In this document: piece after piece, positions 1-64,000 of the stretch
Position numbering within the stretch: position 1 is the first letter of the stretch
Layout of the letters: every line of letters starts with the position of its first letter
The notes under the pieces: model-generated
The model's input: only the letters and a program-made list of their open reading frames with translations
The model's database searches: none
What the model was told of the DNA's origin: nothing
Sequence record: MZ501075
Length of the DNA: 64,000 bases
Reading direction: 5' to 3' (one strand)
Origin: Escherichia phage IrisVonRoten
Translations under genes and position numbers: made by a program

Positions 1-483
1 ATGGCAAATGATGTATTAGTACCAGATCTTATGTCCCCTGAAGGGATGGATGTGATTGAAGCTTATTTACAGTGTGGTAGCGATGTGCCTTCTGCCGCAC
101 GTAGTCTTGGAATGTCCGAAATTGCTTTCCGAGATATTATGAATCGTAGTGAAGTTAAGAACTACTTAAATGATATTTTTATGGAAAGTGGATTCCGTAA
201 TAGGGATCGTTTGTTCGGTGTTCTAGATGAAGTTATTAAGCGTAAGCTGGAGGAACTAGAAGAAACCGGCATGGGTTCTGATCAAGATATTATGGATATT
301 CTCTGGAAAGCACATAAAATGAAAATGGAAGAAATGAAAATGATGGTGGAGTTAGAAAAAGCTAAAGCTGCTGTCCGTGCTCCTGCTAATCAGACTAATA
401 TCCAGAATAATATTATTGCTGGAGCTGGGGATCAAAACTACATGGACTTAATTACTTCCCTAGCTACTGGAGGTAAGAAGTAA
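1..483 (+). CDS. putative terminase small subunit (may be 5'-truncated at window edge)
   Basis: 160-aa ORF overlapping the large terminase start (TAATG); HTH-like segment [18 protein letters not shown]; position directly upstream of terL. Confidence 0.4.
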
Positions 484-1799
484 TGGAAGTATCAAGACCC
501 TATGTTAATACAGTAGATGTTATAGATTTCGGTATAGATAAACGTTTCTTTCGTCTACCTGTTTCTGGAATACTGGCGCAAGAAGGTATTACACCTAATG
601 GTCCTCAAATAGCAATTATCAATGCGCTAGAAGATCCTAGACATCGTTTTGTAACGGCATGTGTATCACGCCGTGTAGGTAAATCTTTCATCGCATACAC
701 ACTTGGGTTCCTAAAGTTGCTGGAACCTAACGTGAAGGTGCTAGTAGTTGCTCCTAATTACTCACTGGCCAACATCGGTTGGTCTCAGATTCGTGGCCTT
801 ATTAAAAAGTACGGCCTACAGACCGAACGTGAGAACGCTAAAGATAAAGAGATTGAGTTAGCTAATGGTTCTCTATTTAAACTAGCTTCCGCGGCTCAGG
901 CTGACTCCGCGGTTGGACGTTCATATGATTTTATCATCTTTGACGAGGCGGCAATTTCCGATGTGGGTGGTGATGCCTTTAGAGTTCAGCTGCGTCCTAC
1001 TCTAGATAAGCCTAATTCTAAGGCTTTATTTATCTCTACTCCTCGTGGTGGTAACTGGTTTAAAGAGTTTTATGCCTATGGATTTGATGATACGTTGCCT
1101 AACTGGGTATCTATTCATGGTACATATCGTGATAACCCACGTGCTGATCTGAATGACATTGAGGAAGCACGTCGTACAGTTAGTAAAAACTACTTCCGCC
1201 AGGAATACGAGGCTGACTTCTCTGTATTCGAAGGCCAGATCTTTGATACCTTTAATGCTATCGATCATGTTAAAGACCTCAAAGGTATGCGTCACTTCTT
1301 TAAAGATGATGAAGCATTCGAAACGTTGCTTGGTATTGACGTTGGTTATCGTGATCCTACAGCAGTTCTTACTATTAAATATCATTACGACACTGATACT
1401 TACTATGTATTAGAAGAGTACCAGCAGGCGGAAAAAACTACAGCTCAGCATGCTGCTTATATTCAGCATTGTATAGATCGTTATAAAGTTGATCGTATTT
1501 TTGTTGACTCCGCGGCAGCTCAGTTCCGTCAAGACTTAGCTTATGAGCATGAAATTGCATCAGCTCCAGCTAAAAAATCTGTCCTAGATGGCCTAGCATG
1601 TTTGCAAGCGTTATTTCAGCAGGGCAAGATTATTGTAGATGCCTCATGTTCCTCCTTAATTCATGCATTGCAGAATTATAAGTGGGACTTCCAGGAAGGT
1701 GAAGAAAAATTATCACGTGAAAAACCACGTCATGATGCTAACTCTCACCTTTGTGATGCGCTCCGCTATGGAATTTACTCTATTTCCCGTGGTAAATAA
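483..1799 (+). CDS. terL: terminase large subunit
   Basis: 438 aa; P-loop-like RRVGKSF and Walker-B-like DFIIFDEAA; same size as T5 TerL as recalled; followed by hairpin. Confidence 0.8.
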   Translation: MEVSRPYVNTVDVIDFGIDKRFFRLPVSGILAQEGITPNGPQIAIINALEDPRHRFVTACVSRRVGKSFIAYTLGFLKLLEPNVKVLVVAPNYSLANIGWSQIRGLIKKYGLQTERENAKDKEIELANGSLFKLASAAQADSAVGRSYDFIIFDEAAISDVGGDAFRVQLRPTLDKPNSKALFISTPRGGNWFKEFYAYGFDDTLPNWVSIHGTYRDNPRADLNDIEEARRTVSKNYFRQEYEADFSVFEGQIFDTFNAIDHVKDLKGMRHFFKDDEAFETLLGIDVGYRDPTAVLTIKYHYDTDTYYVLEEYQQAEKTTAQHAAYIQHCIDRYKVDRIFVDSAAAQFRQDLAYEHEIASAPAKKSVLDGLACLQALFQQGKIIVDASCSSLIHALQNYKWDFQEGEEKLSREKPRHDANSHLCDALRYGIYSISRGK

Positions 1800-1807
1800 A
1801 TAAGTAT

Positions 1808-1848
1808 AGGATGGGATACTACTCAGTTGGTATCCCATTCCTGTATTT
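1808..1848 (+). terminator. putative hairpin terminator after terL
   Basis: imperfect inverted repeat ATGGGATAC/GTATCCCAT with 10-nt loop followed by T-rich run. Confidence 0.35.
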
Positions 1849-1858
1849 TAAAATCCCC

Positions 1859-1887
1859 TTTACAAATTCGATACGATTATGTATACT
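1859..1887 (+). promoter_or_regulatory. sigma70-like promoter for endonuclease cassette
   Basis: TTTACA-N17-TATACT, followed by RBS TAGGAGA 7 nt before ATG at 1971. Confidence 0.45.
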
Positions 1888-1970
1888 ATATTCATTGATC
1901 GGGAGAACTTCTCCCATAATAGAACGTAAACAAGAAAAATTAATGCTCTACATGAGGTGTAGGAGATTCT

Positions 1971-2645
1971 ATGGGTCGACAAAAGCTAACAATAAAAGAT
2001 ATAAATATTAGATTAGCTGATCGTGGAATCCAAATTGTCGGTGAATATGTAAACCAACGTACAAAAACAGTATTTAAGTGCCAGAGAGCACACGTTTGGG
2101 AAGCAACACCACATTCTATACTCCATATGAGGAGAGGTTGTCCGCACTGCTCCAATAATACAATATCGTTAGATGAAGTTAGTAACAGAATATCTAATAT
2201 AGGGTATACTCTGTTAAGCAGCTATACTAATGCTAAAACAAAACTACATCTACGCTGCAATAATGGGCATGACTGTTTCATTACCTTAGATGGATTGACT
2301 CAAGGTAAAAGATGTCCTTATTGTTCTCTTAAGTGGGAGAATGGCGGATTCCTCTATATCATGTCCTCCTCTAGTGGTACTAAAGTAGGCATAAGCTTAT
2401 ACCCTGAGAAACGGCTGAATGAAGTTAAAAGAGAATCTGGATTTTCTGACCTATACTTGTTCACCATGTATCATCTGCCAGATAGAGAGACTGCTTTAGA
2501 TTTAGAAAAGGAAGTTCACAGAGAATATTATAATAAAAACTGTGGGTTTTCTAATTTTACGGGAAGCACAGAATTTTTTAATGTTGCTCCTGAGGACATA
2601 GTAATCTTTCTAAGTAGCTTTGGATTGGAGGAGTATGGCCACTAA
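1971..2645 (+). CDS. putative homing endonuclease, T5orf172/GIY-YIG-like catalytic domain with two N-terminal Cys-rich modules
   Basis: 224 aa; two repeated modules ending CPHCS / CPYCS; C-terminal GFLYIM..KVGIS..EKRLNE..TEFF resembles T5orf172-type GIY-YIG-like domain; own promoter and RBS. Confidence 0.5.
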   Translation: MGRQKLTIKDINIRLADRGIQIVGEYVNQRTKTVFKCQRAHVWEATPHSILHMRRGCPHCSNNTISLDEVSNRISNIGYTLLSSYTNAKTKLHLRCNNGHDCFITLDGLTQGKRCPYCSLKWENGGFLYIMSSSSGTKVGISLYPEKRLNEVKRESGFSDLYLFTMYHLPDRETALDLEKEVHREYYNKNCGFSNFTGSTEFFNVAPEDIVIFLSSFGLEEYGH

Positions 2646-3072
2646 TACTAAGTACAAACGTGATGCCATTTCCATAATGAGGGATGGTATAAAATCTAGG
2701 TATAGTAAGGATGGTTGCTGTGCTATATGTGGTAGTAGTGAAGACCTAGAACTTCATCATTATCATACTATATCTCAGCTAATAAAAAAATTTGCTAAAG
2801 AACTCCAGCTGGATTTCACTGATGAGAATATCGTCCTTTCAAATAGGGAAGCATTCTACAAGAAATATGAGCATGAGTTAGTTAGGGACGTGGTAACATT
2901 GTGCCAGCACCATCACCAACTATTACATAAGGTTTACACGAAAGAACCTCCCTTATTTTCTGCTAATAAGCAAAAAGCGTGGGTTCAAAAGCAGAAAGAC
3001 AAAATACAGAATCCTCAAGAAAAGACACAAGTCAAGACTGAAACAAAATCAGGATTCGCAAGGTTCTTATAA
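2635..3072 (+). CDS. HNH homing endonuclease
   Basis: CCAICGSSEDLELHHYH ... LCQHHHQLLH (HNH-type motifs); strong RBS GGAGGAG before ATG at 2635 (track ORF begins at upstream TTG 2620). Confidence 0.6.
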   Translation: MATNTKYKRDAISIMRDGIKSRYSKDGCCAICGSSEDLELHHYHTISQLIKKFAKELQLDFTDENIVLSNREAFYKKYEHELVRDVVTLCQHHHQLLHKVYTKEPPLFSANKQKAWVQKQKDKIQNPQEKTQVKTETKSGFARFL

Positions 3073-4289
3073 TGGGTTTTAAAAGCTGGATTACTGAAAA
3101 GCTAAATCCGGGTCAACGTATTATAAGAGACATGGAACCAGTTAGTCATCGCACTAACCGTAAGCCTTTTACCACTGGACAAGCCTATAGCAAGATTGAG
3201 ATTCTCAATCGAACTGCCAATATGGTTATAGATAGTGCGGCGGAGTGTTCTTATACTGTCGGAGATAAATATAATATTGTTACGTACGCTAATGGCGTCA
3301 AAACAAAGACTCTAGACACTCTCTTAAATGTACGACCTAATCCATTCATGGATATAAGCACATTCCGTAGACTTGTAGTCACTGACCTACTTTTTGAAGG
3401 TTGTGCATACATCTATTGGGATGGCACATCGCTTTACCATGTCCCGGCTGCTCTTATGCAGGTCGAGGCAGATGCCAATAAGTTTATCAAAAAATTTATA
3501 TTTAATAATCAGATAAACTATCGCGTAGATGAGATTATCTTTATAAAGGATAACAGTTACGTGTGTGGCACAAATTCTCAAATTTCTGGACAATCTCGTG
3601 TTGCTACTGTTATTGACTCTCTTGAAAAGCGTTCTAAAATGCTTAACTTTAAAGAGAAATTCCTAGATAACGGAACCGTGATTGGTCTTATTCTTGAGAC
3701 GGATGAAATCCTGAACAAGAAATTGCGTGAGCGTAAACAAGAAGAATTACAACTCGATTATAATCCTAGTACTGGTCAGTCTTCTGTCCTGATTCTAGAT
3801 GGTGGTATGAAAGCTAAACCGTACTCCCAAATATCCTCTTTTAAAGATCTAGACTTTAAGGAAGACATCGAAGGATTTAATAAATCTATTTGTCTAGCCT
3901 TTGGAGTTCCGCAAGTACTGCTTGATGGTGGTAATAATGCGAATATTCGACCAAACATCGAATTGTTCTATTATATGACTATCATTCCTATGCTGAACAA
4001 ACTGACTAGTTCTCTTACTTTCTTTTTTGGTTATAAGATTACTCCTAATACTAAGGAAGTAGCTGCATTAACACCAGATAAAGAAGCTGAGGCTAAACAT
4101 TTAACCTCATTGGTTAATAATGGTATTATGACTGGTAACGAAGCTCGTTTAGAGCTGAACCTTGAACCTTTAGATGATGAGCAGATGGATAGGATTCGTA
4201 TTCCTGCTAACGTTGCTGGTTCTGCAACAGGTGTATCTGGTCAAGAAGGTGGTAGACCTCAAGGTTCCACCGAGGGAGATAAAGAATGA
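3072..4289 (+). CDS. portal protein
   Basis: 405 aa; position between terminase and head genes; size matches T5 portal as recalled; start overlaps upstream stop (TAATG). Confidence 0.8.
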   Translation: MGFKSWITEKLNPGQRIIRDMEPVSHRTNRKPFTTGQAYSKIEILNRTANMVIDSAAECSYTVGDKYNIVTYANGVKTKTLDTLLNVRPNPFMDISTFRRLVVTDLLFEGCAYIYWDGTSLYHVPAALMQVEADANKFIKKFIFNNQINYRVDEIIFIKDNSYVCGTNSQISGQSRVATVIDSLEKRSKMLNFKEKFLDNGTVIGLILETDEILNKKLRERKQEELQLDYNPSTGQSSVLILDGGMKAKPYSQISSFKDLDFKEDIEGFNKSICLAFGVPQVLLDGGNNANIRPNIELFYYMTIIPMLNKLTSSLTFFFGYKITPNTKEVAALTPDKEAEAKHLTSLVNNGIMTGNEARLELNLEPLDDEQMDRIRIPANVAGSATGVSGQEGGRPQGSTEGDKE

Positions 4290-4780
4290 TTGATTATAAT
4301 GGTCTAAAGACCATTTTTGGTGAAAAACTGCCAGAATCTCATATCTTCTTTGCTACGGTTGCTGCGCATAAATATGTTCCTAGCTATGCTTTTCTGCGTA
4401 GAGAATTAGGACTTTCATCTGCGCATACTAACCGTAAAGTATGGAAGAAATTTGTAGAGGCCTATGGTAAAGCAGTTCCTCCTGCTCCACCGGCTCCACC
4501 ATTAACTCTTTCTAGAGATTTAACTGCTAGCATGTCAGTTGAAGAGGGAGCAGCATTAACACTTTCTGTTACTGCAACTGGTGGTACTGGTCCATATACT
4601 TATGCATGGACTAAAGATGGTTCTCCTATTCCTGGTGCTTCAGGAGCTACCTATACTAAGCCTGCAGCAGCTACGGAGGATGCCGGCTCTTATAAAGTAA
4701 CTGTAACAGATAGTAAGCAAGTAAGTAAGGATTCTACTGCATGTGCTGTGACAGTTAATCCTACTGTTCCTGGAGGCTAA
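4286..4780 (+). CDS. head decoration protein (pb10-like) with C-terminal Ig-like domain
   Basis: 164 aa; PPAPPAPP linker then Ig-like segment TYAWTKDGSPIPGASGATYT..YKVTVTD; ATGA start/stop coupling with portal gene. Confidence 0.6.
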   Translation: MIDYNGLKTIFGEKLPESHIFFATVAAHKYVPSYAFLRRELGLSSAHTNRKVWKKFVEAYGKAVPPAPPAPPLTLSRDLTASMSVEEGAALTLSVTATGGTGPYTYAWTKDGSPIPGASGATYTKPAAATEDAGSYKVTVTDSKQVSKDSTACAVTVNPTVPGG

Positions 4781-4783
4781 TAA

Positions 4784-5416
4784 ATGACACAAGCTGCTAT
4801 TGACTATAACAAGTTAAAATCAGCACCCGTTCATTTAGATGCTTATATTAAATCTATTGATAGCGAATCCAAAGAGGGCGTTGTAAAAATCCGTGGATTC
4901 GCTAATACAATTAGTAAAGATCGCGCTGGTGATGTAATTCCTGCTTCTGCGTGGAAAACATCTAATGCACTTGCTAACTATATGAAAAACCCGATTATTC
5001 TTTTCGGACACGATCATCGTCGTCCAATCGGTAAGTGTATTGATCTTAACCCTACTGAAATGGGTCTCGAAATAGAATGCGAGATCTATGAAAGTTCTGA
5101 CCCGGCTATCTTTTCACTAATTAAAAACGGTGTACTGAAAACTTTTAGTATCGGATTCCGCTGCCTAGATGCAGAGTGGGATGAAGCTACTGATATATTT
5201 ATTATTAAAGATTTAGAACTATACGAAGTTTCGGTAGTTTCTGTACCTTGTAATCAGGACTCAACGTTCAATCTCGCTAAGAGCATGAATGGTCATGATT
5301 ATACTGAATGGCGTAAATCTTTTACTGCAATAAGTTCTAAAGCTGTCCCAGCTCAAGAACGTAATCTTTCTGAACTAGAAAAACTTGCGATAGCTTTAGG
5401 CTACGTTAAAGAATAA
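4784..5416 (+). CDS. prohead maturation protease
   Basis: 210 aa, immediately upstream of major capsid gene; same size as T5 pb11 as recalled. Confidence 0.7.
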   Translation: MTQAAIDYNKLKSAPVHLDAYIKSIDSESKEGVVKIRGFANTISKDRAGDVIPASAWKTSNALANYMKNPIILFGHDHRRPIGKCIDLNPTEMGLEIECEIYESSDPAIFSLIKNGVLKTFSIGFRCLDAEWDEATDIFIIKDLELYEVSVVSVPCNQDSTFNLAKSMNGHDYTEWRKSFTAISSKAVPAQERNLSELEKLAIALGYVKE

Positions 5417-5433
5417 CGGAGAATTATTTAAAA

Positions 5434-6807
5434 ATGACTATTGATATTAATAAGCTGAAAGAAGAACTTGGTCTGGGTGATCTGGCTAAATCTCTGGAAG
5501 GTCTGACCGCTGCTCAGAAAGCTCAGGAAGCTGAACGTATGCGTAAAGAGCAGGAAGAAAAAGAACTGGCTCGTATGAATGACCTGGTTTCTAAAGCAGT
5601 TGGCGAAGATCGTAAGCGTCTGGAAGAGGCTCTGGATCTGGTTAAGTCTCTGGATGAGAAATCTAAGAAGAGCGCAGAACTGTTTGCACAAACTGTAGAA
5701 AAACAACAGGAAACTATTGTTGGTCTTCAGGATGAAATTAAATCTCTGCTGACAGCTCGTGAAGGTCGCTCCTTCGTCGGTGATAGCGTAGCTAAAGCAC
5801 TGTACGGTACTCAAGAAAACTTTGAAGATGAAGTTGAAAAACTAGTTCTGTTATCTTATGTAATGGAAAAGGGTGTATTCGAGACCGAACATGGTCAGAG
5901 ACACCTGAAAGCAGTGAATCAGTCCTCTTCTGTAGAAGTTTCTAGTGAAAGCTATGAAACTATTTTCTCCCAGCGTATTATCCGTGACCTGCAGAAAGAG
6001 CTGGTAGTTGGCGCACTGTTCGAAGAACTGCCGATGTCTAGTAAAATTCTTACTATGTTGGTTGAGCCAGACGCTGGTAAAGCTACTTGGGTTGCTGCTT
6101 CTACTTATGGTACTGATGCAACTACTGGTGATGAAGTTAAAGGTGCTCTTAAAGAAATCCACTTCAGTACTTACAAACTGGCTGCTAAGTCCTTCATTAC
6201 TGATGAAACTGAAGAAGATGCAATCTTCTCTCTGCTGCCTCTGCTGCGTAAGCGCCTGATTGAAGCACACGCTGTTTCTATCGAAGAAGCGTTTATGACT
6301 GGTGATGGTTCTGGTAAGCCGAAAGGCCTGTTGACTCTTGCTAGCGAAGATGGTGCTAAAGTTGCTACTGAAGCTAAAGCTGATGGTACTGTTCTGGTAA
6401 CTGCTAAAACTATCTCTAAACTGCGTCGTAAACTGGGTCGTCATGGTCTGAAACTGAGCAAACTGGTACTTATCGTATCTATGGATGCTTACTATGATCT
6501 TCTGGAAGATGAAGAATGGCAGGATGTTGCACAGGTTGGTAACGATGCTGTTAAACTGCAAGGTCAGGTTGGTCGTATTTACGGTCTGCCGGTTGTAGTT
6601 TCTGAGTACTTCCCAGCTAAAGCTGCTTCCGCAGAGTTCGCAGTTATTGTTTATAAAGATAACTTCGTAATGCCGCGTCAGCGTGCTGTTACTGTTGAGC
6701 GTGAGCGCCAAGCTGGTAAACAGCGTGACGCATACTACGTTACCCAGCGTGTTAACCTGCAACGTTACTTTGCAAATGGCGTTGTATCTGGTACTTACGC
6801 TGCTTAA
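5434..6807 (+). CDS. major capsid protein precursor (HK97-fold, with N-terminal scaffolding delta domain)
   Basis: 457 aa; N-terminal ~150 aa coiled-coil-rich (delta domain-like); strongly biased optimal codons (CTG, CGT, GGT); strong hairpin terminator downstream. Confidence 0.9.
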   Translation: MTIDINKLKEELGLGDLAKSLEGLTAAQKAQEAERMRKEQEEKELARMNDLVSKAVGEDRKRLEEALDLVKSLDEKSKKSAELFAQTVEKQQETIVGLQDEIKSLLTAREGRSFVGDSVAKALYGTQENFEDEVEKLVLLSYVMEKGVFETEHGQRHLKAVNQSSSVEVSSESYETIFSQRIIRDLQKELVVGALFEELPMSSKILTMLVEPDAGKATWVAASTYGTDATTGDEVKGALKEIHFSTYKLAAKSFITDETEEDAIFSLLPLLRKRLIEAHAVSIEEAFMTGDGSGKPKGLLTLASEDGAKVATEAKADGTVLVTAKTISKLRRKLGRHGLKLSKLVLIVSMDAYYDLLEDEEWQDVAQVGNDAVKLQGQVGRIYGLPVVVSEYFPAKAASAEFAVIVYKDNFVMPRQRAVTVERERQAGKQRDAYYVTQRVNLQRYFANGVVSGTYAA

Positions 6808-6828
6808 TACAGGCTTTTCAGCCGATAA

Positions 6829-6852
6829 GGAGAGCTTCGGCTCTCCTTTTTT
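6829..6852 (+). terminator. rho-independent terminator after major capsid gene
   Basis: GGAGAGC-TTCG-GCTCTCC stem-loop followed by TTTTTT. Confidence 0.75.
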
Positions 6853-6866
6853 ATTGGGAAAAATAA

Positions 6867-7379
6867 ATGCAAATCATCACAGCTGAAGATTATAGATTAT
6901 ACGGTGGTTTAAAACGACCTGAATTAGAATCTGGAGTAGAGATGATGATTACTGCTGCCAATGCGCTGATTACTAGCCTTTTAGGTATGGATGATGCTGA
7001 TGCGGTAGACCAGTTAATCAATACAAAACCTACTCGTAAAAAATACTTTTTAAGTTCTCCCTCGGCTACTTCAGTAACCAAAATAACTATTAACGACAAG
7101 GAGATAGACCCCGAGCAATATAGGCTGTACTCTGATGGGGTTATACTTCTTAAATTTAATCCTCCAGAAGGTTATATGGATGTAGCATATACACAAGGTG
7201 GATTTAATCCAATACCTGAGGATCTCAAACTTGCAGCATGTATGCTAGTAGATCATTGGCACAAACAGGATTATCGCCAAGCTAAAACAATTGGTGGAGA
7301 AACAGTTACTTTTAATAATACTAAGTCTGGTATTCCAGAGCATATTCGTACTATTATTGAAGTTTACAGGAGAGTATAA
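6867..7379 (+). CDS. head completion / connector protein (T5 p144-like)
   Basis: 170 aa; position after capsid gene; size and order match T5 late region as recalled. Confidence 0.4.
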   Translation: MQIITAEDYRLYGGLKRPELESGVEMMITAANALITSLLGMDDADAVDQLINTKPTRKKYFLSSPSATSVTKITINDKEIDPEQYRLYSDGVILLKFNPPEGYMDVAYTQGGFNPIPEDLKLAACMLVDHWHKQDYRQAKTIGGETVTFNNTKSGIPEHIRTIIEVYRRV

Positions 7380-8146
7380 TGTCTCTTTCTGATTTAGCTA
7401 CACAAATTATTAAGGAGCAGCTAGATAATGTTGGACGTTCCGAGAACAATAAGAATACTGTTGTATACTCTGTTGAAACAGGACTGAAAGATCCTACTAG
7501 AGATGGTACTGTTGCTCAGGTATCTTTTAAATTCTCAAAACCTGTATCCCAAGACCTCCTTAATGTTAGGACCGCTTCTATTCTAAAAGCAGTTTCTTCT
7601 AGCTTAGATCTAACAGGAGATTTAGGTGCTCTAGAGAATTTAATACAAGCAACCGCCGGTAAAAAATCTGCTGTAGGTAAAAAACGTTCTACTGGTAGAG
7701 TTCAAGTAAACTTTGGGGATCCTAGAGACGTAGAAGATGGATATTCTGGTGCAGTAACAGGTGCTTCTGGTCGTTTTGTATCAAATAGTAATATGAAGGT
7801 TATTCTGGAGTTGGTTGCTAAAGAATACTTAATAAAGGATATGAAAAAAGCAGGAGCTCCACTTAAATTTAGAACAGGTCGTTTTGCAAATTCTCTAAAA
7901 ATTAAAGATGTTATGCTTAGAGATGCTGGAACTAGCAAAGGTGCTCCTGAATTAAATGTTACATATAATTATATGGTACGTCCATATTCAGTATTTAATC
8001 CTGCAGTATCTACATATCGAAGATTGTCATTACGACCCTACCCAGGTGCTAGAAACCCCCAAAGACTAATTGGAGAGGCTATAGCTAAAGCTGCAAGAGA
8101 CTTAATTCACTCCAGATATAAAATTAAGGTTAATCAAGGAACCTAA
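7379..8146 (+). CDS. tail completion protein (T5 p143-like)
   Basis: 255 aa; ATGTCT start overlaps previous stop; synteny. Confidence 0.4.
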   Translation: MSLSDLATQIIKEQLDNVGRSENNKNTVVYSVETGLKDPTRDGTVAQVSFKFSKPVSQDLLNVRTASILKAVSSSLDLTGDLGALENLIQATAGKKSAVGKKRSTGRVQVNFGDPRDVEDGYSGAVTGASGRFVSNSNMKVILELVAKEYLIKDMKKAGAPLKFRTGRFANSLKIKDVMLRDAGTSKGAPELNVTYNYMVRPYSVFNPAVSTYRRLSLRPYPGARNPQRLIGEAIAKAARDLIHSRYKIKVNQGT

Positions 8147-8149
8147 TAA

Positions 8150-8635
8150 ATGGATCACAGAACAAGTATAGCACAAGCTCTGGTTGATCGAATAGCCAAA
8201 CAAATGGATGGCTCTCAACCAGATGAATATTTTAATAACTTGTATGGAAACGTCTCACGTCAAACTTATAAGTTTGAGGAGATACGAGAGTTTCCTTATG
8301 TTGCAGTTCATATCGGAACTGAAACTGGGCAGTATCTTCCCTCAGGTCAACAGTGGATGTTTTTAGAACTTCCTATCCTGGTGTATGATAAAGAGAAAAC
8401 AGACATTCAAGAGCAACTTGAAAAACTCGTAGCGGATATAAAAACCGTTATTGACACAGGTGGAAATTTAGAATATACTGTTAGTAAACCTAATGGATCG
8501 ACCTTCCCATGTGAGGCGACTGATATGAGCATTACATCAGTTAGTACAGATGAGGGTCTACTGGCCCCATATGGTTTAGCAGAAATAAATGTAACAGTGA
8601 GGTATCAGCCTCCACGTAGGTCACTTCGCAGATAA
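8150..8635 (+). CDS. tail terminator protein (T5 p142-like)
   Basis: 161 aa; directly upstream of tail tube gene; synteny and size. Confidence 0.4.
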   Translation: MDHRTSIAQALVDRIAKQMDGSQPDEYFNNLYGNVSRQTYKFEEIREFPYVAVHIGTETGQYLPSGQQWMFLELPILVYDKEKTDIQEQLEKLVADIKTVIDTGGNLEYTVSKPNGSTFPCEATDMSITSVSTDEGLLAPYGLAEINVTVRYQPPRRSLRR

Positions 8636-8661
8636 GTTACAGATTAGGAGAAAATAATTAA

Positions 8662-10059
8662 ATGTCTTTACAACTATTACGTAATACTCGAATCTTCGTG
8701 TCTACGGTTAAGACTGGTCATAATAAGACCAACACGCAAGAGATTCTAGTTCAGGATGATATTTCTTGGGGTCAGGACAGTAACTCAACAGATATTACTG
8801 TTAATGAAGCTGGTCCGCGTCCAACTCGTGGTTCTAAACGTTTTAATGACTCTTTAAACGCGGCTGAGTGGAGTTTCTCTACTTACATCCTGCCCTATAT
8901 CAATAAAGATGATCAGAAGCAAATCGTTCCTGACTATATGTTATGGCATGCACTTTCTAGTGGTAAAGCTATTAACTTAGAAGGTAATACAGGGGCACAC
9001 AATAACGAAGCTAACTTCATGGTTAACTTCAAAGATAACTCCTACCATGAGTTAGCAATGTTACATATTTATATTCTGACTGATAAAGCATGGAGTTATA
9101 TCGATTCCTGTCAGATTAATCAGGCAGAAGTTAACGTTGATATCGAAGATATTGGCCGTGTAACTTGGTCTGGTAATGGTAATCAGCTCATTCCTCTGGA
9201 TGCGCAACCATTTGACCCAGATGAGTTAGGTATTGATGATGAAACTTATATGACTATCCAGGGTTCTTATATTAAGAACAAACTAACGATTTTGAAGATC
9301 AAAGACATGGATACCAATAAGTCTTATGATATTCCTATTACTGGTGGTACTTTCACTATTAATAACAACATCACGTACCTAACCCCGAATATTATGTCTC
9401 GTGTTAATATTCCAATTGGTTCATTTACTGGTGCTTTTGAATTAACTGGTTCATTAACTGCTTATCTGAATGATAAGTCTCTTGGTTCTATGGAGCTGTA
9501 TAAAGATCTTATCAAAACTCTGAAGGTAGTTAACCGCTTCGAAATTGCTCTAGTACTTGGTGGTGAATACGATGAAGAACGTCCTGCGGCTATTCTGGTA
9601 GCTAAACAAGCACACGTTAATACTCCTACTATTGAAACTGATGATGTACTTGGTACTTCAGTAGAGTTTAAAGCTATTCCATCTGATCTGGATGCTGGTG
9701 ACGAAGGTTACTTAGGCTTCTCTAGTAAATATACCAAAACAACTATTAATAACTTGATTGTTAATGGTGATGGTGCTACTAATGCTGTAACTGCAATTAC
9801 TGTTAAATCTGCTGGTGATGCTACTACAGTAAATAACTCGGCTACTCTTCAAATGAGTGTTGAAGTTACTCCTTCTTCCGCAAAGAATAAGGAAGTTACT
9901 TGGGCTATCACTGCCGGTGATGCAGCTACAATTGATCCAGAATCTGGCCTATTAACTGCGGACACCACTAAAACTGGTGAAGTAACTGTAGAAGCTACTG
10001 CTAAAGATGGTTCTGGAGTTAAAGGTACTAAACAGATTACTGTAACAGCAGGTGGCTAA
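8662..10059 (+). CDS. major tail tube protein (pb6-like) with C-terminal Ig-like (Big_2-type) domain
   Basis: 465 aa; C-terminal TWAITAGDAATIDPESGLLTADTTKTGEVTVEATAKDGSG resembles Big_2 Ig-like domain; size as T5 pb6. Confidence 0.75.
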   Translation: MSLQLLRNTRIFVSTVKTGHNKTNTQEILVQDDISWGQDSNSTDITVNEAGPRPTRGSKRFNDSLNAAEWSFSTYILPYINKDDQKQIVPDYMLWHALSSGKAINLEGNTGAHNNEANFMVNFKDNSYHELAMLHIYILTDKAWSYIDSCQINQAEVNVDIEDIGRVTWSGNGNQLIPLDAQPFDPDELGIDDETYMTIQGSYIKNKLTILKIKDMDTNKSYDIPITGGTFTINNNITYLTPNIMSRVNIPIGSFTGAFELTGSLTAYLNDKSLGSMELYKDLIKTLKVVNRFEIALVLGGEYDEERPAAILVAKQAHVNTPTIETDDVLGTSVEFKAIPSDLDAGDEGYLGFSSKYTKTTINNLIVNGDGATNAVTAITVKSAGDATTVNNSATLQMSVEVTPSSAKNKEVTWAITAGDAATIDPESGLLTADTTKTGEVTVEATAKDGSGVKGTKQITVTAGG

Positions 10060-10063
10060 TTAA

Positions 10064-10966
10064 ATGTACTACTCTCTAATGAGAGAGTCAAAAGTTATAG
10101 TTGAGTATGATGGTAGGGCATTTCATTTTGATGCCCTATCAAACTATGATGTACAAACCTCCTACGAAGAATTTAAGACTCTTCGTAGGACTATTCATCG
10201 TAGAACTAACTATGCAGACTCTATTATAAATGCTCAAACTCCTTCTTCTATCTCTCTAGCAGTAAATTTTAGTAATACGCTTACCGAAGCTAATTTCTTC
10301 GAATGGCTAGGTTTTGATAGAAAAGGTAATACTTTCTTACTACCACTATATAGTAACAATATTGAACCTATTATGTTTAATATCTATATAGTAAATAAAG
10401 ATAATAACTGTGTATATTTTGAGAACTGCTATGTATCTACTGTAGATTTTTCTTTGGATAAGAATATACCAATTCTTAACGTTGGTATTGAGTCAGGGAA
10501 ATTCTCCGAGGTATCTACATATAGAGAAGCAGCTTCTATTATACAAGGTGAAGCAATGTCTTATAGCCCGGTAATAGTTTCTACTAACGGTAGCATCTTA
10601 CCTGGCCTTATTTCCGCCTCTTTATCTTTTCAACAGCAATGCTCTTGGAGAGAAGATAAGAGTGTTTTTGATATAAATAAAATCTATAATAATAAAAGAG
10701 CCTATGTAAATGAAATGAATGCTTCAGCAACCATTTCTCTATATTACTTAAAACGTTTTGCTGGAGATATGGTTTACAATATCGAACCAGAGACCGATGT
10801 ACCTTTAAATATAAGAAATAATAATATTTCTATAGATTTTCCTTTAGCACGTATTACAAAACGCCTAGATTTCTCAGATGTGTATAAAGTTGAGTGGGAT
10901 ATTATACCTACTGCTTCTTCAGACCCAGTGAGAATAGATTTCTTTGGAGAAATTAAAAATGATTAA
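10064..10966 (+). CDS. tail-associated protein of unknown function (T5 p140-like)
   Basis: 300 aa; AT-rich codon usage; position between tube and chaperone genes. Confidence 0.3.
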   Translation: MYYSLMRESKVIVEYDGRAFHFDALSNYDVQTSYEEFKTLRRTIHRRTNYADSIINAQTPSSISLAVNFSNTLTEANFFEWLGFDRKGNTFLLPLYSNNIEPIMFNIYIVNKDNNCVYFENCYVSTVDFSLDKNIPILNVGIESGKFSEVSTYREAASIIQGEAMSYSPVIVSTNGSILPGLISASLSFQQQCSWREDKSVFDINKIYNNKRAYVNEMNASATISLYYLKRFAGDMVYNIEPETDVPLNIRNNNISIDFPLARITKRLDFSDVYKVEWDIIPTASSDPVRIDFFGEIKND

Positions 10967-11363
10967 TTTAAAAGATATTACTCTTGATACCCGCACTATT
11001 ACTCTTTCATACCCAGGTATGCCGAACTTTAAGCTAGAACTTAACTATATGTCTCGTGCTACCTCTAAACGTGTTATTTCTTCTGCTAAACGTGACGAAT
11101 GGGTTAATGGTACGCTGATACAAGTACAGGATGACGATAAGTTTATTGAAGCTTTCGTTGATGCTGCAATTAAAGGTTGGACTGGTTTGACTGTAGGCGA
11201 CGTTGAAAAGCTGATGCTGATTGAAACAGATGCTGATCCTACTACTGAAGTTCCATTTAGTCGTGATAATGCTGTAATGCTTATGCAGAACTCTGCTGCG
11301 TTTGATTCTTGGATCAACCAGACAGTGTTCCACCTCGACACTTTTCGTAGCTCAAAAGCGTAA
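10959..11363 (+). CDS. putative tape-measure chaperone (gpG-like)
   Basis: ~134 aa from ATG 10959 (track ORF begins at TTG 10944); position upstream of tape measure; overlaps next ORF in another frame. Confidence 0.35.
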   Translation: MINLKDITLDTRTITLSYPGMPNFKLELNYMSRATSKRVISSAKRDEWVNGTLIQVQDDDKFIEAFVDAAIKGWTGLTVGDVEKLMLIETDADPTTEVPFSRDNAVMLMQNSAAFDSWINQTVFHLDTFRSSKA

Positions 11364-11793
11364 AGAACTACTAGATGCTGTTGCTGATTTTGCCGATAAG
11401 TGTATTAAAAGCTCAGCATCTAAAATGACTAAACAACAATATTTAATACTTTGTGAGTCAATGGGTATAGAACCTGATCCTAAGGCTATGCCTGTTGAAC
11501 TTGAAGACTTTCCACCTATTGTAGCTATTAGTATGAATATTTATAATAGTCTAGTTGACTGTTTCATACCTGGTGACTTTCCTATATTTATAGGTAAAGA
11601 CAAAGCTGCTTTAGGTGTTTTATTTGATATTTATGGGATTACTGATCCTATAGAGAAAGAATTTGTTCTACACATTATCAATATATTTGATGCTAAAGCT
11701 GTAGATGCTGCACGTAAACGTGCTGAGAAGCATAAACCGCAAAACGGAAGGATTCCTAACGTTAAGCCACATGCTAGATCTCGTGCACGGTAA
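11302..11793 (+). CDS. putative tape-measure chaperone extension (gpT-like) or independent small tail protein
   Basis: 163-aa ORF opening in the +1 frame ~60 nt before the stop of the preceding ORF; no convincing own RBS at the TTG start. Confidence 0.3.
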   Translation: MILGSTRQCSTSTLFVAQKRKELLDAVADFADKCIKSSASKMTKQQYLILCESMGIEPDPKAMPVELEDFPPIVAISMNIYNSLVDCFIPGDFPIFIGKDKAALGVLFDIYGITDPIEKEFVLHIINIFDAKAVDAARKRAEKHKPQNGRIPNVKPHARSRAR

Positions 11794-11829
11794 AAGTTTC
11801 CTCCAATGGGGCGTTCCACGATGAGGCTT

Positions 11830-11861
11830 GGCTCTGGGTGATATGCCCAGAGCCTTTTTTA
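11830..11861 (+). terminator. rho-independent terminator
   Basis: GGCTCTGGG-7nt-CCCAGAGCC followed by TTTTTT. Confidence 0.65.
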
Positions 11862-11887
11862 TTTATAAACATATAGGTTGGTATAGT

Positions 11888-12640
11888 ATGGGAAAGAAGA
11901 TTACTAAACAGGATAGAGAGTCTCAGATAAGCAACATTTGCAATGATAAAAATTTATCCTTTGTTGGCTGGATAGGTGAGTACACTAATATTAAAAGCAC
12001 CCTTACACTTAAGTGTAATAAATGTTATTACACCTGGTCTCCTAGGTTGGATAACTTTTTACGGATTACTGCCCAAAAATGCCCTGCATGCGCAGGCAAA
12101 GCTAGATGGACGAAGGAAGAAAGAGAAGAACAAATAAAAAGTAAGTGTGCCGAGAAAGGATATAACTTTCTATCTTGGTCTTCCACCTATATTAATAAAG
12201 ATTCTAAGATTATACTTAAATGTTTAAAAGATGGTTGTATCTGGGATGTGTCTATACACCATTTTATTAATCACGATACAGGGTGTCCTGATTGTGCTTC
12301 AGGAGGATTTAATCCTAATATACCAGCTACTTTTTATATACAGAAATTAACGTATCAAGGGACTCACTTTCTAAAATTTGGGATCACTGGTAAGGATGTA
12401 CTAGAGAGAATGAGGCAGCAAAGCAATAAATCACTATGCGAGCACTCGGTAATTTTTTCTCATACTTTTTCTTATGGTTCTATGGCTAGGGGGCTAGAAA
12501 AAGTAGTAAAGGACTCAGTAAACACAGGAGTATTAGATAAACATATCCTTCCAGATGGGTACACCGAAACTTGTCACTACTCTGAGCTAGAAACTATACT
12601 ATCTTTAACTAATAGTTTTATACAGGAAAACATTAGATGA
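11888..12640 (+). CDS. putative homing endonuclease, T5orf172/GIY-YIG-like (paralog of 1971-2645)
   Basis: two N-terminal Cys-rich modules (KCPACAG, GCPDCAS) aligning with those of ORF 1971-2645; C-terminal FYIQKL..FLKFGITGKDVLERMRQ; inserted between chaperone genes and tape measure; stop overlaps tape measure start. Confidence 0.5.
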   Translation: MGKKITKQDRESQISNICNDKNLSFVGWIGEYTNIKSTLTLKCNKCYYTWSPRLDNFLRITAQKCPACAGKARWTKEEREEQIKSKCAEKGYNFLSWSSTYINKDSKIILKCLKDGCIWDVSIHHFINHDTGCPDCASGGFNPNIPATFYIQKLTYQGTHFLKFGITGKDVLERMRQQSNKSLCEHSVIFSHTFSYGSMARGLEKVVKDSVNTGVLDKHILPDGYTETCHYSELETILSLTNSFIQENIR

Positions 12641-15600
12641 CTGATAAGCTAATACGAGAATTACTAATAGATGTTAAACAGAAAGGGGCAACCCGTACTG
12701 CAAAGTCTATTGAAAACGTATCTGATGCGTTGGAAAACGCTGCTGCTGCTTCCGAACTGACAAATGAGCAGTTAGGTAAAATGCCCAAAACCCTTTACTC
12801 CATTGAGAGGGCAGCGGATAGAGCAGCAAAAAGTCTTACTAAAATGCAAGCTAGTAGGGGTATGGCTGGTATCACTAAATCCATTGATGGTATTGGTGAT
12901 AAGCTAGATTACCTGGCTATCCAACTTATTGAAGTAACAGATAAACTAGAAATTGGATTCGATGGAGTTTCTAGATCTGTTAAAACAATGGGTAATGATG
13001 TTGCAGCTGCAACAGAAAAAGTCCAGGATAGATTATACGATACTAATAGGGCTTTAGGCGGTACATCTAGAGGGTTTAATGACACTGCTGGTGCTGCCGG
13101 TAGGGCTTCTAGAGCTTTAGGTAATACTTCCGGTTCCGCACGCGGAGCTACTCGTGACTTTGCAGCAATGGCTAAGATCGGCGGTAGGTTACCTATTATG
13201 TATGCAGCTCTTGCTTCTAACGTATTCGTCCTACAGACTGCTTTTGAGAGCCTAAAAGTAGGTGACCAGCTAAATAGGCTGGAACAGTTCGGCACTATTG
13301 TTGGCACCATGACAGGTACACCGGTACAGACACTAGCTTTATCACTACAAAACGCTACTAATGGTGCTATATCCTTTGAAGAGGCTATGCGTCAAGCATC
13401 CTCTGCTTCCGCTTATGGATTTGACAGCGAACAACTAGAGCAGTTCGGTTTAGTAGCACGTCGTGCGGCTGCTGTTCTTGGTGTTGATATGACTGACGCA
13501 CTTAACCGTGTAATTAAGGGTGTATCAAAGCAAGAAATCGAACTTCTGGATGAACTTGGTGTTACTATTCGTCTTAACGATGCGTATGAAAATTACGTTA
13601 AACAATTAAATGCTACCAGTACAGGTATTAAATATACTGTAGATAGTTTAACTACATACCAGAAACAACAAGCGTATGCAAATGAAGTTATTGCAGAGTC
13701 TACTCGTAGATTTGGATACCTAGATGATGCTCTTAAGGCAACCTCTTGGGAACAATTTGCTGCCAATGCTAACTCAGCTCTAAGAAGTTTACAACAAAGT
13801 GCTGCAACATACTTAAATCCTGTTATGGATACCCTTAATACTTTCTTATACCAAACTAAAGCTTCTCAGATGAGAGTTTCTGCAATGGCACGTAGTGCAT
13901 CCGCTAAAACTACTCCATCCGAAAACGTTACAGCTTTAATAGAGAATGCTGTAGGGGCACGAGAAGATCTAGATACGTATCTTAAAGAAAGCGAAGAACG
14001 TGTTAAGAAAGCTCAAGAGCTTAAGCAGAAATTGGATGATCTTAAGGCAAAACAGGCGGCTTCTGCTCCTGTCGCTAATGCTTTTGCTTCCCTCAGTATT
14101 GGGGGTGATGAGAGTAATAAGTTAGTAGCACAACTCACTAATGAATATATTCGTCAAAACAAAGAACTAGAAGAACGCGCCAAAACTGAGAAGGTTCTAA
14201 GACAAGCGGTACAGGATACTGGAGAAGCTCTATTACGTAACGGCAAACTAGCTGAGCAGTTAGGCGCTAAGATGAAGTATGCTGCTACTGCTGTTCCAGG
14301 AGACAAAGGAGTATTCGAAGTTGATCCTAATAACCTCAAAGCTGTATCAGAGATACAGAAGAACTTTGATTTTCTGAAGAAAAGCTCTAGTGATACTGCA
14401 AATAACATAAGAATGGCGGCAAGTAGTATTACTAACGCTAAAAAGGCCTCTAGTGACCTAAATAGTGTTGTAAAAGCAGTAGAAGATACTTCTAAAGTAA
14501 CCGGGCAAAGTGCAGATACTCTAGTTAAGAACCTAAATCTAGGTTTCTCAAGCCTAGATCAAATGAAGAATGCTCAGAAAGGCCTAGCAGAATATGTAGC
14601 TGTTATGGATAAGGATGAGCAGAACGCGCTAGAAGTAGCTAAACGTAAGGACGAAGTTTACACTCGGACTAAGGATAAGGCTAAAGCAGAAGCAGCAGCT
14701 AGAGAGGTATTACTACGACAGCAGCAGGAACAGCTTACGGCCGCAAAAGCGTTGCTAGCTATTAACCCTAATGATCCGGAAGCATTAAAACAAGTAGCTA
14801 AGATAGAGACAGAAATTCTTAATACTAAAGCCCAGGGATTCGAAAATGCTAAGAAGACTAAAGACTATACTGATAAGATTCTTGGTGTAGATCGTGAGAT
14901 AGCTCTTCTGAATGACCGTACTATGACGAGTACTCAGTATCGTTTGGCGCAGTTAAGACTAGAGCTGCAGTTAGAGCAGGAAAAAACGGAATTATACTCT
15001 AAACAAGCGGATGGTCAAGCTAAAGTAGAACAGTCAAGGCGTGCTCAGGCACAGATAAGTAGAGAGCTATGGGAAGCAGAAAATCAGGCAACTGCCTCAC
15101 ATGTGTCAGCCCTCATGGATGCACTAGAAGTCAGCCAAACACAAAGAAATGTTACTGGCCAATCCCAAATTCTTACGGAAAGACTATCCATTCTGCAGCA
15201 ACAGCTGGAACTATCTAAGGGTAATACGGAAGAGGAGCTTAAGTATCGTAATGAGATTTATAAAACTGCTGCCGCTTTAGAGCAACTTAGAAAGCAGAGA
15301 GAAAGTCAGATGCAGCAACAGGTAGGATCTTCTGTAGGTGCTGTATACACCCCTACTACTGGGTTAATCGGGGAAGATAAAGATTTTGCTGATATGCAAA
15401 ATAGAATGGCTTCTTATGATCAGGCAATCTCTAAGCTATCTGAATTAAATTCTGAAGCAACTGCAGTAGCACAAAGTATGGGTAACTTAACTAATGCTAT
15501 GATTCAGTTCTCAATGAAATCACTAGATACTACTTCCACGATCGCAGCAGGTATGCAAGCTGTATCTTCTGTGATTCAGTATAGTGCTAGTCAGCAGGTT

Positions 15601-16296
15601 AGTGCAATTGATCAGGCTATTGCAGCAGAACAGAAACGTGATGGTAAATCAGAAGCATCCAAAGCTAAGTTGAAGAAGTTGGAAGCTGAAAAGCTGAAGA
15701 TTCAACAAGACGCAGCTAAGAAGCAGATTATCATCCAAACTGCAGTAGCTGTAATGCAGGCGGCAACAGCTGTTCCATACCCGTTCTCTATTCCTTTGAT
15801 GGTGGCGGCAGGTTTGGCGGGTGCCTTAGCTCTTGCTCAAGCATCTTCTGCATCTGGTATGTCAAGTATTGCTGATTCTGGAGCGGATACAACTAGTTAC
15901 CTAACCTTAGGAGAGCGTCAGAAGAATATAGATGTGTCTATGTCTGCTAATGCTGGTGAATTATCTTATATCCGTGGTGATAAAGGCATAGGCGGTGCTA
16001 ACTCTTTCGTTCCTCGTGCTGAGGGTGGTAATATGTACCCTGGGGTTAGCTATCAAATGGGTGAGCATGGTACAGAAGTAGTTACCCCTATGGTTCCTAT
16101 GAAAGCTACGCCTAATGATGAGCTAAAAACCTCATCTAACTCAACTTCAGGAAGACCTATCATCCTGAATATTAGTGCTATGGATGCTGCAAGTTTTAGA
16201 GAGTTTGCTTCTAGTAATAGTGGTGCTCTAAGAGACGCAGTAGAATTAGCTCTGAACGAGAACGGTGCTAGTCTGAAAACATTAGGAAATTCTTAA
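12637..16296 (+). CDS. tail tape measure protein (pb2-like)
   Basis: 1219 aa, long helical/coiled-coil low-complexity protein; identical length to T5 pb2 as recalled; optimal codon bias. Confidence 0.9.
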   Translation: MTDKLIRELLIDVKQKGATRTAKSIENVSDALENAAAASELTNEQLGKMPKTLYSIERAADRAAKSLTKMQASRGMAGITKSIDGIGDKLDYLAIQLIEVTDKLEIGFDGVSRSVKTMGNDVAAATEKVQDRLYDTNRALGGTSRGFNDTAGAAGRASRALGNTSGSARGATRDFAAMAKIGGRLPIMYAALASNVFVLQTAFESLKVGDQLNRLEQFGTIVGTMTGTPVQTLALSLQNATNGAISFEEAMRQASSASAYGFDSEQLEQFGLVARRAAAVLGVDMTDALNRVIKGVSKQEIELLDELGVTIRLNDAYENYVKQLNATSTGIKYTVDSLTTYQKQQAYANEVIAESTRRFGYLDDALKATSWEQFAANANSALRSLQQSAATYLNPVMDTLNTFLYQTKASQMRVSAMARSASAKTTPSENVTALIENAVGAREDLDTYLKESEERVKKAQELKQKLDDLKAKQAASAPVANAFASLSIGGDESNKLVAQLTNEYIRQNKELEERAKTEKVLRQAVQDTGEALLRNGKLAEQLGAKMKYAATAVPGDKGVFEVDPNNLKAVSEIQKNFDFLKKSSSDTANNIRMAASSITNAKKASSDLNSVVKAVEDTSKVTGQSADTLVKNLNLGFSSLDQMKNAQKGLAEYVAVMDKDEQNALEVAKRKDEVYTRTKDKAKAEAAAREVLLRQQQEQLTAAKALLAINPNDPEALKQVAKIETEILNTKAQGFENAKKTKDYTDKILGVDREIALLNDRTMTSTQYRLAQLRLELQLEQEKTELYSKQADGQAKVEQSRRAQAQISRELWEAENQATASHVSALMDALEVSQTQRNVTGQSQILTERLSILQQQLELSKGNTEEELKYRNEIYKTAAALEQLRKQRESQMQQQVGSSVGAVYTPTTGLIGEDKDFADMQNRMASYDQAISKLSELNSEATAVAQSMGNLTNAMIQFSMKSLDTTSTIAAGMQAVSSVIQYSASQQVSAIDQAIAAEQKRDGKSEASKAKLKKLEAEKLKIQQDAAKKQIIIQTAVAVMQAATAVPYPFSIPLMVAAGLAGALALAQASSASGMSSIADSGADTTSYLTLGERQKNIDVSMSANAGELSYIRGDKGIGGANSFVPRAEGGNMYPGVSYQMGEHGTEVVTPMVPMKATPNDELKTSSNSTSGRPIILNISAMDAASFREFASSNSGALRDAVELALNENGASLKTLGNS

Positions 16297-16300
16297 AACT

Positions 16301-16330
16301 GGAGGAGGACTCAAAGTCCTCCTTTTCTTT
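16301..16330 (+). terminator. rho-independent terminator after tape measure gene
   Basis: GGAGGACT-CAA-AGTCCTCC followed by TTTTCTTT. Confidence 0.65.
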
Positions 16331-16349
16331 ATGGAAAAATAAAAATTTC

Positions 16350-16378
16350 TTGATAAAATTTTCTAATACTATTATAAT
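16350..16378 (+). promoter_or_regulatory. sigma70-like promoter upstream of Dit gene
   Basis: TTGATA-N17-TATAAT followed by ATTAAAGAGGAGAAATTAACTATG, which matches the T5-derived RBS used in pQE expression vectors as I recall it. Confidence 0.5.
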
Positions 16379-16405
16379 ATTGTTATTAAAGAGGAGAAAT
16401 TAACT

Positions 16406-17020
16406 ATGAGATTACCAGACCCATACACGAATCCAGAACTTTCAGGCTTAGGATTCGAAAGTGTTAACCTGATTGATAATGACCCAGTAATTCGTGATGA
16501 GTTACCAAATGGTAAAGTTAACGAAGTTAAGGTATCTGCTCAATACTGGGGTATAAATATTTCTTATCCAGAATTATTTCCAGATGAATATAGTGTTCTA
16601 GATGCTTTTATTCTAGAATACAAAAGGACTGGTGGTTATATAGATGTTATATTACCCCAATACGAAGCTTTTAGAGTTAGAGGTAATACTAGTCTAGTAA
16701 GTATACCTGCTGGACAGAAGGGTTCTAATATAACTATGGATACAAAAGGGCTTCTTACAGGTACTCCAAAACCAGGGGATCTATTTAAGCTATCTAACCA
16801 CCCAAAAGTATATAAAATAACATCATTTAACAAATCAGGTAATACATGGTCCATAAACTTATACCCTGATTTATTTATAACTACTACTGGAGCGGAGAAG
16901 CCAGTATTTAATGGAATACTATTTAGAACAAAACTCATGAATGGTGATGCTTTCGGATCTACATTAAATAATAACGGAACATATTCCGGCATCTCATTAA
17001 ATTTACGGGAAAGTTTATGA
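16406..17020 (+). CDS. distal tail protein Dit (pb9-like)
   Basis: 204 aa, same size as T5 pb9 as recalled; directly after tape measure. Confidence 0.7.
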   Translation: MRLPDPYTNPELSGLGFESVNLIDNDPVIRDELPNGKVNEVKVSAQYWGINISYPELFPDEYSVLDAFILEYKRTGGYIDVILPQYEAFRVRGNTSLVSIPAGQKGSNITMDTKGLLTGTPKPGDLFKLSNHPKVYKITSFNKSGNTWSINLYPDLFITTTGAEKPVFNGILFRTKLMNGDAFGSTLNNNGTYSGISLNLRESL

Positions 17021-19866
17021 AGAAAATACTAGATAGTGCTAGAAACTACTTAAAAAATAATAGCAGAATAAAAACTGCTAGTCTAATTTCTCTAGAATTA
17101 CCTGGCTCTACTGGTACTAGTACTGCTTTTATTTACTTAACTGATTATTTTAGAGATGTACTATATAATGGTATTTTGTACCAGGCCGGTAAAGTTAAGT
17201 CTATTAGCACACATAAACAAAATAGAGATTTATCTATTGGCAGTCTATCTTTTACTATTACGGGTACAGCGCAGGATGAAGTACTGAAATTAGTGCAGAA
17301 TGGTGTATCCTTTTTAGATAGACTAGTATCAATCCACCAAGCAATTATTACAGAGGATGGTTCTATTTTACCTGTAGACCCAGACACAAATGGCCCTTTA
17401 TTATACTTTAGAGGGAGAATTACTGGTGGGGGTATTAAGGACAATATTAGTACTTCTGGGGTTGGAACCTCCACAATTACTTGGAATTGTTCTAACCAAT
17501 TCTATGATTTTGATAGGGTTAATGGTAGATTTACTGATGATGCTTCTCACAGAGGGCTTGAAGTTGTGGCAGGACAATTAGTTCCATCTAACGGGGCTAA
17601 AAGACTTGAATACCAAGAAGATTATGGGTTCTTTCATGCTAATAAAAGTATCTCTATTCTAGCAAAATATCAGGTACAGGAAGAAAGATACAAGCTAAAG
17701 TCTAAGAAAAAGCTATTTGGCCTATCTAGAAGCTATAGTCTTAAAAAGTATTATGAGACTGTTACTAAAGAAGTAGATATAGATTTTAACCTTGCTGCTA
17801 AGTATATACCAGTAGTTTATGGTGTACAGAAAATACCGGGAATACCTATTTTTGCGGATACGGAATTACACAATCCTAATATAGTTTACGTAGTATATGC
17901 TTTTGCTGAAGGAGAGATAGACGGTTTTCTTGACTTTTCCTTCGGGGATAACCCTATGATTTGTATGGACTCTAATGATAGCTCTGCTAGAACCTGTTTC
18001 GGTGTTAAAAAAGTAGCTGGAGACACCATGCAAAGAATAGCATCAGGAGTATCTTCTAGTAGTCCTTCTGTGCATGGTCAGGAATATAAGTATAATGATG
18101 GTAATGGTGATATAAGGATTTGGACTTATCATGGAAAAGCAGACCAAACGGCTTCTGAAGTATTAGTAGACATAGCGAAAGAACGTGGGTTCTACCTTCA
18201 AAATATGAACGGTAATGGGCCTGAATACTGGGATGCTAGGTATAAACTACTAGATACTGCATACGCGGTAGTACGTTTTACTATTAATGAAAATAGGACT
18301 GAGATTCCAGAAGTTAGTGCTGAGATTCAGGGTAAGAAGATAAAAATCTATCATTCTGATGGTAGAGTAACTGCTAATAGTACTAGTTTAAATGGTATTT
18401 GGCAAACACTTGATTACTTAACTTCAGATAGATACGGAGCTAACATTACTATTGATCAGTTCCCTCTTCAACAATTGATACAAGAAGCTGCTATCCTAGA
18501 TATTATAGATGAATCTTACCAAGTATCCTGGCAACCATACTGGAGATACGTTGGGTGGACTGATCCATTAGCAGAAAATAGACAAATAGTACAAATGAAT
18601 ACTATTCTAGATACATCTGAATCAGTATTTAAAAACGTACAAGGTTTGTTAGAGTCCTACGGTGGGGCTATTAACAACTTATCCGGTCAGTATAGGATTA
18701 CTGTAGAAAAATATTCTAATACTCCATTAGAGATTAATTTTCTGGATACTTATGGTGATTTGGAGCTATCAGATACTACTGGTAGAAATAAATTCAACTC
18801 AGTTCAAGCATCTATCATAGACCCAGCTCTTAGCTGGAAAACTAATGCTATTACCTTTTACAACTCTAAATATAAAGAGCAAGATAAAAATCTAGACAAA
18901 AAATTACAGTTATCTTTTGCAAATATAACTAACTACTATACTGCTAGAAGTTTTGCAGACAGAGAACTTAAGAAATCTAGGTATTCTAGAACCCTCTCAT
19001 TTTCTTTACCATATCAATTCATTGGTATTGAGCCTAACGATGCTATTGCATTTACATACGACCGTTATGGATGGGATAAGAAATACTTTTTAGTAGATGA
19101 AGTAGAAAACTCTAGAGAAGGAAAGATAAACGTCACCCTACAGGAGTATGGAGAAGATGTATTTATCAACTCTGATCAAGTAGATAATAGTGGTAATGAT
19201 ATACCAGATATTAGTAACAATGTTCTTCCTCCTAGAGATTTTAAATATACTCCTACACCCGGTGGTTTAGTTGGCTCTATAGGAAAAAATGGTGAGCTAT
19301 CTTGGCTTCCAAGTTTAACTAATAACGTAGTTTATTACTCTATCGTGCATTCAGGTCATGCTGAACCCTATATCGTGCAACAACTAGAAACAAACCCCAA
19401 TGAACGCATGATCCAAGAGATAATTGGAGAGCCTGCAGGTTTAGCAATATTTGAAATAAGGGCTGTGGATATAAACGGTAGAAGAAGTTCTCCAGTAACA
19501 TTATCTATAGAACTTAACTCTGCTAAAAACCTAAGCGTAGTATCTAATTTTAGAGTAACTAATACGGCCTCTGGGGATGTAACTGAGTTTGTAGGCCCAG
19601 ATGTAAAACTAGCTTGGGATAGGATACCGGAAGAAGATATAATAGAAAGTATATTCTATACTCTGGAGATCTATGATTCTCAGAATAGAATGCTAAGAAG
19701 TGTACGCATTGAAAATCAGTATACTTATGACTATTTATTAACATATAATAAGGCAGATTTTGCTCTTCATAACAGTGGTGCTCTAGGGATCAATAGAAAA
19801 CTATATTTTCGTATTAGAGCAGAAGGAGATGATGGAGAACAGTCTGTGGAGTGGGCATCCATTTAA
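17017..19866 (+). CDS. baseplate hub protein (pb3-like)
   Basis: 949 aa, same size as T5 pb3 as recalled; follows Dit with ATGA overlap. Confidence 0.7.
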   Translation: MKKILDSARNYLKNNSRIKTASLISLELPGSTGTSTAFIYLTDYFRDVLYNGILYQAGKVKSISTHKQNRDLSIGSLSFTITGTAQDEVLKLVQNGVSFLDRLVSIHQAIITEDGSILPVDPDTNGPLLYFRGRITGGGIKDNISTSGVGTSTITWNCSNQFYDFDRVNGRFTDDASHRGLEVVAGQLVPSNGAKRLEYQEDYGFFHANKSISILAKYQVQEERYKLKSKKKLFGLSRSYSLKKYYETVTKEVDIDFNLAAKYIPVVYGVQKIPGIPIFADTELHNPNIVYVVYAFAEGEIDGFLDFSFGDNPMICMDSNDSSARTCFGVKKVAGDTMQRIASGVSSSSPSVHGQEYKYNDGNGDIRIWTYHGKADQTASEVLVDIAKERGFYLQNMNGNGPEYWDARYKLLDTAYAVVRFTINENRTEIPEVSAEIQGKKIKIYHSDGRVTANSTSLNGIWQTLDYLTSDRYGANITIDQFPLQQLIQEAAILDIIDESYQVSWQPYWRYVGWTDPLAENRQIVQMNTILDTSESVFKNVQGLLESYGGAINNLSGQYRITVEKYSNTPLEINFLDTYGDLELSDTTGRNKFNSVQASIIDPALSWKTNAITFYNSKYKEQDKNLDKKLQLSFANITNYYTARSFADRELKKSRYSRTLSFSLPYQFIGIEPNDAIAFTYDRYGWDKKYFLVDEVENSREGKINVTLQEYGEDVFINSDQVDNSGNDIPDISNNVLPPRDFKYTPTPGGLVGSIGKNGELSWLPSLTNNVVYYSIVHSGHAEPYIVQQLETNPNERMIQEIIGEPAGLAIFEIRAVDINGRRSSPVTLSIELNSAKNLSVVSNFRVTNTASGDVTEFVGPDVKLAWDRIPEEDIIESIFYTLEIYDSQNRMLRSVRIENQYTYDYLLTYNKADFALHNSGALGINRKLYFRIRAEGDDGEQSVEWASI

Positions 19867-21923
19867 TGATTTCGAATAATGCACCAGCCAAAATGGTCTT
19901 AAATAGTATAATGACTGGATATACAATGGCGTATGTCCAGCACTCCATTTATACTGATTATGATGTTATTGGTAGATCTTTTTGGTTAAAAATAGGAGAA
20001 AGTATAGATAGACGTGATTACACCGGTATAGATACTTTCTTCGTAATGATTAATAATTTAACCCCCTCTACCTCCTATGAGATTCAGGGGGCTTTCTATG
20101 ACTCAATTATTGACTCAGAGTTACTAGAAGCTAAGATTGGTATCAACCTCTCTAATGAAACTAACTTTAGAACAAAGGAAAAGCCAATAATTACTGCAGC
20201 AAGATCTGAATCAGAACCCGTTGACGTTGGTGTTGGTGCTCCAATAGTTGTTGTAGAGACTGCTGGTGAGGCTAGTTACTGCACTATTGAATTAAAAAGT
20301 ACTGCATCAGAAGATAGTGAATGGGTTAAATATTACATAGGAGCACTGGGACCTACTATCAAATTTGGTGGTGTTCCTGTTGGCAACTATAAGATCAGAA
20401 TATCTGGTCAAGTTACTATGCCAGATGGTGTTACAGTTGACTCATCTGGCTATTATGAATATCCTAGCGTTTTCACTGTAGCTTATAATTTCGTACCACC
20501 TACTGCACCTACTAACATTGACTTTAAAGCTGCACGAATCGCAGACGGTAAGGAACGATATGATGTTAGAATAGAGTGGGACTGGGAACGTGGTGGTGGT
20601 GCTAATGTTCGTGAGTTCTTGGTTACATATATAAATTCTGAAGAATACGCTAAGACTGGCTGGGCTAAAGCTCAAAAGATAAACGTTGGTGCTGCTAGAG
20701 CTGCAACAATTATATCATTCCCATGGAAAGTTGAACATACTTTTAAGGTATCATCAATTGCCTGGGGACCAAATAAACAAGATATAACAGAATCAGCTCC
20801 TGTAACATTTATATTGAATGAAGATACTCCTCTAGATAACAGCTTTGTCAATGAGACGGGTATTGATGTTAACTATGCCTTTATTAAGGGCAGCATGAAA
20901 GATGGAGAAATCTGGAGACAGACATTCTTAATCGATGCAGCTACTGGTGCTATTAACATTGGTCTGCTAGATGAAGAAGGAAAAGCACCTATTTCTTTTG
21001 ATCCTATAAACCGTGTTGTTAACGTTGATGGTAAAGTAATTACTAGAGATATTAATGCTGCGAACTTTATCATGACTAACTTATCTGGTAAGGATAATCC
21101 AGCAATTTACACTCAAGGTAAATCTTGGGGGGATAATAACTCAGGTATTTGGATGGGTATGGATAATACCTCTGCCAAAGCTAAACTAGACATTGGTAAC
21201 GCTACACAATGGATACGTTATGATGGTACTACTTTGCGTATCTCTAGTGGTGTAGTAATTGGGACACCAAATGGTGACGTAGATATTGAGACTGGTTTAC
21301 AAGGTAAACAGACAGTATTTGTTTATAAGTTAGCAACATCTCTACCTGCTAAACCACTAGAACAAGATTATCCACCTCCTGGTTGGTCAAAAACTCCACC
21401 TAACCGTACAGATATGACACAAAATATCTATGCGACTACGGGTACGCTTGATCCAGTTACTAACAAACTTCTTGAAGGTACTAGCTGGTCTGATGTAGTT
21501 CAGTGGAGTGGTACTGAAGGTACTATAGGACATGATGGACAACGTGGTCCTGGAATGTACTCCATAGGTATAGCAGGTTTAGGTGGTTGGGATGATGGAC
21601 AAGCTAATTCCTTCTTTCAAAGTAACTTCGGTTCTCCCCCAGTTAAATATGATGTATTAACTGAATTTAATAGTAATGCACCACAATCAGCATTTACAAG
21701 GCAATGGAATGGGTCTGGTTGGGTTAACCCTGCAATGGTTCTCCACGGAAACATGATTGTTAATGGGACGGTGACGGCAGATAAAATTGTAGCAGGAAAT
21801 GCTTTCTTATCTCAGATCGGTGTTAACATCATTTATGATAGGAACGCTGCGTTATCAGGAAACCCTGAGGCATACTACAAGATGAAGATAGACCTAAATA
21901 GTGGGTATATCCATATAAGGTAA
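19866..21923 (+). CDS. tail tip / central fibre protein (pb4-like)
   Basis: ~685 aa from ATG 19866 (TAATG overlap with pb3-like stop); synteny with T5 pb4. Confidence 0.6.
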   Translation: MISNNAPAKMVLNSIMTGYTMAYVQHSIYTDYDVIGRSFWLKIGESIDRRDYTGIDTFFVMINNLTPSTSYEIQGAFYDSIIDSELLEAKIGINLSNETNFRTKEKPIITAARSESEPVDVGVGAPIVVVETAGEASYCTIELKSTASEDSEWVKYYIGALGPTIKFGGVPVGNYKIRISGQVTMPDGVTVDSSGYYEYPSVFTVAYNFVPPTAPTNIDFKAARIADGKERYDVRIEWDWERGGGANVREFLVTYINSEEYAKTGWAKAQKINVGAARAATIISFPWKVEHTFKVSSIAWGPNKQDITESAPVTFILNEDTPLDNSFVNETGIDVNYAFIKGSMKDGEIWRQTFLIDAATGAINIGLLDEEGKAPISFDPINRVVNVDGKVITRDINAANFIMTNLSGKDNPAIYTQGKSWGDNNSGIWMGMDNTSAKAKLDIGNATQWIRYDGTTLRISSGVVIGTPNGDVDIETGLQGKQTVFVYKLATSLPAKPLEQDYPPPGWSKTPPNRTDMTQNIYATTGTLDPVTNKLLEGTSWSDVVQWSGTEGTIGHDGQRGPGMYSIGIAGLGGWDDGQANSFFQSNFGSPPVKYDVLTEFNSNAPQSAFTRQWNGSGWVNPAMVLHGNMIVNGTVTADKIVAGNAFLSQIGVNIIYDRNAALSGNPEAYYKMKIDLNSGYIHIR

Positions 21924-21929
21924 TAAATA

Positions 21930-22352
21930 ATGAGTACTGAAAATAGAGTTATAGACTTAGTGATAGATGAGAAAGTACCCTATGGTCTAATGATGCAATT
22001 CTTAGATGTTGATGATAGTACTTACCCACCTACAAATACCCCTGTTAATTTAACAGGGTATTCCCTAAGGGGTACTATAAAGGCCGGGCTTGACGAGAAT
22101 GCGGAAACTTTGGCATCTTTTACTACTAAAATTATTGATGCTGCTCAAGGTGCCATAGCTATAAGTTTACCTGTAGAGGCGGTAGATAATATTGGTGAAA
22201 AAGCCACCAAAGAGAGAGATAAGTATAACCCTCGCCAACGTTTTGCAGGATACTATGATATAATTATGACACGAGATGTCATAGGATCAGCTATTAGCTC
22301 TTTTCGTATAATGGAGGGTAAAGTATTTATCAGTGATGGGGTAACTAGATAA
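21930..22352 (+). CDS. collar protein (T5 p132-like)
   Basis: 140 aa, same size and position as T5 p132 as recalled. Confidence 0.55.
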
Positions 22353-24742
22353 TGGCAATAACTACTAAGATTATTGTACAACAAATATTAAATATTGATG
22401 ATACTAAAGCTACTGCTAGTAAGTTTCCTAGATACACAGTAACTCTTGGAAATTCTATTAGCTCTATTACTGCTAATGAGTTAGTATCCTCTATAGAGGC
22501 CGCTGCTAAATCTGCTGCGGCTGCAAAAGATTCTGAAATAGCAGCTAAGACTTCAGAGCTTAATGCTAAGAACTCTGAACAGGAAGCTGCTATTTCTGCC
22601 GGAGCTTCAGAAGCTTCTGCTACTCAGTCTGCTACATCTGCTACTCAATCTGCTGCATCAGCGGATAAATCTGCAGAATCAGCCGCAGCAGCTAAAGTAT
22701 CCGAGACTAACTCGAAGACTAGTGAGGCTGATGCAAAGACTAGCGAAACTAATGCAAAAACATCAGAAACTAATGCAAAGTCTAGTGAAACCAAAGCTAA
22801 GGCCTCCGAGACTAATGCTAAGGCTAGTGAAACTAATGCTGCTGCTTCGGCTGCAGCGGCAAAACTTAGTGAGACTAACGCAAAGGTCAGTGAGACTAAT
22901 GCTGCCGCTTCTGCTGCGGATTCCAGTGGTTTTAGGAATGAGGCGGAAACATTCTCTACACAAGCTGCTACATCAGCGTCTGCTGCAAAAACCTCCGAAA
23001 CAAAGGCTAAAACTAGCGAAACTAATGCAAAAACTAGTGAGACTAAAGCCAAAGCTAGTGAGACTAACGCAGCTAGTTCCGCAACCTCAGCTAGTCAGTC
23101 AGTAACTACTATACAAGGCTTAAAATCAGATGTTGAGCAACTAAAATCAGATACTCAGGCCATTAAAAACAGTGCTGTAACAGAGACAACAGCTATAAAG
23201 GCAGATGTTGCGCAGTTAAAAACAGACACACAAGGTATTAAGAATAGTGCGGTAACAGAAACTACCGCGTTAAAAAACCAAGCTGCAACTTCCGCAACTA
23301 ATGCAGCTAGTTCTGCAACAGAAGCAGGAAAACAAGCTACTAATGCTGCCAATAGTGCTAAGACTGCCAAGACTGAGGCCGACCGTTCAAAAACTGAGGC
23401 TGATAGATCAGAAGCTGCTGCTAATTCTACCCCCGACATTCAACCTCTTCCAGATGTATGGATACCTTTCAACGACTCGCTGGACATGCTAGCAGGATTT
23501 GCACCAGGCTATAAGCAAATAACTGTAGGTGATGATGTTATTAAAATGCCATCCGATAAGGTTGTGGATTTCAAACGGGCGTCAGGTGCGACGTACATTA
23601 ATAAATCTGGCGTTTTAACCGTTGCAGAGATTAACGAGCCTAGATTTGAACGAGACGGCTTATTAATTGAGGGGCAAAGAACTAACTATCATCTTAATTC
23701 ACTTACGCCATCTAAGTGGGGAGCTACAACAAGTGTAACTATAACAGAAAGTGGTGTTGATGAGTTTGGCTTTACTTATGGACGGTTTCAAATAAAGGAC
23801 GAAAAAATTGGGACAAATACGACAATGAATATCGCTGCGATTCCAGGAGGAAGAGGTGTCGATGTTACTGGAACCGAAAAGTATGTTACAACATCATGTC
23901 GTGTAAAAAGTGATAGTGCTAATATACAATGTCGTATAAGATTTGAAAGATATGACGGGTCCGCATATTTTTATCTGGCAGATGCATATCTTAATATAAC
24001 AGATATGTCCATTAGAAAAACTGGAGAAGGGGCTGCAAGAATAACCGCCAGAGCGGAGAAAGAATCTAATGGATGGATTTATTTCGAGGTTACATATCAA
24101 TCTGAAGCTATTGATAATATGGTTGGCTCTCAGATCCAAATTGCTCCACCTGTGTCTCCTGGCACTTATTCTGGTGGAGAGTATTTACAGGTAGCTACAC
24201 CACAATTTGAAGGCGGGGCGTGCGCTTCATCGTTTATTATTACAGAAGCGACTCCAGTAACACGGGCAAGCGATATGGTCACATTACCAATAAAAAACAA
24301 CCTTTACAATTTGCCGTTTACAGTACTTGTGGAAGCTCATAAAAACTGGAGTATAACGCCAAATGCAGCGCCACGTGTTTTTGATACCAGCGGTCATCAA
24401 ACCGGAGCGGCTATTATTCTTGCTTTCGGATCTGCCGAAGGCGATAATGATGGATTCCCTTATTGCGATATAGGTAAATCAAATAGAAGGGTTTACGAGA
24501 ATGCAAAACTAAAAAAGATGATCATGGGAATGAGAGTAAAGAGTGATTACAATAATTGCTGTGTAAGTAATGCCAGAATATCAAGCGAAACAAAAACGGA
24601 ATGGAGATACATACAATCAACGGCTACTATAAGGATTGGAGGACAAACAAATACTGGAGAACGACATTTATTTGGCCATATCCGAAACTTTAGAATCTGG
24701 CATAAGGAACTAACTGATAGACAAATGAAGGAGTATGTATGA
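22352..24742 (+). CDS. L-shaped tail fibre protein, proximal part (LtfA-like)
   Basis: 796 aa; N-terminal Ala/Ser-rich region with >15 SETNAK-type heptad repeats; C-terminal region ending HLFGHIRNFRIWHKELTDRQMKEY resembles LamG/concanavalin-like lectin fold. Confidence 0.65.
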   Translation: MAITTKIIVQQILNIDDTKATASKFPRYTVTLGNSISSITANELVSSIEAAAKSAAAAKDSEIAAKTSELNAKNSEQEAAISAGASEASATQSATSATQSAASADKSAESAAAAKVSETNSKTSEADAKTSETNAKTSETNAKSSETKAKASETNAKASETNAAASAAAAKLSETNAKVSETNAAASAADSSGFRNEAETFSTQAATSASAAKTSETKAKTSETNAKTSETKAKASETNAASSATSASQSVTTIQGLKSDVEQLKSDTQAIKNSAVTETTAIKADVAQLKTDTQGIKNSAVTETTALKNQAATSATNAASSATEAGKQATNAANSAKTAKTEADRSKTEADRSEAAANSTPDIQPLPDVWIPFNDSLDMLAGFAPGYKQITVGDDVIKMPSDKVVDFKRASGATYINKSGVLTVAEINEPRFERDGLLIEGQRTNYHLNSLTPSKWGATTSVTITESGVDEFGFTYGRFQIKDEKIGTNTTMNIAAIPGGRGVDVTGTEKYVTTSCRVKSDSANIQCRIRFERYDGSAYFYLADAYLNITDMSIRKTGEGAARITARAEKESNGWIYFEVTYQSEAIDNMVGSQIQIAPPVSPGTYSGGEYLQVATPQFEGGACASSFIITEATPVTRASDMVTLPIKNNLYNLPFTVLVEAHKNWSITPNAAPRVFDTSGHQTGAAIILAFGSAEGDNDGFPYCDIGKSNRRVYENAKLKKMIMGMRVKSDYNNCCVSNARISSETKTEWRYIQSTATIRIGGQTNTGERHLFGHIRNFRIWHKELTDRQMKEYV
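22670..23090 (+). repeat. imperfect 21-bp tandem repeats (encode SETNAK heptads)
   Basis: repeated units such as agtgaaactaatgcaaaaact / agcgaaactaatgcaaaaaca visible directly in the sequence. Confidence 0.8.
23113..23285 (+). repeat. degenerate ~78-bp direct duplication inside fibre gene
   Basis: two adjacent units encoding LKSDVEQLKSDTQAIKNSAVTETTAIK / ADVAQLKTDTQGIKNSAVTETTALK. Confidence 0.7.
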
Positions 24743-25017
24743 GAGATATAATCCTAAAATTCACGGATAAATCAGCATATAAAGATTTTCTCGTTCAAAT
24801 AGGGTGGGATACTAATGAAACTTTGCAAAATCAAATAATGCTTGATGAAATTGGCTATACTTATACTGAAATCTCTCCGCTAGGAGATGAGGAGCCTAGA
24901 TGCACCCGTAATGAAGGGTATTATGTTAATGTAAGGATTCTTGATGAATCCTTTACTTACGAATACTTCGAGCCTTTTATAGTTCAGCTAGAACAGCCTC
25001 TTAGAGTATGGGCATAA
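24739..25017 (+). CDS. small hypothetical protein between fibre genes
   Basis: 92-aa ORF with ATGA overlap with LtfA-like stop. Confidence 0.3.
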   Translation: MRDIILKFTDKSAYKDFLVQIGWDTNETLQNQIMLDEIGYTYTEISPLGDEEPRCTRNEGYYVNVRILDESFTYEYFEPFIVQLEQPLRVWA

Positions 25018-25026
25018 GGTTTTATA

Positions 25027-26751
25027 ATGGTAACTAAAACAGTAATTCCTACGGATATTACAAAACTTAAAAATGAGTCACTTAATAAAAATAATAACCT
25101 GAGTGACTTAGCAGACCGTGCAGCAGCGTGGCTAAACGTGCGTCCTATTGGGTCCACCCCTCTTGCGGGGGATCCTGTTGGGGACTATGATGCCGCAACT
25201 AAACGTTGGGTAGAGAATAAGATTAACACTGGTACAGTTGGACCCACTATGAGTGGTGTTATGAACTACGGTGTTGGTGATTTTCACCTCCGAGATAGTC
25301 GTGCGTATATTCAACCATACGAAGTCGTTTCTGACGGACAGCTTCTTAATAGGGCTGACTGGCCTGAACTTTGGGCGTATGCACAAATGGTTGGGGCTAT
25401 AGATGATTCAGTTTGGTTAGGAGATAAATTCCAGCGCGGTAAGTACTCATCAGGGAATGGAACAACAACCTTTCGTGTTCCAGATAGAAATGGTGTGCAG
25501 TCTGGTTCAGTATATGGTCTATTTGCTCGTGGTGATGGTGGTCAAAGTAGTATTAATGGAGCAATTTATGAATCTGGTGCACCTAATATAGTTTTTACTT
25601 CTCCGCATACTATGGTAACGCTTGCTTCAGCAGCTGGCCAAGTTGCAACAATTGGAGCGTTACAATCAACCACGTCAAGTGATGCTCCGGCACCAGTAGG
25701 TTCTGGTGGTAGGTACATTAATACAAATTTTGATGCGTCAAGATGTAGTTCTATATACGGGAGAACGGTATCCGAACTACGCCCTAATAACTTCATTGGC
25801 GTCTGGGTAATCCGTGCTTCTGGTGGGTTCGTGGCTGCAAAGACTTCGTGGAGTGTTATTAGTGGTGATGCTGTCAAACCTAATACTGGTACTACTGTTT
25901 ATGGCGGGAGTGTACTATCTGAGTATAAAGTAGGTACTAGTAGTGAGGCTGTAAGTACACTACGAGCTAAAGCTACTATTGGTGGCACCTACTCTACTGA
26001 ACTACTAATAGACAATAAATCTACCGGTAAATCGAATTCCGCCCAGCTTGTAGATAATGGAGATTTTGTAACGGATCGTTTTAAAGCTAGATTAGTTACT
26101 GGCATGGCGTGGTCTCAGACTGGCTGGGTACAAGGTACTCTTTCTCAGAACGAGGTCAATATAGGTAGTACATTTAACTTTAATAGTATATTGAGCGGTT
26201 CCCAGTCTTCTTCCGCAGGGTATAAGACATCTGCACATTTTGGATTAATTCATAATGACTTAGGCTCATTTGCAGATTCTTGTTGGCAGGTAGCGGGAGA
26301 TGATGATAATAAATTTGGTGTGCGTTTAAAAATTCAGCCGAATAATAATAGTATTTATTTTTATTCTTGGTGGCCCGGTGCTTCAGCAACCTATACTTTG
26401 CAATTAAATGCTGTATCTGATTCTCGCTTAAAGCATGATATTAAGGCTATAGACGCAACTAAGTCCATCGAGGTATTAAAAGGATTAGAATTCCAATCCT
26501 TTGTATATAATAACGATGAAAAATCTCGTGTCCGACGTGGGGTTATTGCTCAGCAAGTAGAGACTATAGAACCACTTTATGTAAAAACTAGAAGATTTTA
26601 TAATGATGACGGAATAGAGCAGGAGCAAAAGGAATTAGATACAACTCCAATGCTTCTTGACACTATGCATGTTGTGCAAGATCTTATTAAACGGATTGAA
26701 GATCTGGAGAAAGAGCTTGAGCAATTAAAGGTACAATTAGTATCACAATAA
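25027..26751 (+). CDS. distal tail fibre protein (LtfB-like) with tail-collar-type domain and C-terminal intramolecular chaperone
   Basis: 574 aa; PELWAYAQMVG..TTFRVPDRNG resembles phage tail collar domain; C-terminal SRLKHDIKAID..LEFQSFVYNNDE..RRGVIAQQVE resembles S74-type self-cleaving chaperone of fibre/endosialidase proteins. Confidence 0.65.
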   Translation: MVTKTVIPTDITKLKNESLNKNNNLSDLADRAAAWLNVRPIGSTPLAGDPVGDYDAATKRWVENKINTGTVGPTMSGVMNYGVGDFHLRDSRAYIQPYEVVSDGQLLNRADWPELWAYAQMVGAIDDSVWLGDKFQRGKYSSGNGTTTFRVPDRNGVQSGSVYGLFARGDGGQSSINGAIYESGAPNIVFTSPHTMVTLASAAGQVATIGALQSTTSSDAPAPVGSGGRYINTNFDASRCSSIYGRTVSELRPNNFIGVWVIRASGGFVAAKTSWSVISGDAVKPNTGTTVYGGSVLSEYKVGTSSEAVSTLRAKATIGGTYSTELLIDNKSTGKSNSAQLVDNGDFVTDRFKARLVTGMAWSQTGWVQGTLSQNEVNIGSTFNFNSILSGSQSSSAGYKTSAHFGLIHNDLGSFADSCWQVAGDDDNKFGVRLKIQPNNNSIYFYSWWPGASATYTLQLNAVSDSRLKHDIKAIDATKSIEVLKGLEFQSFVYNNDEKSRVRRGVIAQQVETIEPLYVKTRRFYNDDGIEQEQKELDTTPMLLDTMHVVQDLIKRIEDLEKELEQLKVQLVSQ

Positions 26752-26756
26752 AAGAA

Positions 26757-26790
26757 AACCCCAGTGGACAAAATCCACTGGGGTTTATTA
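26757..26790. terminator. bidirectional rho-independent terminator between convergent late (+) and early (-) modules
   Basis: CCCCAGTGGA-CAAAA-TCCACTGGGG with T-rich tract on + and A-rich (T-rich on -) tract upstream. Confidence 0.7.
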
Positions 26791-26807
26791 TTTATTTTAT
26801 ATGTAGA

Positions 26808-27254
26808 TTATTTACTTCCTGAACTTCCAAATCCGCCTTCCCCACGTACAGTCTCTTCTAACTCATCAACGATTTCAAAATTATGGGTTGAGTAGTGTGG
26901 TAGTACTACTAGCTGACAAAGTCTCTCGAAATTCTCCAGAGTTTGCATTTCAGAACCGTAATTATAGAGGTTCATCTTAATAGTACCACGATAGTCTGAG
27001 TCAATCACCCCTGCGGTATTTGCAATCATCAGATGACGCTTACCCAAAGAGCTGCGAGGAACCACCAAACCTAACCAACCCCGCGGAATTTCTACCGCGA
27101 CACCGGTGTCAATCATTAGGGACTTGCCTGGTGCAATAGCGCGTAAATCCGCTGCAGGGTTAGTACCAAAGAATGCCCGCAGATCCATACCTGCGGCATC
27201 TTCGGAACCAATCTTAGGCATACAATCTGGATGAGTTAATTTAATTTTAATCAT
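26808..27254 (-). CDS. dut: dUTPase
   Basis: 148 aa; motifs RSSLGKRHLMIANTAGVIDSDYRG and C-terminal RGEGGFGSSG typical of trimeric dUTPases. Confidence 0.85.
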   Translation of the reverse strand: MIKIKLTHPDCMPKIGSEDAAGMDLRAFFGTNPAADLRAIAPGKSLMIDTGVAVEIPRGWLGLVVPRSSLGKRHLMIANTAGVIDSDYRGTIKMNLYNYGSEMQTLENFERLCQLVVLPHYSTHNFEIVDELEETVRGEGGFGSSGSK

Positions 27255-28126
27255 TGTCCTGCAATCTCCAAAATATCTTTTGTAAACTTATCTAATACGT
27301 CTGGACCTACAGCAGCAATAGCATCTACACAGTAGGTAGGTAAATCAACCAGAATTAGGTTTCGGTAAAGCAATTCTTCCGAAGCATTTAAATTCTGTAT
27401 ATATTTCTGTTTTCCAGGTAGTGGAAGCTGATCAATAATATCCAGAACGTTACCAAATTCACGAATAATGTTATACCCGCGTTTTGCTCCAATTCCTTCA
27501 ACACCACGGATATTATCCCCTAAATCACCCATAATTGCTTTTAGAGAGATAAACTGCTCAACATCATCAACATTATGATGTTCATACATATCACGAAGAT
27601 GATACTCACGACGTGTAGTGAAGGAGAAACGAGAAACTTTATCAGTAAGTAGGGTGTCCCAGTCACCATCAGTAGATATTAGCCAAACATGGTCATATAA
27701 GTGACCAATTAGTTTAACAATATAAGCCGCCATATCATCTGCTTCTACGCCACGAATGGTAAAGGTTGGGAATGTGGTTTCACATAACTCGAAAGCATCA
27801 CGCAGGTACTCGAAGAACTGCTCATCTAGTGCTTTCTCCTCTTCCGTACGCTGAGAGTATTTCTCATCTCGATTCCCCTTATACTCAGGGAGATGCTCTA
27901 AGCGGAATGCGGACTTCCCTTTATCCCCTAAAACTATTGTAGTTCTAGCAGAATAAGATTTTGCTAGAGACTGAATAGTGGAAACATAACTTGAGGCAAA
28001 TGGTTTTTTACTGTTGTTATGTTTGAAGCGAAAGCCTAAGTTAGTTCCATCGACAATCATTAGGTTACGACGGGAAGCCATTTCAGCTTCCTCTTCTTCA
28101 ATAAATTTTCCCCAGGATTTACTCAT
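27251..28126 (-). CDS. flap endonuclease / 5'-3' exonuclease (T5 D15-like)
   Basis: 291 aa, same length as T5 D15 as recalled; 5'-nuclease-type motifs (IVDGTNL.., GDKGKSAFR, ISTDGDWDTLL, GVEGIGAKRG). Confidence 0.85.
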   Translation of the reverse strand: MSKSWGKFIEEEEAEMASRRNLMIVDGTNLGFRFKHNNSKKPFASSYVSTIQSLAKSYSARTTIVLGDKGKSAFRLEHLPEYKGNRDEKYSQRTEEEKALDEQFFEYLRDAFELCETTFPTFTIRGVEADDMAAYIVKLIGHLYDHVWLISTDGDWDTLLTDKVSRFSFTTRREYHLRDMYEHHNVDDVEQFISLKAIMGDLGDNIRGVEGIGAKRGYNIIREFGNVLDIIDQLPLPGKQKYIQNLNASEELLYRNLILVDLPTYCVDAIAAVGPDVLDKFTKDILEIAGQ

Positions 28127-28608
28127 TATTTAATTAAGTCCTCAACAGATGCATTATGTAGCCACGGCTCAAATAAACCGATTACGATTTCCATGCCTTT
28201 CTTATTTAACACCATATGGGTACGACTCATTAAGTTGTCAACCATCGGGTCTGAGCTATCCAAAGCTATTAACCACTGTCCTCTGTCTTTTTTGAATATT
28301 AATGCAGGTTTGGAGTTCATCTGCTCACCTTCACGTGAGCACTGCTGCCACCACTTCTCTAGAGTGGATTCACCAACATTAAATAAATTACTTGATATAT
28401 TATCATCTTTATACCACTTAACTTCGAAGCAGTATTTACTAATGTGTCCGCTTTGTGGGGGAAGGTAGATATCACCCTTTAGTCCATGACTCTGACCAAA
28501 AGCACCAGAGCCTGGAACACGTTCCCACTCAAGACCTGTACGTTCACGTAGTATATCTCTTACCTGATACTCACCACGTTTGCCTTTCTCTCTACTATCT
28601 ACGGCCAT
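28126..28608 (-). CDS. putative Holliday-junction resolvase, Hjc/PD-(D/E)xK-like
   Basis: 160 aa; KGKRGEYQVRDILRERTGLEWERVPGSGAFG..KGDIYL..CFEVKWYKD fits Hjc-type G-x-ER..SG..D-I..EVK pattern. Confidence 0.45.
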   Translation of the reverse strand: MAVDSREKGKRGEYQVRDILRERTGLEWERVPGSGAFGQSHGLKGDIYLPPQSGHISKYCFEVKWYKDDNISSNLFNVGESTLEKWWQQCSREGEQMNSKPALIFKKDRGQWLIALDSSDPMVDNLMSRTHMVLNKKGMEIVIGLFEPWLHNASVEDLIK

Positions 28609-28612
28609 GTTT

Positions 28613-30451
28613 TTATTCTAAGTAGGAAAATCCTTCTGCATCTTTTTTGACAGTAATCTTATGGGCTAATGGATGCGTATGCCCATGTGAAACAATGATA
28701 GAGTTAAGACTATCTTCCTTGTTTAACAATTCAACTAGAGTATCAAGTCCTTTCGTATCGATAAAGCTAATTACTTCATCAAGGAATAGAAGATTAATAT
28801 TAACTTTACTAATAGATGTTAACAGCATACGAATCGCTAACAATGTTGCTAGATTGATTCGACTTTGCTGACCAGTAGAGCAGTTCTCCATACTGGTACG
28901 ATTCCCATCATTGAAGATTACTACTTGTAATTTTGTTTCATCAAGTTCAAATCCAAGTGCGAATTTACCGCCAGTCATAATAGAAAGATATTTATTAATT
29001 AGCTCTTCAAATACTTTCACACTATGCTCTAGTTTATACCCCACCAGATTTTTCAATGCAGCAATTAGAATATCGAGATCAGCAACAGCTTCTGATACTT
29101 CATCCAGTTTGGAAGTAATTTCAGTCATTTCTGCTTCTGCTTTCTCAATCTGTTCTAGCTTTGCTTTATATTTTGCATTGGCTAATTCGACATTTGCATT
29201 ATGCTCTTTGGCAATTGCAACCTTAGAACGGCCATCAGCGATTTCCTGTTCTAATTGTCGGATTTGCACCTGTAGGATTTGCACATTGAGTTCTTCAAAA
29301 GAAGCATCACCCATTGAATTTTTGAACTCGTCTCTAGCTACCACCGCTTTATCCAAAGCATCCTTTGCTCTAGTATACACAACGTACTCAAGTTGTTCTT
29401 TCTTCAACTGTTCTAGCTTAGCTTCAAGAGATTGCTTCTCTTTGAACAGAGGATCATATTCTATTCTAGCCATATCCATTGCTTTTTGAGCAGCAGTTGT
29501 ATCCAGGTGAGTACCACAAGTAGGGCATTCAGTGTTTGAAGCCTCTTGCTTGAACTTCTGATAACGTTTCTTGACTTCACCTGCACGTGAGGTCACAATC
29601 GTTAGGTCACGCGTAACACTTGAGATCTCTTCATTTTGGTCGGTGGGCGCGGGAAGATTTTTATATGATTCGAAAGATTGTTCGGCAACTTGTACAGCTT
29701 TGTCCAAATTACGCAACTTAGTAATATTAGCCTCTTGAGACTTGGCTAATGCCGCCTTAATTTTCGATTCAGTAAGTTCTTGTGCTAATGGTTCTTCATC
29801 AAACTCCGGTACTTCTACAGGTTCCTGCAAAGTTCCTAGATTATTTCTTCCATTAAGGATTTTTGTAATTACAGCCATTTGGCCCTGCAAATTATTTAAG
29901 GTATTTGCTATTTCTTTACGGTCAGCCTTAATAGTTTCCGACATTTCTTTGTATTGTTCTTGATTGAACAAATTAACAAGAAAAGCCTTACGTGTTGCAT
30001 CCGTTGCTTTTAGAAAATCTAGGTTGGAACCCACTGATTGATAAATCAGTTTGGTGAATGTTTGAAAGTCACCACCCATAATCTCTTCAATCATCTTATA
30101 TGTTTGGGTTGCTGTATGCCCACTAATATCTTCGCCATTCTTAATGAGTGTAACTTTAGCAGTTGATTTAACTACTTTATGCAGCTCATACTCATCATCA
30201 TCTTTCGAGAAATAAGCGTGCATATCATACTCTTTCTTAGGGGCATTCCAAGAGAACAATGCATCCTTTTTAATACCGCGAGAATTTTTATTATAGAATA
30301 GCTCTTCTATAACCGTGGCGATAGTGGATTTCCCTAGTCCATTGCCACCAATTAGTTGAGTAACTGGATTCTTATCGAAATGAATTACGATGTCCTTACC
30401 GTAAGACATAACGTTACTAAATTTTAGTGTCTTAATTGTAATCTTTGACAT
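28613..30451 (-). CDS. SbcC/Rad50-like recombination ATPase (T5 D13-like)
   Basis: Walker A GGNGLGKST near N-terminus, long coiled-coil middle, C-terminal signature/Walker B region (LLFLDEVISFID); likely ATG at 30451 (track ORF extends to 30553). Confidence 0.75.
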   Translation of the reverse strand: MSKITIKTLKFSNVMSYGKDIVIHFDKNPVTQLIGGNGLGKSTIATVIEELFYNKNSRGIKKDALFSWNAPKKEYDMHAYFSKDDDEYELHKVVKSTAKVTLIKNGEDISGHTATQTYKMIEEIMGGDFQTFTKLIYQSVGSNLDFLKATDATRKAFLVNLFNQEQYKEMSETIKADRKEIANTLNNLQGQMAVITKILNGRNNLGTLQEPVEVPEFDEEPLAQELTESKIKAALAKSQEANITKLRNLDKAVQVAEQSFESYKNLPAPTDQNEEISSVTRDLTIVTSRAGEVKKRYQKFKQEASNTECPTCGTHLDTTAAQKAMDMARIEYDPLFKEKQSLEAKLEQLKKEQLEYVVYTRAKDALDKAVVARDEFKNSMGDASFEELNVQILQVQIRQLEQEIADGRSKVAIAKEHNANVELANAKYKAKLEQIEKAEAEMTEITSKLDEVSEAVADLDILIAALKNLVGYKLEHSVKVFEELINKYLSIMTGGKFALGFELDETKLQVVIFNDGNRTSMENCSTGQQSRINLATLLAIRMLLTSISKVNINLLFLDEVISFIDTKGLDTLVELLNKEDSLNSIIVSHGHTHPLAHKITVKKDAEGFSYLE

Positions 30452-31409
30452 ATTTCGCAGCTCTAGCCAAGATTCTATCAATGTCGCCTTGAGATAGCTT
30501 CTCGACTTCACGGAAGTAAAGTTCAAGTTCGCCCAACATATCAAGATCAACAAGATTTAACTTAGCATCTTTAGTAACTCGATGGTTAATCTTCTTATCT
30601 AGTAAATCAGAGTCTTTAATAGACTTTAATTGAACAACGTCACCAGTAACTTCGTAGACTACACGATCATAATCACTAGGTTCCATCTCTTCACCTGCTC
30701 CGATTGTTTTACGAATCAGTTGTGGTAAATCACCTAGTTCAATCCATTCTACTTTTAATGTGTTGGTATCAATGATAAAGCAACCATTTGTACCTTTTGT
30801 GCGTTCTCTATGGAACGATGTAGTTAATGGAGACCCTGGGTAGAGGAGTCTAGTAGGTCCGATAGTTTGGCTATTAGTATAAGAATGTAAATCACCAGCA
30901 ATTACAGTATCATAACAGTTGTACTTAGTTAGATCAATTTCTGGTTTTACATGTGGAGGGATTTCACCACGAATATGCGTGAAACATAGTTTTGATTCAG
31001 CAGGTTTCCACTTGGGTTTATGAATCTCATCATACGGAACAATATCAAATTCAGGGGAACGATATGGTTTGGTAATTACTTCCCACTTCCCACTAGTTAC
31101 TTTATTAATAACTCCCGCATAATGGTACAGACATGAAATGGTTTTAGTTAACATTTCATGATTTCCAGTAAAGATTTTGCCTGGATGGTCAAGTCTTGAC
31201 ATGAACTGTTCAAGCAGTTCTATTTCTTCTGACGACGGGTCGGCAACATCAAGTATATCACCACCAGCAATATGAAGATCACAGTTATGATTATGGAATA
31301 TATCATTTAACCGTTCTCCTAGCATCAGGAAGCGACGCTTCTGCCATTCCTTTGGAACTTTATCTTGTCCTAGTTTGATATGATGATCAGCACTAAATAA
31401 TATTCTCAT
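30432..31409 (-). CDS. SbcD/Mre11-like nuclease (T5 D12-like)
   Basis: 325 aa; calcineurin-like phosphoesterase motifs MRILFSADHH, GDILD, GNHE. Confidence 0.75.
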   Translation of the reverse strand: MRILFSADHHIKLGQDKVPKEWQKRRFLMLGERLNDIFHNHNCDLHIAGGDILDVADPSSEEIELLEQFMSRLDHPGKIFTGNHEMLTKTISCLYHYAGVINKVTSGKWEVITKPYRSPEFDIVPYDEIHKPKWKPAESKLCFTHIRGEIPPHVKPEIDLTKYNCYDTVIAGDLHSYTNSQTIGPTRLLYPGSPLTTSFHRERTKGTNGCFIIDTNTLKVEWIELGDLPQLIRKTIGAGEEMEPSDYDRVVYEVTGDVVQLKSIKDSDLLDKKINHRVTKDAKLNLVDLDMLGELELYFREVEKLSQGDIDRILARAAKYVKDYN

Positions 31410-31415
31410 TGGTTA

Positions 31416-31442
31416 AAAAGAAAGGGGCCGAAGCCCCTCTAT
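31416..31442 (-). terminator. rho-independent terminator (minus strand)
   Basis: minus-sense AGGGGC-TTCG-GCCCCT followed by TTCTTTTT. Confidence 0.6.
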
Positions 31443-31445
31443 TTA

Positions 31446-32219
31446 TTAGTCATCCAGATCGCTTGCAGCTTCGTGGTCAATACCTTTCTGGGAACCAGCA
31501 TTGCTGTTACCAGATTTGGCATCATCATCTTTATTCTCACGACCTTCCATGAAGGCTTGAATTGCTTCTTTCTGCTCTTCATAGGTAGGAACCGGATAGG
31601 TTTGTTCCAGAGAAGGAACTTTCTCAAACTTAATGATGTCGCCATCTTCATCACACATAGCTTCACCAATCAGATCTACATCCGCAGCATATTGCTTAGA
31701 TTCTGCACTGTTAGGATCTTGTAGCTTAATCTGGAACTGCATAGCAGCAATCTGCTGTACATCATACTCAGTATCGAAACCTTTGCCTTTTTTCTCGATA
31801 GAAATATCAATATCAAACGGAGTTGCCAGGTTCAACTGCTTCATGATAGACTGGATGCCTTTCAGAATAGTAGCTTTGACTTCCATTACTTTCAGTTTGT
31901 TATCGGAACGGTCGATAACAAAAGCGATATAGTTTTTCTTCGGTTTCAGCGGAACACGATTGCCATCTTTATCCAGCTCTTTCTCAAAGAAGCCCATCTC
32001 ATGAACCGGATCAGCTTTACCACGAACAAAGCTCTCTTTGTCGCGGTTAAAACGGAGACATTCGAAAGGAGCTACGCTACCTTCTTTATTAGTCAGCCAA
32101 TAGACATAACGTGGAAGAACACCAGAAACGATACGAACACGAGTGATACCGTTGTTGAACTTCAGGAATTCGATTTTATCGTTAGAACCGCCAGTAGTTT
32201 CGCCCCAAGACTTAGCCAT
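31446..32219 (-). CDS. hypothetical protein with acidic C-terminal tail (possible ssDNA-binding/recombination accessory protein)
   Basis: 257 aa; optimal codon bias suggesting high expression; C-terminus rich in D/E (..EAASDLDD); adjacent to SbcCD-like genes. Confidence 0.3.
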   Translation of the reverse strand: MAKSWGETTGGSNDKIEFLKFNNGITRVRIVSGVLPRYVYWLTNKEGSVAPFECLRFNRDKESFVRGKADPVHEMGFFEKELDKDGNRVPLKPKKNYIAFVIDRSDNKLKVMEVKATILKGIQSIMKQLNLATPFDIDISIEKKGKGFDTEYDVQQIAAMQFQIKLQDPNSAESKQYAADVDLIGEAMCDEDGDIIKFEKVPSLEQTYPVPTYEEQKEAIQAFMEGRENKDDDAKSGNSNAGSQKGIDHEAASDLDD

Positions 32220-32496
32220 ATTTTATTTCCTCTTTAAAGATTAATTTCGATTTGTTAATTGCGATTAGTGGGTTAGTGTCGATTACTAAACGTGGTATCC
32301 ATACTGGAACATATTGTATGTCCAAACTAGGATCGTTTGTAAACTTGTATTCGGCATAATTTCGTAGACTTAAAATTCCTAGATATTCTGCCAGTTGTCT
32401 ATTAGACAATTTATTTGGATTATCAACTATTGTTGATTCATTCAAAATGAATGAGGAACCGACCAATAATTGGTGAGCATCAGGCTCTGTAAGCAT
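32212..32496 (-). CDS. hypothetical protein
   Basis: 94-aa ORF; weak RBS. Confidence 0.25.
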   Translation of the reverse strand: MLTEPDAHQLLVGSSFILNESTIVDNPNKLSNRQLAEYLGILSLRNYAEYKFTNDPSLDIQYVPVWIPRLVIDTNPLIAINKSKLIFKEEIKYG

Positions 32497-32603
32497 TCTT
32501 TTGAATAACTTAATAATTAGGTCGGAATTTCCTCTAGCTAGTAAGTATAGCTTTTCATAATCGAAGAATTTAATTTTTGTTTTCTCCTCGAATTTATGTA
32601 TAT

Positions 32604-32633
32604 ATTATACTAGATTTCGAGAGAATTTAGCAA
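32604..32633 (-). promoter_or_regulatory. T5 early-type promoter (copy 1 of tandem pair)
   Basis: minus-sense TTGCTA-N18-TATAAT followed by ATATACATAAATTCGAGGAGAAA. Confidence 0.5.
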
Positions 32634-32704
32634 CTAAAATTTTTATTTTTCTGCTTCGGACTTTCTTATCAATCCGAAACTTTCTCTCTCAAATTTATGT
32701 ATAT

Positions 32705-32733
32705 ATTATACATCATTTATAAGCTGTTGCCAA
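32705..32733 (-). promoter_or_regulatory. T5 early-type promoter (copy 2 of tandem pair)
   Basis: minus-sense TTGGCA-N17-TATAAT followed by ATATACATAAATTTGAGAGAGAAAG; overlaps 3' end of helicase gene. Confidence 0.4.
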
Positions 32734-34069
32734 ATGCAATTTTAGCTAATTGAACTGCTTTCTCCGGAGTCATAGTAATAGTTTTCCATCCGTTGTTACG
32801 ATATACTGCCATACGTCCAGAAGCCTGTCTTAGTCCAGTGCCACCTTTCATAATTAGATCTACAACAATAGGGTCGAGTTTACCCTCGACAATACGTTGA
32901 ACACGGCCTGCAAGCTGTTCAATGAGAGATTCATTATTAATGAGGCTTCCCATTATTAAACAAGATAGCTCATTAAGGGAAATACCTTCAGAGAAGATAC
33001 TTTGAGCTGCTGCAAGTACACAAGGGGCACCTTTTGCTATATCTTTCTGAATTTTTAACCGATCATCAAGTGGGGTTGCGCCAATAATCTCATAGGTTGT
33101 GACGCCTCGCTGAGATAGTGCTTCTAGTACTGTTTGGATTAACTCTGTTCTATCACTTACAATGAGTACTTTATGTCCCATATTCACATATAAATGTGCT
33201 AGGTTTATAATAGTCTCTCGATATTCAGGATGATTATACACATCGTTAGCACGTAATGCCCACGGTACGTTTTGGTTTCCTGATAGCTCAACAGGCACGG
33301 AGTACCTATGGATTGTAGGTGCAACAGTATTATTAACCGGCGGGCTAAATATCTTATATCCAAAGAAATCTTTGAACATAACTTGCAAGCCATCCTTCCG
33401 TTTTAATGTTCCAGATAGTCCGATCTTATAGCGAGCACAGGATATTTCTAGGAAGTTAGTGAAAGTTGTAGCTACACAATGGTGAACTTCATCAACTATA
33501 ACAGTACCGAATACTTTAGAAAGATTATTCGCATGTTTATTCACTGTTTGAATATTACTGACTACAATTGGTGGATCAATATTATATTTCCCAGAACCTA
33601 TGATACCTGGTTCAAACCCAAACCATTTACGAACTTCTGCCGCCCACATTTCACGAATAGATGTGTTGGTACAAATTACCAAAGTTTTTTGGCCAAATTT
33701 ATACGCAAGTGCAAGGGCTAGGATAGTTTTACCAAATCCAGGCTTACCATTAATAATACAGGTATCATCGCATTCTTCGTATATTGGGAGCTGATCTTCT
33801 TCACGCAGTTTGAACTTAGGTTTTGGTATATCTACAGGAGCTAATGTGCGTTTATCGACTAATTCGTATTTTACTCCTTTAGCATCTAGTAAATCCAGAC
33901 GCGTGATAGGAATCCACTTAATCTCTTTAGCAACAACACCACTATTCTTATACATAATAGGGTATTTACTAGTCATTGTCTCAATGTGATAAGTGGTTTG
34001 CTTACTACAATAATCCCAAAGTTCATCATCGGGCTTGAAATAGGCTTTATTAGATATAACAACCTTCAT
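32717..34069 (-). CDS. SF2 DNA helicase (T5 D10-like)
   Basis: 450 aa (same as T5 D10 as recalled); Walker A GKPGFGKT, DEVHH box, C-terminal helicase domain. Confidence 0.75.
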   Translation of the reverse strand: MKVVISNKAYFKPDDELWDYCSKQTTYHIETMTSKYPIMYKNSGVVAKEIKWIPITRLDLLDAKGVKYELVDKRTLAPVDIPKPKFKLREEDQLPIYEECDDTCIINGKPGFGKTILALALAYKFGQKTLVICTNTSIREMWAAEVRKWFGFEPGIIGSGKYNIDPPIVVSNIQTVNKHANNLSKVFGTVIVDEVHHCVATTFTNFLEISCARYKIGLSGTLKRKDGLQVMFKDFFGYKIFSPPVNNTVAPTIHRYSVPVELSGNQNVPWALRANDVYNHPEYRETIINLAHLYVNMGHKVLIVSDRTELIQTVLEALSQRGVTTYEIIGATPLDDRLKIQKDIAKGAPCVLAAAQSIFSEGISLNELSCLIMGSLINNESLIEQLAGRVQRIVEGKLDPIVVDLIMKGGTGLRQASGRMAVYRNNGWKTITMTPEKAVQLAKIAFGNSL

Positions 34070-34563
34070 AATTTTATTCTAAGTCTAGGAATTTCAGGCT
34101 CCTCTTGATGGACTTGATAAATAACAGGGCTATTATTTATCAGGATATAGCTTATATAAGCTGGAACGTAGGATAATACAAATGGATAAGGGACTTTAGC
34201 CACATAGCATTGGTATTTTCCATTATAAATTCTAGCTGAATGCAAAACTTTAGAGGTGACAACATCATAGAACGTAGTTTTCTTCCAATTAATAAGATTT
34301 CCATCAGAATCTATAAATTGGTTACGCTTTGACCCAACTAATTGAGACAACATTGATATTCTACCCCTAATAGGATAGAGCTTATAGGGTAATTCTTTCC
34401 GTTTCTCAAATAGAATAAGCCTACGTTGAGAAAACGTGCCAGGCAACTTCCTGTTATCTAGCACATATTTATTATATCTTGTTGTAATTACGGAATAATC
34501 ACCTTCTTGCTCAATTGATACAAACGCCCGTAACGCATAGACGGGCAATTTGAAATTAAGCAC
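34066..34563 (-). CDS. hypothetical protein
   Basis: 165-aa ORF, AT-rich codon usage, overlaps neighbours by a few nt. Confidence 0.3.
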   Translation of the reverse strand: MLNFKLPVYALRAFVSIEQEGDYSVITTRYNKYVLDNRKLPGTFSQRRLILFEKRKELPYKLYPIRGRISMLSQLVGSKRNQFIDSDGNLINWKKTTFYDVVTSKVLHSARIYNGKYQCYVAKVPYPFVLSYVPAYISYILINNSPVIYQVHQEEPEIPRLRIKL

Positions 34564-37123
34564 CGAGAATCCTTTTCACGTTATCCAGATCTTTACATAC
34601 AGCAATAAACTTATCATCCTTGTACTTGCTGTGGTCTGGATGCTCTTTATCCATCGCAGCTAATTTCTTATACTCGAAATCTGCATCAAGTAGCATTTCT
34701 TTAACGTAACGAGTATATTCGTCATCATCAATACAAGCGATTGATGGGTGCTGTTTCTTCATCTTACCACAAGAATAGTCACGAGAACCTCCAGCTTCAG
34801 AATCTGAATCAATACCAATCGGACAGCCAGGAATACTGATACCACGGTCTTTCTGAATATTACGAATCAGGATTTCATTGTATTGGTCGATCAAATCCTC
34901 ACGAACAATAGCAACTACGGAGTCATGAACCAGCATAACAATCTTCATCTCTTGTTCTAAACCAAGAGAAATGATTTCATTATCTGCATCTACAGCACCT
35001 AAAAGGAGACTATCAGAAGAAGCAGACTGAATGATTGCGTTAAATCCAGAACGAATTTCTTCACCCTGAACGCCACGGTCCTCGGAGTGGATATTATGTA
35101 GACGACGTTTGCGACCAAAGTGACTATAGATAAATCCATGATTCTTGATCTGATCGTGGCACTTATCAATCCAACGCTTAAGCTGTGGGAATTGACTAAA
35201 GTAAGTCTCAATGTACTCTTTAGCATCTGCAACAGTACATTCAACAAACGGTTCACCAGTTTTGGCTGCTTGTTCGAGCAATGCTTCGTTAACAGAATGT
35301 GCTACTTTAGCCGGGCCAGAACCATACAAAATACCAAAGGTAATTGCCTTAGCTGCCTGACGTAGAGCTGGGAACAGCTTCTTAACATCACGAGGTTCAC
35401 ATTGCAATTTAAATACCATGTGGGCGATGTTAGAGTGGAAGTCAGGGTATTTATCAGGTTCATTTCTCATGTTGATAAATACTTGTTGCATATTTCTATC
35501 ACCAGATAGAACAGCAGCATAATAAACTTCCGCAGTTGTTAAGTCCCATGCGATTACACGGTATCCAGGTGGTGCAACTACACAACCCTTAATGATAGAT
35601 TCATCACGGGGTAACTGTTGCAGGTTCAGTTTACCAGAAGAACTCAGACGACCAGAAGTAGTCATGTGTTCGTGGAAACCAGTACGAATGCAACCATCAG
35701 CATCAATGCTCAGAAGAATCTTCTCAACGTAAGTAGAGATCAGCTTAGTCAGCTTACGAATCTCTAGTAGAGTCTTAGCAATTGGATGCTGTGTAGACAA
35801 TTCGTTCAGAGCTTCTGCGTCTGTAGAGTCTGCTCCAGTATCCGTCAATTTACCCGTTGGAGTTAAGCCAACATAATCAAACAGAAGAACACGGAGTTGT
35901 TTAACAGAGTTTGGGTTAAACGCTTCGTTCTGATCTTTCTCTAGCTGAACGACTTCTGGATAAGTATACAGCTTTTCACGAGCTTTATTCAGATTATGGG
36001 TTAACTGGTACTGAGCTTCTTTTAAACGATCAATAGAAATAGGTACACCACGATCCTCAACACGCTGGAGAAATACACAACCAGGCATTAGGACATCATA
36101 ATACAGACTGCAAAGTTTTTCATTCTTCTCAATTTTTGGTAAGAAGAAGTTGTGCAAACGTATGGTGGCATCGGTATCTTTTGCAGCGTAAGGCCACATA
36201 ATATCAAACGGAATTAAATCATAGGTGAAATCTTCTTTCTTGATTTTATGTGCTTTGCAGTAATCATCTTTGAACTTATCTAGTTCAAAGTCATAGTCAC
36301 CCATATCTGTATACTTCATTGCTAGAGATTTCAAGCCATGAGTACCACGACGCTCATCTAGAACATAATGCTGCAACATTGTATCATGGAGTCTGCGTTC
36401 TTTATGTGCTTTATCAAAAGTAAGTCCCAGATGGTACTTATAAAAGTGCATATCAAACTTCAAGTTGTGAAAAACAATAGTGTGGTTTTCACTATCCAGA
36501 ATTTTCTGGAGATAATATACTGCAACCTCTGTGAGACAATCAGAATCGATATATACACCCTGATACTCTTGGTGAGATATAGAAACACCAAGCAGATAAC
36601 CATCTCGACAGTATAGTGCTGAGGTTTCGGAGTCGAATGCGACAGGTCCGATAACCATATTATACACCATCTTGATATATTCTTCTGCCTCATCAGGGTC
36701 AGTAATAGGGCGGTAATCACCAGCTTTTGCAATCTTCTCACGACCATTGATAATATCGTGGATATTCTCTACTGTTGCATCAAAAACTGGTTTCATTTCA
36801 GGTTTAAAGTGTAACTGGGCTGGGCTGATACTCGCAATCCAGTTAGCATATCCATTATACTCTACACGTTTACCGGTATAATCACCAATACCTTTCTTAC
36901 CTGCAAAGTACAAGAAAGGTTCGGCACCTACCAGTATAACAAAATCATAGTCACTCGGGTCAAATGGGTTTTCCGGAGTCCCGATAGTAATATGCTTTTT
37001 GAGCAAACGACCGGACAACTTCTCGTTACACATATGGAATACATCAACTTCCTCGCCGTATAGCTGGAAATGTTTATCATAACGAGTGTTGTTTAGAGCT
37101 TTATCAACTACTGCGATTTTCAA
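34556..37123 (-). CDS. DNA polymerase, family A (T5 DNA polymerase-like)
   Basis: 855 aa (same as T5 polymerase as recalled); 3'-5' exonuclease and PolA palm motifs; TTG start preceded by AAGAGGAGA RBS. Confidence 0.9.
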   Translation of the reverse strand: MKIAVVDKALNNTRYDKHFQLYGEEVDVFHMCNEKLSGRLLKKHITIGTPENPFDPSDYDFVILVGAEPFLYFAGKKGIGDYTGKRVEYNGYANWIASISPAQLHFKPEMKPVFDATVENIHDIINGREKIAKAGDYRPITDPDEAEEYIKMVYNMVIGPVAFDSETSALYCRDGYLLGVSISHQEYQGVYIDSDCLTEVAVYYLQKILDSENHTIVFHNLKFDMHFYKYHLGLTFDKAHKERRLHDTMLQHYVLDERRGTHGLKSLAMKYTDMGDYDFELDKFKDDYCKAHKIKKEDFTYDLIPFDIMWPYAAKDTDATIRLHNFFLPKIEKNEKLCSLYYDVLMPGCVFLQRVEDRGVPISIDRLKEAQYQLTHNLNKAREKLYTYPEVVQLEKDQNEAFNPNSVKQLRVLLFDYVGLTPTGKLTDTGADSTDAEALNELSTQHPIAKTLLEIRKLTKLISTYVEKILLSIDADGCIRTGFHEHMTTSGRLSSSGKLNLQQLPRDESIIKGCVVAPPGYRVIAWDLTTAEVYYAAVLSGDRNMQQVFINMRNEPDKYPDFHSNIAHMVFKLQCEPRDVKKLFPALRQAAKAITFGILYGSGPAKVAHSVNEALLEQAAKTGEPFVECTVADAKEYIETYFSQFPQLKRWIDKCHDQIKNHGFIYSHFGRKRRLHNIHSEDRGVQGEEIRSGFNAIIQSASSDSLLLGAVDADNEIISLGLEQEMKIVMLVHDSVVAIVREDLIDQYNEILIRNIQKDRGISIPGCPIGIDSDSEAGGSRDYSCGKMKKQHPSIACIDDDEYTRYVKEMLLDADFEYKKLAAMDKEHPDHSKYKDDKFIAVCKDLDNVKRILGA

Positions 37124-37184
37124 ATTTAATCTCCTCTTGGTAAGTAAGTATAACTTCAGTGTTTCTTCTCTAACTTACCAATAT

Positions 37185-37214
37185 ATTATACCAAATCTTT
37201 AAGCGATTCAGCAA
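37185..37214 (-). promoter_or_regulatory. T5 early-type promoter upstream of DNA polymerase gene
   Basis: minus-sense TTGCTG-N18-TATAAT, overlapping 3' end of primase gene. Confidence 0.45.
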
Positions 37215-38076
37215 CTAAAATTTCAATACGTTTTGCTAACATATCAATCTCTTCTTTATTTAAGTCCCCAGGGTCTTTACCTTCAGGCAGAAGAAAGTTA
37301 GCAACTACAGGTGTTAAACGCGTTTTTGTACGAATTAGCTTGGCCAGTGCTTGTGCAGCTTTATTACCAGAAGCATCATTATCTAGTAAGATAACAACAA
37401 CTTTTACACCGGCAATAATATAAGGACTGAACTTATCTGCAATGTTATCTGAAGTAAACTGATGTGTACCAAAGCAGCAGGAAGCATAGTCTATACCATT
37501 ATCCTCTAGGTTCAGCATATCAAAGATACCTTCAACTAGAATAAGAACTGGAGTATTATATCGTACAGGAAAAATTGGTGGTGAAACTTGTTTTGGTTTT
37601 ACTAAGTATTTAGGAGGGGCAGAACTGTTTATAGAACGACCCAAAAATAGGATATTGCGTCCAACAGCATCTGTGATTGGGAATACAATTCTGCCTTCCC
37701 AGTCTGCTTGGTGTTGGAAAGCAAAATATTTCTTCAAGGTCTTAGAACTTATACCCCGGAAATCACCTTCGAAAAGGTAAGCAGATTCAGGGATTGCAAG
37801 ATTCGTTGATCCATTCCTAATCTCTGAAATCTTTTTACGTACTTGCGATAGCCTTGGGGACTGTCGGTACTGAGTCTCATTAAAATAATGGTAAATGCTC
37901 GGTATACCTTTACCGAAGCCACAACTCAAGCAGTGCATAATACCTGTTTCAGGGTCAATACGCAAACTTGGGTGTTTATCGTCATGATCTGGATTGAGAC
38001 AACAGATGAGGATGTCCCCACCTGTGTCCTTATATTCAATGCCTTTCAGATCAAGTAGTTCTGTTATTCTACTCAT
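37186..38076 (-). CDS. DNA primase (zinc-finger + TOPRIM)
   Basis: 296 aa; N-terminal CCLNPDHDDKHPS..CLSCG zinc finger; TOPRIM-like VEGIFD and DNDASG motifs. Confidence 0.7.
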   Translation of the reverse strand: MSRITELLDLKGIEYKDTGGDILICCLNPDHDDKHPSLRIDPETGIMHCLSCGFGKGIPSIYHYFNETQYRQSPRLSQVRKKISEIRNGSTNLAIPESAYLFEGDFRGISSKTLKKYFAFQHQADWEGRIVFPITDAVGRNILFLGRSINSSAPPKYLVKPKQVSPPIFPVRYNTPVLILVEGIFDMLNLEDNGIDYASCCFGTHQFTSDNIADKFSPYIIAGVKVVVILLDNDASGNKAAQALAKLIRTKTRLTPVVANFLLPEGKDPGDLNKEEIDMLAKRIEILVAESLKDLV

Positions 38077-39596
38077 ATATCGCTGGCCTGTTCACCTGTT
38101 GAATTTTCAGCTTTGTCTTTCTTAGCACGTTTAGATTGAGCCGGCTTATCCTTCTCAATAGGGATAACGAACTCAGCTTCCATTTGAGATATATCTTCCA
38201 TTGCTAGGTTGGTAGTGTTATCCATCCGCAGGGTTTCCCAGTTCATTTTAGGCATAAACTTCACGCTATCAGAAGAACGGGTCTTAACGAAGTCAAACAT
38301 AATAGCACCTTGACCATTATCAGCTTTTGCAGCATTAAGATTAGCAGCCATGTCTGCGGAATCAAGAATCCCCTTTGACATACGTGTTCTACCATCTTGA
38401 TCAATCTGGTAAGGAGCTACACCAGCCACGTTATGCTTCTGGCAGATGGATTTGAAAGACGAGCTAACAACCATCTGTTCTTTCCAGTCGTACATATCAA
38501 TGGTTTTAGAATCTGGAAGTCGGGTTTGGTTAATATAGTCAAGTAAAGCTACTGTAACTTTATCCCCATATCTAGCAACTAATTTATTTAATTCTACGTC
38601 AACTGTTGTAATAGACAGCTCAGGGTCATAAACAATAATCATAGGAGTATGTAGTTCATACCCTTCTATTAGCTTACTTTCCATATCGTAGAAATCACTC
38701 ATCTTAGCCATTGTGTACTGTTTAACGAAGTTATCGAAAAGCTCTTCACCACCGTTAAACATCCTAGCTCTAGTTCTGGCTAATCTCAACAGAGCTGCAC
38801 CTTCTAGAGTATTATTACGCATTGCTAGTGCTGATACACCAGCTAACATGGCTAGATTACGTCTAAATACTTCATGTTCTTTCATCTCAATTGAGAAGTA
38901 TGGAGCAATATCCCCATTCAAATATTGCTGAACCTGTATGTTTGAACAGATAATGGATTTACCAGTACCACGCCAACCACCAAGCAGTAACGTTTCTGTG
39001 CGAGCTAAACCAATTTGAGCGTCGAACTCATTACAAATACCAAGAGCGATTAAGTTCAGTTTGGTATCTTCTTCTCTCTGGAAAATACGCATGTTATCTG
39101 CGTTGAATACTTTTCCAGTATTCGTTACTTTCTCTTCTAATTTTAAGTGAAGGGAGGCAACTCGGTTAAGAATTTCTCCCTGATCCAGCATTGTTAAATC
39201 TTGAAGCACGTCTGTTTCTAGAAGCTTCAGGAATAAATCCTGTGTATACTCGGCCTCTAGGACTTCAAGTGCCTGTTCCATGCTAACTTCTGGAATTTGA
39301 GTGTTAGCTAAAACGACTAGAGCTTGAGAAAGGCGGGCGTTCCTATTAGCCTCAAGCATCAGTGCGTCAATGGACGGCATTGTGTTATATTTTTTATAAT
39401 AATTCTGGACGGCTTGGTAAATTGAGGAGAAAGCGTCACTAAAATGATCTTTATGCAGTTTTGAGAATGTTTCCAATGCTATTTGCTTCTGTTCGGAAGC
39501 TAGAAGCATCTTCAACACTACAGCTTGCACGTTAAACAAGGTCATTCTCCTTTGCACGCTTTCGTGCCTTCTAAATGCAAAAAGGGGAAGGAGCAT
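38073..39596 (-). CDS. replicative DNA helicase, DnaB-like
   Basis: Walker A GGWRGTGKS, RecA-like C-terminal domain; start uncertain (alternative ATG at 39545). Confidence 0.65.
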   Translation of the reverse strand: MLLPLFAFRRHESVQRRMTLFNVQAVVLKMLLASEQKQIALETFSKLHKDHFSDAFSSIYQAVQNYYKKYNTMPSIDALMLEANRNARLSQALVVLANTQIPEVSMEQALEVLEAEYTQDLFLKLLETDVLQDLTMLDQGEILNRVASLHLKLEEKVTNTGKVFNADNMRIFQREEDTKLNLIALGICNEFDAQIGLARTETLLLGGWRGTGKSIICSNIQVQQYLNGDIAPYFSIEMKEHEVFRRNLAMLAGVSALAMRNNTLEGAALLRLARTRARMFNGGEELFDNFVKQYTMAKMSDFYDMESKLIEGYELHTPMIIVYDPELSITTVDVELNKLVARYGDKVTVALLDYINQTRLPDSKTIDMYDWKEQMVVSSSFKSICQKHNVAGVAPYQIDQDGRTRMSKGILDSADMAANLNAAKADNGQGAIMFDFVKTRSSDSVKFMPKMNWETLRMDNTTNLAMEDISQMEAEFVIPIEKDKPAQSKRAKKDKAENSTGEQASDI

Positions 39597-39612
39597 AGCC
39601 CCCTCCCCTTAG
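39580..39612 (-). terminator. putative terminator (minus strand) after D5-like gene
   Basis: minus-sense AAGGGGAGG..CCTTCCCCTT imperfect hairpin followed by TTTTTG. Confidence 0.4.
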
Positions 39613-39627
39613 GTTTAATTTACCAGA

Positions 39628-40395
39628 TTATTCAGCAGCCGCAGCTTTTGCATCCAGTTTAGCACGCTTAGCGGCACCATCATAGTCCTTAGCAACCAGA
39701 CCACGACGAGACAGCATAGATTTAACACCGCGCTCAGACTTACCAGTTTTCTCAGCGATCTCAGCAACAGTCATGTTAGCCAGATCCAGACCTTCTAAAA
39801 GATCTTCACGAGTTTTAGCACTTGAAGTTTCCTGTACCGGCATAGCAGCGATACGACCTTCACGAAGCAGACTCAGAGCTTTACCACGGATCTGCTTGAT
39901 ATTACGACCGAAGTGAGCAGCGATAGCTTCAATAGTAGCTCCAGCAACAACCTGATTAACAAAGTCAGTTTCTTCATCCGGAGTGAAGGAACGAACAGCA
40001 GCAGCTTTTTCGGTCGGCTTAACAGATGCGGTCATTTCCAGACTCAAGATTTTACCCTGTACCTGCTTAGCACCGAACTGACCACCAGCTACAGCAGCAG
40101 CGATTTCAGCATAAGTATACTGACCAGCATGAGCGTTCAGGAAATCAACCAGTTCAGCTTCCTGCTCAGGAGTCCATGGGGATTTCTGTACTTCGTTAGC
40201 TTTCTGTACTTCGAAACCTTCTTTACGCAGCTTAGAGCCAACAGAGCGAGCGGTAACGTCTTTGCCAGTTTCAGCAGCCAGTTCAGCAGCGATAGCAGCT
40301 ACTTGTTCTTGAGAGATTACAGCAACACCCAGAGCAGTGGCTTTTGCTTTCAGAGACTCGGTTACACCTTCTACGTTCCAGTTCAGTTTAGACAT
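39628..40395 (-). CDS. DNA-binding protein with three HTH-like repeats (T5 D5-like)
   Basis: 255 aa; three repeats of pattern E-IAxxxG..........LxxxGL; strongly optimal codon usage. Confidence 0.45.
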   Translation of the reverse strand: MSKLNWNVEGVTESLKAKATALGVAVISQEQVAAIAAELAAETGKDVTARSVGSKLRKEGFEVQKANEVQKSPWTPEQEAELVDFLNAHAGQYTYAEIAAAVAGGQFGAKQVQGKILSLEMTASVKPTEKAAAVRSFTPDEETDFVNQVVAGATIEAIAAHFGRNIKQIRGKALSLLREGRIAAMPVQETSSAKTREDLLEGLDLANMTVAEIAEKTGKSERGVKSMLSRRGLVAKDYDGAAKRAKLDAKAAAAE

Positions 40396-41167
40396 TATTA
40401 TTTTTCTCCAATAGTTCTTTAATCGACAGGATTTCTATCCCATTCGTTTCGGCTTTCTTATAAGATGAGGAAGAACGCTTCGATTCATCCTCACAGATTA
40501 GGTATTTGACGTCTTTGGTAACGGATTTCTTAACCGTATATCCTAGACCTTCTAAATAGTTTGTTGCATCCGTTCTATTTGCAAAATCTTGCAAAGATCC
40601 GGTAATACATACCGTTATTCCGTTTGGTTGGGCTACTAGACCATCAGTGATGATGACCTCAGCTTTAGCACCTTTAATACCAGTTGTGAATTTCCACGGT
40701 AATTCGATAACATCCTTGCCTTGTGGGGAATTTAGCCAGGCTTTATAATTTTCTCCAGCTCTGCCATCAGCTCTCACATCTTGAAAACTGGTGCAATTTT
40801 GGGACAATTTCTTTGCTGCAACCTCTCCGATTAGAGGGATTCCTAAAGAACCGAGAACTGAACCAAAGTCAATGTCTCCGCGAACTTTATTATTTAATTC
40901 GCTAATTAACTTAGCGGCAACCTTGCTACCCACGACTCTAACCAAATCTTCTTCGGTTAGGTAAAATAGTTCTGAAATCTTCGTCAGCTCCAGCTTCTCA
41001 ATAGTTTTTGGGCCAAAGCCCTTTAACTTCATTTTTGTACAGAAGTTCTCAATTAACTTACTTGATTGCGCTGGACAGTTGGACTTATTACGACAGAATA
41101 ATTGTCCGTTGACAAGATCTAGTTTAGAACCACAAGAGGGACATTGTGTTGGAATTTCGATTTTCAT
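40388..41167 (-). CDS. NAD-dependent DNA ligase, C-terminal subunit (Zn-finger/HhH/BRCT part)
   Basis: ~259 aa from ATG 41167; CPSCGSKL..C zinc finger, helix-hairpin-helix segments, C-terminal BRCT-like region. Confidence 0.7.
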   Translation of the reverse strand: MKIEIPTQCPSCGSKLDLVNGQLFCRNKSNCPAQSSKLIENFCTKMKLKGFGPKTIEKLELTKISELFYLTEEDLVRVVGSKVAAKLISELNNKVRGDIDFGSVLGSLGIPLIGEVAAKKLSQNCTSFQDVRADGRAGENYKAWLNSPQGKDVIELPWKFTTGIKGAKAEVIITDGLVAQPNGITVCITGSLQDFANRTDATNYLEGLGYTVKKSVTKDVKYLICEDESKRSSSSYKKAETNGIEILSIKELLEKNNNV

Positions 41168-41197
41168 CAAATTTCTTCCTTATCAATTTATATAAAT

Positions 41198-41226
41198 ATT
41201 ATAGCAAGTATTTAAGCATTTAGCAA
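41198..41226 (-). promoter_or_regulatory. T5 early-type promoter inside the ligase split
   Basis: minus-sense TTGCTA-N17-TATAAT followed by RBS AAGGAAG and the C-terminal ligase subunit start. Confidence 0.5.
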
Positions 41227-41369
41227 CTACAATTTTAACTAACTTTGCTTACCCTCGCCATAACTTTCTATCCCTCAACTGAATGATAATAGTATATACC
41301 TAAGCGGCGAAAATGTCAATAACCACTTTATAATTCCGATATGGTAGATGGGTAGCAAAGGGTTGTGTA

Positions 41370-42344
41370 TTAATCGTATACTCGCTCTACTATGCACGGG
41401 ATTACACCACCAGCACGAATCACTCGAATCTGGCAACCGATCTCTAGATCAAGAGAGTTAATATAATCAACGTTATTAAGAGTCGCTTTAACAATTGTAG
41501 CATCATCAATAATTACCGGTTCGAAATAACCAACTGGAGTTACTTTACCAGAAGCCCCTACCTGCCATTCAACTTTAGTAAGAGTTGTAATCTCGCCTTC
41601 TTCATCCTCTTTAATAGCGAATGCTCCACGAGGGAATTTATTAGTCCAGCCTTCGCGGAAGAATTTGTTGTTGTCATTAATACGAACAACTTTACCGTCC
41701 GTTGGAATCCATTTAAAGAAGGAACGCACATTAACAACTGTTAAGAAGTTCTCATTCTCTAGCCAAAGCATATCTTTTAAATATGCTTCTGTAATACCCA
41801 CAGATTCAGCAGAACATTGGATACCATAAGCAACAAAGATTAAACCACCTTCCCCAATACGTTGTACGAAATCATCGCTATCTTTGAGGTTAATAGCACC
41901 AGAGGCAAAGTTACGTTTATTTTCTACTTCTTTTGTAATTAGAACTTCACCAGTGATTTGAGTAGGTACTTTTTGGGAAATCTTTTTAGGAATGTTCAGC
42001 AATCTTACGTTGCTTGTGACATCATTCCCCAGAATACCATTACCACGAGTTAGTGCTTGAACAAATTCACCGTTAATATATAACAGAGAAATTGCACAAC
42101 CATCTAACTTATCGGTTTCCACCTGACCTAAAGGATTGAAGGGTGGTTTATCACCACGGTTATAGTAAACTTTCTGTAAAGAATACATACGATATAGATG
42201 TGGAATATCACCCTTAGGCCCGATCTCTTCCTCTAACGGGAAGCGTTTTACCAGGCAATCATACTCCTCATCAGAGATTAAAGACATGCCTTGATAATAT
42301 GCTTCTTGACAACGCTTAATAAAGCCTTTTACATTATTCATCAT
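41370..42344 (-). CDS. NAD-dependent DNA ligase, N-terminal adenylation subunit
   Basis: 324 aa; adenylation motif TDKLDGCAISL (KxDG), OB-fold region; ends with stop 199 bp upstream of the C-terminal subunit start. Confidence 0.7.
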   Translation of the reverse strand: MMNNVKGFIKRCQEAYYQGMSLISDEEYDCLVKRFPLEEEIGPKGDIPHLYRMYSLQKVYYNRGDKPPFNPLGQVETDKLDGCAISLLYINGEFVQALTRGNGILGNDVTSNVRLLNIPKKISQKVPTQITGEVLITKEVENKRNFASGAINLKDSDDFVQRIGEGGLIFVAYGIQCSAESVGITEAYLKDMLWLENENFLTVVNVRSFFKWIPTDGKVVRINDNNKFFREGWTNKFPRGAFAIKEDEEGEITTLTKVEWQVGASGKVTPVGYFEPVIIDDATIVKATLNNVDYINSLDLEIGCQIRVIRAGGVIPCIVERVYD

Positions 42345-42552
42345 CGGCGATTTCCATCTTGAGTTCTTTATTATATTGTGTAACCATATCCATCAAATCA
42401 GCAGATTCTTTCAGAAACGCATCTTTGTACACCTTTTGATTTACTGTGCCTATGTTATCCTGATAATTAATGCGTGCTGTGGAAAGTAGATTAAGTTTTG
42501 CTTGAATCTTGGGAAGTGTTACTGTCATTGCCATGATTGATCCTCTTATCAA
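42334..42552 (-). CDS. hypothetical small protein
   Basis: 72-aa ORF with RBS AGAGGA and own upstream promoter. Confidence 0.3.
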   Translation of the reverse strand: MIRGSIMAMTVTLPKIQAKLNLLSTARINYQDNIGTVNQKVYKDAFLKESADLMDMVTQYNKELKMEIADDE

Positions 42553-42563
42553 TTTATATAAAT

Positions 42564-42592
42564 ATTATATAACAAAACTGAGTTGAAAGCAA
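42564..42592 (-). promoter_or_regulatory. T5 early-type promoter
   Basis: minus-sense TTGCTT-N17-TATAAT. Confidence 0.5.
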
Positions 42593-42619
42593 ATACATTT
42601 ATAAAGAAAAAGCCAAGAA

Positions 42620-42928
42620 CTAGGCATTCTTGGCTTTGAGTTCTTCAGCTCGTTTCTGTACTTCATGTAAAACCTCAGATTCGCTAAGAATCTGTGTAAA
42701 CGCATAGAAAAGCTGTGATGTTGTTTCTAGGGTGTAAGGAAAAGAGAAGCCAGATTTCGTTGGAAACCATTCATCATTAATATCAAGAAGCCAGTAACGA
42801 ATACCCATGTATAGATTCCCACGAAATTCAGATACTGTTAATCTTACTTGTTCCCCCTCCTTCTCCCAAAGTATGATGGACTGGTCATCAACGTGTCCTT
42901 CATAGTTTTGATTTACCTGTTCGCTCAT
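42620..42928 (-). CDS. PC4-like ssDNA-binding protein
   Basis: 102 aa; IILWEKEGEQVRLTVSEFRGNLYMGIRYW fits the PC4/YdbC fold pattern; a PC4-like protein has been described in T5 (recalled, not verified here). Confidence 0.45.
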   Translation of the reverse strand: MSEQVNQNYEGHVDDQSIILWEKEGEQVRLTVSEFRGNLYMGIRYWLLDINDEWFPTKSGFSFPYTLETTSQLFYAFTQILSESEVLHEVQKRAEELKAKNA

Positions 42929-42944
42929 TTACATATCCCAAATA

Positions 42945-42970
42945 CACAAAAAGCCCCATATAGGGGCTAA
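42945..42970 (-). terminator. rho-independent terminator (minus strand)
   Basis: minus-sense AGCCCC-TATAT-GGGGCT followed by TTTTTGTG. Confidence 0.5.
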
Positions 42971-42978
42971 TTGTTTTC

Positions 42979-43275
42979 TTATCGGCCTACTGGAGAAGCA
43001 CGATCTAACTCTGATTGGAGGCTAGTCACACGACGAACTTTCTCGACAGGAATAAAACGGAAGCTATCATTAGTACGAGAGAAGACAAGGATTTCATCAT
43101 CTTTCGCTTTACGAATACGTTCACGTTTAATACGCTCAGCCAGATATTTATCCTGGGCTGGATCAAATTCCATTGTACCCTGAAGGTACGTGGTTCCTTT
43201 CTGACGAAGTTTCTCGTAATGAAGATAAAACTCACCAAATTTTTCACACTGTGCGATAATTTCAGCTTTGGTCAT
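42979..43275 (-). CDS. hypothetical protein
   Basis: 98-aa ORF, basic/charged. Confidence 0.3.
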   Translation of the reverse strand: MTKAEIIAQCEKFGEFYLHYEKLRQKGTTYLQGTMEFDPAQDKYLAERIKRERIRKAKDDEILVFSRTNDSFRFIPVEKVRRVTSLQSELDRASPVGR

Positions 43276-43312
43276 AACTGTAGTTCCTTTTGTTGGTGGA
43301 TTTATCTAAATA

Positions 43313-43723
43313 TTACTTAGTGATAGCTCGGATTGCTTCTGCCAGATGAGCAGCCGCTTTACCGGTCAGTTTGTCGATAATTGCATCATCCAGAAAATCT
43401 GGTGCTAAGCCAGCATCAGAGAACGCTGAACGAAGGTCGGCATGAGCTTGGGCTTTGGAGGTGCGAGAACCACCGGAAGCTTTTTCTCCAGTAGATGCGC
43501 TAGATTTAGAAGTAGAACCAGCAGCTTTCTTAATATACAAACCTGCTTTAGTCAGCTTCATACGAAAACCGTTCGGAGTTACACCATTTTCCTGGGCAAT
43601 TTCACTAACAATTTCCATGCTAACACTCGGACGTTCATCCTCTGGGAATTGCTCCATACGAGCAACGTATTCGGAAGACATTTTTTCGAACAGTTCATCA
43701 GTCCACTGAGTTGGAGTAGTCAT
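43313..43723 (-). CDS. hypothetical protein with HTH-like repeat related to the D5-like protein
   Basis: 136 aa; EIVSEIAQENGVTPNGFRMKLTKAGL resembles repeats in ORF 39628-40395; RBS AAGGAAA; own promoter. Confidence 0.35.
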   Translation of the reverse strand: MTTPTQWTDELFEKMSSEYVARMEQFPEDERPSVSMEIVSEIAQENGVTPNGFRMKLTKAGLYIKKAAGSTSKSSASTGEKASGGSRTSKAQAHADLRSAFSDAGLAPDFLDDAIIDKLTGKAAAHLAEAIRAITK

Positions 43724-43780
43724 ATTTTATATTTCCTTAATTAAGAATTAAACAGAATAGTTCTTTCAAACTATGAGAAT

Positions 43781-43809
43781 ATTATATCAAGAATTGTAGG
43801 ATTAAGCAA
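43781..43809 (-). promoter_or_regulatory. T5 early-type promoter
   Basis: minus-sense TTGCTT-N17-TATAAT. Confidence 0.5.
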
Positions 43810-43829
43810 CTGAAATTTTTAAGTAGTTA

Positions 43830-44102
43830 CTACACCAGGCCAACAGCGAGCATATCATCAATGCTGGCAGCCTCCCAATCGTCCGCAATAGCTTCACATA
43901 CTGTTAATGAAACAACTTCGCTATACGGATAGTTACCAGCTACCCAAGTATGCTGAGTAGCTACATCCGAGTCAGCGTCTAAAGTTAGTAACACTAAGCC
44001 ATTATTGTCATTATCCCAGCTTCTACGATATAGAGTTTTTACTTCTCCATCTTTAAGTAAATCAGTTAGTTTACTCACGGCGTTTTCCTTTTTCTTTATC
44101 AA
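43830..44102 (-). CDS. hypothetical protein
   Basis: 90-aa ORF. Confidence 0.3.
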   Translation of the reverse strand: MIKKKENAVSKLTDLLKDGEVKTLYRRSWDNDNNGLVLLTLDADSDVATQHTWVAGNYPYSEVVSLTVCEAIADDWEAASIDDMLAVGLV

Positions 44103-44775
44103 GTTTCAAGGCAGCCTTAACAGCTTCGTTAATCAACGTAATAACTTCTTCACGAGTCCACTTGTACCCCAGGGATTTTACGTCAACCCCTAACTTTTCC
44201 AGATGTTTAACAGAAGCCAGCTCGTAATTCATATAATGAACGTTCTGTTGTTTGCCTTCTGATAGAAGCCATACACGGTAACAACCAACAGGATTATCCA
44301 TTGCTTTTTTGATTTCACCGATACACTGGTATCCAGGAACCCAAACAAGCTCGCCTATCTCAAATTCTTCTGCTACAGCATCGTCAGGAATAATTGGAGG
44401 ATTCAATGGGTCTACAATATCGTTCAAACGAAGTAGAGCACCATATCGTTCCAGGACAGATTTAACCATTGCTACAGAGCGATAATTACGATCAGCAATC
44501 TCTTCAAAAGAATCACCAGATAAATACTGTTCAATAACGTTAGCTAACTCGATGCCTTCAATGAGTGTACCACGTTTCTTTTTCTTCATCTCGGCAACTT
44601 GAATTTGGCGATCTTGCCATTCTTCAATCATCCTTTCCATAGTTGGATTGGATGATACGCCGAGCATTTCGCATGCTGCTTTCTTAGTACCACCGTTTTC
44701 CAGATGCTCTATAACTTTTTTAAAGACTTCATCCGGGATTTCATGGATATGTTTCTTTCTGCGAGAACCAGCCAT
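44071..44775 (-). CDS. putative HTH DNA-binding regulator
   Basis: 234 aa; N-terminal HTH-like segment GTKKAACEMLGVSSNPTMERMIEEW; first gene downstream of PN25-like promoter. Confidence 0.35.
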   Translation of the reverse strand: MAGSRRKKHIHEIPDEVFKKVIEHLENGGTKKAACEMLGVSSNPTMERMIEEWQDRQIQVAEMKKKKRGTLIEGIELANVIEQYLSGDSFEEIADRNYRSVAMVKSVLERYGALLRLNDIVDPLNPPIIPDDAVAEEFEIGELVWVPGYQCIGEIKKAMDNPVGCYRVWLLSEGKQQNVHYMNYELASVKHLEKLGVDVKSLGYKWTREEVITLINEAVKAALKLDKEKGKRRE

Positions 44776-44806
44776 ATTTAAACTCCTCTCTCAAATTTAT
44801 GAATCT

Positions 44807-44835
44807 ATTATACAGAAAAATTTTCCTGAAAGCAA
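44807..44835 (-). promoter_or_regulatory. T5 PN25-like early promoter
   Basis: minus-sense AAAATTTATTTGCTTTCAGGAAAATTTTTCTGTATAATAGATTCATAAATTTGAGAGAGGAG matches the T5 PN25 promoter sequence as I recall it; TTGCTT-N17-TATAAT. Confidence 0.75.
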
Positions 44836-44843
44836 ATAAATTT

Positions 44844-45077
44844 TTACGATTCCTTGAGCAAAGAAGAAAGTTCAGCATATACTTTATCTAACTCAAACCC
44901 TATGCGAAGAGATACGTTAGTCCTCCGTTGTTTAAGTAACCACTCGGATATGTTAGGGATACCAGCTAATCTATGTGGTACCACTCTACATAGCTTTTCC
45001 GAAGTATCATAAACAGGAACTTTACGTTCTTTTACTGGAAACTTCCTTGTTTCCCATTTTTTATTCTTCACTGTCAT
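44844..45077 (-). CDS. hypothetical small protein
   Basis: ~77 aa from ATG 45077 with RBS GGAGAGAT (track ORF extends to 45185 inside the neighbouring gene). Confidence 0.3.
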   Translation of the reverse strand: MTVKNKKWETRKFPVKERKVPVYDTSEKLCRVVPHRLAGIPNISEWLLKQRRTNVSLRIGFELDKVYAELSSLLKES

Positions 45078-45591
45078 ATCTCTCCGAGGGATTAAATTCA
45101 CCAAACAATTCTTTAACTCCCCTAAGGTATAGCTGATGGGCTTCTTCCGGGGTATCTCGTCTACCAAAAATATGCTGCTTTCCATCGCAGTAAGCGTAGG
45201 CCATATACCTATTACCTCGTTTTACAACTCCAGTGAATCCGGTAGAATTAGTAGAACACTTCTTATTCTTTCCATTTTCGGAATAGGTAGCCTTACGTAA
45301 ATTATCCCACAAGTTGTTTAAACTATCACCGTCTTTATGGTCGATAGTTTTATCTCCAGGATCTTCGCCTGTCTTTATAAACCAGATTATTCTATGGGCT
45401 AAGTAAGCTGTCCGCTCCCCATTTATCGTAAACTCTAACTGTCTCCCAGTTTTCATTTTGGAGCCCGCTACCTTTCCCTTCCTTGGGCCAGATAACCAAA
45501 TTAAGTCCCCAGTACTTTCGTCATACCTAAGCTTTTCTAGGATAAATTCCATAGGAGGCATTGGTTTATGCATCTTCATTAGTTGCTCCAA
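45061..45591 (-). CDS. HNH homing endonuclease with AP2-like DNA-binding domain
   Basis: 176 aa; HNH segment IDHKDGDSLNNLWDNLR; AP2-like segment STGFTGVVKRGNRYMAYAY. Confidence 0.55.
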   Translation of the reverse strand: MEQLMKMHKPMPPMEFILEKLRYDESTGDLIWLSGPRKGKVAGSKMKTGRQLEFTINGERTAYLAHRIIWFIKTGEDPGDKTIDHKDGDSLNNLWDNLRKATYSENGKNKKCSTNSTGFTGVVKRGNRYMAYAYCDGKQHIFGRRDTPEEAHQLYLRGVKELFGEFNPSERYDSEE

Positions 45592-48352
45592 GTTCGGACA
45601 TTACTTCTTCTGCCATAGCTTTCTCCTCCTCTGTCATGAATTTGAAAGGAATTGGCATACACTCTATTTTACAATAGGTTCTGTACCAGTCTACGATATT
45701 CTCCGTGTTCATATCTTTACCAATACCCATCATACCAAGATACATTCTAGCATATTTTGGGTTCGCACTCTGACCTGTTTTAAGGAAGAAGTCCTTCTTC
45801 TTACCTTTCAGAGCTTCTATGAATGGTTTAATGGTCACATTTGAACATTTCTTAATATCTTCCCAGAACATCTCGTGCATCTTATGGAAGAATGCAGCTC
45901 GATCATTCGGCTTATCTTTGATATATTGTTCAACATGCTCAACTGTTACATCTTTAATAGACTCAAGATGATAGTAGCGAACAAGAAGTAGTTTAGCTTC
46001 ATACGCATCCACATGACGTGGAGCACAATAATCCGGAGTTGAATGTAGAATAGCTTTGATTCGCTCTTCTGTGTACTCTTTACCAGCACCTTCAATAGTT
46101 CCCCAGCTTTCGCTGAAAATATCAATAGTTGCACCCTGATCAAGCAAGTAATAACGTAAGGTACTAGTATAGTTTCTAGATTCCAGCTCCCTGCGACGTG
46201 CATATAATTGCTGTGCTAACTCCAGCCAACCCTCATCAATATTATATTGTTCAGAACCTGCAGAGAATCCACTCGTAGATTTATCAATAAAATAATAGAT
46301 ATTCTGAGCACCACGGTCGCGCCTGATTGCTTGAAAACGCATGTTTGGCGCTTGATTACTAGTTCTCGTAATAACAAATACGTTATCGAAGTAGTTGAAG
46401 TCAACGCCACTCGTTACGGATGGACTACATAATAAGCAATCAATTTGTTGATCAATTAGCTCATTAGTTGTGTAATCCAGAATACGTCTAATATCCACAT
46501 CAGATGTAGAGTTTGAATGGATTTCCTTAACTAACGCACCAGTATTGCGACGTAGTGCCATACCCTTCTCATTAAGCTCATCAGGCCCACAATCAGATAC
46601 TAGAATAGATTTCTCACCCATCTCTAGAGAAGTCTGAAGTGCAACCCAAATACTGGACTCATCAGGGAACTCATAAGCATGAGCTTTTGACAGCATTTTA
46701 CGGTGATGATTGTAAAATGCTACTGGTTTATCGAACTCAATCAAAGAACCATATGCTTCAATTGTTTCAGCACTAATATCACCATCTGATAGTATAATGA
46801 TTTTTGCAGTTGCAAGAATATCACGAAGAACCTGAATACACTCACGACGTTGCTTAACAACCGGGGCGAATAATAGGTCATTCATTACTGCATCACATTC
46901 ATCTATAAAGATTGCATCAATTTGACCAATAAAACTCTTAAACTTATGCAAAGAGTGAATGGTTGTGGACATACGGTCAATAGCACCACGCTTGAAATTA
47001 AGCATATCTACAGACTTATCATATTGTCCTGCACTAAATTTCTTAGCATTTGAAGATACCAGTGCTCTAGTGTTGGTAATTGCTAAGAAATTACCTTTAA
47101 TAACTCCTGAATCCAGCCAACGAACAACAGCTGTTGTTTTACCCGTGCCTAGACTTGCTTTTACAAAAGTCATATAGCCTTCTGGTGGTACAGTATTTAA
47201 TTTCAAGAAGTTGTCGGTCTCTAGTGAATTAGTTTCTAGCTTTTTAAGGGGGATACCTTTTAATATTTCAGGGATCTCACGCTTAGAGTTATTCACAAAG
47301 GCTTTTAATGCCTGCTTCCGTCCGTTATTGAAATAATCCTGAATATTACGGCTATTATCTTTAGTTGCAATATATTCTGATAAAGCTGGGCGGATTTCTT
47401 TTTCTAGCCAACCAAAATCTACCCCATCCTCTAACGCTCGGTGATATAGCTTTGGAATAATACGTAAGTATACCCCATCATCAGCCTCTTCTAGCTCACT
47501 GATAGTTTCCTCTACTTTATCAGAGGCAGCTTTTTTACCTTTAATTTGATCGAGTAAAGAGTAGAATTCCTCTTTAAACTCTCCTCTAGTTGTTTCATAG
47601 TCAACTAGATTATTAGGTAAATTTACTTTTGAGCCTTTAACAAATACCAGACGTGAAGCACCCTCCGCTTTAAACGGATCAACTATACCATCAGTAAATA
47701 AAGGATCTGCAAAATAGTGGAGCTGTACGGAAGAGTAATAAGCTAAGTCGGCAATATCAAAGCCATACTTTTGTCTACTACTTTCGTTGATAGATGTAAA
47801 TAAGAACTTGATCTGACCCTGTGTAACTTTAACATTAGATTCTAGTATTAAGTGCATTCGGATACCTGGTTTTAGTCCAGCCGAAGACGATGCATGAGCA
47901 ATAAACCCTGCATCAAGAGGAAACATATCCTCACTAATACTATTCAACATCCTAATAATAAGACGCGCCATGCCAACAAGATCAAACTTGTTACAACCTC
48001 CTGTATCTACAATACCATCCACATCCATTGCGATTATATGACTTGGATTAGATACATTAAAGTTGCCCTTCTTACGTCGCACATTATTTTTGGGTGCAAG
48101 ACATCGACCTCGCACCGCAACGATATGAGGGTCAGACGTTAAACGTCTCATAAGAGGAAGCATTTCTACTAGGGTTTGAGGATCAACTTCGTCAATTACA
48201 TCAAACTTGAAGGGCATTGAAGCTGGTTTACCTTCAGGATGCTTTGAGGAAAATCTTTTAGCAAAAAGATAATCTTCTGCTTTAACTTCTCGCCAATTGC
48301 CTGTGGCTAAATCGCGATGAAATCCTGCATGACCTTGTAGGATTGAAAACAC
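45566..48352 (-). CDS. large replication protein: N-terminal primase-like (AEP DxD) region plus Walker A/B ATPase/helicase
   Basis: Walker A ASLGTGKTT, Walker B FIDECDAV; N-terminal IIAMDVDG (DxD); start uncertain, proposed GTG at 48352 preceded by AGGAG (track ORF begins at 48430). Confidence 0.5.
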   Translation of the reverse strand: MFSILQGHAGFHRDLATGNWREVKAEDYLFAKRFSSKHPEGKPASMPFKFDVIDEVDPQTLVEMLPLMRRLTSDPHIVAVRGRCLAPKNNVRRKKGNFNVSNPSHIIAMDVDGIVDTGGCNKFDLVGMARLIIRMLNSISEDMFPLDAGFIAHASSSAGLKPGIRMHLILESNVKVTQGQIKFLFTSINESSRQKYGFDIADLAYYSSVQLHYFADPLFTDGIVDPFKAEGASRLVFVKGSKVNLPNNLVDYETTRGEFKEEFYSLLDQIKGKKAASDKVEETISELEEADDGVYLRIIPKLYHRALEDGVDFGWLEKEIRPALSEYIATKDNSRNIQDYFNNGRKQALKAFVNNSKREIPEILKGIPLKKLETNSLETDNFLKLNTVPPEGYMTFVKASLGTGKTTAVVRWLDSGVIKGNFLAITNTRALVSSNAKKFSAGQYDKSVDMLNFKRGAIDRMSTTIHSLHKFKSFIGQIDAIFIDECDAVMNDLLFAPVVKQRRECIQVLRDILATAKIIILSDGDISAETIEAYGSLIEFDKPVAFYNHHRKMLSKAHAYEFPDESSIWVALQTSLEMGEKSILVSDCGPDELNEKGMALRRNTGALVKEIHSNSTSDVDIRRILDYTTNELIDQQIDCLLCSPSVTSGVDFNYFDNVFVITRTSNQAPNMRFQAIRRDRGAQNIYYFIDKSTSGFSAGSEQYNIDEGWLELAQQLYARRRELESRNYTSTLRYYLLDQGATIDIFSESWGTIEGAGKEYTEERIKAILHSTPDYCAPRHVDAYEAKLLLVRYYHLESIKDVTVEHVEQYIKDKPNDRAAFFHKMHEMFWEDIKKCSNVTIKPFIEALKGKKKDFFLKTGQSANPKYARMYLGMMGIGKDMNTENIVDWYRTYCKIECMPIPFKFMTEEEKAMAEEVMSELGATNEDA

Positions 48353-48853
48353 AACAATACTCCTGTGTTGGAAATGAAATAAGTTTTCTTTAGGACTATT
48401 CAGAAAGAATAGAACAACTGTTACTGTCAATTTCTCAACAAATTAATTGCAAATACTGAAGTGGGGTGGCAACTTCCACTTTCACGCTGCGCTGCTGCCT
48501 CATTATATCGCACAAATCCTTGAGGATGGCCGCTAAGCCAGATTTGCTCACCTAATGCTTCATATACTAGCTCATACTAGATGCAATATAACTTACAGAA
48601 TCACGTCTCGGTAGTTTTTCACTCCTCCCATCTCACTTCACAACCACCTCATACTAGGTTGCTTCGAGGCCTTACCAGGGTTCCTATGGGACGCAGATCG
48701 CTAAGTATTCTATTAACTATTTGTTTAAAAACTAACACGTAACAGTTAAAACAACCCTTAATGGGGCAGCCTAACTGTTCCGTATCGCGGATTGTAAACA
48801 AGAAAAATTAGTAAAACCAATTTTTACTAATGTCTCTCAATTCAATATAAATA

Positions 48854-48881
48854 TTATATCAAGATTTTGAGTATCATGCAA
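48854..48881 (-). promoter_or_regulatory. T5 early-type promoter preceding an ORF-free ~500-nt region
   Basis: minus-sense TTGCAT-N16-TATAAT with conserved downstream ATTTATATTGAATTGAGAGA. Confidence 0.4.
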
Positions 48882-48918
48882 GTAAAATTTTCCGGATGGT
48901 GCTATCAGTGTCTTTGAG

Positions 48919-48945
48919 TACAGAGAAAACCGAGCCAAAATGACT
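48919..48945 (-). terminator. putative terminator (minus strand)
   Basis: minus-sense AACCGAG-9nt-CTCGGTT followed by TTCTCTG. Confidence 0.4.
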
Positions 48946-48957
48946 CGGTTATACGGA

Positions 48958-49152
48958 TTAATCATAAAAAAGACCACGAATAGTATTAGCAAATTTAAGT
49001 ATAATAGCGCGGTTTGAGCTACTTAACTTTTTAATATCGAAAGTGGGATCAGTCAAATATCTCGCCATAAATTTTACTTGTTTAGCGGAAAGTTGACCCT
49101 TATTCCACTTTTTAATTTTACCATAACATACCCAATATTCTTTATTCATCAT
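48958..49152 (-). CDS. hypothetical small protein
   Basis: 64-aa ORF. Confidence 0.3.
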   Translation of the reverse strand: MMNKEYWVCYGKIKKWNKGQLSAKQVKFMARYLTDPTFDIKKLSSSNRAIILKFANTIRGLFYD

Positions 49153-49534
49153 TTAGTCCCGGAACATAGATTCCAACACGATTTAATTGTTCTTTAGCTT
49201 CTTTGAGAATACCTGGAGTGTACTCCCAAATATCATCTTCCACCTGTAAAAGATGGGGCGAACAACCGTCACCAGGCACACGACATATGGCCAAACCACG
49301 TGGATGGAACAAAGAGAAATTTAGTGCAACAATTAAACCCATAGCAGACAATTCATTCCAATCCAATTCCCATTCCCTAGCGTAGCCTGATAGGAAAACA
49401 CCAACACAGGGATCATCTATTTGCTGCTCTGGAAAAGTGAAGGAGGCTTGTCTTACCCCCAACCAACGTTGTAGCAGCTTCTCCGCACGCTTCACCAAAC
49501 TAGGATCAATCTGACGCCAATATACTTGTTTCAT
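49142..49534 (-). CDS. hypothetical protein, tandem paralog A
   Basis: 130 aa; shares MGL[IV]xALN[FY]xLF.P and G[IY]x[VI]PGL motifs with the adjacent ORF 49543-49971. Confidence 0.4.
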   Translation of the reverse strand: MKQVYWRQIDPSLVKRAEKLLQRWLGVRQASFTFPEQQIDDPCVGVFLSGYAREWELDWNELSAMGLIVALNFSLFHPRGLAICRVPGDGCSPHLLQVEDDIWEYTPGILKEAKEQLNRVGIYVPGLNDE

Positions 49535-49542
49535 TGTGCCCC

Positions 49543-49971
49543 TTAGGCAGTTAAACCCGGAATTTGATAACCAAAACGACGAAGTTTTTGGATACCATCA
49601 TTTACTTCTTCCGGTGAGTAAGACCAACCGTAATGTTCATTAATTTGAAAGCCTGGAGATTCACTGGTTTTATAATTAACAACAATACGGTGTTTATTGG
49701 GCATAAATAGCTTATAGTTTAATGCAAAAACCAAGCCCATTTCATCTAACTCTTTCCAGCCGACAATCTCTTCAAGACCATCCTCTACCTGCACAATTAA
49801 ACCAATACAGGGAGCTTCTTCAATCTCACCTTTAAAAGCAAAGGAGATTTCATTATTCTCACACCATATTTTCAGAGCATTAATAGCCTCATTGTACAGG
49901 TTGTCTGGAAGAGTACGCCAAAAATTAACCAATATTGGGTTAGCTTCTTTAGAGAATACATTATTGAACAT
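49543..49971 (-). CDS. hypothetical protein, tandem paralog B
   Basis: 142 aa; alignable with ORF 49142-49534 over ~90 residues. Confidence 0.4.
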   Translation of the reverse strand: MFNNVFSKEANPILVNFWRTLPDNLYNEAINALKIWCENNEISFAFKGEIEEAPCIGLIVQVEDGLEEIVGWKELDEMGLVFALNYKLFMPNKHRIVVNYKTSESPGFQINEHYGWSYSPEEVNDGIQKLRRFGYQIPGLTA

Positions 49972-49973
49972 AT

Positions 49974-50480
49974 TTACACCTTAAATTGTTGTAGGGCTTT
50001 ACACATTTCAAGATCTGGACTAAATTCTAACATATAGCTAACAGCTTTTAAATCTTGAAGATTTATTCCAGTTCTACCGTTGACTATAACCGTTGGATAC
50101 TGGTACATCATAGCACCAGCGTCATCCAGCACACACCAATGTTTGAGCTTATGCTTTTCAACAAAGCGAAGAACAGAATTACCCCTAGATAGCCCACCAC
50201 CAGTAAAATCCGTTGTACCAAGAAAACGATCGATAAGATCTAATCCGGTCATAATCTGAACGTTCTCCATCTCATTCCTAACAGAGAACCATGAAGATAC
50301 CCCAACAATCATTATTGGAGAAGGACTAATAAAGTCCTGAAAAGCCTTGAGAAGCGGTTTAAAAACCCAGTCACTTCCAAAGAAAATCTTTTCATCATCA
50401 GGTGCATGGTGATGGGAGATGCTCGAGTTGAGCACCCCATCAATATCTAGAAAAATAATTGGAGTATTACTTATTTCCAT
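49974..50480 (-). CDS. HAD-superfamily phosphatase-like protein
   Basis: 168 aa; N-terminal IIFLDIDGVLN (HAD motif I DxDGx). Confidence 0.45.
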   Translation of the reverse strand: MEISNTPIIFLDIDGVLNSSISHHHAPDDEKIFFGSDWVFKPLLKAFQDFISPSPIMIVGVSSWFSVRNEMENVQIMTGLDLIDRFLGTTDFTGGGLSRGNSVLRFVEKHKLKHWCVLDDAGAMMYQYPTVIVNGRTGINLQDLKAVSYMLEFSPDLEMCKALQQFKV

Positions 50481-50649
50481 TTTTGTTCCTTTCTAAGAAC
50501 GTATCATACTCAACTGTATCAACATATATGACACCATAGTCATCGGATTTATAGTCCATTTCCCATAGCTCACATCGATAGCACCAACTACCATCCGCCC
50601 ATACAAATATATCATCGGGATGTGTATATACAGATTTAACTATGGACAT
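50467..50649 (-). CDS. hypothetical small protein
   Basis: 60-aa ORF bridging the HAD and Sir2-like genes with overlaps. Confidence 0.25.
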   Translation of the reverse strand: MSIVKSVYTHPDDIFVWADGSWCYRCELWEMDYKSDDYGVIYVDTVEYDTFLERNKNGNK

Positions 50650-51464
50650 ATCTGTTTCCCCGGCATATAAGGTCTACCCTCTAGATGAGCTTCCACACGA
50701 GCAATAAAACCAGGGTCACTGAAAGCATCTACCGCACCTTTACTCCAGTAAGGAATACCACGATCTTCCAGTTGGTACATATCACTACGAGTCATACCTT
50801 GATAGCCTGGTTCCGCCGCTAAGGCACTATCGTAGTAGTTAACTACCATAAGTTTCGCAGCAGTCCGATTAAGAACAGGGAATAATTCCCAGTAGAAGTT
50901 AATTACTTGGTTAGAGCAACCAACCACCACAATCATATCTTGACTGGTAATACCATCAAAAACATTGTACATCTCAGCGTATGCTGGAGCACACTCCCCA
51001 AAGAAGATTACATTAGGTTTAACCCATTTATAATCATCAGGGTCAATAGAGCTATACCCAACATCAATAACTCGTTTATTACTACTATTGTAGCTATCAG
51101 CTACAACAACCTCTTTTAAATACCCGTGAATGTGCAGAATGTCACTATGTGGAACGCCAGCACGCTCAATAAGGTCATCAACGTTGGTAGTTAAGTTTAC
51201 TACTTGACCCGGATATTTCTTATACCATTCACCAATACGCAGGTGTGCAAGATTGGGCTCAACAGTTTCTAACTCTTCACGACGTTTGTTGTAAAACATG
51301 TGGGTTTTATGATAAAAGTTACCACGAAAGGCATGAATATTACATACCTCTTCTAAGTCATAATCATCCCACAATGCTTTACCACTAGCAGTATCAGTAC
51401 GAAAAGCTCGTACACCACTTTCAACACTCAAACCCGCACCGCTAATAATAATTAATCTACGCAC
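50640..51464 (-). CDS. Sir2-family (sirtuin-like) NAD-binding protein lacking the zinc-ribbon cysteines
   Basis: 274 aa; ISGAGLSVESGVRAFR, NLTTNVDDLIERAG, HIHG, VIFFGE, VVGCSNQV align with the canonical sirtuin motifs (as in CobB); no Cys pairs where the Zn module normally sits. Confidence 0.65.
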   Translation of the reverse strand: MRRLIIISGAGLSVESGVRAFRTDTASGKALWDDYDLEEVCNIHAFRGNFYHKTHMFYNKRREELETVEPNLAHLRIGEWYKKYPGQVVNLTTNVDDLIERAGVPHSDILHIHGYLKEVVVADSYNSSNKRVIDVGYSSIDPDDYKWVKPNVIFFGECAPAYAEMYNVFDGITSQDMIVVVGCSNQVINFYWELFPVLNRTAAKLMVVNYYDSALAAEPGYQGMTRSDMYQLEDRGIPYWSKGAVDAFSDPGFIARVEAHLEGRPYMPGKQICP

Positions 51465-51658
51465 TATACGATTCCTTGCTTAAATCCTTCGATAATATTT
51501 CGGAGTAAAATTGCTTCCTCCGGGCGTACCTTTTCTTGTTTAATAAGCATATCCAATCTAGCAATACAAGTAGCTACACCAGCATTATAACCAAAGTTCC
51601 ACTGCTCAATAAGCATGTTTTCTGGATTACTTTTTAGATTCTGATTCAAGAAGTCCAT
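51464..51658 (-). CDS. hypothetical small protein
   Basis: 64-aa ORF. Confidence 0.25.
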   Translation of the reverse strand: MDFLNQNLKSNPENMLIEQWNFGYNAGVATCIARLDMLIKQEKVRPEEAILLRNIIEGFKQGIV

Positions 51659-51830
51659 AAAGTTTCTCCTCTAGTTCCATAACACGATTTTCATAAGAAG
51701 CACGCAACTTTTCAATTGCCAGTGCACGCACTGTAACCTCATTAGAATTAATAGCTAGTTGGGCCAGATCTTCTGTTTCCATACGTCCGTTGTAAATTAA
51801 GCGATATTTAAGATGTTTTACGTTTTTCAT
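51627..51830 (-). CDS. hypothetical small protein
   Basis: 67-aa ORF. Confidence 0.25.
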   Translation of the reverse strand: MKNVKHLKYRLIYNGRMETEDLAQLAINSNEVTVRALAIEKLRASYENRVMELEEKLYGLLESESKK

Positions 51831-51895
51831 TCTTGTTCCTCAAACATTTCAATTTCTGCATTAGCAATAGAAAGGGCGGGCTCAGATAAGCACAA

Positions 51896-52039
51896 TCACG
51901 CCCTAAGATCAATCTTCTCTTCGTCCATCCAAGTATTTACTAAACATAATTTAGTTATACCCTCACGGAGAATGGAACCATATGCCCCAGAATCCATAAT
52001 AAAATAGATACGTTCTTTATCTACCTTGTGAACTCTCAT
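51896..52039 (-). CDS. small ORF (47 aa) directly behind an early promoter, not in the ORF track
   Basis: hand translation MRVHKVDKERIYFIMDSGAYGSILREGITKLCLVNTWMDEEKIDLRA; strong RBS GAGAGGAGAAAG; coordinates approximate to within a few nt. Confidence 0.35.
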   Translation of the reverse strand: MRVHKVDKERIYFIMDSGAYGSILREGITKLCLVNTWMDEEKIDLRA

Positions 52040-52067
52040 ATCTTTCTCCTCTCAAATTTATAAATCT

Positions 52068-52096
52068 ATTATATATAAATTTTTGGCTGAAAGCAA
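52068..52096 (-). promoter_or_regulatory. T5 early-type promoter
   Basis: minus-sense TTGCTT-N17-TATAAT followed by AGATTTATAAATTTGAGAGGAGA. Confidence 0.55.
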
Positions 52097-52138
52097 ATAA
52101 AATAAAAGCCAGGTCGACTAGCAACCCGGCTGATTAGC

Positions 52139-54013
52139 TTATTTAGCTCGAATATCCTGATGTTTCACCCTGCCCATAACCTCGTGCTGTTTGCCGGGGT
52201 TAAATGGACGAGCACCTGGATTTCCAAGATACCCACAAACTCGACGAGTTACTTCAAGAGTTTCGGGGTCATGATTACCACAGATAGGGCACTTAAACCC
52301 ATCTTCGGATGCTACTGTTTCACCTAAGAATCCACATTTACCGCAAGAATCCACTGGAGTATTAATACCGAAGTAATGAACTTTACTAGCAGCATAATTA
52401 ATAACCCATTCCAGTGCATCTGGGAATCGTTTCATATCTGGTAGTTCTACATAGGAAATACACCCACCAGAAGCAATAGGAGTAAAGTTAGATTCATAAT
52501 CAAATTTCACGTTAGGAGCAACTTTACGTTCCACATCAAGGTGGTGAGAGTTGGTGTAGTATCCTTTGGACAGAATATCTTCATGCTCCGGGAAATATTC
52601 ACGGTCTAGACGACAAAAGCGATCACATAGGGACTCTGATGGTGTAGCATACAGGCTATAACCTAACTTAGTCTCTTCCTTCTTCTGATCGACCCTATCC
52701 CGCATGTACTGCAATACACGCTGAACAAACTTGATGCAGGTCTCAGACATTGTATCTACATCTTTGCCAAACATGAACTGTAGCATTTCATGGCAACCAA
52801 TATACCCCAGAGATACAGAAGCACGGTTATAGAAATGATCGAATACATATTCATCCGGCCCTAAGCGTAGTCCAAAGGCTCCTGACATATAGAGGATGGG
52901 TGCGGCTTTAGCTTGAATGTACTTTAAGCGATCAACTCTCCACTCCAATGCTTTTAACGCTGTATCCACACGTAGCTCGAGCAAATCAAAGAATAGATCA
53001 ATATTCCCTTCAGCTTCGATAGCAATTCTAGGCAGGTTTACAGAAACAACACCTAAGTTATTACGACCTGCAGTTTCACCATCTTCTGTAGCAGCCAGGA
53101 ATGAACGGCAGCCCATAGAAACTTTATAGTCACCAGTAACTTCCACAACCTTATCGTAGCTGATATAGTCGGGATACATACGTTCAGCAGTACATTTCAT
53201 AGCTAACTTCTTGACGTCATAATTAACATCTCCTGGCTTCATATTTACGCCATCACGCAGAACAAACACCAGTTTCGGGAAGATAGCTGTACGTTTATTG
53301 ATACCTAAACCATCCATGCGTACTTTCAGTATTGCTTTCTGTACTAGACGTGCTTCCCAAGAAGTTCCTAGACCAAAACCAAAGGTAATAAATGGACTCT
53401 GACCATTAGAGTTGAACATGGTATTGATTTCATATTCTAAACCCTGACAAGCGTCATAGACTTCTTTTTCAGTCATCTCCGTAGCCATTACGGATGCTTT
53501 GGCTTCATCCTTAGTCCAACGTTTTGCAAACGCATGATTTTTGTCATAGGATTTACGAACATAAGGGGCTAATACTTCATCAAGGCGATCTACAGAAGTA
53601 CCACCATACTGATGGGAGCTAACCTGAGTGATAATCTGAGCAGTAATAGCCGCCGCAGTAGTGATAGAGTTTGGAGTGCTAATTTCAGCATTACCAACCT
53701 TCATACCATTCTTCAACATATCTTCCAAAGCTACCAGACAACAGTTAGTCATACCTAATGCAGCATAATCAGCATCATGGAAATGAATATCTCCAATCAT
53801 ATGAGCATTTCGAATCTGAATTGGCATTTCTTCTAGAATCAGATATTTACTTAACTCCCCTGCAAGCATATCCCTTTGTGTAGGGAAACGCTCAGAGGGT
53901 TTATTCGCATTATTAAAGAGAAGCTCTTCATCAGCAGAACCCTCAATAATTTCTTTGCAGTTTCTAATCAAGGACTGCATTTCCTTGTATTTTAGTTCAT
54001 CATTGCGATTCAT
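52139..54013 (-). CDS. nrdD: anaerobic ribonucleoside-triphosphate reductase
   Basis: 624 aa; C-terminal glycyl-radical motif RRVCGYLG and Zn-site cysteines (CGKCG, CPICG). Confidence 0.9.
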   Translation of the reverse strand: MNRNDELKYKEMQSLIRNCKEIIEGSADEELLFNNANKPSERFPTQRDMLAGELSKYLILEEMPIQIRNAHMIGDIHFHDADYAALGMTNCCLVALEDMLKNGMKVGNAEISTPNSITTAAAITAQIITQVSSHQYGGTSVDRLDEVLAPYVRKSYDKNHAFAKRWTKDEAKASVMATEMTEKEVYDACQGLEYEINTMFNSNGQSPFITFGFGLGTSWEARLVQKAILKVRMDGLGINKRTAIFPKLVFVLRDGVNMKPGDVNYDVKKLAMKCTAERMYPDYISYDKVVEVTGDYKVSMGCRSFLAATEDGETAGRNNLGVVSVNLPRIAIEAEGNIDLFFDLLELRVDTALKALEWRVDRLKYIQAKAAPILYMSGAFGLRLGPDEYVFDHFYNRASVSLGYIGCHEMLQFMFGKDVDTMSETCIKFVQRVLQYMRDRVDQKKEETKLGYSLYATPSESLCDRFCRLDREYFPEHEDILSKGYYTNSHHLDVERKVAPNVKFDYESNFTPIASGGCISYVELPDMKRFPDALEWVINYAASKVHYFGINTPVDSCGKCGFLGETVASEDGFKCPICGNHDPETLEVTRRVCGYLGNPGARPFNPGKQHEVMGRVKHQDIRAK

Positions 54014-54043
54014 TATACTCTCCTTCTCTAACTAAGACTACTA

Positions 54044-54072
54044 TTATAGCTTATTCAAGGGCAAATGTCAAT
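54044..54072 (-). promoter_or_regulatory. consensus sigma70 promoter for nrdD
   Basis: minus-sense TTGACA-N17-TATAAT, then RBS GAGAAGGAGAG before the nrdD ATG. Confidence 0.6.
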
Positions 54073-54140
54073 ATAATTTTTCTCTTAGATATTGTATTTT
54101 GATCTGTGCTAAAAGGTTAGCAAATTGTTAAAAAATTTAT

Positions 54141-54169
54141 TTGCTATTTTGTACTTAAAATAGTATAAT
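54141..54169 (+). promoter_or_regulatory. T5 early-type promoter (upstream member of tandem pair)
   Basis: TTGCTA-N17-TATAAT. Confidence 0.45.
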
Positions 54170-54281
54170 CACGCGCCTATGTACGCGGTATAAAATGATT
54201 ATCTAATACCATACATTTCCCATTAAAAGCAAGCAAATTTTTTATTTAAATGCAATATCATAGGCTTATTTAAAATTGTAG

Positions 54282-54310
54282 TTGCTTTTTACTGTATATA
54301 CTGGTATAAT
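54282..54310 (+). promoter_or_regulatory. T5 early-type promoter for phoH
   Basis: TTGCTT-N17-TATAAT followed by GTAAGTTGATAAACAAG leader and RBS TAGGAG. Confidence 0.55.
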
Positions 54311-54383
54311 ATATTTGTAAGTTGATAAACAAGATCTTTTTGTTGATCCTCTGTTAGCGAAGTACACTATAGGAGTGTTATTT

Positions 54384-55136
54384 ATGGGAAAAGCACGTCA
54401 AAAAAGAGAGAACCGCAATGGTTCAAGAAAGCGTGGCAACAAATATGAGAATAACGTAATTCAGGCTGATTTTTCTAATGATTACGCTAACCCAGTTGCT
54501 AAATCCCTAGTAGGTAAAAACCGAGAGCAAAAATCATATATCAATATGATCAAGAACAACACAGTGACTGTGGGTATCGGTGAGCCAGGTACTGGTAAAA
54601 CCTTTATCCCGTCTGTTCTTGCAGCTCAGGAACTCGTAGACATTCACTCAGATATTGAGCAAGTGATCCTCGTACGTCCTAACGAACCTCTAGGTAAGTC
54701 TCTTGGTATGCTTCCTGGTGACCTAGCAGAAAAGCTAGAGCCTTGGTTAGAGCCAATAGCTGATGGTATGAAATGGGCCATCGGTGATCATGCCTATAAG
54801 GGATATGTCGAACGTCAGAAAATTAAATTTTTGGCTATAGAACATGCTCGTGGCAGAACTTTCAACAACTCCTATGTAATTGTCGATGAAGCTCAGAATA
54901 TTTCCGTTGAGGCAATGGTTTGTCTCCTAACTCGTGTAGGACAAGACTGCCGTTTAATTATCTGCGGGGATATAGCTCAAAAAGACATTAAAGGTGACTC
55001 AGGTCTAGCACTTCTTATGGAAGTTTATGAGAAATATGAAAATGCTCCATTCTCAATGATCGAATTAATTGATAACGTTCGTTCTGCTGAGTCTAAAGCA
55101 TTCTACGATATTTTTAAAGACATGGGGAAGGTGTAA
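54384..55136 (+). CDS. phoH: PhoH-like ATPase
   Basis: Walker A GIGEPGTGKTF, Walker B VIVDEAQN; ATG 54384 with RBS (track ORF begins at 54375). Confidence 0.8.
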   Translation: MGKARQKRENRNGSRKRGNKYENNVIQADFSNDYANPVAKSLVGKNREQKSYINMIKNNTVTVGIGEPGTGKTFIPSVLAAQELVDIHSDIEQVILVRPNEPLGKSLGMLPGDLAEKLEPWLEPIADGMKWAIGDHAYKGYVERQKIKFLAIEHARGRTFNNSYVIVDEAQNISVEAMVCLLTRVGQDCRLIICGDIAQKDIKGDSGLALLMEVYEKYENAPFSMIELIDNVRSAESKAFYDIFKDMGKV

Positions 55137-55137
55137 T

Positions 55138-55335
55138 ATGGGAGACGTTGTACATCTACACCGAAAAACTAAAATACATCGTACTTCACTGAGTGCTGCT
55201 AATATGATTACACGTAAGGAAGGGGAAGAAAGTCCTAAGACTACCCTAGCGTGGAAAATTGTAACCTCAAATCCAAATCGGCCCTTCAATTATAATGAAC
55301 TAAGTACCTCAATAGATATTCTGCTGAGAACTTAA
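55138..55335 (+). CDS. hypothetical small protein
   Basis: ~65 aa from ATG 55138 immediately after phoH stop. Confidence 0.25.
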   Translation: MGDVVHLHRKTKIHRTSLSAANMITRKEGEESPKTTLAWKIVTSNPNRPFNYNELSTSIDILLRT

Positions 55336-55476
55336 GTGGCCAAAAACTAGACTGACAACACAGAAGGCCTGGGTATGAAAATACTCGGGCCTTTTCTATC
55401 AGAAAATTTTATTTGCCAAATGACTGAGAATAAAGTAGAATATTCCTTAAATCCTGATAACTATAAAAAGGAAAAC

Positions 55477-57810
55477 CAAATGAGCCATCGCATTGAAAAA
55501 GTAATTAAACGTGACGGTACTGTAGAAGACTTTGCTCCTGAAAAACTCAATGGTTGGGCAGAGTATGGTTGCAAAACAGTTGATGTAAGTTGGTCAGCCA
55601 TTACTATGGCTGCTCAAAAAACTCTGCCTAAAGGGGTTGTAGATTCCGACACTCTGATGGATGCTTTAATTAAGGCTGCTGAAAGTCTTATCAAAGATAA
55701 TCCAGCATACGACGTGCCAGCAAAGGAATTACGTCTTGCGCAAATGCGTAAACGCCTTTATGATTCCTTCGAACCACCTTCTCTGCGCTTTTTCCACGAT
55801 CATATGGTTAGTGTAGGTGCATGGGAAGACATGAGTGCATGGATTACCAATGAGCAATTTGAAGCTCTGAATCAGGTTATCGACCATGATCGCGACCGTC
55901 TTTTCACTAGCGGAGGATTGAAACAATTCTTTGATAAGTATTCTCGTCGTAATATCGCAACTGGCGAAATTTACGAAACCCCGCAATTTGCCTATATGGG
56001 TATGGCAATGGCGATGTTATCTCAACCTAATTGGACAATTCTAGATGCAATCGACCTCTACAACGCAATGTCGCTACACAAAATCAACGTTCCTACGCCG
56101 CCATTGGTTGGCTTGCGCTCTAGTGACCGTGGATTTGCTAGTTGCTGCCTCGTGGATTCCACTGACACGTTGGATTCAATCGACACAGCCGAGCACATCG
56201 TCTTCAAAATGGTCGCAGCCAGAGCGGGAATCGGGTATCATCTTGAAAGCCGATCAATTGCTGATCCGGTGCGAAATGGGGCATTCCCGCATTCCGGAAA
56301 ACTGCCATATTATCGACACATTGACCGATCAGTAAAGGCTAATACTCAGCAAACTCGTGGCGGTTCTGCTACAGTGTCTTATCCTTACTTTGACCCTGAA
56401 ATCATTCAGTTGATGCAGGTTAAGCAACAACGTGCTACAGATGAGAATAAAATCGATAAGATGGATTATTCTCTGAGCTTCAACAATCTTTTGTTAAAAC
56501 GTTATCTGAAAAATGAAGATATTACGCTAATGTCATACTTCTATGCTCCAGAAGTTCATGAAGCGTTTTATAGTGATGACGAGGCTAAATTTGAAGAAAT
56601 CTATGTGGCAGCGGAGAAACGTGTGGCATCTCTTACAAAGATCGACCACGAAGGAAAAACAGTTCCAGCAGCTCCTAAAGTCTCTGCAAAAGAAATCCTA
56701 GATACTTGGCTACGTATCCGAATGGAAACAGGACGTATGTATGCTCACCACATCGGGGAATCTAATCGTCATGGTAACTTCCTTGATCCGATCCGTATGA
56801 CAAACCTTTGTGTTGAAATTACTCAGCCTACACGCCCATTCCACCACATTACAGAGCTGTATAAAACAAAAGAACAACTTGATCAAATGAAGCCGGAGGA
56901 TATTGGGGAAGTATCTCTGTGTAACTTAGGTGGTGTTGTACTAGGACGCATGGAATCTCTGGCTGAGTGGGAAAAGACTTGCTATATTCTTCTGAAATTC
57001 GTTGATACCATCATTGAAATTCAGGACTATCCGTTCCCAACTATGGAATATACAGCTAAGAAACGTCGTAACGTTGGTATTGGCCTTATGAACGCAGCAG
57101 GTGCAATGGCAGCAGAAGGTCTGGCTTATGAAGGCGTTGAAGCACGTAACTGGATCCATCGTGAAGCTGAAAAACTGTCCTACTTCCTGCATAAAGCTTC
57201 TGTACGTCTGGCTAAAGAACAAGGTGCATGTGAATGGTTTAATCGTACTAAACCATCTAAAGGAACTCTGGTAATCGATACGTATAAGAAAACTGTTGAT
57301 GAGCTGGTATCAGTAGGCCTAGAAATGGATTGGGAATCTCTGCGTGCAGATATTCTGAAATACGGTATGCGTAACTCTGTTCTGACGGCACAGATGCCGG
57401 GAGAAAGTTCTTCCGTTCTGTTAGGGGTTACTAACTCTATTGAACCACCTCGTAAGATTGTATCTATCAAGGGTAGTGCAGTGAATAAAGTAATTGCAAT
57501 TGCTCCCGGTGCAACCGATTGGGAAACTTTAATGAGCTATAAACTGGCTTATGATGTGGATCGTATTGAATGGATCAAATGGGTAGCAACTATGCAGAAA
57601 TTCTTCAGCCAGTCTATCAGTACTAATATGTACTACGACTACACCAAGTTTGAGAATGAAATCATTCCTGGCCCAGTAGTAGTTCGTGATTTCATGACTG
57701 CTGTTAAATATGGTTGGAAGACTTGGTACTACGCAAACTTCAACACTGCGAATGGTGGAGGAGCGGGTGAAGAAGCAGCGGGTTGTGCTTCTGGTGGTTG
57801 CCAGTTGTAA
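55477..57810 (+). CDS. nrdA: ribonucleotide reductase class Ia large subunit
   Basis: N-terminal ATP-cone (VIKRDGTVEDF); catalytic-site region (NLCVEI) and C-terminal Cys pair; ATG 55477 with RBS AAGGAAA (track ORF begins at 55375). Confidence 0.9.
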   Translation, partial: QMSHRIEKVIKRDGTVEDFAPEKLNGWAEYGCKTVDVSWSAITMAAQKTLPKGVVDSDTLMDALIKAAESLIKDNPAYDVPAKELRLAQMRKRLYDSFEPPSLRFFHDHMVSVGAWEDMSAWITNEQFEALNQVIDHDRDRLFTSGGLKQFFDKYSRRNIATGEIYETPQFAYMGMAMAMLSQPNWTILDAIDLYNAMSLHKINVPTPPLVGLRSSDRGFASCCLVDSTDTLDSIDTAEHIVFKMVAARAGIGYHLESRSIADPVRNGAFPHSGKLPYYRHIDRSVKANTQQTRGGSATVSYPYFDPEIIQLMQVKQQRATDENKIDKMDYSLSFNNLLLKRYLKNEDITLMSYFYAPEVHEAFYSDDEAKFEEIYVAAEKRVASLTKIDHEGKTVPAAPKVSAKEILDTWLRIRMETGRMYAHHIGESNRHGNFLDPIRMTNLCVEITQPTRPFHHITELYKTKEQLDQMKPEDIGEVSLCNLGGVVLGRMESLAEWEKTCYILLKFVDTIIEIQDYPFPTMEYTAKKRRNVGIGLMNAAGAMAAEGLAYEGVEARNWIHREAEKLSYFLHKASVRLAKEQGACEWFNRTKPSKGTLVIDTYKKTVDELVSVGLEMDWESLRADILKYGMRNSVLTAQMPGESSSVLLGVTNSIEPPRKIVSIKGSAVNKVIAIAPGATDWETLMSYKLAYDVDRIEWIKWVATMQKFFSQSISTNMYYDYTKFENEIIPGPVVVRDFMTAVKYGWKTWYYANFNTANGGGAGEEAAGCASGGCQL

Positions 57811-57820
57811 TAAAAGACAA

Positions 57821-57846
57821 GGAGATCTTCGGGTCTCCTTTTTCTT
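57821..57846 (+). terminator. rho-independent terminator after nrdA
   Basis: GGAGAUC-UUCG-GGUCUCC (one G-U pair) followed by TTTTTCTTT. Confidence 0.7.
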
Positions 57847-57857
57847 TGAAATTTTAC

Positions 57858-57886
57858 TTGCTAATCGCTACCTGATTTGCTATAAT
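57858..57886 (+). promoter_or_regulatory. T5 early-type promoter for nrdB
   Basis: TTGCTA-N17-TATAAT, RBS GAGAAAGAGGAAA. Confidence 0.55.
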
Positions 57887-57917
57887 ATTCCTGAAATAGT
57901 GAGAAAGAGGAAAATCA

Positions 57918-59063
57918 ATGACTACTTTACTAAACCTGAATTGGGATCATACTAACGCTGATCTTTTCCTGGGCGATTCTCTAGGTATCGCAGATTATGT
58001 ACGTGTAGCACATCCAGAACTAGAACGTCTGGCACTTCTGCAACGCTCTCAATTTTGGACTGAGACAGAAATCAGTTTAGAAGCTGATAAGAAACAATGG
58101 CCTAACCTCCCACGTGAAATTCAGGAAATTACACTTCTGAATTTAGCATGGCAGACTCAAACTGATTCCTTTATCAGTCGAGCGCCTGAAGCAGCTATTA
58201 TGCCACTTGTAAGTCGTCCAGAACTAGAGGGTATGCTCAAGCAGTGGAGCTACTTTGAAGACCTGCATAGTCGTGCTTATAGTAATATTATTCGTAATGT
58301 GCTGACTGATCCAGCAGAATTTATTGATTCTGTAACTAAAAACCAAGAAGCATTTGCACGTATTGCAGATTCTGTTGAACTGTTCGATGAACTGTACCAG
58401 TTAGGTCAGTATTTCATCGCAGTACGTGATCATCGTGGTGACAATACATATCCAGAAACTGAGTTCCCTGAAGTTAAGCGTGAAACTCAGGCTAAACTGT
58501 TAGATGCTTATTTTGCAATCTACGGTCTGGAAGCAATGCAGTTCTACGCATCCTTTGCGTGTACTTTTGCTCTAGCAGAGAACGATATTCTGCAGGGTAT
58601 TGCTAAAAATCTGCAATTAATCGCTAAAGATGAGGCTCTGCACACCCAGATGTCTAAAGCAATCATCCAGATTATGTTCCAGCAGTTTGACAAAGATCTG
58701 GTAGATGAAGCAGTGGCTAAAGCACCAGCACAGCTCCTGAAAACTCTGAAAACTGAAATTGAATGGGGTCATTTCATCTTCAAAGGTCGTAGTCTAATCG
58801 GTTTGAATGCAGAACTTCTAGAAGAATACTTGTACTTTGTGGGGCGTAATGCATTTATGCACATTGGTGTAGAATGGCCTAGTCACTTACCAGTAATCAC
58901 TAAAAACCCTATTCCGTGGATCATGAACTGGTTGGATACTACTTCTCTACAGCCTGCTCCACAAGAAATCCAGATTGGCGCAGCCTACCGTGTAGGTCAG
59001 GTAACTGAGACCTCTACTGATACTCTGAAAGATCTGGGCAATGAATTTGGAGATTTCCTATGA
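57918..59063 (+). CDS. nrdB: ribonucleotide reductase class Ia small subunit
   Basis: 381 aa; di-iron/tyrosyl radical protein family features; follows nrdA. Confidence 0.9.
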   Translation: MTTLLNLNWDHTNADLFLGDSLGIADYVRVAHPELERLALLQRSQFWTETEISLEADKKQWPNLPREIQEITLLNLAWQTQTDSFISRAPEAAIMPLVSRPELEGMLKQWSYFEDLHSRAYSNIIRNVLTDPAEFIDSVTKNQEAFARIADSVELFDELYQLGQYFIAVRDHRGDNTYPETEFPEVKRETQAKLLDAYFAIYGLEAMQFYASFACTFALAENDILQGIAKNLQLIAKDEALHTQMSKAIIQIMFQQFDKDLVDEAVAKAPAQLLKTLKTEIEWGHFIFKGRSLIGLNAELLEEYLYFVGRNAFMHIGVEWPSHLPVITKNPIPWIMNWLDTTSLQPAPQEIQIGAAYRVGQVTETSTDTLKDLGNEFGDFL

Positions 59064-59593
59064 TTACAGCAATGTATGCAGTTGGGCCGAATGGGGAGTT
59101 CGGCCTCCGAGGTAAGCTTCCCTGGGGTTCTTTTAAAGAAGAACTAGATGCTTTTTATTCACAATTAGATGTACTAAATCCTGATAATATTATTATTGGG
59201 GCGGGTACTTATTTAGCTCTTCCATATGCCGTTAGGGAACGTATGATTGGAGCTTCTGACCTATTTATTCGTGCTGATCGTCCATTGCCAGACGATATTA
59301 CACATGATATTTACACTCCCATATCAATGATAGGTGATACACTACCTACTTTTCTAAAAGATCAGCAAACAGTAGTTCTAGGTGGAGCTAATCTTCTTCT
59401 AGAAATGTACCAACATGGACATATTGAAAGTGCTTTTGTATCTACAATTTTTAGCGAGCAGAAGCTAGAGGCAGATACACACCTAGATAGTATGATACTG
59501 GATTATAACTATGAATCCACTCGATTAGTCTATGCAGTTGGCGCAAACAGTGATAACAGCCTGCGATTTGTACAGGAATTGGTTACTTATTAA
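59060..59593 (+). CDS. dihydrofolate reductase
   Basis: 177 aa; N-terminal MITAMYAVGPNGEFGLRGKLPW typical of DHFR; ATGA coupling with nrdB. Confidence 0.8.
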   Translation: MITAMYAVGPNGEFGLRGKLPWGSFKEELDAFYSQLDVLNPDNIIIGAGTYLALPYAVRERMIGASDLFIRADRPLPDDITHDIYTPISMIGDTLPTFLKDQQTVVLGGANLLLEMYQHGHIESAFVSTIFSEQKLEADTHLDSMILDYNYESTRLVYAVGANSDNSLRFVQELVTY

Positions 59594-60432
59594 TGCAACA
59601 ATACTTAAAAATTTTGACAGATGTAATTTTACTAGGTGAACCCCGTAATGACCGTACAGGAACAGGCACAGTTTCAATTTTTGATTCCTATGCTAAGTTT
59701 GACCTACGTGAAGGGTTCCCGGCTGTAACTACTAAACGCCTGGCCTGGAAATCAGTAGTAGGAGAACTTTTATGGTTCTTGTCTGGCTCCACAAATCTTC
59801 ATGATCTACGTGTATTCACATTTGGGCGTGACGAAGGACAGTGGACCATCTGGACTCCAAATTATGAAGACCAAGCTATAAGTATGGGGTATGATAAGGG
59901 TAATCTAGGACCAGTATATGGTAAACAGTGGCGTAACTTTGGTGGGCGAGATCAGATTCTAGAACTTATTGAAGGACTCAAGAATAATCCTCATGGCCGC
60001 AGACATCTAGTTTCTGCGTGGAACGTAGCTGAACTTGATAAAATGGCATTACCACCTTGTCACTACGGCTTCCAGTGTTATGTAAGTAACGATGGATACC
60101 TAGATCTTAAATGGACACAACGCTCTGTGGATTGTTTCCTCGGTTTACCTTTCAATATTGCTAGTTATGCTTTATTAACGCATATATTAGCAAAACTGAC
60201 AGGATTAAAACCTCGTTATCTTATCTTTAGTGGCGGTGATACTCATATCTATAATGACCACATGGAACAGGTAGAAGAACAGGTAAAACGCAAGCCACGC
60301 CCTCTACCAACTCTAGTAATGCCAGAGTTTGTAGATCTTTACGATTTATTAGAAAACAATACAGCAGCTTGGTCATTCCATTTAGAGGGGTACGATCCTC
60401 ATCCAGCTCTTAAAGCTAAAATGTCCTCTTAA
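59593..60432 (+). CDS. thymidylate synthase
   Basis: 279 aa; ThyA-like motifs (PPCH at the catalytic Cys, DRTGTG); TAATG coupling with DHFR. Confidence 0.85.
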   Translation: MQQYLKILTDVILLGEPRNDRTGTGTVSIFDSYAKFDLREGFPAVTTKRLAWKSVVGELLWFLSGSTNLHDLRVFTFGRDEGQWTIWTPNYEDQAISMGYDKGNLGPVYGKQWRNFGGRDQILELIEGLKNNPHGRRHLVSAWNVAELDKMALPPCHYGFQCYVSNDGYLDLKWTQRSVDCFLGLPFNIASYALLTHILAKLTGLKPRYLIFSGGDTHIYNDHMEQVEEQVKRKPRPLPTLVMPEFVDLYDLLENNTAAWSFHLEGYDPHPALKAKMSS

Positions 60433-60437
60433 CTTAA

Positions 60438-60462
60438 ATAGCCCTTCGGGGCTATTATATTT
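60438..60462 (+). terminator. rho-independent terminator after thymidylate synthase
   Basis: ATAGCCC-TTCG-GGGCTAT followed by TATATTT. Confidence 0.5.
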
Positions 60463-60471
60463 AAATTTCAT

Positions 60472-60500
60472 TTGCTTATTTAGTGAAATTTAAATATAAT
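60472..60500 (+). promoter_or_regulatory. T5 early-type promoter
   Basis: TTGCTT-N17-TATAAT, RBS TTGGAGG. Confidence 0.55.
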
Positions 60501-60525
60501 ATATTTTATAAATTGGAGGTATACA

Positions 60526-60807
60526 ATGATTTCAGCCAAAGAAGCCCAAGAACTTGCAGGATTAACAGAAGTACCTGCATTTCTAAAGTTTATAGAAGAA
60601 AAGATTGTAGAAGCTGCTAAGTCTGGAAATACAGAAGTAATTATTCGAGATAATCCTTACGCTAGGTGGCTATATAATCCTAGAGAAATGCCAGGAGCCG
60701 CTAAATCGGTACTAAAAACCTTATCGGATAAGGGGTATCATCTCTCACAATACTACCGAGAAGCCACCTTTGTAGACATGGGTCTTAAAATTAGTTGGGA
60801 GGTATAA
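60526..60807 (+). CDS. hypothetical protein
   Basis: 93-aa ORF. Confidence 0.3.
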   Translation: MISAKEAQELAGLTEVPAFLKFIEEKIVEAAKSGNTEVIIRDNPYARWLYNPREMPGAAKSVLKTLSDKGYHLSQYYREATFVDMGLKISWEV

Positions 60808-61283
60808 TGTCGGTTTTCCACATTTATACAGATGGTGCTTGTAAGTCTAACCCAGGTCCAGGCGCTTGGGGTTTTATTGTCTATGATGATAACGACGATC
60901 GTTTAGGTTCTAAATCTGGTTATAACCCTAAAACTACAAATAATGAGATGGAACTCACAGCTATCGTAGAAGCCCTACGTTGGTCTGTTAAAAAAGATAA
61001 TAGACCAATTGCTATCTATACTGACTCTGCTTATTGCAAAAATGGCATGGAAAGTTGGATGTTTTCTTGGCAAAGGAAAGGCTGGAAGAAAGCAGATGGT
61101 GAAGTTCCTCTTAATCTAGAACTTTGGCAGGAAGCATTTAAATTAACACAGCAGTATATCAACTTTCATAATACTAACCCTACTTTTATTAAGGTTAAAG
61201 GACATTCTGGTATTAGTGGTAATGAAGCTGTAGACGCCTTATGTAACACAGTTATTACTGAAGCTGAAATGGCTGAGATGTGA
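60807..61283 (+). CDS. rnh: ribonuclease H
   Basis: RNase HI motifs YTDGAC..GPGAWGF, NNEMEL, YTDSAYC, GHSGISGNEAVD; ATG 60807 (TAATG coupling; track ORF begins at TTG 60795). Confidence 0.8.
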   Translation: MSVFHIYTDGACKSNPGPGAWGFIVYDDNDDRLGSKSGYNPKTTNNEMELTAIVEALRWSVKKDNRPIAIYTDSAYCKNGMESWMFSWQRKGWKKADGEVPLNLELWQEAFKLTQQYINFHNTNPTFIKVKGHSGISGNEAVDALCNTVITEAEMAEM

Positions 61284-61301
61284 TAAATAAGTTAAAAATC
61301 T

Positions 61302-61330
61302 TCTTGCTTAAAGCCCTCTAATTTAGTATA
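61302..61330 (+). promoter_or_regulatory. T5 early-type promoter flanked by an inverted repeat
   Basis: TTGCTT-N17-TATAAT; AAAGCCCTC (61308-61316) and GAGGGCTTT (61349-61357) form an inverted repeat around the -10 and RBS. Confidence 0.5.
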
Positions 61331-61359
61331 ATATTCGTATTGAAAGTGAGGAGGGCTTT

Positions 61360-61644
61360 ATGCGAATTTATAACTCAAATTCATTAGGATTTAAACCGTT
61401 GAGAAAACGTGCACAATCACCTCGTCAAATAAGAAAGGCTAATATTGGTGAGCCAGAAACACGTCTTCCACCTCCTCCAGAACAACGTTTAGTTTATCTG
61501 GATGAAGAATTAGCTGAACGCGAAGGAAAAGCTCAAGAAGAGATTGAGCGTAAGAAAATGTGTACTGCTCCAGCCTACTCCAAAGGGGCTTATCAGTATA
61601 TCTATACAGCCGAAGAGGCTAAAGATGCGGGGCGTAAAAAATGA
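61360..61644 (+). CDS. hypothetical protein (basic, Pro-rich centre)
   Basis: 94-aa ORF with RBS GAGGAGGG. Confidence 0.3.
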   Translation: MRIYNSNSLGFKPLRKRAQSPRQIRKANIGEPETRLPPPPEQRLVYLDEELAEREGKAQEEIERKKMCTAPAYSKGAYQYIYTAEEAKDAGRKK

Positions 61645-62090
61645 AGATTACTGAATTTAAAGGTGCTTATAGTTTCTTATCTAACTTTTATTTATCACCA
61701 ATTACTTTCGAATATCTAAATGAAATATGGCATGCTGATACTGTAGAACATGCTTTTCAGGCTATGAAATCCGACCAAAAAGATGATGTAGCTCATGTAC
61801 TACGCTCCCTAAATGCAGGAGTTGCTAAACGTAGAGGACGTAAATTAACTCTACGCTCTGACTGGGATAAGGTAAAAGATGATGTAATGCTAGAGCTTTT
61901 ACGGTTAAAGTTTGCAATCCCTGATTTGAGAGATAAACTGTTAGCAACAGAAAATGCAACTTTGATTGAAGGAAATACCTGGGGAGATACATATTGGGGT
62001 GTTTGCCGAGGCATCGGGGATAATACTTTAGGAGTTCTTTTGATGCAGGTAAGGTCTGAAATTAAAAGAAGCTTACAGTTAATAAATTAA
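61641..62090 (+). CDS. NADAR/YbiA-family protein (DUF1768-like)
   Basis: 149 aa; FLSNFY, EHAFQAMK, LLATENATLIEGNTWGDTYWG, NTLGVLLMQVR align with YbiA-type motifs. Confidence 0.6.
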   Translation: MKITEFKGAYSFLSNFYLSPITFEYLNEIWHADTVEHAFQAMKSDQKDDVAHVLRSLNAGVAKRRGRKLTLRSDWDKVKDDVMLELLRLKFAIPDLRDKLLATENATLIEGNTWGDTYWGVCRGIGDNTLGVLLMQVRSEIKRSLQLIN

Positions 62091-62098
62091 AAATTCAT

Positions 62099-62127
62099 TT
62101 GCTAAACGCTTCAAATTCTCGTATAAT
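62099..62127 (+). promoter_or_regulatory. T5 early-type promoter
   Basis: TTGCTA-N17-TATAAT followed by leader ATAAATTGATAAACAA and RBS AAGGAAA. Confidence 0.55.
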
Positions 62128-62165
62128 ATACTTCATAAATTGATAAACAAAAAGGAAAACAAATA

Positions 62166-62681
62166 ATGGCTAAGCAGAAAAACGCAAAAACTCAAGCAGC
62201 TACTACAGTTAAAACTTTCCCGCAGACTGAGGCTAACCGCAAAGCTCGTCTGGAACGCCATCTGCGCAAGCACCCTACTGATGCTCAAGCTGCACAGGCA
62301 CTGAATCGTCCGGCTCCGATTCGTCAAAAGCCGAAGGCTAAGAATGCTACTCGTTCTGTAGCCCGCCTTGTGACCTATGTACAGGGTTATGGCCACAAAT
62401 CTGTTCCAGTAACACTGAGTTTCAATGCTGGAGCTGAATTGTTCTCTCGTAATGGCATGGCCATGAAAGATTATGAGAAAGCAGTTAACCAGAAGCGTAA
62501 ACCAACGGCAGATGTACTGCGTGATACTCGCGGACAGTTCGGTTCTGTTAAACCAAATATCTTTGGTGTAGAATATAGCAAAGATAACGTTCGTGCTCTG
62601 TGTTATGGTGTGGGGATTAAATTCACAGGCGATTCTGCTCGTAAATCTGCTAAACCAGCTCGCAAGCGTAAAGCGAAGTAA
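62166..62681 (+). CDS. highly basic hypothetical protein, likely highly expressed
   Basis: 171 aa; Lys/Arg-rich N- and C-termini; strongly optimal codon usage (CGT, CTG, GCT); bracketed by GGGGCGAAAGCCCC-type hairpins. Confidence 0.4.
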   Translation: MAKQKNAKTQAATTVKTFPQTEANRKARLERHLRKHPTDAQAAQALNRPAPIRQKPKAKNATRSVARLVTYVQGYGHKSVPVTLSFNAGAELFSRNGMAMKDYEKAVNQKRKPTADVLRDTRGQFGSVKPNIFGVEYSKDNVRALCYGVGIKFTGDSARKSAKPARKRKAK

Positions 62682-62740
62682 TAGATAGGGGCGAAAGCCC
62701 CTACAGTCAACTAATTCTCTAACCAATCCAGGATATTTTT

Positions 62741-62956
62741 ATGTTCTCTAAGAAACCACGTTCCGTTACTGAAATCGTTGCTTCCTTTACTACTATTACT
62801 GATGAACTTCAAGCTCGTATTGAGGCTGATCAGAAAATTGCTGCTGATATTCAGAAACAGCAGGAAGAACTCGCTCTGAAGTTGGCTGAAACCAACAAGA
62901 GCGAAAAATCTGCCCAAACTATTATGGAAAATATCCTTAAACTGCTTGGCAAGTAA
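62741..62956 (+). CDS. small coiled-coil protein
   Basis: 71-aa ORF, helical heptad-like composition; followed by hairpin. Confidence 0.3.
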   Translation: MFSKKPRSVTEIVASFTTITDELQARIEADQKIAADIQKQQEELALKLAETNKSEKSAQTIMENILKLLGK

Positions 62957-62964
62957 TTTAAATC

Positions 62965-62990
62965 AGGGGGCGAAAGCCCCTCTTATTTGG
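62965..62990 (+). terminator. putative terminator hairpin
   Basis: GGGGC-GAAA-GCCCC followed by TCTTATTT; near-identical stem also at 62686-62703. Confidence 0.45.
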
Positions 62991-62997
62991 AGAAATT

Positions 62998-63234
62998 ATG
63001 CGTAATTTTGTAGCAAAGAATGATTTTAACCGTGCTAGCACTCATAAGTCCGCTAGAGATTATACACGACTTTCTAGTCATGAGGTAATGGATACCTGTT
63101 ATGAAGAGCTGGAAGGTAGTTGGAATGAATGGCCTGACTTCTCTATGGAAGAGAACTGGGATGTCAGTGAGGATATGCTTCCTGGTTTCAAAGACCCCAA
63201 GAAGTGGGAGTCTATTAAAGAGACAGCTCTTTAA
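62998..63234 (+). CDS. small acidic hypothetical protein
   Basis: 78-aa ORF rich in E/D/W. Confidence 0.3.
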   Translation: MRNFVAKNDFNRASTHKSARDYTRLSSHEVMDTCYEELEGSWNEWPDFSMEENWDVSEDMLPGFKDPKKWESIKETAL

Positions 63235-63262
63235 TAGTTTTCTACACAATAAAGGATAAGTT

Positions 63263-63964
63263 ATGAAAGTAAAACCATTTGGTATGCTAGATATTGAATC
63301 TCTAGGAACTCCAGGAGATTGTGGTACTACTCATATCGCAATGCCTTCTTTCGCTTTTGTGGCTATGCACGGAATTGATAAAGACCCTGATCTAGTGTTT
63401 GTTACTTTGGATGTACAAGATCAGCTTAACTCTGGAGCTAAAGTTACGGCATCTACTCTAGCATTCTGGATGGATCAAGCTAAGAATAGCCCATCAGCTC
63501 TACATATTATGGAAGCTATGAAGGAATGCAATCCAAAGCTGATTGCTTTTCAAGATGGTAAACATCACTGTACTAATAAGCTAGGCTCTAACTATGCAGC
63601 TTATTCTATGGCTAAAAACATTATGGAGTTGGCTCTAGGTGAGAATGCTTTGTATTATGGCAATGGCCCAGAGTTTGATATGACTATCTACTCTGCAAAC
63701 ACTTTCCATGCTGGAACCAATGAAGAAATAGTTCCGTGGAAATTCTGGAACTTAGGCAATGTTCGATCTCTCCGCAATCTCTGGATGCAGGCTGGTTATA
63801 GTTACAAAGACCTAGAAGCAGAGGGAATTAGCTGGGCAAAAGCTAAGATGGAGAAGATGGACACTATTCGTTATGGGATCTATCCGGTTAAGCATGATCC
63901 AGCATTCGATGCCTTAGTTGAGAGCTATTGTGTTGCAGCTATGGTCGAAAAAATCAAAATTTGA
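63263..63964 (+). CDS. putative DEDDh-type 3'-5' exonuclease (DnaQ-like fold)
   Basis: 233 aa; N-terminal FGMLDIESLG (D-x-E) and C-terminal HDPAFDALVESY (H-x4-D) resemble Exo I and Exo III motifs. Confidence 0.4.
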   Translation: MKVKPFGMLDIESLGTPGDCGTTHIAMPSFAFVAMHGIDKDPDLVFVTLDVQDQLNSGAKVTASTLAFWMDQAKNSPSALHIMEAMKECNPKLIAFQDGKHHCTNKLGSNYAAYSMAKNIMELALGENALYYGNGPEFDMTIYSANTFHAGTNEEIVPWKFWNLGNVRSLRNLWMQAGYSYKDLEAEGISWAKAKMEKMDTIRYGIYPVKHDPAFDALVESYCVAAMVEKIKI

Positions 63965-63965
63965 T

Positions 63966-63994
63966 TTGCTTCCAGCTTCAAAATTCTGTATAAT
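63966..63994 (+). promoter_or_regulatory. T5 early-type promoter at window end
   Basis: TTGCTT-N17-TATAAT. Confidence 0.5.
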
Positions 63995-64000
63995 ATACTC

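Follow-up and report, generated by a model that had tools for sequence, protein, structure and literature searches.

The region between the terminase and portal genes of Escherichia phage IrisVonRoten (record MZ501075) encodes two overlapping nuclease-type proteins, which raises the question of whether mobile selfish genes have settled there one after the other, as a preliminary description made from the sequence had considered possible, or whether the two genes differ in nature. The window, that is the whole stretch of 64,000 nucleotides analysed here, was compared with related phages over its first 5 kb, which matched 465 phage records (370 of them over at least 80% of the query) and had 96–97% identity with phage T5 and the phages nearest to it, by which the window is identified as that of a T5-like phage. 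The terminase-portal junction was found to hold two nuclease genes of different nature. It is in our view highly probable that one of them, sciA, is a resident core gene for a nickase and that the other, here called ORF-A, is a free-standing cassette of the homing-endonuclease type.

Layout of the terminase-portal junction

The gene order at the left end of the window is TerS, TerL, ORF-A, ORF-B, portal, decoration protein, prohead protease and major head protein. The features needed for the argument are the following:

1–483: TerS
483–1799, plus strand: terminase large subunit TerL, T5.155 orthologue, left neighbour of the site (Pfam Terminase_6N/6C)
1809–1840, plus strand: terminator-like hairpin 3′ of terL, a 13-pair stem followed by a T-run
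1859–1887, plus strand: sigma-70-like promoter TTTACA-17-TATACT (10/12 matches), read as resident and as that of the sciA-portal genes
1896–2620, plus strand: inserted cassette of about 721 bp, made up of a leader containing a small hairpin, an RBS and almost all of the T5orf172 ORF
1971–2645, plus strand: ORF-A, T5.154 orthologue, 224 aa, T5orf172/GIY-YIG-fold, homing-endonuclease-type
2627–2633, plus strand: RBS of sciA, GGAGGAG, read from the sequence within the final codons of ORF-A
2635–3072, plus strand: sciA (ORF-B; T5.153/T5p149/ORF142), 145 aa, HNH/His-Me type
3072–4289, plus strand: portal protein, T5.152 orthologue, right neighbour (Pfam Phage_portal, E 1e-50)

The two ORFs of the preliminary description were recovered at 1971–2645 and 2635–3072, and its statement that the start of the HNH gene overlaps the stop of the first gene was confirmed, the overlap comprising 11 nt (ORF-A stop TAA at 2643–2645, annotated ORF-B start ATG at 2635). 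The first gene also has its own RBS, as described (AGGAG at 1961–1965, 5 nt 5′ of the ATG), and the portal start overlaps the sciA stop (TAATG). A terL annotation is present in the T5, ECOP18 and DT571/2 records. In T5 records, ORF-A corresponds to T5.154 (‘endonuclease’; ‘YomD’) and ORF-B to T5.153 (ORF142), and the TerS gene is labelled ‘sciB’. Both nuclease genes have already been described or annotated, SciA has in addition been solved structurally, and the locus is an ordinary one for a T5-like phage.

Identity, conservation and presumed substrate of SciA

A sequence search of the PDB showed ORF-B to be identical over 145 residues to entries 9QGV and 9QGX, save for the engineered H42Q/H42A. 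Both entries (released 2026-03-25) are named ‘Nicking endonuclease’, and their titles read ‘SciA ... endonuclease from Escherichia phage T5 in complex with 10 bp DNA (GCGC sequence)’. The window gene shares 98.6% nucleotide identity with the T5 gene, and T5 SciA (T5.153/T5p149/ORF142) shows no difference of substance from ORF-B. In GenBank, the gene is annotated as ‘sciA: nicking site-specific endonuclease’ in DT571/2 and Gostya9, as ‘SciA ... required for forming nicks on the minus DNA strand’ in Sepoy, and as ‘nicking endonuclease’ in HildyBeyeler. ORF-B is, judged by its sequence, SciA, the site-specific nicking endonuclease of T5. A literature search found no primary paper linking sciA to the T5.153 ORF or standing behind 9QGV and 9QGX, and the sciA assignment therefore rests on the PDB titles and GenBank annotations; that SciA makes the T5 nicks is a putative role, based on these titles, on the record annotations and on a secondary account (PMC3517423).

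The zinc site (C29/C32/C90/H93), the catalytic H41-H42, and H94 and H98 of SciA were all invariant in an alignment of 27 sequences reaching down to 38% identity. The resulting invariant pattern CxxC...HH...CxxHH...H, a match to PHROG 8048 ‘HNH endonuclease’ (E 2.5e-7) and the identity to the solved SciA are the basis on which the second gene is here, as in the preliminary description, assigned to the HNH type. The match to HNH_2 in the local Pfam library was below the cut-off (E = 1), and the fold matches above noise included no solved HNH protein except SciA. In a collection of 5.8 billion proteins, all 74 clusters of SciA homologues belonged to one family, PF26848, with lengths of 105–181 residues and the UniRef name ‘Nicking endonuclease’.

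Sporadic presence would be expected if the HNH gene were a homing endonuclease, as initially suggested. Instead, SciA was found by tblastn in 898 phage records (900 places, 897 of them full-length, 42–100% identity), compared with 906 phage records for TerL, in T5-like genomes of the family Demerecviridae whose hosts include Escherichia, Salmonella, Klebsiella, Proteus, Providencia, Aeromonas and Vibrio; the identity falls to 42–50% in Vibrio and metagenomic relatives. The order TerS-TerL-sciA-portal was encountered in Thalassavirus ABurr, Jesfedecavirus JSF12, Sugarlandvirus and the enterobacterial genera, and in each of the 79 IMG/VR loci extending as far as TerL this gene lies directly upstream of sciA, with the portal gene directly downstream. 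No TerL-portal junction without sciA was seen among 80 IMG/VR loci, all of which had been retrieved with sciA. Being single-copy, universal and syntenic across the virus family, sciA is therefore a core gene, fixed in T5-like phages, and is neither a homing endonuclease nor a second invader. In the propagated isolate Klebsiella phage pKMKP103, the sciA copy appears disrupted. Salmonella phage SP_Thor, which matched the junction over the left 96 bp only, was treated as a faulty or rearranged record and not as a sciA-free allele; sciA, the portal gene and the capsid gene are absent at its locus, and its product names are implausible.

These data bear directly on the proposal that both genes are homing endonucleases that successively invaded one conserved target. 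Both products are of nuclease type and their genes overlap head to tail, the junction is indeed a hot spot for insertions, and T5 carries many other HNH homing endonucleases (PMC10644984; PMC4319617). The proposal is nevertheless extremely improbable given a gene that 898 of about 906 T5-like genomes carry as one full-length copy, always placed between TerL and portal, whose product is identical in sequence to the SciA of the crystal structures, and for which neither an allele with the whole gene gone, among the loci inspected, nor a paralogue within the window was found. Sequential invasion of one target is contradicted by this universality, and ‘two stacked homing endonucleases’ is half right, since the mobility of a cassette is supported and an invasion in sequence is not.

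Single-strand interruptions in T5 DNA have been known since the 1960s. According to a secondary account (PMC3517423), T5 DNA has five major and many minor nicks, all in one strand, with the consensus 5′-R/GCGCRGG; mapping placed sciA and sciB in the late region, and nick-less mutants are viable (citing Rogers 1979). The T5 record AY587007 lists a ‘major single-stranded nick 4, 64.7%’ at 78651–78657 (CCCGCGC), the reverse complement of which is conserved in the window together with its flanks:

29646–29653, plus strand: conserved T5 ‘major single-stranded nick 4’ site GGCGCGGG, fitting R/GCGCRGG, presumed substrate of the sciA product

As sciA and the nick-4 site are both conserved, SciA and one or more of the sites on which it acts would be present together in the window. 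Past this conserved site the nick consensus gave no signal in the window: R/GCGCRGG showed no enrichment or strand bias, with two exact sites, both on the plus strand, compared with 1.8 expected, and with one mismatch allowed there were 50 sites compared with 50.4 expected.

The remark in the preliminary description that an HNH gene beside a terminase may serve packaging finds some footing in the position of sciA, which lies inside the TerS-TerL-portal module in every relative, next to a TerS gene carrying the ‘sciB’ label in T5 records, and whose C-terminal third is conserved with the portal start, a hint of a conserved interaction; terminase-helping HNH proteins are moreover documented in cos phages (PMC3592412; PMC10448857). 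However, the solved structures are of SciA on GCGC DNA, the core of the nick site, and mutants deficient in the interruptions are viable according to PMC3517423 (citing Rogers 1979), so that SciA would not be essential for packaging; pKMKP103 was also propagated though its sciA appears disrupted. The structures and the viable mutants point elsewhere, and we consider it very unlikely that ORF-B serves mainly in packaging, as an accessory of the HK97 gp74 type that helps the terminase to cut ends and nicks only incidentally, although a subsidiary part in packaging is conceivable. The comparison with such proteins is instructive in both directions. HK97 gp74-type HNH proteins, the HNH nickase of phage Gamma and SciA are all small, have a CxxC zinc site and are encoded beside terminase genes (PMC3592412, PMC4027164), and N.phiGamma is a strand- and site-specific nickase, as SciA would be. 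Past the minimal HNH motif, however, SciA has no detectable sequence or fold similarity to them, and its gene lies between terL and portal and not 5′ of terS or cos. The T5 genome ends in long terminal repeats and not in cos ends (PMC10644984), and the nicks ascribed to SciA are internal and persist in virion DNA.

The ORF-A cassette, its boundaries and its alleles

ORF-A exceeded the Pfam gathering scores for T5orf172, MUG113, CapR and DUF4379, with residues 126–211 scoring 35.5 bits for T5orf172 (cut-off 20) and 36.3 bits for MUG113 (cut-off 22.3). The protein comprises two zinc-finger DNA-binding repeats (C37...C57xxC60 and C96...C115xxC118; CapR/DUF4379) and a C-terminal T5orf172 nuclease domain with a GIY-YIG alpha/beta fold and conserved Y129, R148 and E201. 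Its first description as T5orf172/GIY-YIG-like is upheld by the profile scores and these residues. A sequence search for solved relatives of ORF-A gave just spurious ankyrin matches. ORF-A shares 99.1% aa identity with T5.154 (‘hypothetical protein YomD’ in AY587007), which occupies the same site with the same overlap with sciA. In the RefSeq T5 record, the T5.154 product is longer (277 aa) and starts further upstream, compared with 224 aa for ORF-A of the window. The longer annotation stems from a 1-nt difference (window CATGAGGT, T5 CATG-GGT); in the window the upstream ORF (1811–2011) is out of frame, and the 224-aa form therefore applies.

Orthologues of ORF-A were found in about 80 of about 900 T5-like genomes: copies with at least 90% aa identity occurred in 77 records only, and copies with 80–90% in three more. 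Paralogues with less than 60% identity lay elsewhere in the genomes, with 553 places spread over 403 records. A 1272-bp query spanning the junction matched 535 records, 72 of which covered at least 80% of it; among the matches listed, which were evenly sampled, about two thirds matched just the 96-bp left flank and sciA, within a span of 551 bp.

Base-level alignment resolved filled, decayed, scarred and empty alleles with identical flanks. The filled allele, with about 721 extra bases, is represented by the window and T5. In the empty allele of Sepoy (Epseptimavirus), the boundary runs straight into the sciA RBS, with a gap of 115 bp, and the junction of the Klebsiella T5-like phage rec22 is likewise empty. 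Decayed alleles were found in DT571/2 and Gostya9, where the start codon has changed from ATG to ACG, about 320 bp are deleted, the nuclease domain is gone and the middle is strongly diverged, and in SA001, where the ORF-A copy is truncated. HildyBeyeler carries a scar, the first ~55 nt of the cassette leader. The Klebsiella phages Spivey and pKMKP103 have an ORF-A homologue of 53% identity at the same boundary, overlapping sciA.

The left end of the insertion, from the alignment of filled with empty alleles, falls after position 1895 of the window, where the sequence up to the insertion point reads ATATTCAT, and this boundary is identical in the Klebsiella phages. All aligned alleles have in common the TerL stop, the terminator, the promoter and the sequence leading up to TATACTATATTCAT. 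The filled allele exceeds the empty one by 721 bp (1272 vs 551 bp; TerL-sciA gap 835 vs 115 bp), with a right end that can be placed near the sciA RBS only to within a few bases. Because the insertion begins after 1895, the terminator and promoter are resident sequence. Both are kept at 97–100% identity in the cassette-free phages Sepoy and HildyBeyeler; the hairpin is conserved in these two and in DT571/2, and an analogous one occurs in Klebsiella relatives. The promoter lies directly 5′ of the HNH gene in Sepoy and HildyBeyeler, and upstream of the insertion boundary in the empty alleles of Sepoy, HildyBeyeler and rec22. The promoter that had been ascribed to the first gene as its own is thus located outside the insertion and also present in empty alleles; the alignment identifies 1859–1887 as the resident promoter of the sciA-portal genes, behind which the cassette sits and which it appears to borrow. 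Inserted between this promoter and the sciA RBS, the cassette would therefore use the resident promoter, and as ORF-A runs into the sciA RBS and start codon, sciA expression would be kept. Equivalent GAGGAG/GGAGGA sites are found 5′ of sciA in empty alleles. A search for a regulatory hairpin in the cassette leader (1890–1990) gave a fold no better than those of shuffled sequences (z −0.91).

The content of the TerL-sciA gap was also scored in a survey of the 79 metagenomic or isolate IMG/VR loci that reach TerL:

Empty gap (47–192 bp): 62 of 79 loci
ORF-A: 8 of 79
Remnant of ORF-A: 1 of 79
Klebsiella-type homologue: 1 of 79
Unrelated DUF723+T5orf172 gene (L093): 1 of 79
Gene for a 519-aa protein with zinc finger and REase_MTES_1575/Mom-like matches, both weak (L052, L074): 2 of 79
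Non-nuclease inserts: 4 of 79

At least three nuclease lineages use the site, and within Demerecviridae different nucleases have repeatedly settled in the TerL-sciA gap, in agreement with the published clustering of such genes: T5orf172 genes with CapR-type fingers have been treated as homing endonucleases that cluster beside terminase genes, 35% of them being in neighbourhoods with a terminase gene (PMC10448857). The alleles support ORF-A as a variably present mobile cassette, probably of the homing-endonuclease type. Aligned across relatives, the terminase-portal junctions yielded cassette-free alleles for ORF-A and none for sciA, which for sciA is the outcome that the preliminary description had itself named as counting against its reading, and the notion of mobile selfish cassettes holds for ORF-A, with its empty, decayed and scarred alleles and other nucleases at the site, and not for sciA as a core gene.

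Intact copies of ORF-A are under strong purifying selection (dN/dS 0.08–0.09 at dS ~0.6). This value, together with the 77 records in which the gene is intact, would also be consistent with a domesticated nuclease or DNA-binding protein that is not, or no longer, active in homing and that either excludes T5-like competitors or satellites or modulates late transcription; in the ICP1/PLE system, CapR-type fingers serve as repressors and T5orf172 nucleases act against satellites (PMC10448857, PMC8263062, PMC8096241). Purifying selection is, however, also expected of an element that needs to cut in order to spread, most relatives thrive without ORF-A, and one precise site that, in two separate groups of genera, is variously filled, decayed, scarred or empty shows the classical life cycle of a homing endonuclease. 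Domestication therefore seems unlikely to us.

Proposed mechanism and relation to known systems

In the arrangement that we favour, with sciA as the resident nickase gene and ORF-A as the cassette, sciA would be co-transcribed with portal from the promoter at 1859–1887, and its product would introduce the classical single-strand interruptions into one T5 strand at GCGC-containing sites. The cassette of about 721 bp would have inserted between this resident late promoter and the sciA RBS, with ORF-A transcribed from the resident promoter, translated from its own RBS and reading through the sciA RBS into the sciA start, so placed that sciA stays translatable. In the ORF-A protein, the tandem CapR/treble-clef zinc fingers would recognise DNA and the T5orf172 domain would catalyse cleavage. 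During mixed infection, the protein may cut a cassette-free allele near the junction, and repair from the cassette-bearing genome would copy the ORF-A gene in; afterwards, copies may be kept by selection, or decay and be lost. We infer this homing mechanism by analogy with the T4 seg/mob genes (PMC2790892) and the T5orf172 genes of ICP1 (PMC10448857).

The T5orf172 homing endonucleases of vibriophage ICP1 (Barth, Dunham & Seed 2023, PMC10448857) resemble ORF-A in having finger repeats of the CapR/DUF4379/DUF723 type followed by T5orf172, and the genes of both are free-standing, lie beside the large terminase gene and are variably distributed. They differ in belonging to another phage family and in not being closely related in sequence, and in that experimental evidence supports nuclease function for related proteins in the ICP1 case, whereas that of ORF-A is predicted. 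Like ORF-A, the free-standing T4 seg/mob homing endonucleases (mobE, PMC2790892) are intergenic between essential genes, use the transcription signals of the host phage and are polymorphic for presence among relatives; cutting of the element-free allele nearby, followed by recombinational repair, would presumably be common to both. The nuclease branch differs, being T5orf172 for ORF-A and canonical GIY-YIG or HNH for T4 seg/mob.

Co-conversion or hitch-hiking of the flanks with the cassette was considered and rejected as evidence. The sciA genes of phages bearing the cassette or a remnant are 98–99% identical to each other and 78–83% identical to those of cassette-free phages, but two cassette-free phages compared with each other share 76% identity in sciA, 86% in TerL and 94% in portal. 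As cassette-free pairs diverge too, the similarity among cassette-bearing phages may simply mirror their relatedness. In one IMG/VR locus (L025), the cassette is accompanied by an 86% sciA allele, and sliding-window identity revealed general mosaicism and no clean tract. The 5′ two-thirds of sciA evolve fast, even between two cassette-free phages, and the 3′ third is ~100% conserved at the nucleotide level along with the portal start. A functional coupling of the homing nuclease with SciA is conceivable, in which the target would lie in the fast-evolving 5′ part of sciA, with homing and escape from it diversifying the nickase, or in which the cassette protein would modulate the shared late promoter; we regard either form as very improbable. 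If true, repeated homing and escape would cause the nickase, and perhaps its specificity for nick sites, to diversify among T5-like phages.

Beyond correct annotation, the importance of the locus is small. For ORF-A, it neatly illustrates, as a textbook example would, how a single site can be filled, decaying, scarred or empty in different phages, and for an HNH gene beside a terminase, homing endonuclease should not be the default annotation.

Extent of ORF-A and a second endonuclease-like reading frame

In the RefSeq T5 genome (NC_005859, L001 2811-3644), the annotation of the ORF-A orthologue T5.154 gives a product of 277 aa "with a transmembrane domain", and its start lies upstream of the promoter. 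This annotation stems from a 1-nt difference at window position 1955, where the window reads CATGAGGT and T5 reads CATG-GGT. The upstream ORF of the window (1811-2011) is in a different frame from ORF-A, which supports the 224-aa form of ORF-A here.

Besides ORF-A, a second homing-endonuclease-like ORF was found in the window:

11828-12640, + strand: homing-endonuclease-like ORF, 270 aa, between the tail assembly chaperone and tape-measure genes

Its product contains two CapR repeats (E 3e-24), a DUF4379 match and a C-terminal part that can be aligned to the T5orf172 domain of ORF-A, with the domain itself falling below Pfam detection in this ORF.

Other gap contents and questionable records

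In some distant T5-like phages represented by IMG/VR contigs, the gap between TerL and sciA holds non-nuclease cargo in place of a nuclease. One such case encodes a 687-aa protein without a Pfam match, and another comprises a three-gene block, among whose products is a repeat-rich protein of 335-358 aa.

Gap contents in T5-like IMG/VR contigs
L046/L047, 1316-3379: TerL-sciA gap contents
L078/L079, ~1375-3500: TerL-sciA gap contents

Some phage records are questionable (PQ773600.1, MG065692.1, MG065642.1 and NC_103484.1). T5-type sequence is present inside records labelled as Corynebacterium phage and Campylobacter phage (TerL with 96% aa identity, sciA-region DNA with ~82% identity), and these are probably mislabelled or contaminated. 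At the TerL-portal locus, the Salmonella phage SP_Thor record has no sciA, portal or capsid gene, and its product names are implausible.

Variation within sciA

When the span 2635-3400 was compared to the cassette-free relatives HildyBeyeler (L005) and Sepoy (L004), a sharp conservation step was seen within sciA: the 5' two-thirds of the gene (2635-2900) share just 75–82% identity, and from ~2995 into the first 300 bp of the portal gene the identity is 98–100%. The C-terminal tail of SciA (KEPPLFSANKQKAWV...GFARFL), which is highly conserved, may take part in an interaction or hold an overlapping signal. In Klebsiella phage pKMKP103 (OR426634.1, L010 3001-3409), sciA appears to be disrupted, with a frame break straight after CAICGSAEN, no LELHHYH catalytic segment, and an annotated CDS corresponding to a 119-aa C-terminal fragment; either the phage is nick-less by nature or the break comes from a sequencing error.

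GCGC sites and the sciB label of TerS

The SciA recognition sequence has GCGC as its core, and this tetranucleotide occurs 42 times in the window (1-64000), compared to 87.5 ± 7.4 expected from dinucleotide-preserving shuffles, a roughly two-fold depletion with none of 100 shuffles reaching so low a count. A possible reason is that the phage avoids self-nicking or host restriction. The counterpart of the small terminase gene TerS (window 1-483) is named "sciB" in two T5 GenBank records (AY587007 and AY692264), and the DT571/2 record cites TerS as "probable sciB protein". If this label is correct, nick frequency would be modulated by a packaging protein.

Follow-up and report, generated by a model that had tools for sequence, protein, structure and literature searches.

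The DNA considered here is a window of 64,000 nucleotides from Escherichia phage IrisVonRoten (MZ501075), a T5-like phage (Tequintavirus), and the features of its chaperone region are given in Table 1. The gene order is pb6 (tail tube protein, 8662-10059), the homologue of p140, a pair of overlapping ORFs (ORF1/ORF2, 10959-11793) and the tape-measure gene. This succession of tail tube genes, gene pair and tape-measure gene is that of the G/GT class of chaperones, with an endonuclease gene inserted. The initial annotation had put the pair upstream of the tape measure, which is so, but they are not immediate neighbours, as a terminator-like hairpin and the endonuclease gene lie between them, as they also do in T5. 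T5 has a putative rho-independent terminator annotated at the position that matches the hairpin, and DNA matches of the window to most relatives end at 11863. No tRNA genes were found within the window.

Table 1. Features of the chaperone region, in window coordinates
Feature	Coordinates	Strand	Basis or remark
p140 homologue, baseplate tube protein, upstream neighbour	10064..10966	+	Pfam PF23779 E 4e-140; PHROG 3889
ORF1, G-like tail assembly chaperone, homologue of T5.143, 134 aa, zero frame	10959..11363	+	ORF list, translation, PHROG 313
Minimal overlap of T5-like phages	11338..11363	+	First +1-frame codon after the TAG of most relatives, to ORF1 stop codon
Proposed +1 shift site UUU_CGU	11343..11348	+	TTT CGT/CGA in 51/51 +1 loci
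+1-frame coding part, T-like domain, 148 aa; includes annotated T5.142 homologue (ATG 11425)	11347..11793	+	
Linker, ORF1 stop to first in-frame ATG, +1-frame coding	11364..11424	+	
ATG annotated as start of T5.142-type genes	11425..11427	+	No Shine-Dalgarno sequence
Intrinsic-terminator-like hairpin and T run, after the chaperone genes	11830..11864	+	11-pair stem, then TTTTTTATTT
Endonuclease gene, T5.141 homologue	11888..12640	+	Pfam CapR homology domain E 2e-24; PHROG 681 endonuclease E 4e-68
Tape measure protein, pb2 homologue, 1219 aa	12637..16296	+	ORF list; annotated in T5 and relatives as tail length tape measure protein / Pb2

ORF1 starts at ATG 10959, where the p140 homologue gene overlaps it by 8 nt, and stops at TAA 11361-11363. 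In the mechanical ORF list ORF2 runs from TTG 11302 to 11793, and the overlap of about 60 nt claimed in the initial annotation is thus confirmed at 62 nt, although such a long overlap is confined to a few loci. The +1 frame is open from 11278 through 11793. That the downstream frame is +1 relative to ORF1 follows directly from the coordinates (11302 mod 3 = 1, 10959 mod 3 = 0).

In T5 (NC_005859) the homologue of ORF1 is annotated as a tail assembly chaperone. ORF1 matches PHROG 313, "tail assembly chaperone", over positions 12-141 of the 258 in the profile (E 3e-34), ORF2 matches positions 170-258 (E 2e-17), and the T-like part matches PHROG 3914 (E 1e-56). Both halves thus belong to the chaperone family, and by profile comparison ORF1 corresponds to the N-terminal half and ORF2 to the C-terminal half of a single tail-assembly-chaperone profile. 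No Pfam family was matched by the pair, PDB sequences searched with a profile of the predicted fusions gave no relative, and a single-sequence AlphaFold2 model of ORF1 had a mean pLDDT of 33.7, too low for use. A homology search with the predicted 277-aa fusion gave no match among public proteins at E <= 1e-3. Homologues of the T part fall into 146 cluster representatives of 67-178 aa, apart from two long matches (1455 and 554 aa) that we rejected as spurious low-complexity artefacts, and with these two set aside there is no natural in-frame G-T fusion among them, which fits selection for a ratio set by frameshifting.

Candidate start sites and linker of ORF2

The initial annotation had also remarked that the second ORF has no convincing ribosome binding site, and the anti-Shine-Dalgarno duplex energies agree, being +0.2 kcal/mol for TTG 11302 and -0.1 for ATG 11425 against -6.4 for the ORF1 start. 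A second ORF in another frame without initiation signals of its own, as found here, is a feature of the G/GT class.

No start codon of the open +1 frame in the window comes earlier than TTG 11302, the mechanical ORF start within ORF1. However this TTG has no Shine-Dalgarno sequence, and in all other T5-like loci compared a +1-frame TAG, equivalent to 11335-11337, lies downstream of its position and makes the codon unusable there, so that we give this start practically no credence. The same TAG reduces the overlap to 23 nt, and in 25 of the 28 T5-like loci from IMG/VR the +1 frame opens just 23 nt before the ORF1 stop. The long overlap with TTG 11302 is limited to the source phage and the loci that share its overlap sequence (L004, L030 and L088).

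The more serious alternative is that there is no recoding and that ORF2 is an independent gene, started at ATG 11425 and giving a free protein of 122 aa, with the open +1 frame upstream of it incidental. It is annotated in this way in the T5 RefSeq entry and in most records. The ATG is present in all T5-like loci, and many homologues have been called from the corresponding Met by gene callers. T5.142 expressed alone from its annotated ATG is soluble, and it binds a bacterial Schlafen nuclease and activates it (PMC13056530). The recombinant protein is folded and active as a defence trigger, and a free-standing ORF2 product is thus at least physically viable. Against this reading, the ATG has no Shine-Dalgarno sequence, and its Met is kept in T5-like phages, My1, Vibrio phage D13 and most loci of the -1 clade described below, but is not conserved elsewhere: Klebsiella, Serratia and most Vibrio phages have Ile, Val or Phe in its place. 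Two further observations, also set out below, count against it: the ORF2 frame overlaps the ORF1 stop in every one of the 146 loci compared, and canonical -1 heptamers are the rule in the sister clade.

The linker ahead of ATG 11425 has 20 variable columns, of which 5, 1 and 14 fall at the first, second and third codon positions of the +1 frame, and its 18 nucleotide haplotypes give 3 peptides. Synonymous and nonsynonymous changes stand at 10:3 in the +1 frame and at 0-1:10-11 in the other frames. In three lineage pairs, including Klebsiella and Vibrio, the ratios are 10:3, 9:1 and 10:3, with 0-1:9-11 in the other frames. By its pattern of substitution the linker behaves as +1-frame coding sequence, and in most T5-like loci there is no ATG, GTG or TTG ahead of it. 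That these 60 nt are under +1-frame coding constraint in three lineages argues against an independent gene, which we consider unlikely as the explanation of the locus, but a free ORF2 product from ATG 11425 could be made in addition, beside a fusion. The Serratia phage, Klebsiella phage PWKp9S and Vibrio phage D13 have a Shine-Dalgarno-like AAGGAG or GGGAG ahead of an in-frame ATG further downstream (-7.7, -6.6 and -6.4 kcal/mol respectively), and in these phages a second product could arise by internal initiation.

With regard to existing annotation, Salmonella phage Shivani (KP143763) has a joined CDS with a span of 832 nt that fits only a +1 or a -2 join, and the other records that we inspected show two independent genes. 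Seven candidate sequences for the Shivani fusion, one for each possible +1 junction, were looked up in databases and none was found. A genome announcement citing a T5 morphogenesis study (PMC6256483) contains the statement that the T5 tape measure chaperone is without a predicted frameshift signal, and as it stands there that statement counts against the shift that we propose. We found no experimental evidence in the searchable literature for a fusion protein of any T5-like phage.

Two registers among related loci

The comparison of the overlap across related phages that the initial annotation had suggested was made on 146 complete related loci, taken from phage records, IMG/VR and metagenomes, with 51 in the +1 and 95 in the -1 register. 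The locus of Aeromonas phage AhSzq-1 was left out as it is full of stop codons, and the Serratia protein used as query matched nothing in IMG/VR. The ORF2 frame extends across the stop of ORF1 in each of the 146 loci (51 +1 and 95 -1), and the overlapping arrangement is far beyond chance.

The +1 and -1 registers correspond to two separate clades, and a single switch thus accounts for both. The +1 register is present in all cultured Demerecviridae phages examined, which include T5-like, Klebsiella, Serratia, Pectobacterium and Vibrio phages. The register had initially been described as unusual, and it does differ from the canonical -1, but it is not peculiar to the source phage, being the rule in the cultured Demerecviridae examined.

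In the -1 clade, canonical XXXYYYZ heptamers (G_GGA_AAC, A_AAT_TTT) are present at the homologous position in 92 of the 95 loci, and G_GGA_AAG also occurs there. There is no such heptamer in 11338-11363 of our window. The overlaps of the 51 +1 loci all carry an in-frame dicodon TTT CGT (45 loci) or TTT CGA (6), and on comparison of their sequences this dicodon is the only element common to all of them. Downstream of G_GGA_AAC the -1 clade has AAC TTT TCG AAG where the +1 clade has AAC TTT CGA, one T apart, and to judge from these sequences the +1 site and the -1 site of the sister clade are probably related through a single T indel. Such an indel would change the fusion junction from N-L-F-E to N-F-E.

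The most restrictive cases are the Pectobacterium phage My1 and the Vibrio phage D13, in which the two frames are open together over just 11 nt, comprising TCC or AAC followed by TTT CGT TAA. As read from these short overlaps, UUU to UUC is the sole re-pairing possible. Among T5-like loci the stretch 11338-11363 has only one or two variable columns, and one of these, the Y of GCY/YCA, leaves Ala unchanged in the +1 frame and gives Ser or Pro in frame 0. The zero-frame tail of ORF1 beyond Phe-Arg has from 0 to 11 residues and is variable in sequence among phages, and the +1-frame peptides after Phe are alike in enterobacterial phages (VAQKRK, VVQNRN, VQSSRN, VNSSTN). Conservation of Phe-Arg could in principle reflect a need at the protein level in ORF1, which would count against a frameshift.

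The initial annotation had drawn attention to the A-rich stretch CTCAAAAGCG next to the ORF1 stop. It is indeed there, at 11351-11360 directly before the TAA, but it is not the conserved site: its conservation is limited to the T5-like and Klebsiella phages, and it is absent in Serratia, Vibrio and My1 phages. A +1 slip on it would take tRNA-Lys from AAA (11355-11357) to AAG (11356-11358), giving ...TFRSSK-RKELL..., with a fusion of the same length as that from a slip on UUU_C. The re-pairing is good, tRNA-Lys is a well-known shifty tRNA, and TCA/CCA AAA GCG is invariant among T5-like loci. However this invariance is explained by dual coding, and in Klebsiella phages T or C follows AAA so that the re-pairing is lost. 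Serratia has ATC AAG in its place, and ORF1 of My1 and D13 ends before the A-rich position. A_AAA_G was rejected as slip site for its lack of conservation, and we regard this alternative as very improbable.

The frame reached by +1 could also be reached by a ribosomal shift of -2, with which the Shivani joined span is equally compatible, or by RNA polymerase slippage in a T or A run, with one base deleted or two inserted. We think this a little less probable again than the slip on AAA, since the two bases 5' of UUU vary (CU, CC, CA, AC, GG, GA), and tRNA-Phe re-pairing by -2 is thus not conserved. Homopolymer runs here are just 3-4 nt, and known sites of transcriptional slippage are longer runs.

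The proposed shift on UUU_C

We propose that the pair forms a lambda G/GT-type chaperone, with ORF1 as its G part, ORF2 as its T part and a +1 slip on UUU_C fusing the two, and put the probability of this reading, from comparative sequence data, at roughly 0.75. The gpG/gpGT arrangement in a +1 register, as the initial annotation had it, has strong comparative support from the two halves of PHROG 313, the coding constraint on the linker and the -1 heptamers of distant relatives. The two genes are very probably fused through a +1 slip, of a rare kind, at UUU-CGU, which is retained throughout the T5 family.

The majority of ribosomes would end at TAA 11361 and give the 134-aa G-like chaperone. 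A minority would shift by +1 with peptidyl-tRNA-Phe on UUU (11343-11345), the tRNA re-pairing with the overlapping UUC (11344-11346) so that C11346 is in effect skipped, and decoding would restart at GUA 11347-11349 in the ORF2 frame. The predicted product is a 277-aa fusion, ...NQTVFHLDTF-VAQKRKELL...SRAR, and DNAVMLMQNSAAFDSWINQTVFHLDTFVAQK would be its tryptic junction peptide. By analogy with lambda, the G part may bind the tape measure protein and tail tube protein may be recruited by the T part, with the G:GT ratio set by the low frequency of the slip. We infer that the shift is ribosomal, that it is positioned on UUU_C, that its efficiency is low and that the fusion has this role.

In bacteria UUU_Ynn is prone to +1 shifts, and the influenza PA-X site is UCC_UUU_CGU (PMC5009743). 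At 11343-11346 TTT C is invariant in all 51 +1 loci, giving a P-site UUU followed by a pyrimidine. The E-site codon varies among them (ACU, ACC, UCA, AAC, GGG, CGA), and the UCC of the influenza cassette is not found at the site in our window, which has ACT; TCC occurs only in My1. In the source phage's own genes a pyrimidine comes next after 76 of 391 TTT codons and after 143 of 277 TTC codons (Fisher p = 4e-18), so that UUU followed by a pyrimidine is avoided, and TTT CGT occurs 3 times where 8.3 are expected. Retention of TTT CGT at the shift site thus goes against the genome trend.

Several stimulators known from other sites were looked for. The A-site codon is CGT in 45 of the +1 loci and CGA in 6, and from codon usage a slow A-site codon is not evident, as CGU is the most used Arg codon, accounting for 369 of the 780 in the ORFs of the window. 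There is no Shine-Dalgarno-like element upstream of the shift site in the window. The 72 nt 3' of the site were folded for six phages and gave no conserved or unusually stable RNA structure (z-scores -1.45 to +0.9). These three observations count against a frameshift. Rfam gave no match for 10900-11950 at E <= 1. Between the TTT codon and the ORF1 stop the distance varies among phages from 6 to 39 nt, and with this range a shift stimulated by the stop codon was rejected.

Relation to known recoding systems

In E. coli prfB (RF2) a +1 shift takes place at CUU_UGA, where the A site holds a stop codon and a Shine-Dalgarno-like stimulator lies upstream. The proposed slippage in the T5 family resembles it in being a P-site movement of one base 3', but prfB-type features are lacking, as the A-site codon is a sense codon (CGT) and there is no upstream stimulator of that type.

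The lambda gpG/gpGT system and the conserved chaperone frameshift of long-tailed phages (Levin 1993; Xu, Hendrix and Duda 2004) are known to us as summarised in PMC5009743. As in lambda, the T5-family pair consists of overlapping ORFs upstream of the tape measure, the second without its own start, and a role as assembly chaperone is expected of both products. In the sister clade heptamers of lambda type, G_GGA_AAC and even G_GGA_AAG, occupy the homologous position. The T5 family differs in the +1 direction, in having no XXXYYYZ heptamer and in a putative single-tRNA P-site slip on UUU_C. It differs also in having a baseplate tube gene before the pair, and a terminator-like hairpin and endonuclease gene before the tape measure.

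In the case of influenza A virus PA-X (PMC5009743), the core dicodon UUU_CGU and the movement of tRNA-Phe to UUC would be the same, and My1 has the full UCC UUU CGU. However the phage site is for a bacterial ribosome, CGU is not rare, the E-site codon is not conserved, and the genes and their evolutionary origins are entirely unrelated. Among bacterial UUU_Ynn sites, which include the Yersinia YopN-TyeA fusion (PMC5009743), there is, as proposed for the phages, a +1 shift on UUU_Y with no adjacent stop and low-level fusion of adjacent gene products. Unlike YopN-TyeA, the phage site is conserved across a family, with fusion-protein identity down to about 25%, and replaces the canonical -1 site of a known recoding system. 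The haloarchaeal myovirus HSTV-2 is predicted to have a G-T type chaperone pair thought to need +1 and not -1 (PMC5009743), but its host is archaeal, its sequence is unrelated, and its site is not tied to UUU_CGN in that review of the subject.

We lean, by a narrow margin over even odds, towards a wider proposal, that all sampled cultured Demerecviridae lineages make a GT-like chaperone by a +1 slip on UUU_CGN, the PA-X core site. The register would have arisen once from a lambda-like -1 site, or given rise to one, via a single T indel beside the heptamer, with the shiftiness of UUU_C rescuing the fusion.

T5 is a model phage, and a precise conserved +1 site would mean amending the gene annotation in hundreds of Demerecviridae genomes, with the predicted 277-aa protein as a defined product to seek. 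If the reading is true, bacteria would offer here a +1 site of deep conservation without stop codon, Shine-Dalgarno stimulator or evident structure. The +1 clade and its sister clade, which has classical -1 heptamers at the same codon, would then be a natural experiment in which recoding can change direction by a one-base indel.

A 2026 report identified the ORF2 product as the direct activator of a bacterial Schlafen tRNase (PMC13056530). If the wider proposal is true, "T5.142" would occur in infected cells mainly as the C-terminal domain within a T5.143-142 fusion of low abundance and not as a free protein. This would alter the view of what Schlafen defence senses, and at what dose, and the reading of the Schlafen result is affected by which species is sensed, a free protein of 14 kDa or a rare fusion of 31 kDa.

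The chaperone reading frames and their neighbours

At 80-99% identity, 441 phage records match the region 10900-11900. They are without exception from T5-like phages, with Shigella phage SHSML-45 the top match (98.5%), and the gene order around the chaperone ORFs is that of T5. The PHROG 313 profile ("tail assembly chaperone", 258 positions) is split between ORF1, the G-like T5.143 homologue (positions 12-141), and ORF2, the T-like T5.142 homologue (positions 170-258), and on these matches the two ORFs are therefore taken as halves of one chaperone family. ORF2 additionally matches PHROG 3914.

Features of the chaperone locus and adjoining genes
Feature	Position	Remarks
Tail tube protein pb6	8662-10059	
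Baseplate tube protein p140	10064-10966	Pfam PF23779, E 4e-140
ORF1	10959-11363	ATG 10959 to TAA 11361-11363, 134 aa
ORF2, open +1 frame	11278-11793	
A-rich stretch	11351-11360	CTCAAAAGCG
Terminator-like hairpin	11830-11864	11-pair stem, then TTTTTTATTT
Endonuclease	11888-12640	PHROG 681
Tape measure protein	12637-16296	1219 aa

The initial annotation had described an overlap of about 60 nt, a +1 downstream frame, a weak second start and an A-rich stretch, and all of these are present. With ORF2 started mechanically at TTG 11302 the overlap is 62 nt, and pairing with the anti-Shine-Dalgarno sequence is +0.2 kcal/mol for this TTG and -0.1 for the first in-frame ATG (11425), as against -6.4 for the start of ORF1. 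The long overlap is restricted to the window phage and a few loci sharing its overlap sequence; in other T5-like loci the codon corresponding to 11335-11337 is a TAG in the +1 frame, and the overlap is just 23 nt. In nearly all +1-register loci (L003-L030, L057-L063 and that of phage My1, L085) the +1 frame is closed exactly two codons before TTT, by a stop that spans the codons of a conserved Leu/Ile-Asp (xTA GAC), where the window has CTC GAC and no stop. This stop may have been selected because it guards against shifting too early, or it may simply follow from codon choice.

The stop of the p140 gene (10964-10966) lies beyond the ORF1 ATG, an 8-nt overlap (10959-10966) suggestive of coupled translation of the baseplate tube gene and the chaperone. 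The chaperone ORFs are followed directly by a strong hairpin resembling an intrinsic terminator, which lies 5' of the tape-measure gene and is also kept in relatives that have no endonuclease. The endonuclease, which has a Pfam CapR homology domain and a treble-clef zinc finger and is the counterpart of T5.141, separates the chaperone genes from the tape-measure gene, with its stop overlapping the tape-measure ATG (12637-12640). It looks like a mobile insertion, as DNA matches to most relatives stop at 11863.

Coding signal upstream of ATG 11425

In T5 RefSeq T5.143 and T5.142 are separate genes, the latter starting at the ATG equivalent to 11425, and most other records inspected likewise annotate two genes. 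Several comparisons indicate translation of the +1 frame ahead of this ATG. Among 29 T5-like sequences the 60 nt from the ORF1 stop to ATG 11425 have 20 variable columns, distributed 5/1/14 by +1-frame codon position, just as they are in the undisputed coding sequence to either side, and over the 78 nt between the slip site and this ATG there are 18 nucleotide haplotypes that yield only 3 peptides. Counted pairwise in the +1 frame, synonymous and nonsynonymous codon differences stand at 10:3 for the window and the related locus L023, 9:1 for two Klebsiella phages and 10:3 for Vibrio phages pVp-1 and Rocket24, against 0-1:9-11 in the remaining two frames for the same pairs. Most T5-like loci have no ATG, GTG or TTG between the opening of the +1 frame and ATG 11425, the Met of which is replaced by Ile, Val or Phe in the phages of Klebsiella and Serratia and in most of those of Vibrio. 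The 17-nt overlap has one or two variable columns, one being the Y of GCY/YCA, a change that is synonymous in the +1 frame and exchanges Ser and Pro in frame 0. Beyond Phe-Arg, members of the family have a zero-frame ORF1 tail of 0 to 11 residues, the +1-frame residues just past Phe are alike among enterobacterial phages, and predicted fusions of both registers align collinearly through the junction.

In Klebsiella phage PWKp9S and Serratia phage Kamaji (L057 and L058) the codons for a conserved peptide, T-K/R-E-Q-Y, include AAGGAG or GGGAG, which is Shine-Dalgarno-like and lies 9-14 nt before a downstream in-frame ATG (duplexes of -6.6 and -7.7 kcal/mol respectively). Similar pairing (-6.4 kcal/mol) precedes an in-frame ATG in Vibrio phage D13 (L063), and these three phages may make a second product by internal initiation; Klebsiella phage Roth37 lacks this feature.

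A HMMER search of all 1.84 billion cluster representatives, with the T part as query, gave 146 relatives, of 67-178 aa except for two low-complexity artefacts, so in-frame G-T fusions seem to be absent from this family, as would fit if the ratio of two products matters.

The proposed site of the shift

We compared 146 complete loci from IMG/VR, a metagenome scan and annotated records (Klebsiella PWKp9S and Roth37, Serratia Kamaji, Vibrio pVp-1, Rocket24, JSF12 and D13, and Pectobacterium My1). Each has the downstream ORF overlapping the stop of ORF1, 51 in the +1 and 95 in the -1 register. The sole feature common to the +1 overlaps is a zero-frame dicodon, TTT CGT (45 loci) or TTT CGA (6 loci). 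In My1 and Vibrio D13 ORF1 ends right after CGT and the +1-frame stop is two codons before TTT, so that any shift there must fall within TCC or AAC followed by TTT CGT TAA. The A-rich stretch, which the initial annotation had placed beside the ORF1 stop, is not conserved as a site: its A_AAA_G becomes AAA then T or C in Klebsiella phages, and the stretch is absent from Serratia and Vibrio phages and from My1.

The proposal of a G/GT-type pair requiring a +1 shift is well supported by the PHROG 313 halves, the dicodon in all 51 +1 loci and the coding linker, and we put the probability that ORF1 and ORF2 are joined by recoding at about 0.85. It is probable, though less so, that the event is specifically a UUU-to-UUC slip on UUU_CGU at 11343-11348 and not on the A-rich stretch. 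Peptidyl-tRNA-Phe on UUU (11343-11345) would re-pair with UUC (11344-11346) and decoding would resume at GUA 11347, the one simple event that the conserved element allows. The record of Salmonella phage Shivani has a joined CDS with an 832-nt span, a length that only a +1 or a -2 join would give. Variation in the two bases 5' of UUU makes a -2 shift unlikely, as the shortness of the homopolymer runs (3-4 nt) does polymerase slippage.

With regard to known sites, Schwartz and Curran (Nucleic Acids Res 1997) reportedly measured +1 shifting in E. coli at exactly UUU/C-CGG/U dicodons. The UUU-to-UUC type of +1 slip is a known site class, and the T5-like site has the same UUU_CGU core as UCC_UUU_CGU, the minimal cassette for +1 shifting in influenza A PA-X (PMC5009743).

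UUU_Y, a +1-prone context, is avoided genome-wide: in the window's 45 ORFs of at least 150 aa a pyrimidine-initial codon follows TTT in 76 of 391 cases (19%) and TTC in 143 of 277 (52%; Fisher p = 4e-18). TTT CGT occurs 3 times in the phage's own genes against 8.3 expected. At the shift site no stimulator was found: we saw no Shine-Dalgarno-like run upstream, no Rfam match and no conserved or unusually stable RNA structure downstream, the E-site codon before TTT is not conserved, and CGT is the commonest Arg codon in the phage's ORFs. A low efficiency of unstimulated shifting, if true, would suit a G:GT-type ratio.

Relationship of the two registers

In the -1 loci a canonical XXXYYYZ heptamer is present in the overlap in 92 of 95: 58 have G_GGA_AAC, 28 A_AAT_TTT, 3 A_AAT_TTC and 3 T_TTG_GGA, some of the last then carrying lambda's own G_GGA_AAG. 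The other three, metagenome loci L124, L125 and L154, have C_AAT_TTT or G_TCT_TTT, where re-pairing is open to the A-site tRNA-Phe only. The genome record of Aeromonas phage AhSzq-1 (L064; NC_047949 89817-93638) is described as partial; its counterpart of ORF1 has almost nothing annotated and is broken by many stops in all frames, which are likely to be sequence errors.

A neighbour-joining tree of the predicted fusions, clustered at 80% identity into 44 groups, has two clades: a +1 clade, with T5-like, Klebsiella, My1, Serratia, four Vibrio and two environmental lineages, and a -1 clade of environmental contigs only, and one register change would suffice for it. The two sites are at a homologous codon, and as AAC TTT TCG AAG (-1) and AAC TTT CGA (+1) are one T apart, a single-base indel beside the heptamer could have converted one register into the other, in either direction, altering the fusion junction only from N-L-F-E to N-F-E.

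We found no description of a +1 site for the T5, Tequintavirus or Demerecviridae chaperone in the literature searched; the join itself is already in one GenBank record, but the site, its family-wide conservation and the link to the -1 clade appear not to have been described there. A genome announcement that cites the T5 morphogenesis work gives the T5 tape measure chaperone as lacking a predicted frameshift signal (PMC6256483). T5.142 made from its annotated ATG binds the Schlafen tRNase RorSlfn5 and activates it, and escape mutants map to T5.142 (PMC13056530, 2026), a paper that makes no mention of a frameshift. The homologue of this direct trigger is at 11425-11793, the escape mutations being D18G, D68G and I72T (PMC13056530), and D18 is within a conserved EPDP motif. 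On strong comparative evidence, the UUU_CGU pair would be a variant of a well-known recoding system.

Follow-up and report, generated by a model that had tools for sequence, protein, structure and literature searches.

The reading frame at 11888-12640 of the window, the 64,000-nt stretch of Escherichia phage IrisVonRoten (sequence record MZ501075) that was analysed as a whole, is very probably a free-standing homing endonuclease gene of the T5orf172 class within the GIY-YIG superfamily, and represents gene T5.141 of phage T5 in a different T5-like backbone. The gene is an insertion at one precise position between the tail assembly chaperone genes and the tape measure gene, is present in a small minority of T5-like phages, and is nearly identical in three backbones that have diverged from one another. 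The terminator that precedes it is older than the insertion.

RESULTS

Gene order and boundaries at the insertion locus

A megablast search of the region matched 443 T5-like phage records and showed that the window derives from a T5-like phage, with phage T5 as the best match (96.3% identity). Its gene order is that of T5 in reverse orientation: the terminase, portal, capsid, pb6 tail tube and p140 genes are followed by those for two tail assembly chaperones, the open reading frame (ORF) under study and the tape measure protein pb2 (Table 1). The original prediction had described this ORF with a strong terminator before it and an ATGA overlap of its stop codon with the tape measure start, and all three features are present.

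The ORF as mechanically defined runs from a TTG codon at 11828, although its first 60 nt are occupied by the terminator. We assign the true start to the ATG at 11888, based on the annotated length of T5.141 (250 aa) and on a Met1 that is invariant in the homologue alignment described below. The resulting protein is one residue apart from T5.141, with His219 replacing the Arg found in T5. This single difference accounts for an exact-sequence lookup that returned no match for the window protein but succeeded for T5.141.

Table 1. Features of the endonuclease locus and of the related gene elsewhere in the window
Feature	Position	Strand	Basis or remarks
Second endonuclease gene of the same family (two CapR modules plus T5orf172 domain)	1971..2645	+	Between terminase and portal genes
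Rho-independent terminator-like hairpin and T-tract, after the tail assembly chaperone genes	11830..11863	+	Ancestral, outside the insertion
Inserted segment, 773 bp	11864..12636	+	Replaces an 11-14-bp spacer (GGGAAAAATAAAAC and variants); junction alignments
Free-standing homing endonuclease gene (putative), T5.141 orthologue	11888..12640	+	250 aa plus stop
CapR-type zinc-finger module 1 (aa 1-71; Cys43, Cys46, Cys65, Cys68), predicted DNA-binding	11888..12100	+	Pfam PF21817, alignment, AF2 model
CapR-type zinc-finger module 2 (aa 72-138; Cys112, Cys117, Cys133, Cys136)	12101..12301	+	Best Pfam CapR stretch, aa 79-137
GIY-YIG-fold nuclease domain, T5orf172/MUG113 type (aa 139-250; putative)	12302..12637	+	Invariant residues
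ATGA overlap of endonuclease stop (TGA) and tape measure start (ATG)	12637..12640	+	Sequence
Tape measure protein gene pb2, 1219 aa	12637..16296	+	Rare T5-type allele in the window; 5' part co-inherited with the insert

Two CapR-type modules precede a predicted GIY-YIG nuclease domain

Pfam analysis matched the encoded protein to CapR (PF21817) in two stretches, with E = 2.1e-24 and 85.9 bits where the cutoff is 24.2, and also to DUF4379, a related treble-clef model. CapR modules feature two pairs of zinc-ligand cysteines (CxxC followed by CxC or CxxC) that are approximately 20-26 residues apart (PMC8096241), and such an arrangement occurs twice here, where C43/C46 combine with C65/C68 and C112/C117 with C133/C136. 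An alignment was built from 37 homologues that have the C-terminal domain in common; six of these cysteines (C43, C65, C68, C112, C133 and C136) are at least 90% conserved within it, and 34 of the 37 proteins match PF21817 as well.

A direct Pfam search with the ORF revealed no nuclease domain, as neither PF10544 nor PF13455 matched at E ≤ 0.1. Among the 37 homologues, T5orf172 was matched by nine and MUG113 by 10, with best E-values of 4e-7 and 2e-11, respectively. Residues G140, Y150, K163, G165, R174, G197, E204, G224, T226 and E227 are invariant throughout the alignment and, by analogy with I-TevI and Odn (PMC8263062), Y150, R174 and E227, and also E204, are predicted to be catalytic-type residues. 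On sequence grounds, we assign the domain to a divergent T5orf172 subtype that is placed via profiles and intermediate proteins rather than by a direct Pfam match. The PHROG 681 profile, annotated as ‘endonuclease’, spans the whole protein from end to end (E = 4e-68).

An AlphaFold (AF2) model computed from the 37-member alignment had a mean pLDDT of 94.6, with CapR module 1 above 90, and a pTM of 0.60, a value in line with domains strung together like beads. The model predicts a GIY-YIG alpha/beta fold at the C-terminus, in which the nuclease domain is complete and confidently folded. The family to which the protein belongs is very large: an exhaustive HMMER search (E ≤ 1e-3) retrieved 5398 cluster representatives, in which a single protein had as many as eight matched stretches, mostly CapR-type repeats. 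This size became visible only by the exhaustive approach, as a word-indexed protein search gave just five matches. The nearest relatives outside T5 share 35-46% identity with the window protein and come from T4-like coliphages, Vibrio phages and metagenomes.

The window encodes a second, distantly related endonuclease

The ORF at 1971-2645, which had been proposed as a paralogue of the same architecture, contains two CapR domains (PF21817, E = 1.5e-8), is spanned from end to end by PHROG 681 (E = 3e-59) and matches Pfam PF10544 and PF13455 directly (E = 1.5e-8 and 8.6e-9, respectively). A BLASTP comparison of the two proteins detected similarity in the zinc modules alone (E = 2e-6, 24-33% identity), whereas the C-termini did not align. 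These were connected by the C-terminal profile of the 11888-12640 protein, which matched the T5orf172 domain of the 1971-2645 protein with E = 3e-8 as a single comparison, and E = 4e-6 when all 215 ORFs of at least 60 aa in the window were searched. The shared pattern reads Y...K-G-x-T/S...R...E...TE, so that Y150, R174 and E227 line up with the Y, R and TE positions of the second protein, and no third ORF among the 215 matched the profile. The two ORFs are thus related by family and by architecture, with two CapR modules and a matching C-terminal domain, as the original prediction held, although ‘paralogous’ is apt only in this broad sense: at approximately 25-30% identity, their sequences are those of distant family members with no recent duplication between them.

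The second gene is itself variably present, as it is covered by 72 of 440 related records. The 835-bp segment at 1811-2645 is split in the window into a 66-aa ORF (1811-2011) and a 224-aa ORF that begins at 1971, while its T5 counterpart is one 834-bp gene, T5.154, that begins 12 nt past the terminase gene. A 13-bp stem-loop without a clear T-tract (1809-1840) is found straight after the terminase stop codon, 5' of the second endonuclease gene. The end of the second gene is also overlapped by a 150-aa ORF (2620-3072) with an HNH-like Cys/His motif, whose counterpart in DT57C and other T5-like phages is annotated as a ‘nicking site-specific endonuclease’ (sciA). Based on this annotation, the 2620-3072 ORF may encode the enzyme behind the genomic nicks of T5.

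The endonuclease gene is a precise insertion that most relatives lack

Insert-free phages read ...GCCCAGAGCCTTTTTTATT GGGAAAAATAAAAC ATGACTGAT... across the locus, whereas the window and T5 carry 773 bp in place of the 14-bp spacer. The insertion point lies between the T-tract of the terminator and the ATG of the tape measure gene, both of which are kept. Only four of the 443 related phage records hold the insert and all four are T5; the other 439 lack it, and insert-free records match the region in two pieces that skip the ORF. When a synthetic empty site was used as the query instead, 432 of the 443 records gave one uninterrupted alignment, at identities down to 81%. In IMG/VR, the occupied left junction was found in T5 only. 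A search with the T5.141 protein identified a third carrier, a 28.9-kb contig with a different backbone from a Logan assembly of public run ERR11594185 (here termed L007).

The locus is therefore polymorphic for presence or absence of the gene at one exact site among close relatives, in agreement with the mobile-element footprint in the structural module that had been proposed, while the same distribution rules out a conserved structural component. An Rfam search of 10500-13500 found no intron family at E ≤ 1, with only a chance-level match to Virus_CITE_1 (20 bits against an 80-bit cutoff), which indicates that the gene is free-standing; as the insert is also intergenic, an intron- or intein-encoded endonuclease was ruled out.

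The last 28 nt of the insert (12609-12636, ATAGTTTTATACAGGAAAACATTAG) loosely resemble the sequence that was replaced or abuts the insertion (CCTTTTTTATTGGGAAAAATAAAAC), and both have a purine-rich, Shine-Dalgarno-like motif about equally far from the ATG. This resemblance could have arisen by chance in AT-rich DNA or could reflect a retained ribosome-binding site of the tape measure gene. Contig L007 encodes an additional 189-aa CapR-domain ORF (contig positions 354-923) beside a terminator, between the genes for the major capsid protein and the head-tail adaptor. As nothing in the window or in T5 aligns there, this is another endonuclease insertion site.

A near-identical insert in three diverged backbones

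Over the 807 bp from the terminator to the tape measure ATG, the window differs from T5 by three SNPs (99.6% identity) and from L007 by two. Two of the changes among the three sequences are synonymous and the other is H219R. The insert thus retains at least 99.6% identity across three backbones whose own local identity is only 70-82% and, together with the precise junction, this fits a recently mobile homing endonuclease gene.

The wider region of the window is a mosaic. At 9900-11100 and beyond 15900, the window is 70-82% identical to T5 and 89-100% identical to the insert-free phage mar004NP2, while between approximately 11100 and 15000 its identity to T5 rises to 92-99.7%. From 13200 to 15000, in the central part of the tape measure gene, the identity of mar004NP2 to the window drops to 76-81%, where the two align at all, and the T5-type allele that the window carries there is otherwise nearly confined to T5. 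The mosaic breakpoints are sharp, at 9900-11100 and 15300-15900, with mar004NP2-like sequence on both sides. Within 13131-14136, 234 positions are private to the window and T5 (1500 bp compared). L007 is 99.7-100% identical to the window over the endonuclease gene, yet only ∼81% identical or unalignable from approximately 600 bp into the tape measure gene.

When the three carriers were compared with 15 insert-free loci, they were found to have in common a C at 12693 and a haplotype at 13066-13258, both to the right of the insert, whereas no private variant common to the carriers was detected in the 900 bp to its left. This one-sided linkage, weak evidence from three carriers only, fits a break-and-repair tract that started to the right of the insertion point. 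Position 12693 is a synonymous site in codon 19 of the tape measure gene, with C in all three carriers and T in 18 insert-free loci. C also occurs in three of 24 insert-free contigs (3/3 versus 3/24, Fisher p = 0.007, a statistic that ignores kinship) and is therefore no exclusive marker of the insertion. As a marker of target-site immunity, we consider this allele suggestive at most.

The terminator upstream of the gene is ancestral

The terminator reads GGCTCTGGGTGATATGCCCAGAGCC followed by TTTTTTATT and forms an 11-bp stem with seven G-C pairs. It is the top-scoring terminator-like site in the first 20 kb of the window, with a folding energy of -22 kcal/mol (z = -4.5) that none of 200 shuffled sequences equalled. 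An identical or nearly identical terminator is found in the insert-free phages SHSML-45, AKFV33, AKM_HA2021_32 and phiR2-01, and others have annotated it in T5 and in the insert-free genomes of AKFV33 and AKM_HA2021_32. In insert-free phages of two genera, Tequintavirus and Epseptimavirus, the tape measure ATG follows 11-14 nt past the T-tract, and the ∼85 nt from the chaperone stop codon to the tape measure start are nearly invariant across both genera, even though identity to the window is only 81-85% in the coding DNA on either side.

By these sequence comparisons, the terminator predates the insertion and does not belong to it. The original prediction had considered the terminator to be the gene's own and had the insertion splitting an operon of chaperone and tape measure genes. 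Neither view stands, as a terminator located just before the tape measure ATG in insert-free phages means that expression of that gene needs read-through with or without the insert, in all T5-like phages, and the regulatory puzzle that had been raised disappears. The terminator probably functions as an attenuator that holds the tape measure protein scarce relative to the tail tube protein, and the conserved intergenic stretch as a whole may be an attenuator or another regulatory element of the tape measure gene. The segment 11794-11863 folds as two adjacent hairpins, the first at ∼11796-11829 and the second being the terminator, and the same region does so in four further loci (L002, L003, L033 and L034). 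Pairing of the T-tract with the start region of the endonuclease gene was no better than in shuffled sequences (z = -1.7).

Located downstream of an existing terminator, the endonuclease gene would have inherited low expression that depends on read-through: it would be transcribed only when polymerase passes the terminator, a process on which the tape measure gene has always depended. An AGGA Shine-Dalgarno-like motif lies 9 nt upstream of the tape measure start, inside the 3' end of the endonuclease gene, and together with the ATGA overlap it may couple tape measure translation to that of the endonuclease. A sigma-70-like promoter match (TTGTCA, 18 nt, TATACT; 10 of 12 positions) is found at 12571-12600, 37 nt before the tape measure ATG. 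Promoter-like matches are no commoner here than in shuffled sequence, so we do not conclude that it feeds the tape measure gene.

DISCUSSION

A homing model and the alternatives to it

We propose that the two tandem CapR-type modules would bind a specific DNA sequence, while the C-terminal GIY-YIG-type domain would cut nearby. When a cell is infected both by a carrier and by a T5-like phage with the insert-free allele, the enzyme would cut that allele within or beside the strongly conserved region from the terminator to the tape measure start. With the insert-bearing genome as the repair template, recombination would then transfer the gene, along with a variable stretch of the adjacent tape measure gene, to the recipient. 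We found no experimental work on T5.141 in the literature, and cleavage, target and homing are inferred both for this protein and for the window copy.

The near-identity of the gene in three backbones could also result from ordinary homologous recombination of a passenger gene, and an efficient homing element with a putative target that is conserved in hundreds of phages would be expected in more than T5 and two other backbones. The rarity of the gene among sequenced T5-like phages would be consistent with an inactive or passenger remnant that once homed into an ancestor of T5 and has since spread by ordinary recombination with the tape measure allele, as would the location of the window copy within a ∼4-kb T5-type block that covers most of the tape measure gene, as in mosaic exchange. 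We consider such a remnant quite improbable, given that the ORF is intact in all three backbones, that just three substitutions separate the copies, two of them synonymous, and that the catalytic-type residues have been kept. In addition, the tract shared by L007 ends ∼600 bp into a tape measure gene that is otherwise of the common allele, which indicates that the endonuclease gene moves without the T5-type tape measure allele. A domesticated DNA-binding regulator, similar to CapR, that binds, for instance, the conserved terminator or the start of the tape measure gene and tunes late-gene expression or its own rather than acting as a mobile nuclease would suit the position of the gene, which immediately follows a conserved regulatory element. 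Autorepression is known among GIY-YIG enzymes, for example in I-TevI. Furthermore, CapR is a repressor that derives from the T5orf172 endonuclease family (PMC8096241). However, CapR is devoid of the nuclease domain, which here is modelled in full with high confidence and has the Tyr, Arg and Glu residues that are invariant in the family, and 439 of the 443 relatives keep the same terminator and tape measure arrangement without the gene, which is therefore not needed there; a purely regulatory role is very unlikely.

Another role for a nuclease of this family is conflict, where the gene would be retained for degrading the DNA of competing phages or satellites (marker exclusion, compare Odn and PLE) and gene copying would be incidental. 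Phage ICP1 does use a T5orf172 nuclease with a swapped DNA-binding domain against its satellite (PMC8263062), and the family retrieved here is both very large and modular. Conflict and homing are not mutually exclusive, but none of our data suggest a target other than the phage's own locus, and site-specific presence or absence at one conserved intergenic position is the outcome of homing, which makes a nuclease maintained mainly for conflict extremely improbable. The homing reading, which we prefer, also has a stronger form that we put forward tentatively and regard as unlikely: the enzyme would target the conserved element between the terminator and the tape measure start, or the first tape measure codons, its homing would drag tape measure alleles between T5-like phages, and it might also bind the element to modulate read-through. 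This would explain the rare T5-type pb2 allele in a non-T5 backbone and, if true, would mean that a selfish gene both drives the exchange of tail-gene alleles and regulates a structural operon.

Relationship to known systems

The closest known counterpart is T5.141 itself (YP_006969.1, ‘endonuclease’), which has the same position between T5.142 and pb2 and the same junctions, and differs in the backbone around it, which is mar004NP2-like in the window. T5orf172 homing endonuclease genes usually carry at least one CapR, DUF723 or DUF4379 zinc finger, and are abundant in T5-like phages near terminase, capsid and tape measure genes, at the boundaries of genetic exchange (Barth, Dunham & Seed 2023, PMC10448857). 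The ICP1 genes gp121, gp165 and gp174 described in that study are comparable to the window gene in that tandem CapR-type fingers precede a T5orf172/GIY-YIG domain, and in being free-standing, located beside essential structural genes and found in some close relatives but not in others. Their sequence similarity to the window gene is distant, with 26-27% identity over 97% of the length of the window protein for the ICP1 ‘tcgB putative homing endonuclease’ (tblastn), and both host lineage and insertion site differ.

Experimental precedents exist for each half of the protein. The CapR protein of PLE binds DNA sequence-specifically and needs its cysteines for this (PMC8096241); it has the zinc-finger DNA-binding module in common with the window protein, yet functions as a repressor without a nuclease domain. 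The ICP1 protein Odn has the T5orf172 nuclease domain in common; it has been shown to cut DNA in vitro, an activity that a Glu-to-Ala substitution abolishes (PMC8263062). Unlike the window protein, Odn binds DNA through a RepA_N domain and has the origin of a satellite as its target, and neither CapR nor Odn is a homing element at a tail-gene junction. The free-standing GIY-YIG endonucleases of T4-type phages (Seg proteins and I-TevI) differ in their DNA-binding modules, which in I-TevI are a single minimal zinc finger plus a helix-turn-helix, and share no detectable sequence similarity with the window protein outside the catalytic core.

Most of the differences between T5-like genomes are due to homing endonuclease genes (BF23 genome paper, PMC10644984), and the gene described here is a routine selfish element that is already annotated in the T5 reference genome and belongs to a class that has been described. 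Nevertheless, its occurrence in three backbones that have diverged, with co-inherited tracts of different size, provides a clean natural example, and a first test of homing by a T5orf172 enzyme in an E. coli phage could conveniently use T5.141. The terminator and the adjacent hairpin, conserved ahead of the tape measure gene, merit separate attention, as an attenuator that may set the stoichiometry of the tape measure protein.

Follow-up and report, generated by a model that had tools for sequence, protein, structure and literature searches.

The window, i.e. the whole 64,000-nucleotide stretch of DNA analyzed here, contains the side (L-shaped) tail fibre locus of a T5-like phage. Three co-oriented genes, whose products we call P1, P2 and P3, follow directly after the collar gene ltfC (Table 1); the ltfC counterparts in mar004NP2 and AKFV33 are annotated as the collar protein for attachment of the L-shaped fibre. 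The presence of pb4 and ltfC upstream, together with genes for a dUTPase and a flap endonuclease downstream of P3 on the opposite strand, identifies the window as DNA of a Tequintavirus. Over 24 kb it shares ~93% identity with vB_Eco_mar004NP2, PMBT29 and SPLA5b. The first-pass annotation had read the region as a lateral fibre locus divided between two fibre genes and a small open reading frame; the open reading frames, their homologies and the upstream ltfC agree with this, and the sizes it gave for the three proteins are exact.

The stop codon of P1 and the start codon of P2 overlap in the sequence ATGA, and a Shine-Dalgarno sequence (AAGGAG) is located 5' of P2. The stem of the hairpin behind P3 contains 7 G-C pairs, and each strand carries T runs; AKFV33 has annotated terminators at the corresponding position. 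The overlap, the Shine-Dalgarno sequences and the single terminator support the view that P1, P2 and P3 are probably co-expressed. Promoter-like sites occur in the region at chance frequency, no Rfam family was found in it, and its GC content reveals no clear boundary of foreign DNA. Three further open reading frames, 22563-23105 (+), 22645-23052 (-) and 22763-22963 (-), were rejected as genes because they are by-products of the repeats in P1.

Table 1. Position of genes and sequence features in the lateral fibre locus (aa, amino acids).
Feature	Position	Strand	Basis
pb4, upstream of ltfC	19851-21923		four PB4 Pfam domains
ltfC, collar protein holding lateral fibres on the tail, 140 aa	21930-22352	+	Pfam PF23926 LtfC, E=8e-15
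P1, proximal lateral tail fibre protein, 796 aa	22352-24742	+	ORF; phrog_1419, phrog_24369
P1 aa 1-360, LtfA-type N-terminal anchor, then Ala/Ser/Thr/Glu-rich heptad shaft	22352-23431	+	homology to DT57C LtfA
21-bp (7-aa SETNAKx) repeat array 1	22715-22839	+	TRF: period 21, 6 copies; extended family 22690-22914
21-bp repeat array 2	22985-23071	+	TRF: period 21, 4.1 copies; extended family 22963-23103
75-bp (25-aa) tandem duplication	23121-23195 and 23196-23270	+	repeat search; copies 75% identical
P1 aa 361-449, neck, most conserved part of the shared cassette	23432-23698	+	identity comparison, dense invariant columns
P1 aa 450-639, β-sandwich of GTA head-spike-fibre/carbohydrate-binding-module (CBM) type	23699-24268	+	NF048003, AF2, Foldseek
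P1 aa 640-796, terminal LamG/ConA-like domain	24269-24739	+	transitive assignment
P2, 92 aa, conserved partner of the P1 head, putative accessory protein, chaperone or adaptor	24739-25017	+	ORF
P3, distal fibre of the T-shaped class with intramolecular chaperone, 574 aa	25027-26751	+	ORF; phrog_6921
P3 N-terminal motif MVTKTVIPTDITKLK, proposed plug into the P1/P2 junction	25027-25071	+	motif comparison
P3 aa 97-162, collar-like (gp12-like) motif region	25315-25512	+	PF07484, below threshold
P3 aa 160-260, hypervariable patch	25504-25806	+	alignment to mar004NP2
P3 aa 464-574, Peptidase_S74 intramolecular chaperone, predicted Ser464/Lys469 dyad	26416-26748	+	PF13884
Hairpin terminator for both directions, separating P3 from the convergent dUTPase gene	26756-26786	both	stem 13-14 bp

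Anchor, repeats and head of P1

The N-terminal part of P1 is that of an LtfC-anchored T5-type fibre: ltfC lies directly upstream, the anchor is conserved and a coiled coil begins behind it. Residues 1-218 match residues 1-233 of DT57C LtfA (PDB 8hqz_d, E=3.9e-36), and residues 3-199 match phrog_24369, a T5 pb1-type family of 1396 positions (E=4e-51); the protein also matches the tail protein family phrog_1419 (E=1.6e-265). The first 100 residues are almost identical across the P1 proteins of T5-like phages. Cryo-EM of DT57C has shown that the N-terminus of LtfA threads into the LtfC ring and that a three-helix coiled coil starts from T40 (PMC10713586). The P1 orthologue of mar004NP2 is annotated as 'confirmed structural protein by MS'.

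The shaft carries 11 SET[NK]A[KA] motifs with a spacing of 7 aa. The SETNAK repeats, which had been described before as 21-bp tandem repeats, appear as two arrays of period 21 in TRF; in the repeat search the 21-nt-spaced repeats form one family of 9 members. A second element, previously taken for a duplication of ~78 bp, is indeed a tandem pair, but with a unit of 75 nt. The suggestion that these repeats are hotspots of length variation was supported, since all shaft indels among T5-like relatives map to them. In VSe12, P1 is missing 98 aa between the two SETNAK arrays; array 1 is the site of in-frame deletions in VSe12 and AKFV33. The AKFV33 protein is missing 31 and 7 aa within the arrays, and array 2 contains 7-aa indels in both AKFV33 and locus L009. 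HMD-P4 has one copy of the 25-aa unit, the window two and AKFV33 three.

The C-terminal 436 aa of P1 form the head, which we divide into the neck, the β-sandwich and the terminal domain. The most solid assignment in the head is the β-sandwich of the GTA head-spike-fibre/CBM-like type, rather than the LamG-like domain. The NCBIfam model NF048003 (GTA_spike_fiber) matches aa 438-639 over profile positions 1-181 of 182 with 56.9 bits (cut-off 36), and in a phmmer search aa 407-654 matched the head spike fibre Rcc01080 of the Rhodobacter gene transfer agent (RcGTA; E=1.3e-7). An AF2 model of the whole head, computed as a monomer, reaches a pLDDT of 78-95 in the β-sandwich and is usable for aa 450-620. 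Foldseek searches with this model retrieved the tail fibres of Pa193/E217 as well as legume lectins, CBM4 and CBM22. Capsular polysaccharide is a ligand of the RcGTA homologue (PMC10218006). By analogy to these folds and to the RcGTA data, the β-sandwich of P1 may bind polysaccharide as well. The context of the domain is different in the two systems: Rcc01080 is a single chain, which sits on a capsid pentamer via an N-terminal Leu-Gly repeat (PMC7296036), whereas the P1 domain would form the end of a tail fibre that is a trimer, with a LamG-like domain behind it.

The first-pass annotation had described the C-terminus of P1 as LamG-like. In searches against Pfam, aa 640-796 gave no family even at E<=10; the same holds for the entire protein, and no S74 end (PF13884) was found in it. 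The LamG assignment therefore lacks a direct Pfam match and stands on transitive homology. In distant relatives found via aa 640-796, the aligned region contains PF13385 (Laminin_G_3): P0178, a full-length match to this segment (E=2.3e-9), exceeds the PF13385 cut-off there, P0201 and P0189 also pass it, and P0193, P0194 and P0200 match too. Furthermore, hhalign gave 93.7% for LamG over the C-terminal 41 columns, and a profile of the segment searched against the PDB found the lectin-like subdomain (HCN) of BoNT/D with E=0.014 and pentraxins with E ~0.5. Structure prediction of this end of P1 was only partly successful. The β-sandwich was modeled with confidence; the neck and the LamG-like part have a pLDDT below 50 (24-43 in the LamG-like segment, in which strands are predicted), so that the model gives no structural confirmation of the LamG fold.

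The three parts of the head differ in their conservation. Across the siphovirus loci compared, the neck always has 73-85% identity, against a range of 27 to 98% in the distal subdomains; among T5-like phages the CBM-like and LamG-like subdomains are allelic over this same range. The best 120 matches to the P1 head are all >=60% identical, and this could be taken to mean that the head is uniformly conserved and hence a mere docking platform. The table of identities per subdomain rejects this idea. The uniform conservation is a selection effect, because the CBM- and LamG-like parts are found at 27-40% identity among T5-like phages. Variable CBM- and LamG-like domains on a conserved neck are what would be expected of receptor-binding parts on a conserved joint.

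The small protein P2 and the distal fibre P3

The P2 gene is located directly after the P1-head gene wherever it was found. Searches for structural or sequence relatives of P2, including structure prediction, returned nothing informative. Across 13 loci, which are not independent of each other, P2 identity tracks neck identity loosely (r=0.64); the correlation with the CBM/LamG subdomains is r ~0.4. A co-evolution of P2 with the variable head subdomains, as expected for their dedicated chaperone, is not supported by the latter value. Scans for P2 gave 9 loci in IMG/VR and 4 in GTDB representative genomes, numbers too small for statistics; the scans of these two collections show that the P2 family is essentially confined to Escherichia. 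Homologues of P2 number 364, those of the P1 head about 2,500. Four loci, ev207, pangalan, L023 and L024, contain P1 and P2 without P3. This indicates that P2 belongs to P1 and that P3 is an add-on.

P3 matches the tail fibre family phrog_6921 (E=4e-193). Its residues 3-568 are 45% identical to residues 511-1073 of DT57C LtfA, and its residues 30-347 are 62% identical to residues 206-528 of DT57C LtfB; by sequence, P3 thus corresponds to the distal half of these proteins. Residues 49-557 are 60.9% identical to Bas87_0009 of AnnaHegner, the product of a distal fibre gene that follows a long proximal fibre, and ~61% identical to the fibres of Wifcevirus. BASEL and GenBank annotators label short P3 proteins as 'putative lateral tail fiber chaperone'.

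The N-terminal motif T.{1-3}IP.DIT.LK is present in every P3 protein examined, i.e. in T5-like, Queuovirinae and T1-like phages and in Escherichia prophages, while the remainder of the protein differs. The motif resembles ordinary coiled-coil starts in fibre shafts, and its conservation could reflect partly shared ancestry instead of docking. Residues 160-260 cannot be aligned among relatives; even between the window and mar004NP2 this patch is only 20-60% identical, with stretches of 100% identity on both sides.

The proposal that P3 ends in a chaperone of the self-cleaving type held at the level of the domain, with cleavage as a prediction. PF13884 matches aa 464-516 with 46.9 bits (cut-off 22, E=3.4e-12), and the region resembles the chaperone region of phage S16 gp37 (6f45, E=3.8e-5). 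Residues 464-469 read SDSRLK, and SD.R.K or SS.R.K is found in 11 of the 12 P3 proteins tabulated. We take S-D-x-R-x-K at the start of an S74 domain to be the Ser-Lys dyad motif. A collar-type domain had also been suggested for P3, and here the outcome is mixed. PF07484 (Collar) matches P3 over profile positions 38-54 alone and stays under its cut-off of 24 with 13.2-16.1 bits (E=0.09 to 0.011). Weak matches to the same family were seen in all seven relatives scanned (best E=0.0014). The collar-like region has internal similarity to residues 342-404 of LtfA; when its profile was searched against the PDB, DT57C LtfA was the sole match and T4 gp12 was not recovered.

Distribution of the cassette and relation to known fibres

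The same three-gene layout occurs in the Tequintaviruses AKFV33 (orf137/136/135), vB_Eco_mar004NP2, SPLA5b, PMBT29, L6jm and SelmaRatti (Bas34, BASEL). Order and sizes of the genes are the same in these phages, from which the window differs by the patch at P3 aa 160-260 and by its repeat content; identities to mar004NP2 are 93.5% for P1, 92% for P2 and 88% for P3. The arrangement is not new, as it is already contained in the published genomes of AKFV33, mar004NP2 and SelmaRatti. AKFV33 was counted in 2016 among the phages with 'two ltf genes' (PMC4728585), and Michniewski (2019), discussing mar004NP2, suggested that the upstream gene forms a fibre with the 'ltfB' orthologue (PMC6563131).

The cassette of P1 head, P2 and P3 is also present in T1-like phages, Queuovirinae, and lambdoid phages and prophages; rV5-like phages have the P1-head/P2 part alone. 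The anchor of P1 varies with the phage family (T5 LtfA-type, λ Stf PF08400-type, T1-type or rV5-type), while head of P1, P2 and N-terminal motif of P3 are shared. P3 would therefore be expected to find its partner within the co-transferred cassette.

The closest comparison is with DT57C and DT571/2, in which LtfA and LtfB form branched lateral tail fibres (Golomidova 2016, PMC4728585; Ayala 2023, PMC10713586). The DT57C genes occupy the same slot, with pb4, ltfC and the fibre genes followed by a convergent dut; they also encode two fibre proteins, the first with the anchor shared by P1 and the distal one with an S74 chaperone at its end. However, the gp14-like docking region of phiEco32 type in LtfA (aa 223-471) is absent from P1, to which BLASTP aligns aa 1-235 of LtfA alone, and the gp15-like N-terminal 45 aa of LtfB (also phiEco32) are absent from P3, which aligns from LtfB aa 206. 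The P3 N-terminus is unlike that of LtfB (MSRPLMPKSG) and has T..IP.DIT.LK instead. In DT57C both fibre proteins have S74 domains, in the window P3 alone; where LtfA has S74, P1 ends in the GTA-spike/CBM and LamG-like head. Finally, DT57C has no counterpart of the 92-aa gene between its fibre genes. Since the docking elements of DT57C are missing, the locus is not of the DT57C branching type.

T5 itself has a single Ltf of 1396 aa, pb1, which shares the N-terminal anchor and start of the shaft with P1 and the type of S74 domain with P3. In the window, anchor/shaft and S74 tip are on separate proteins, and the globular head and P2 are additional. The L-shaped fibre of T5 binds O-antigen reversibly (PMC4728585; PMC11990801). 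T-shaped fibres with dual receptor-binding domains were described for AnnaHegner (Gp10), ManiWeber (Gp114) and IrisVonRoten (Gp24) (Humolli 2025, PMC11990801). In a comparison that included phiEco32 gp14/gp15, P3 aa 49-557 were 56-61% identical to T-shaped fibres, which places P3 in this class by sequence. These fibres combine a gp12-like domain, a T5-like tip and a chaperone and are hung on a longer proximal fibre; their N-terminal attachment segment differs, and the homology begins at aa 29-49. The Escherichia prophage cassette, in turn, is found at the J-lom-stf-tfa position, and its P1 carries the Stf N-terminal domain PF08400. In contrast to this shared location, no family hits link the P1 head, P2 and P3 to the Stf tip or to Tfa, and their sequences are unrelated to these proteins.

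A model of a composite fibre and its alternatives

The analysis shows the gene structure, the homologies, the domain content, the distribution of the cassette and the repeat-driven length variation. That P3 is attached to P1, what P2 does, that glycans are bound, which receptors are used and that two different polysaccharides are recognized, as the first-pass annotation had suggested, is inferred. The reading that we favor, and consider somewhat more probable than not, is a composite lateral fibre, in which two fibres would be joined at a conserved junction of neck, P2 and P3 N-terminus and which would carry several glycan-binding modules. P1 trimers would be fixed to the tail by their LtfA-type N-termini, threaded into the LtfC collar ring, and would extend as an α-helical coiled coil with a length set by the heptad repeats. 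They would end in a globular head made of the neck, the CBM-like β-sandwich homologous to the capsule-binding Rhodobacter GTA spike and the LamG-like domain. P2, translationally coupled to P1, would be an accessory subunit or assembly factor of the neck. A P3 trimer would fold with the help of its own S74 chaperone, predicted to be cut off at Ser464 to leave a mature protein of ~463 aa, and its motif T..IP.DIT.LK may plug into the neck/P2 junction. Each arm would then have at least two, possibly three modules for glycan recognition (the CBM+LamG head of P1, the collar-like domain of P3 and the P3 tip), which may bind O-antigen-type polysaccharides reversibly before the central fibre binds an outer-membrane protein receptor.

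The same genes could also build a serial, T4-like jointed fibre with the P1 head as a structural knee, P2 as a joint protein comparable to T4 gp35/gp36 and P3 as the sole receptor binder. The high conservation of the neck, the poor co-variation of P2 with the CBM/LamG subdomains (r ~0.4), the position of the hypervariable patch on P3 and the proposal that the P3 class holds two receptor-binding domains (PMC11990801) are all compatible with a knee. We nevertheless regard it as unlikely, because diversification of the CBM- and LamG-like parts to 27-98% identity among close T5-like phages is unexpected for a structural element, because the head must work as a fibre end in the four loci that have P1 and P2 without P3, and because the RcGTA homologue of the head binds capsule. 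P2 as a transient assembly chaperone of the P1 head, which would take the position of λ Tfa, be absent from the virion and have nothing to do with P3 attachment, deserves more weight, although we still lean against it. The P2 gene lies directly 3' of a fibre gene and is translationally coupled to it, it occupies the tfa position in lambdoid prophages (J-lom-P1-P2), and it is retained where P3 is missing.

P1 has no intramolecular chaperone; this fits the chaperone role of P2, and also the idea that P3 is not attached to P1 at all but forms an independent short fibre elsewhere on the tail tip, or that its short relatives are trans chaperones for P1. In line with a P3 that is not attached to P1 are the chaperone label on short P3 proteins in GenBank, the P3 orthologue of mar004NP2 (MAR004NP2_00162), which is missing from the eight proteins that mass spectrometry identified (PMC6563131), and weak densities in DT57C, which hint at LtfB being able to fold back against the tail tip (PMC10713586). 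An unattached P3 seems to us quite improbable, however. The P3 motif is common to phages with unrelated tail tips and thus cannot be specific to one tail, P1 and P2 fold without P3 in the four loci lacking it, and the 574-aa P3 possesses the complete body of a fibre, with homology to functional receptor-binding fibres. Moreover, an S74 domain works on the β-helix of the chain to which it belongs, as is established for the K1F endosialidase and for T5 pb1 (see also PMC4728585).

The composite fibre can be extended to a more general, tentative proposal, which may well be wrong: neck, P2 and T..IP.DIT.LK could be a universal plug-and-socket joint for the exchange of distal fibres, with P2 as a new small fibre-junction protein and up to three independent glycan-binding modules per arm, in Escherichia/Salmonella siphoviruses from four groups or more (T5-like, T1-like, Queuovirinae and lambdoid prophages). 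If the junction is not true, the locus is one more allele of a well-known and highly mosaic fibre region. The O-antigen types that a T5-like phage is able to penetrate depend on its lateral fibres, whose modular organization is thus relevant for host-range prediction and for the engineering of therapeutic phages. Published accounts usually distinguish two types of T5-like locus, 'single Ltf' and 'LtfA+LtfB'; the locus described here represents a third, common layout. The parts of the proposed junction are common to hundreds of Escherichia prophages and to several phage groups. If it is true, the junction would be a defined, portable position at which receptor-binding fibres can be swapped, and the widespread family of hypothetical proteins of 92 aa would acquire a function.

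Gene layout and relation to known T5-type fibres

ORF analysis recovered the three genes of the split L-shaped fibre locus proposed in the first-pass annotation, with the same coordinates and all on the + strand: P1 (proximal lateral tail fibre), P2 (a small ORF) and P3 (distal fibre). P1 is preceded by pb4 (straight fibre; four PB4 Pfam domains) and then by the collar gene ltfC (PF23926, E=8e-15). The dUTPase, flap endonuclease and D14/D13 genes lie 3' of P3 on the opposite strand. Judged by sequence, the window is from a T5-like phage: over the 24 kb that surround the locus it shares ~93% identity with the Tequintaviruses vB_Eco_mar004NP2, PMBT29 and SPLA5b.

Coordinates of genes, repeats and a hairpin at the fibre locus (window positions)
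Feature	Position	Strand	Description
P1	22352-24742	+	796 aa, ORF
Period-21 array 1	22715-22839		Tandem Repeats Finder
Period-21 array 2	22985-23071		Tandem Repeats Finder
75-nt tandem pair	23121-23270		Copies 75% identical, repeat search
P2	24739-25017	+	92 aa, ORF
P3	25027-26751	+	574 aa, ORF
Hairpin	26756-26786	both	Perfect 13-14 bp, G+C-rich, T runs either side; between convergent P3 and dut (dUTPase)

P1, P2 and P3 appear to form the 3' end of a single late transcription unit. The stop codon of P1 and the start codon of P2 overlap in ATGA, preceded by the Shine-Dalgarno sequence AAGGAG, and 9 nt separate P2 from the P3 start. The hairpin is probably a bidirectional terminator that divides the late structural block from the adjacent opposite-strand genes; terminators are annotated at the equivalent position in AKFV33. 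No Rfam families were found in the locus region, and promoter-like sites at the locus showed no excess.

The three-gene layout is already known and not new. It has a precedent in mar004NP2, for which Michniewski et al. suggested that an upstream gene and the 'ltfB' orthologue make up the fibre together (PMC6563131), and is also present in AKFV33 (orf137/136/135) and in the BASEL phage SelmaRatti, where the small ORF is annotated 'tail fiber protein'. Golomidova et al. count AKFV33 among phages with two ltf genes (PMC4728585), and later comparative papers recognise two locus variants only (PMC10644984). Among characterised systems, the branched LtfA/LtfB fibre of DT57C comes closest (PMC4728585); it shares locus position, anchor and distal fibre body with the window. 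By this analogy we propose that the window fibre works like that of DT57C. However, sequence comparison places it outside the DT57C type, since the gp14-like region in P1, the gp15-like N-terminus in P3 and the S74 domain on the proximal protein are all absent; in addition, the window has one extra gene.

Domains of the proximal and distal proteins

The anchor of P1 (residues 1-218) matches residues 1-233 of DT57C LtfA (PDB 8hqz; E=3.9e-36) as well as the T5 pb1-type PHROG. In DT57C the N-terminal segment of LtfA threads into the dodecameric ring of the collar protein LtfC and, from T40 onward, runs on as a coiled coil of three helices (PMC10713586). The presence of the mar004NP2 orthologue of P1 in the virion is marked as confirmed by mass spectrometry (PMC6563131).

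The C-terminal 436 residues of P1, here called the head, form a separate module of three parts. The neck (aa 361-449) is the most conserved, with 73-85% identity in every siphovirus locus compared. It is followed by a CBM-like β-sandwich (aa 450-639), which scores above the cut-off of NCBIfam NF048003 'GTA_spike_fiber' and directly matches RcGTA Rcc01080 (E=1.3e-7). The AlphaFold2 model of this domain is confident (pLDDT 78-95), and its Foldseek relatives include the tail fibres of Pseudomonas phages Pa193 and E217, CBM4, CBM22 and legume lectins. The homologous RcGTA protein binds capsular polysaccharide (PMC10218006).

For the end of P1 (aa 640-796), which had been called LamG-like in the first-pass annotation, there was no direct Pfam match and AF2 confidence was low. 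An exhaustive HMMER search with this region gave 60 cluster representatives in all, and its distant relatives carry Pfam Laminin_G_3 precisely at the aligned region. One representative, P0178, matches over the full length (E=2.3e-9) and clears the Laminin_G_3 cut-off; hhalign gave 93.7% probability for the characteristic C-terminal motif. The family profile has further weak matches, to botulinum neurotoxin D in its lectin-like subdomain (E=0.014) and to pentraxins. We accept 'LamG-like' as a transitive assignment of a putative fold. Identities in the CBM-like and LamG-like parts among T5-like phages range from 27% to 98%, a pattern that would be expected of receptor-binding parts.

In P3, the predicted chaperone-type C-terminus held up as an unambiguous S74 assignment by sequence profile (PF13884, 46.9 bits, aa 464-516). 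The domain starts with SDSRLK, which we take to be the Ser-Lys dyad spacing typical of the S74 family; an equivalent motif is found near the C-terminus of all but one P3 protein (11 of the 12 tabulated). The collar-type domain is a weak assignment: PF07484 stays below the Pfam threshold (13-16 bits across 17 profile positions), but the match recurs in 7/7 relatives scanned. P3 is 45% identical to the distal half of DT57C LtfA (511-1073) and 62% identical to that of LtfB (206-528). Over residues 49-557, P3 shares 56-61% identity with fibres from Kuravirus/phiEco32-like podoviruses and Wifcevirus myoviruses; among them is AnnaHegner Bas87_0009, whose gene is the distal one and follows that of a long proximal fibre. 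The class was described by Humolli et al. (2025) as T-shaped fibres that combine a gp12-like RBD1 with a T5-like RBD2 and an intramolecular chaperone; in Tequintavirus IrisVonRoten, they note, a fibre of this class is suspended from a long proximal fibre (PMC11990801). P3 is identical to its mar004NP2 counterpart outside a patch at aa 160-260, where identity falls to 20-60%; this patch is a likely specificity determinant.

Repeats and length variation in the P1 shaft

Nine repeat copies at 21-nt spacing form one family, and the protein contains 11 SET[NK]A[KA] heptads. The duplication previously put at ~78 bp is present, with a length of 75 bp. The idea that these repeats are hotspots of length variation is supported by an alignment of seven T5-like P1 proteins, because every shaft length difference maps to repeats. 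An in-frame 98-aa deletion in Salmonella phage VSe12 fuses the two SETNAK arrays, the AKFV33 arrays are shorter by 31 aa and 7 aa, one further P1 (locus L009) lacks 7 aa, and HMD-P4 has an additional 7-aa EADRAKA unit. The copy number of the 25-aa unit is one in HMD-P4, two in the window and three in AKFV33.

Long ORFs (66-180 aa) that overlap the heptad region in other frames or antisense (22563-23105, +; 22645-23052, -; 22763-22963, -) were rejected as genes; their low-complexity Leu/Ala/Ser translations are repeat by-products. The P3 frame of VSe12 (locus L008, 2908-6231) seems broken, as the longest ORF begins inside the gene and stops early (277 aa). VSe12 may have defective fibres, either as a natural variant or through selection in the laboratory, which would be comparable to the DT530(1) deletion described among DT57C relatives. 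The duplicated P1 segment TTIQGLKSDVEQLKSDTQ (23105-23280, P1 aa 252-309) is similar to the starts of short P3 proteins (IPTDITKLKSDVSTLKQD) of HMD-P4, tonn and JenP2. This likeness could reflect a shared coiled-coil linker for fibre-module recombination or a relic of an ancestral fusion or split.

P2 and the distribution of the cassette

P2 belongs to phrog_1361, a PHROG of unknown function. A tblastn search found it in 209 phage records, including T5-like phages, Queuovirinae (JenP1/2, VogelGryff), Drexlerviridae (tonn, swan01), Dhillonvirus, lambdoid (ev207) and rV5-like (pangalan) phages. Profile searching recovered 364 proteins, all 'hypothetical', and many of these occur in hundreds of E. 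coli genomes. P2 is directly 3' of a fibre gene with a P1-type head in all examined loci where the upstream gene is present.

The unit of P1 head, P2 and P3 is found behind differing virion-specific anchors: the T5 LtfA-type N-terminus in the window, the λ Stf N-terminal domain (PF08400) at the J-lom-stf-tfa position in Escherichia prophages, and other N-termini in T1-like phages and Queuovirinae. P1-P2 occurs without P3 in ev207, the rV5-like pangalan and two Escherichia ruysiae prophages. Lengths of P3 vary between 224 and 590 aa, and every P3 protein examined opens with T.{1-3}IP.DIT.LK; their bodies are otherwise unrelated.

P3 carries no anchor specific to a tail, and its N-terminus stays the same in phages whose tails are unrelated. 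The binding partner of P3 is therefore expected within the cassette, in the conserved neck, in P2 or in both. Identity in P2 tracks that in the neck (r=0.64) more closely than that in the variable subdomains (r about 0.4), a weak trend over 13 non-independent loci. On this basis we propose a junction in which the P3 N-terminus would join the conserved neck and P2. Searches of the accessible literature returned no experiments on the P1 head, on P2 or on the N-terminal motif of P3, which is an absence of hits only.

In lambdoid prophages of three E. coli chromosomes (L017-L019, 7007-9301) a conserved 95-aa membrane protein is encoded 3' of the cassette; the same gene comes after P2 in ev207. Beyond it, L017-L019 encode, on the other strand, a reverse transcriptase (PF00078) together with a SLATT_5 protein, a pair that resembles a retron-type defence system beside the fibre genes. 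In ev207 (L005, 5677-9126) the sitABCD iron/manganese ABC transporter operon is directly 3' of the fibre cassette and resembles a moron, inserted as cargo at the fibre end. A 2.8-kb contig labelled Collinsella MAG (L026, JAGZNZ010000051.1) carries an Escherichia prophage P2-P3 pair and is probably mis-binned. The records 'Listeria phage LM 4-14-1', 'LM 4-11-1' and 'Campylobacter phage C13/C12/C15/C2/C11', with T5-like/rV5-like Escherichia/Salmonella fibre genes (identity up to 97%), are probably mislabelled or contaminant assemblies.

Overall, the first-pass observation is confirmed and its interpretation partly supported: the assignment is solid for S74, transitive for LamG and below threshold for the collar. 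The two-component T5-type lateral fibre has a widespread variant that has been sequenced but is uncharacterised, and this locus genuinely belongs to it. What is new lies chiefly in the GTA-spike/CBM-like domain and in the conserved elements of the proposed junction. The main value is a testable hypothesis of a portable fibre junction, together with a candidate role for P2, a common 'hypothetical' protein.
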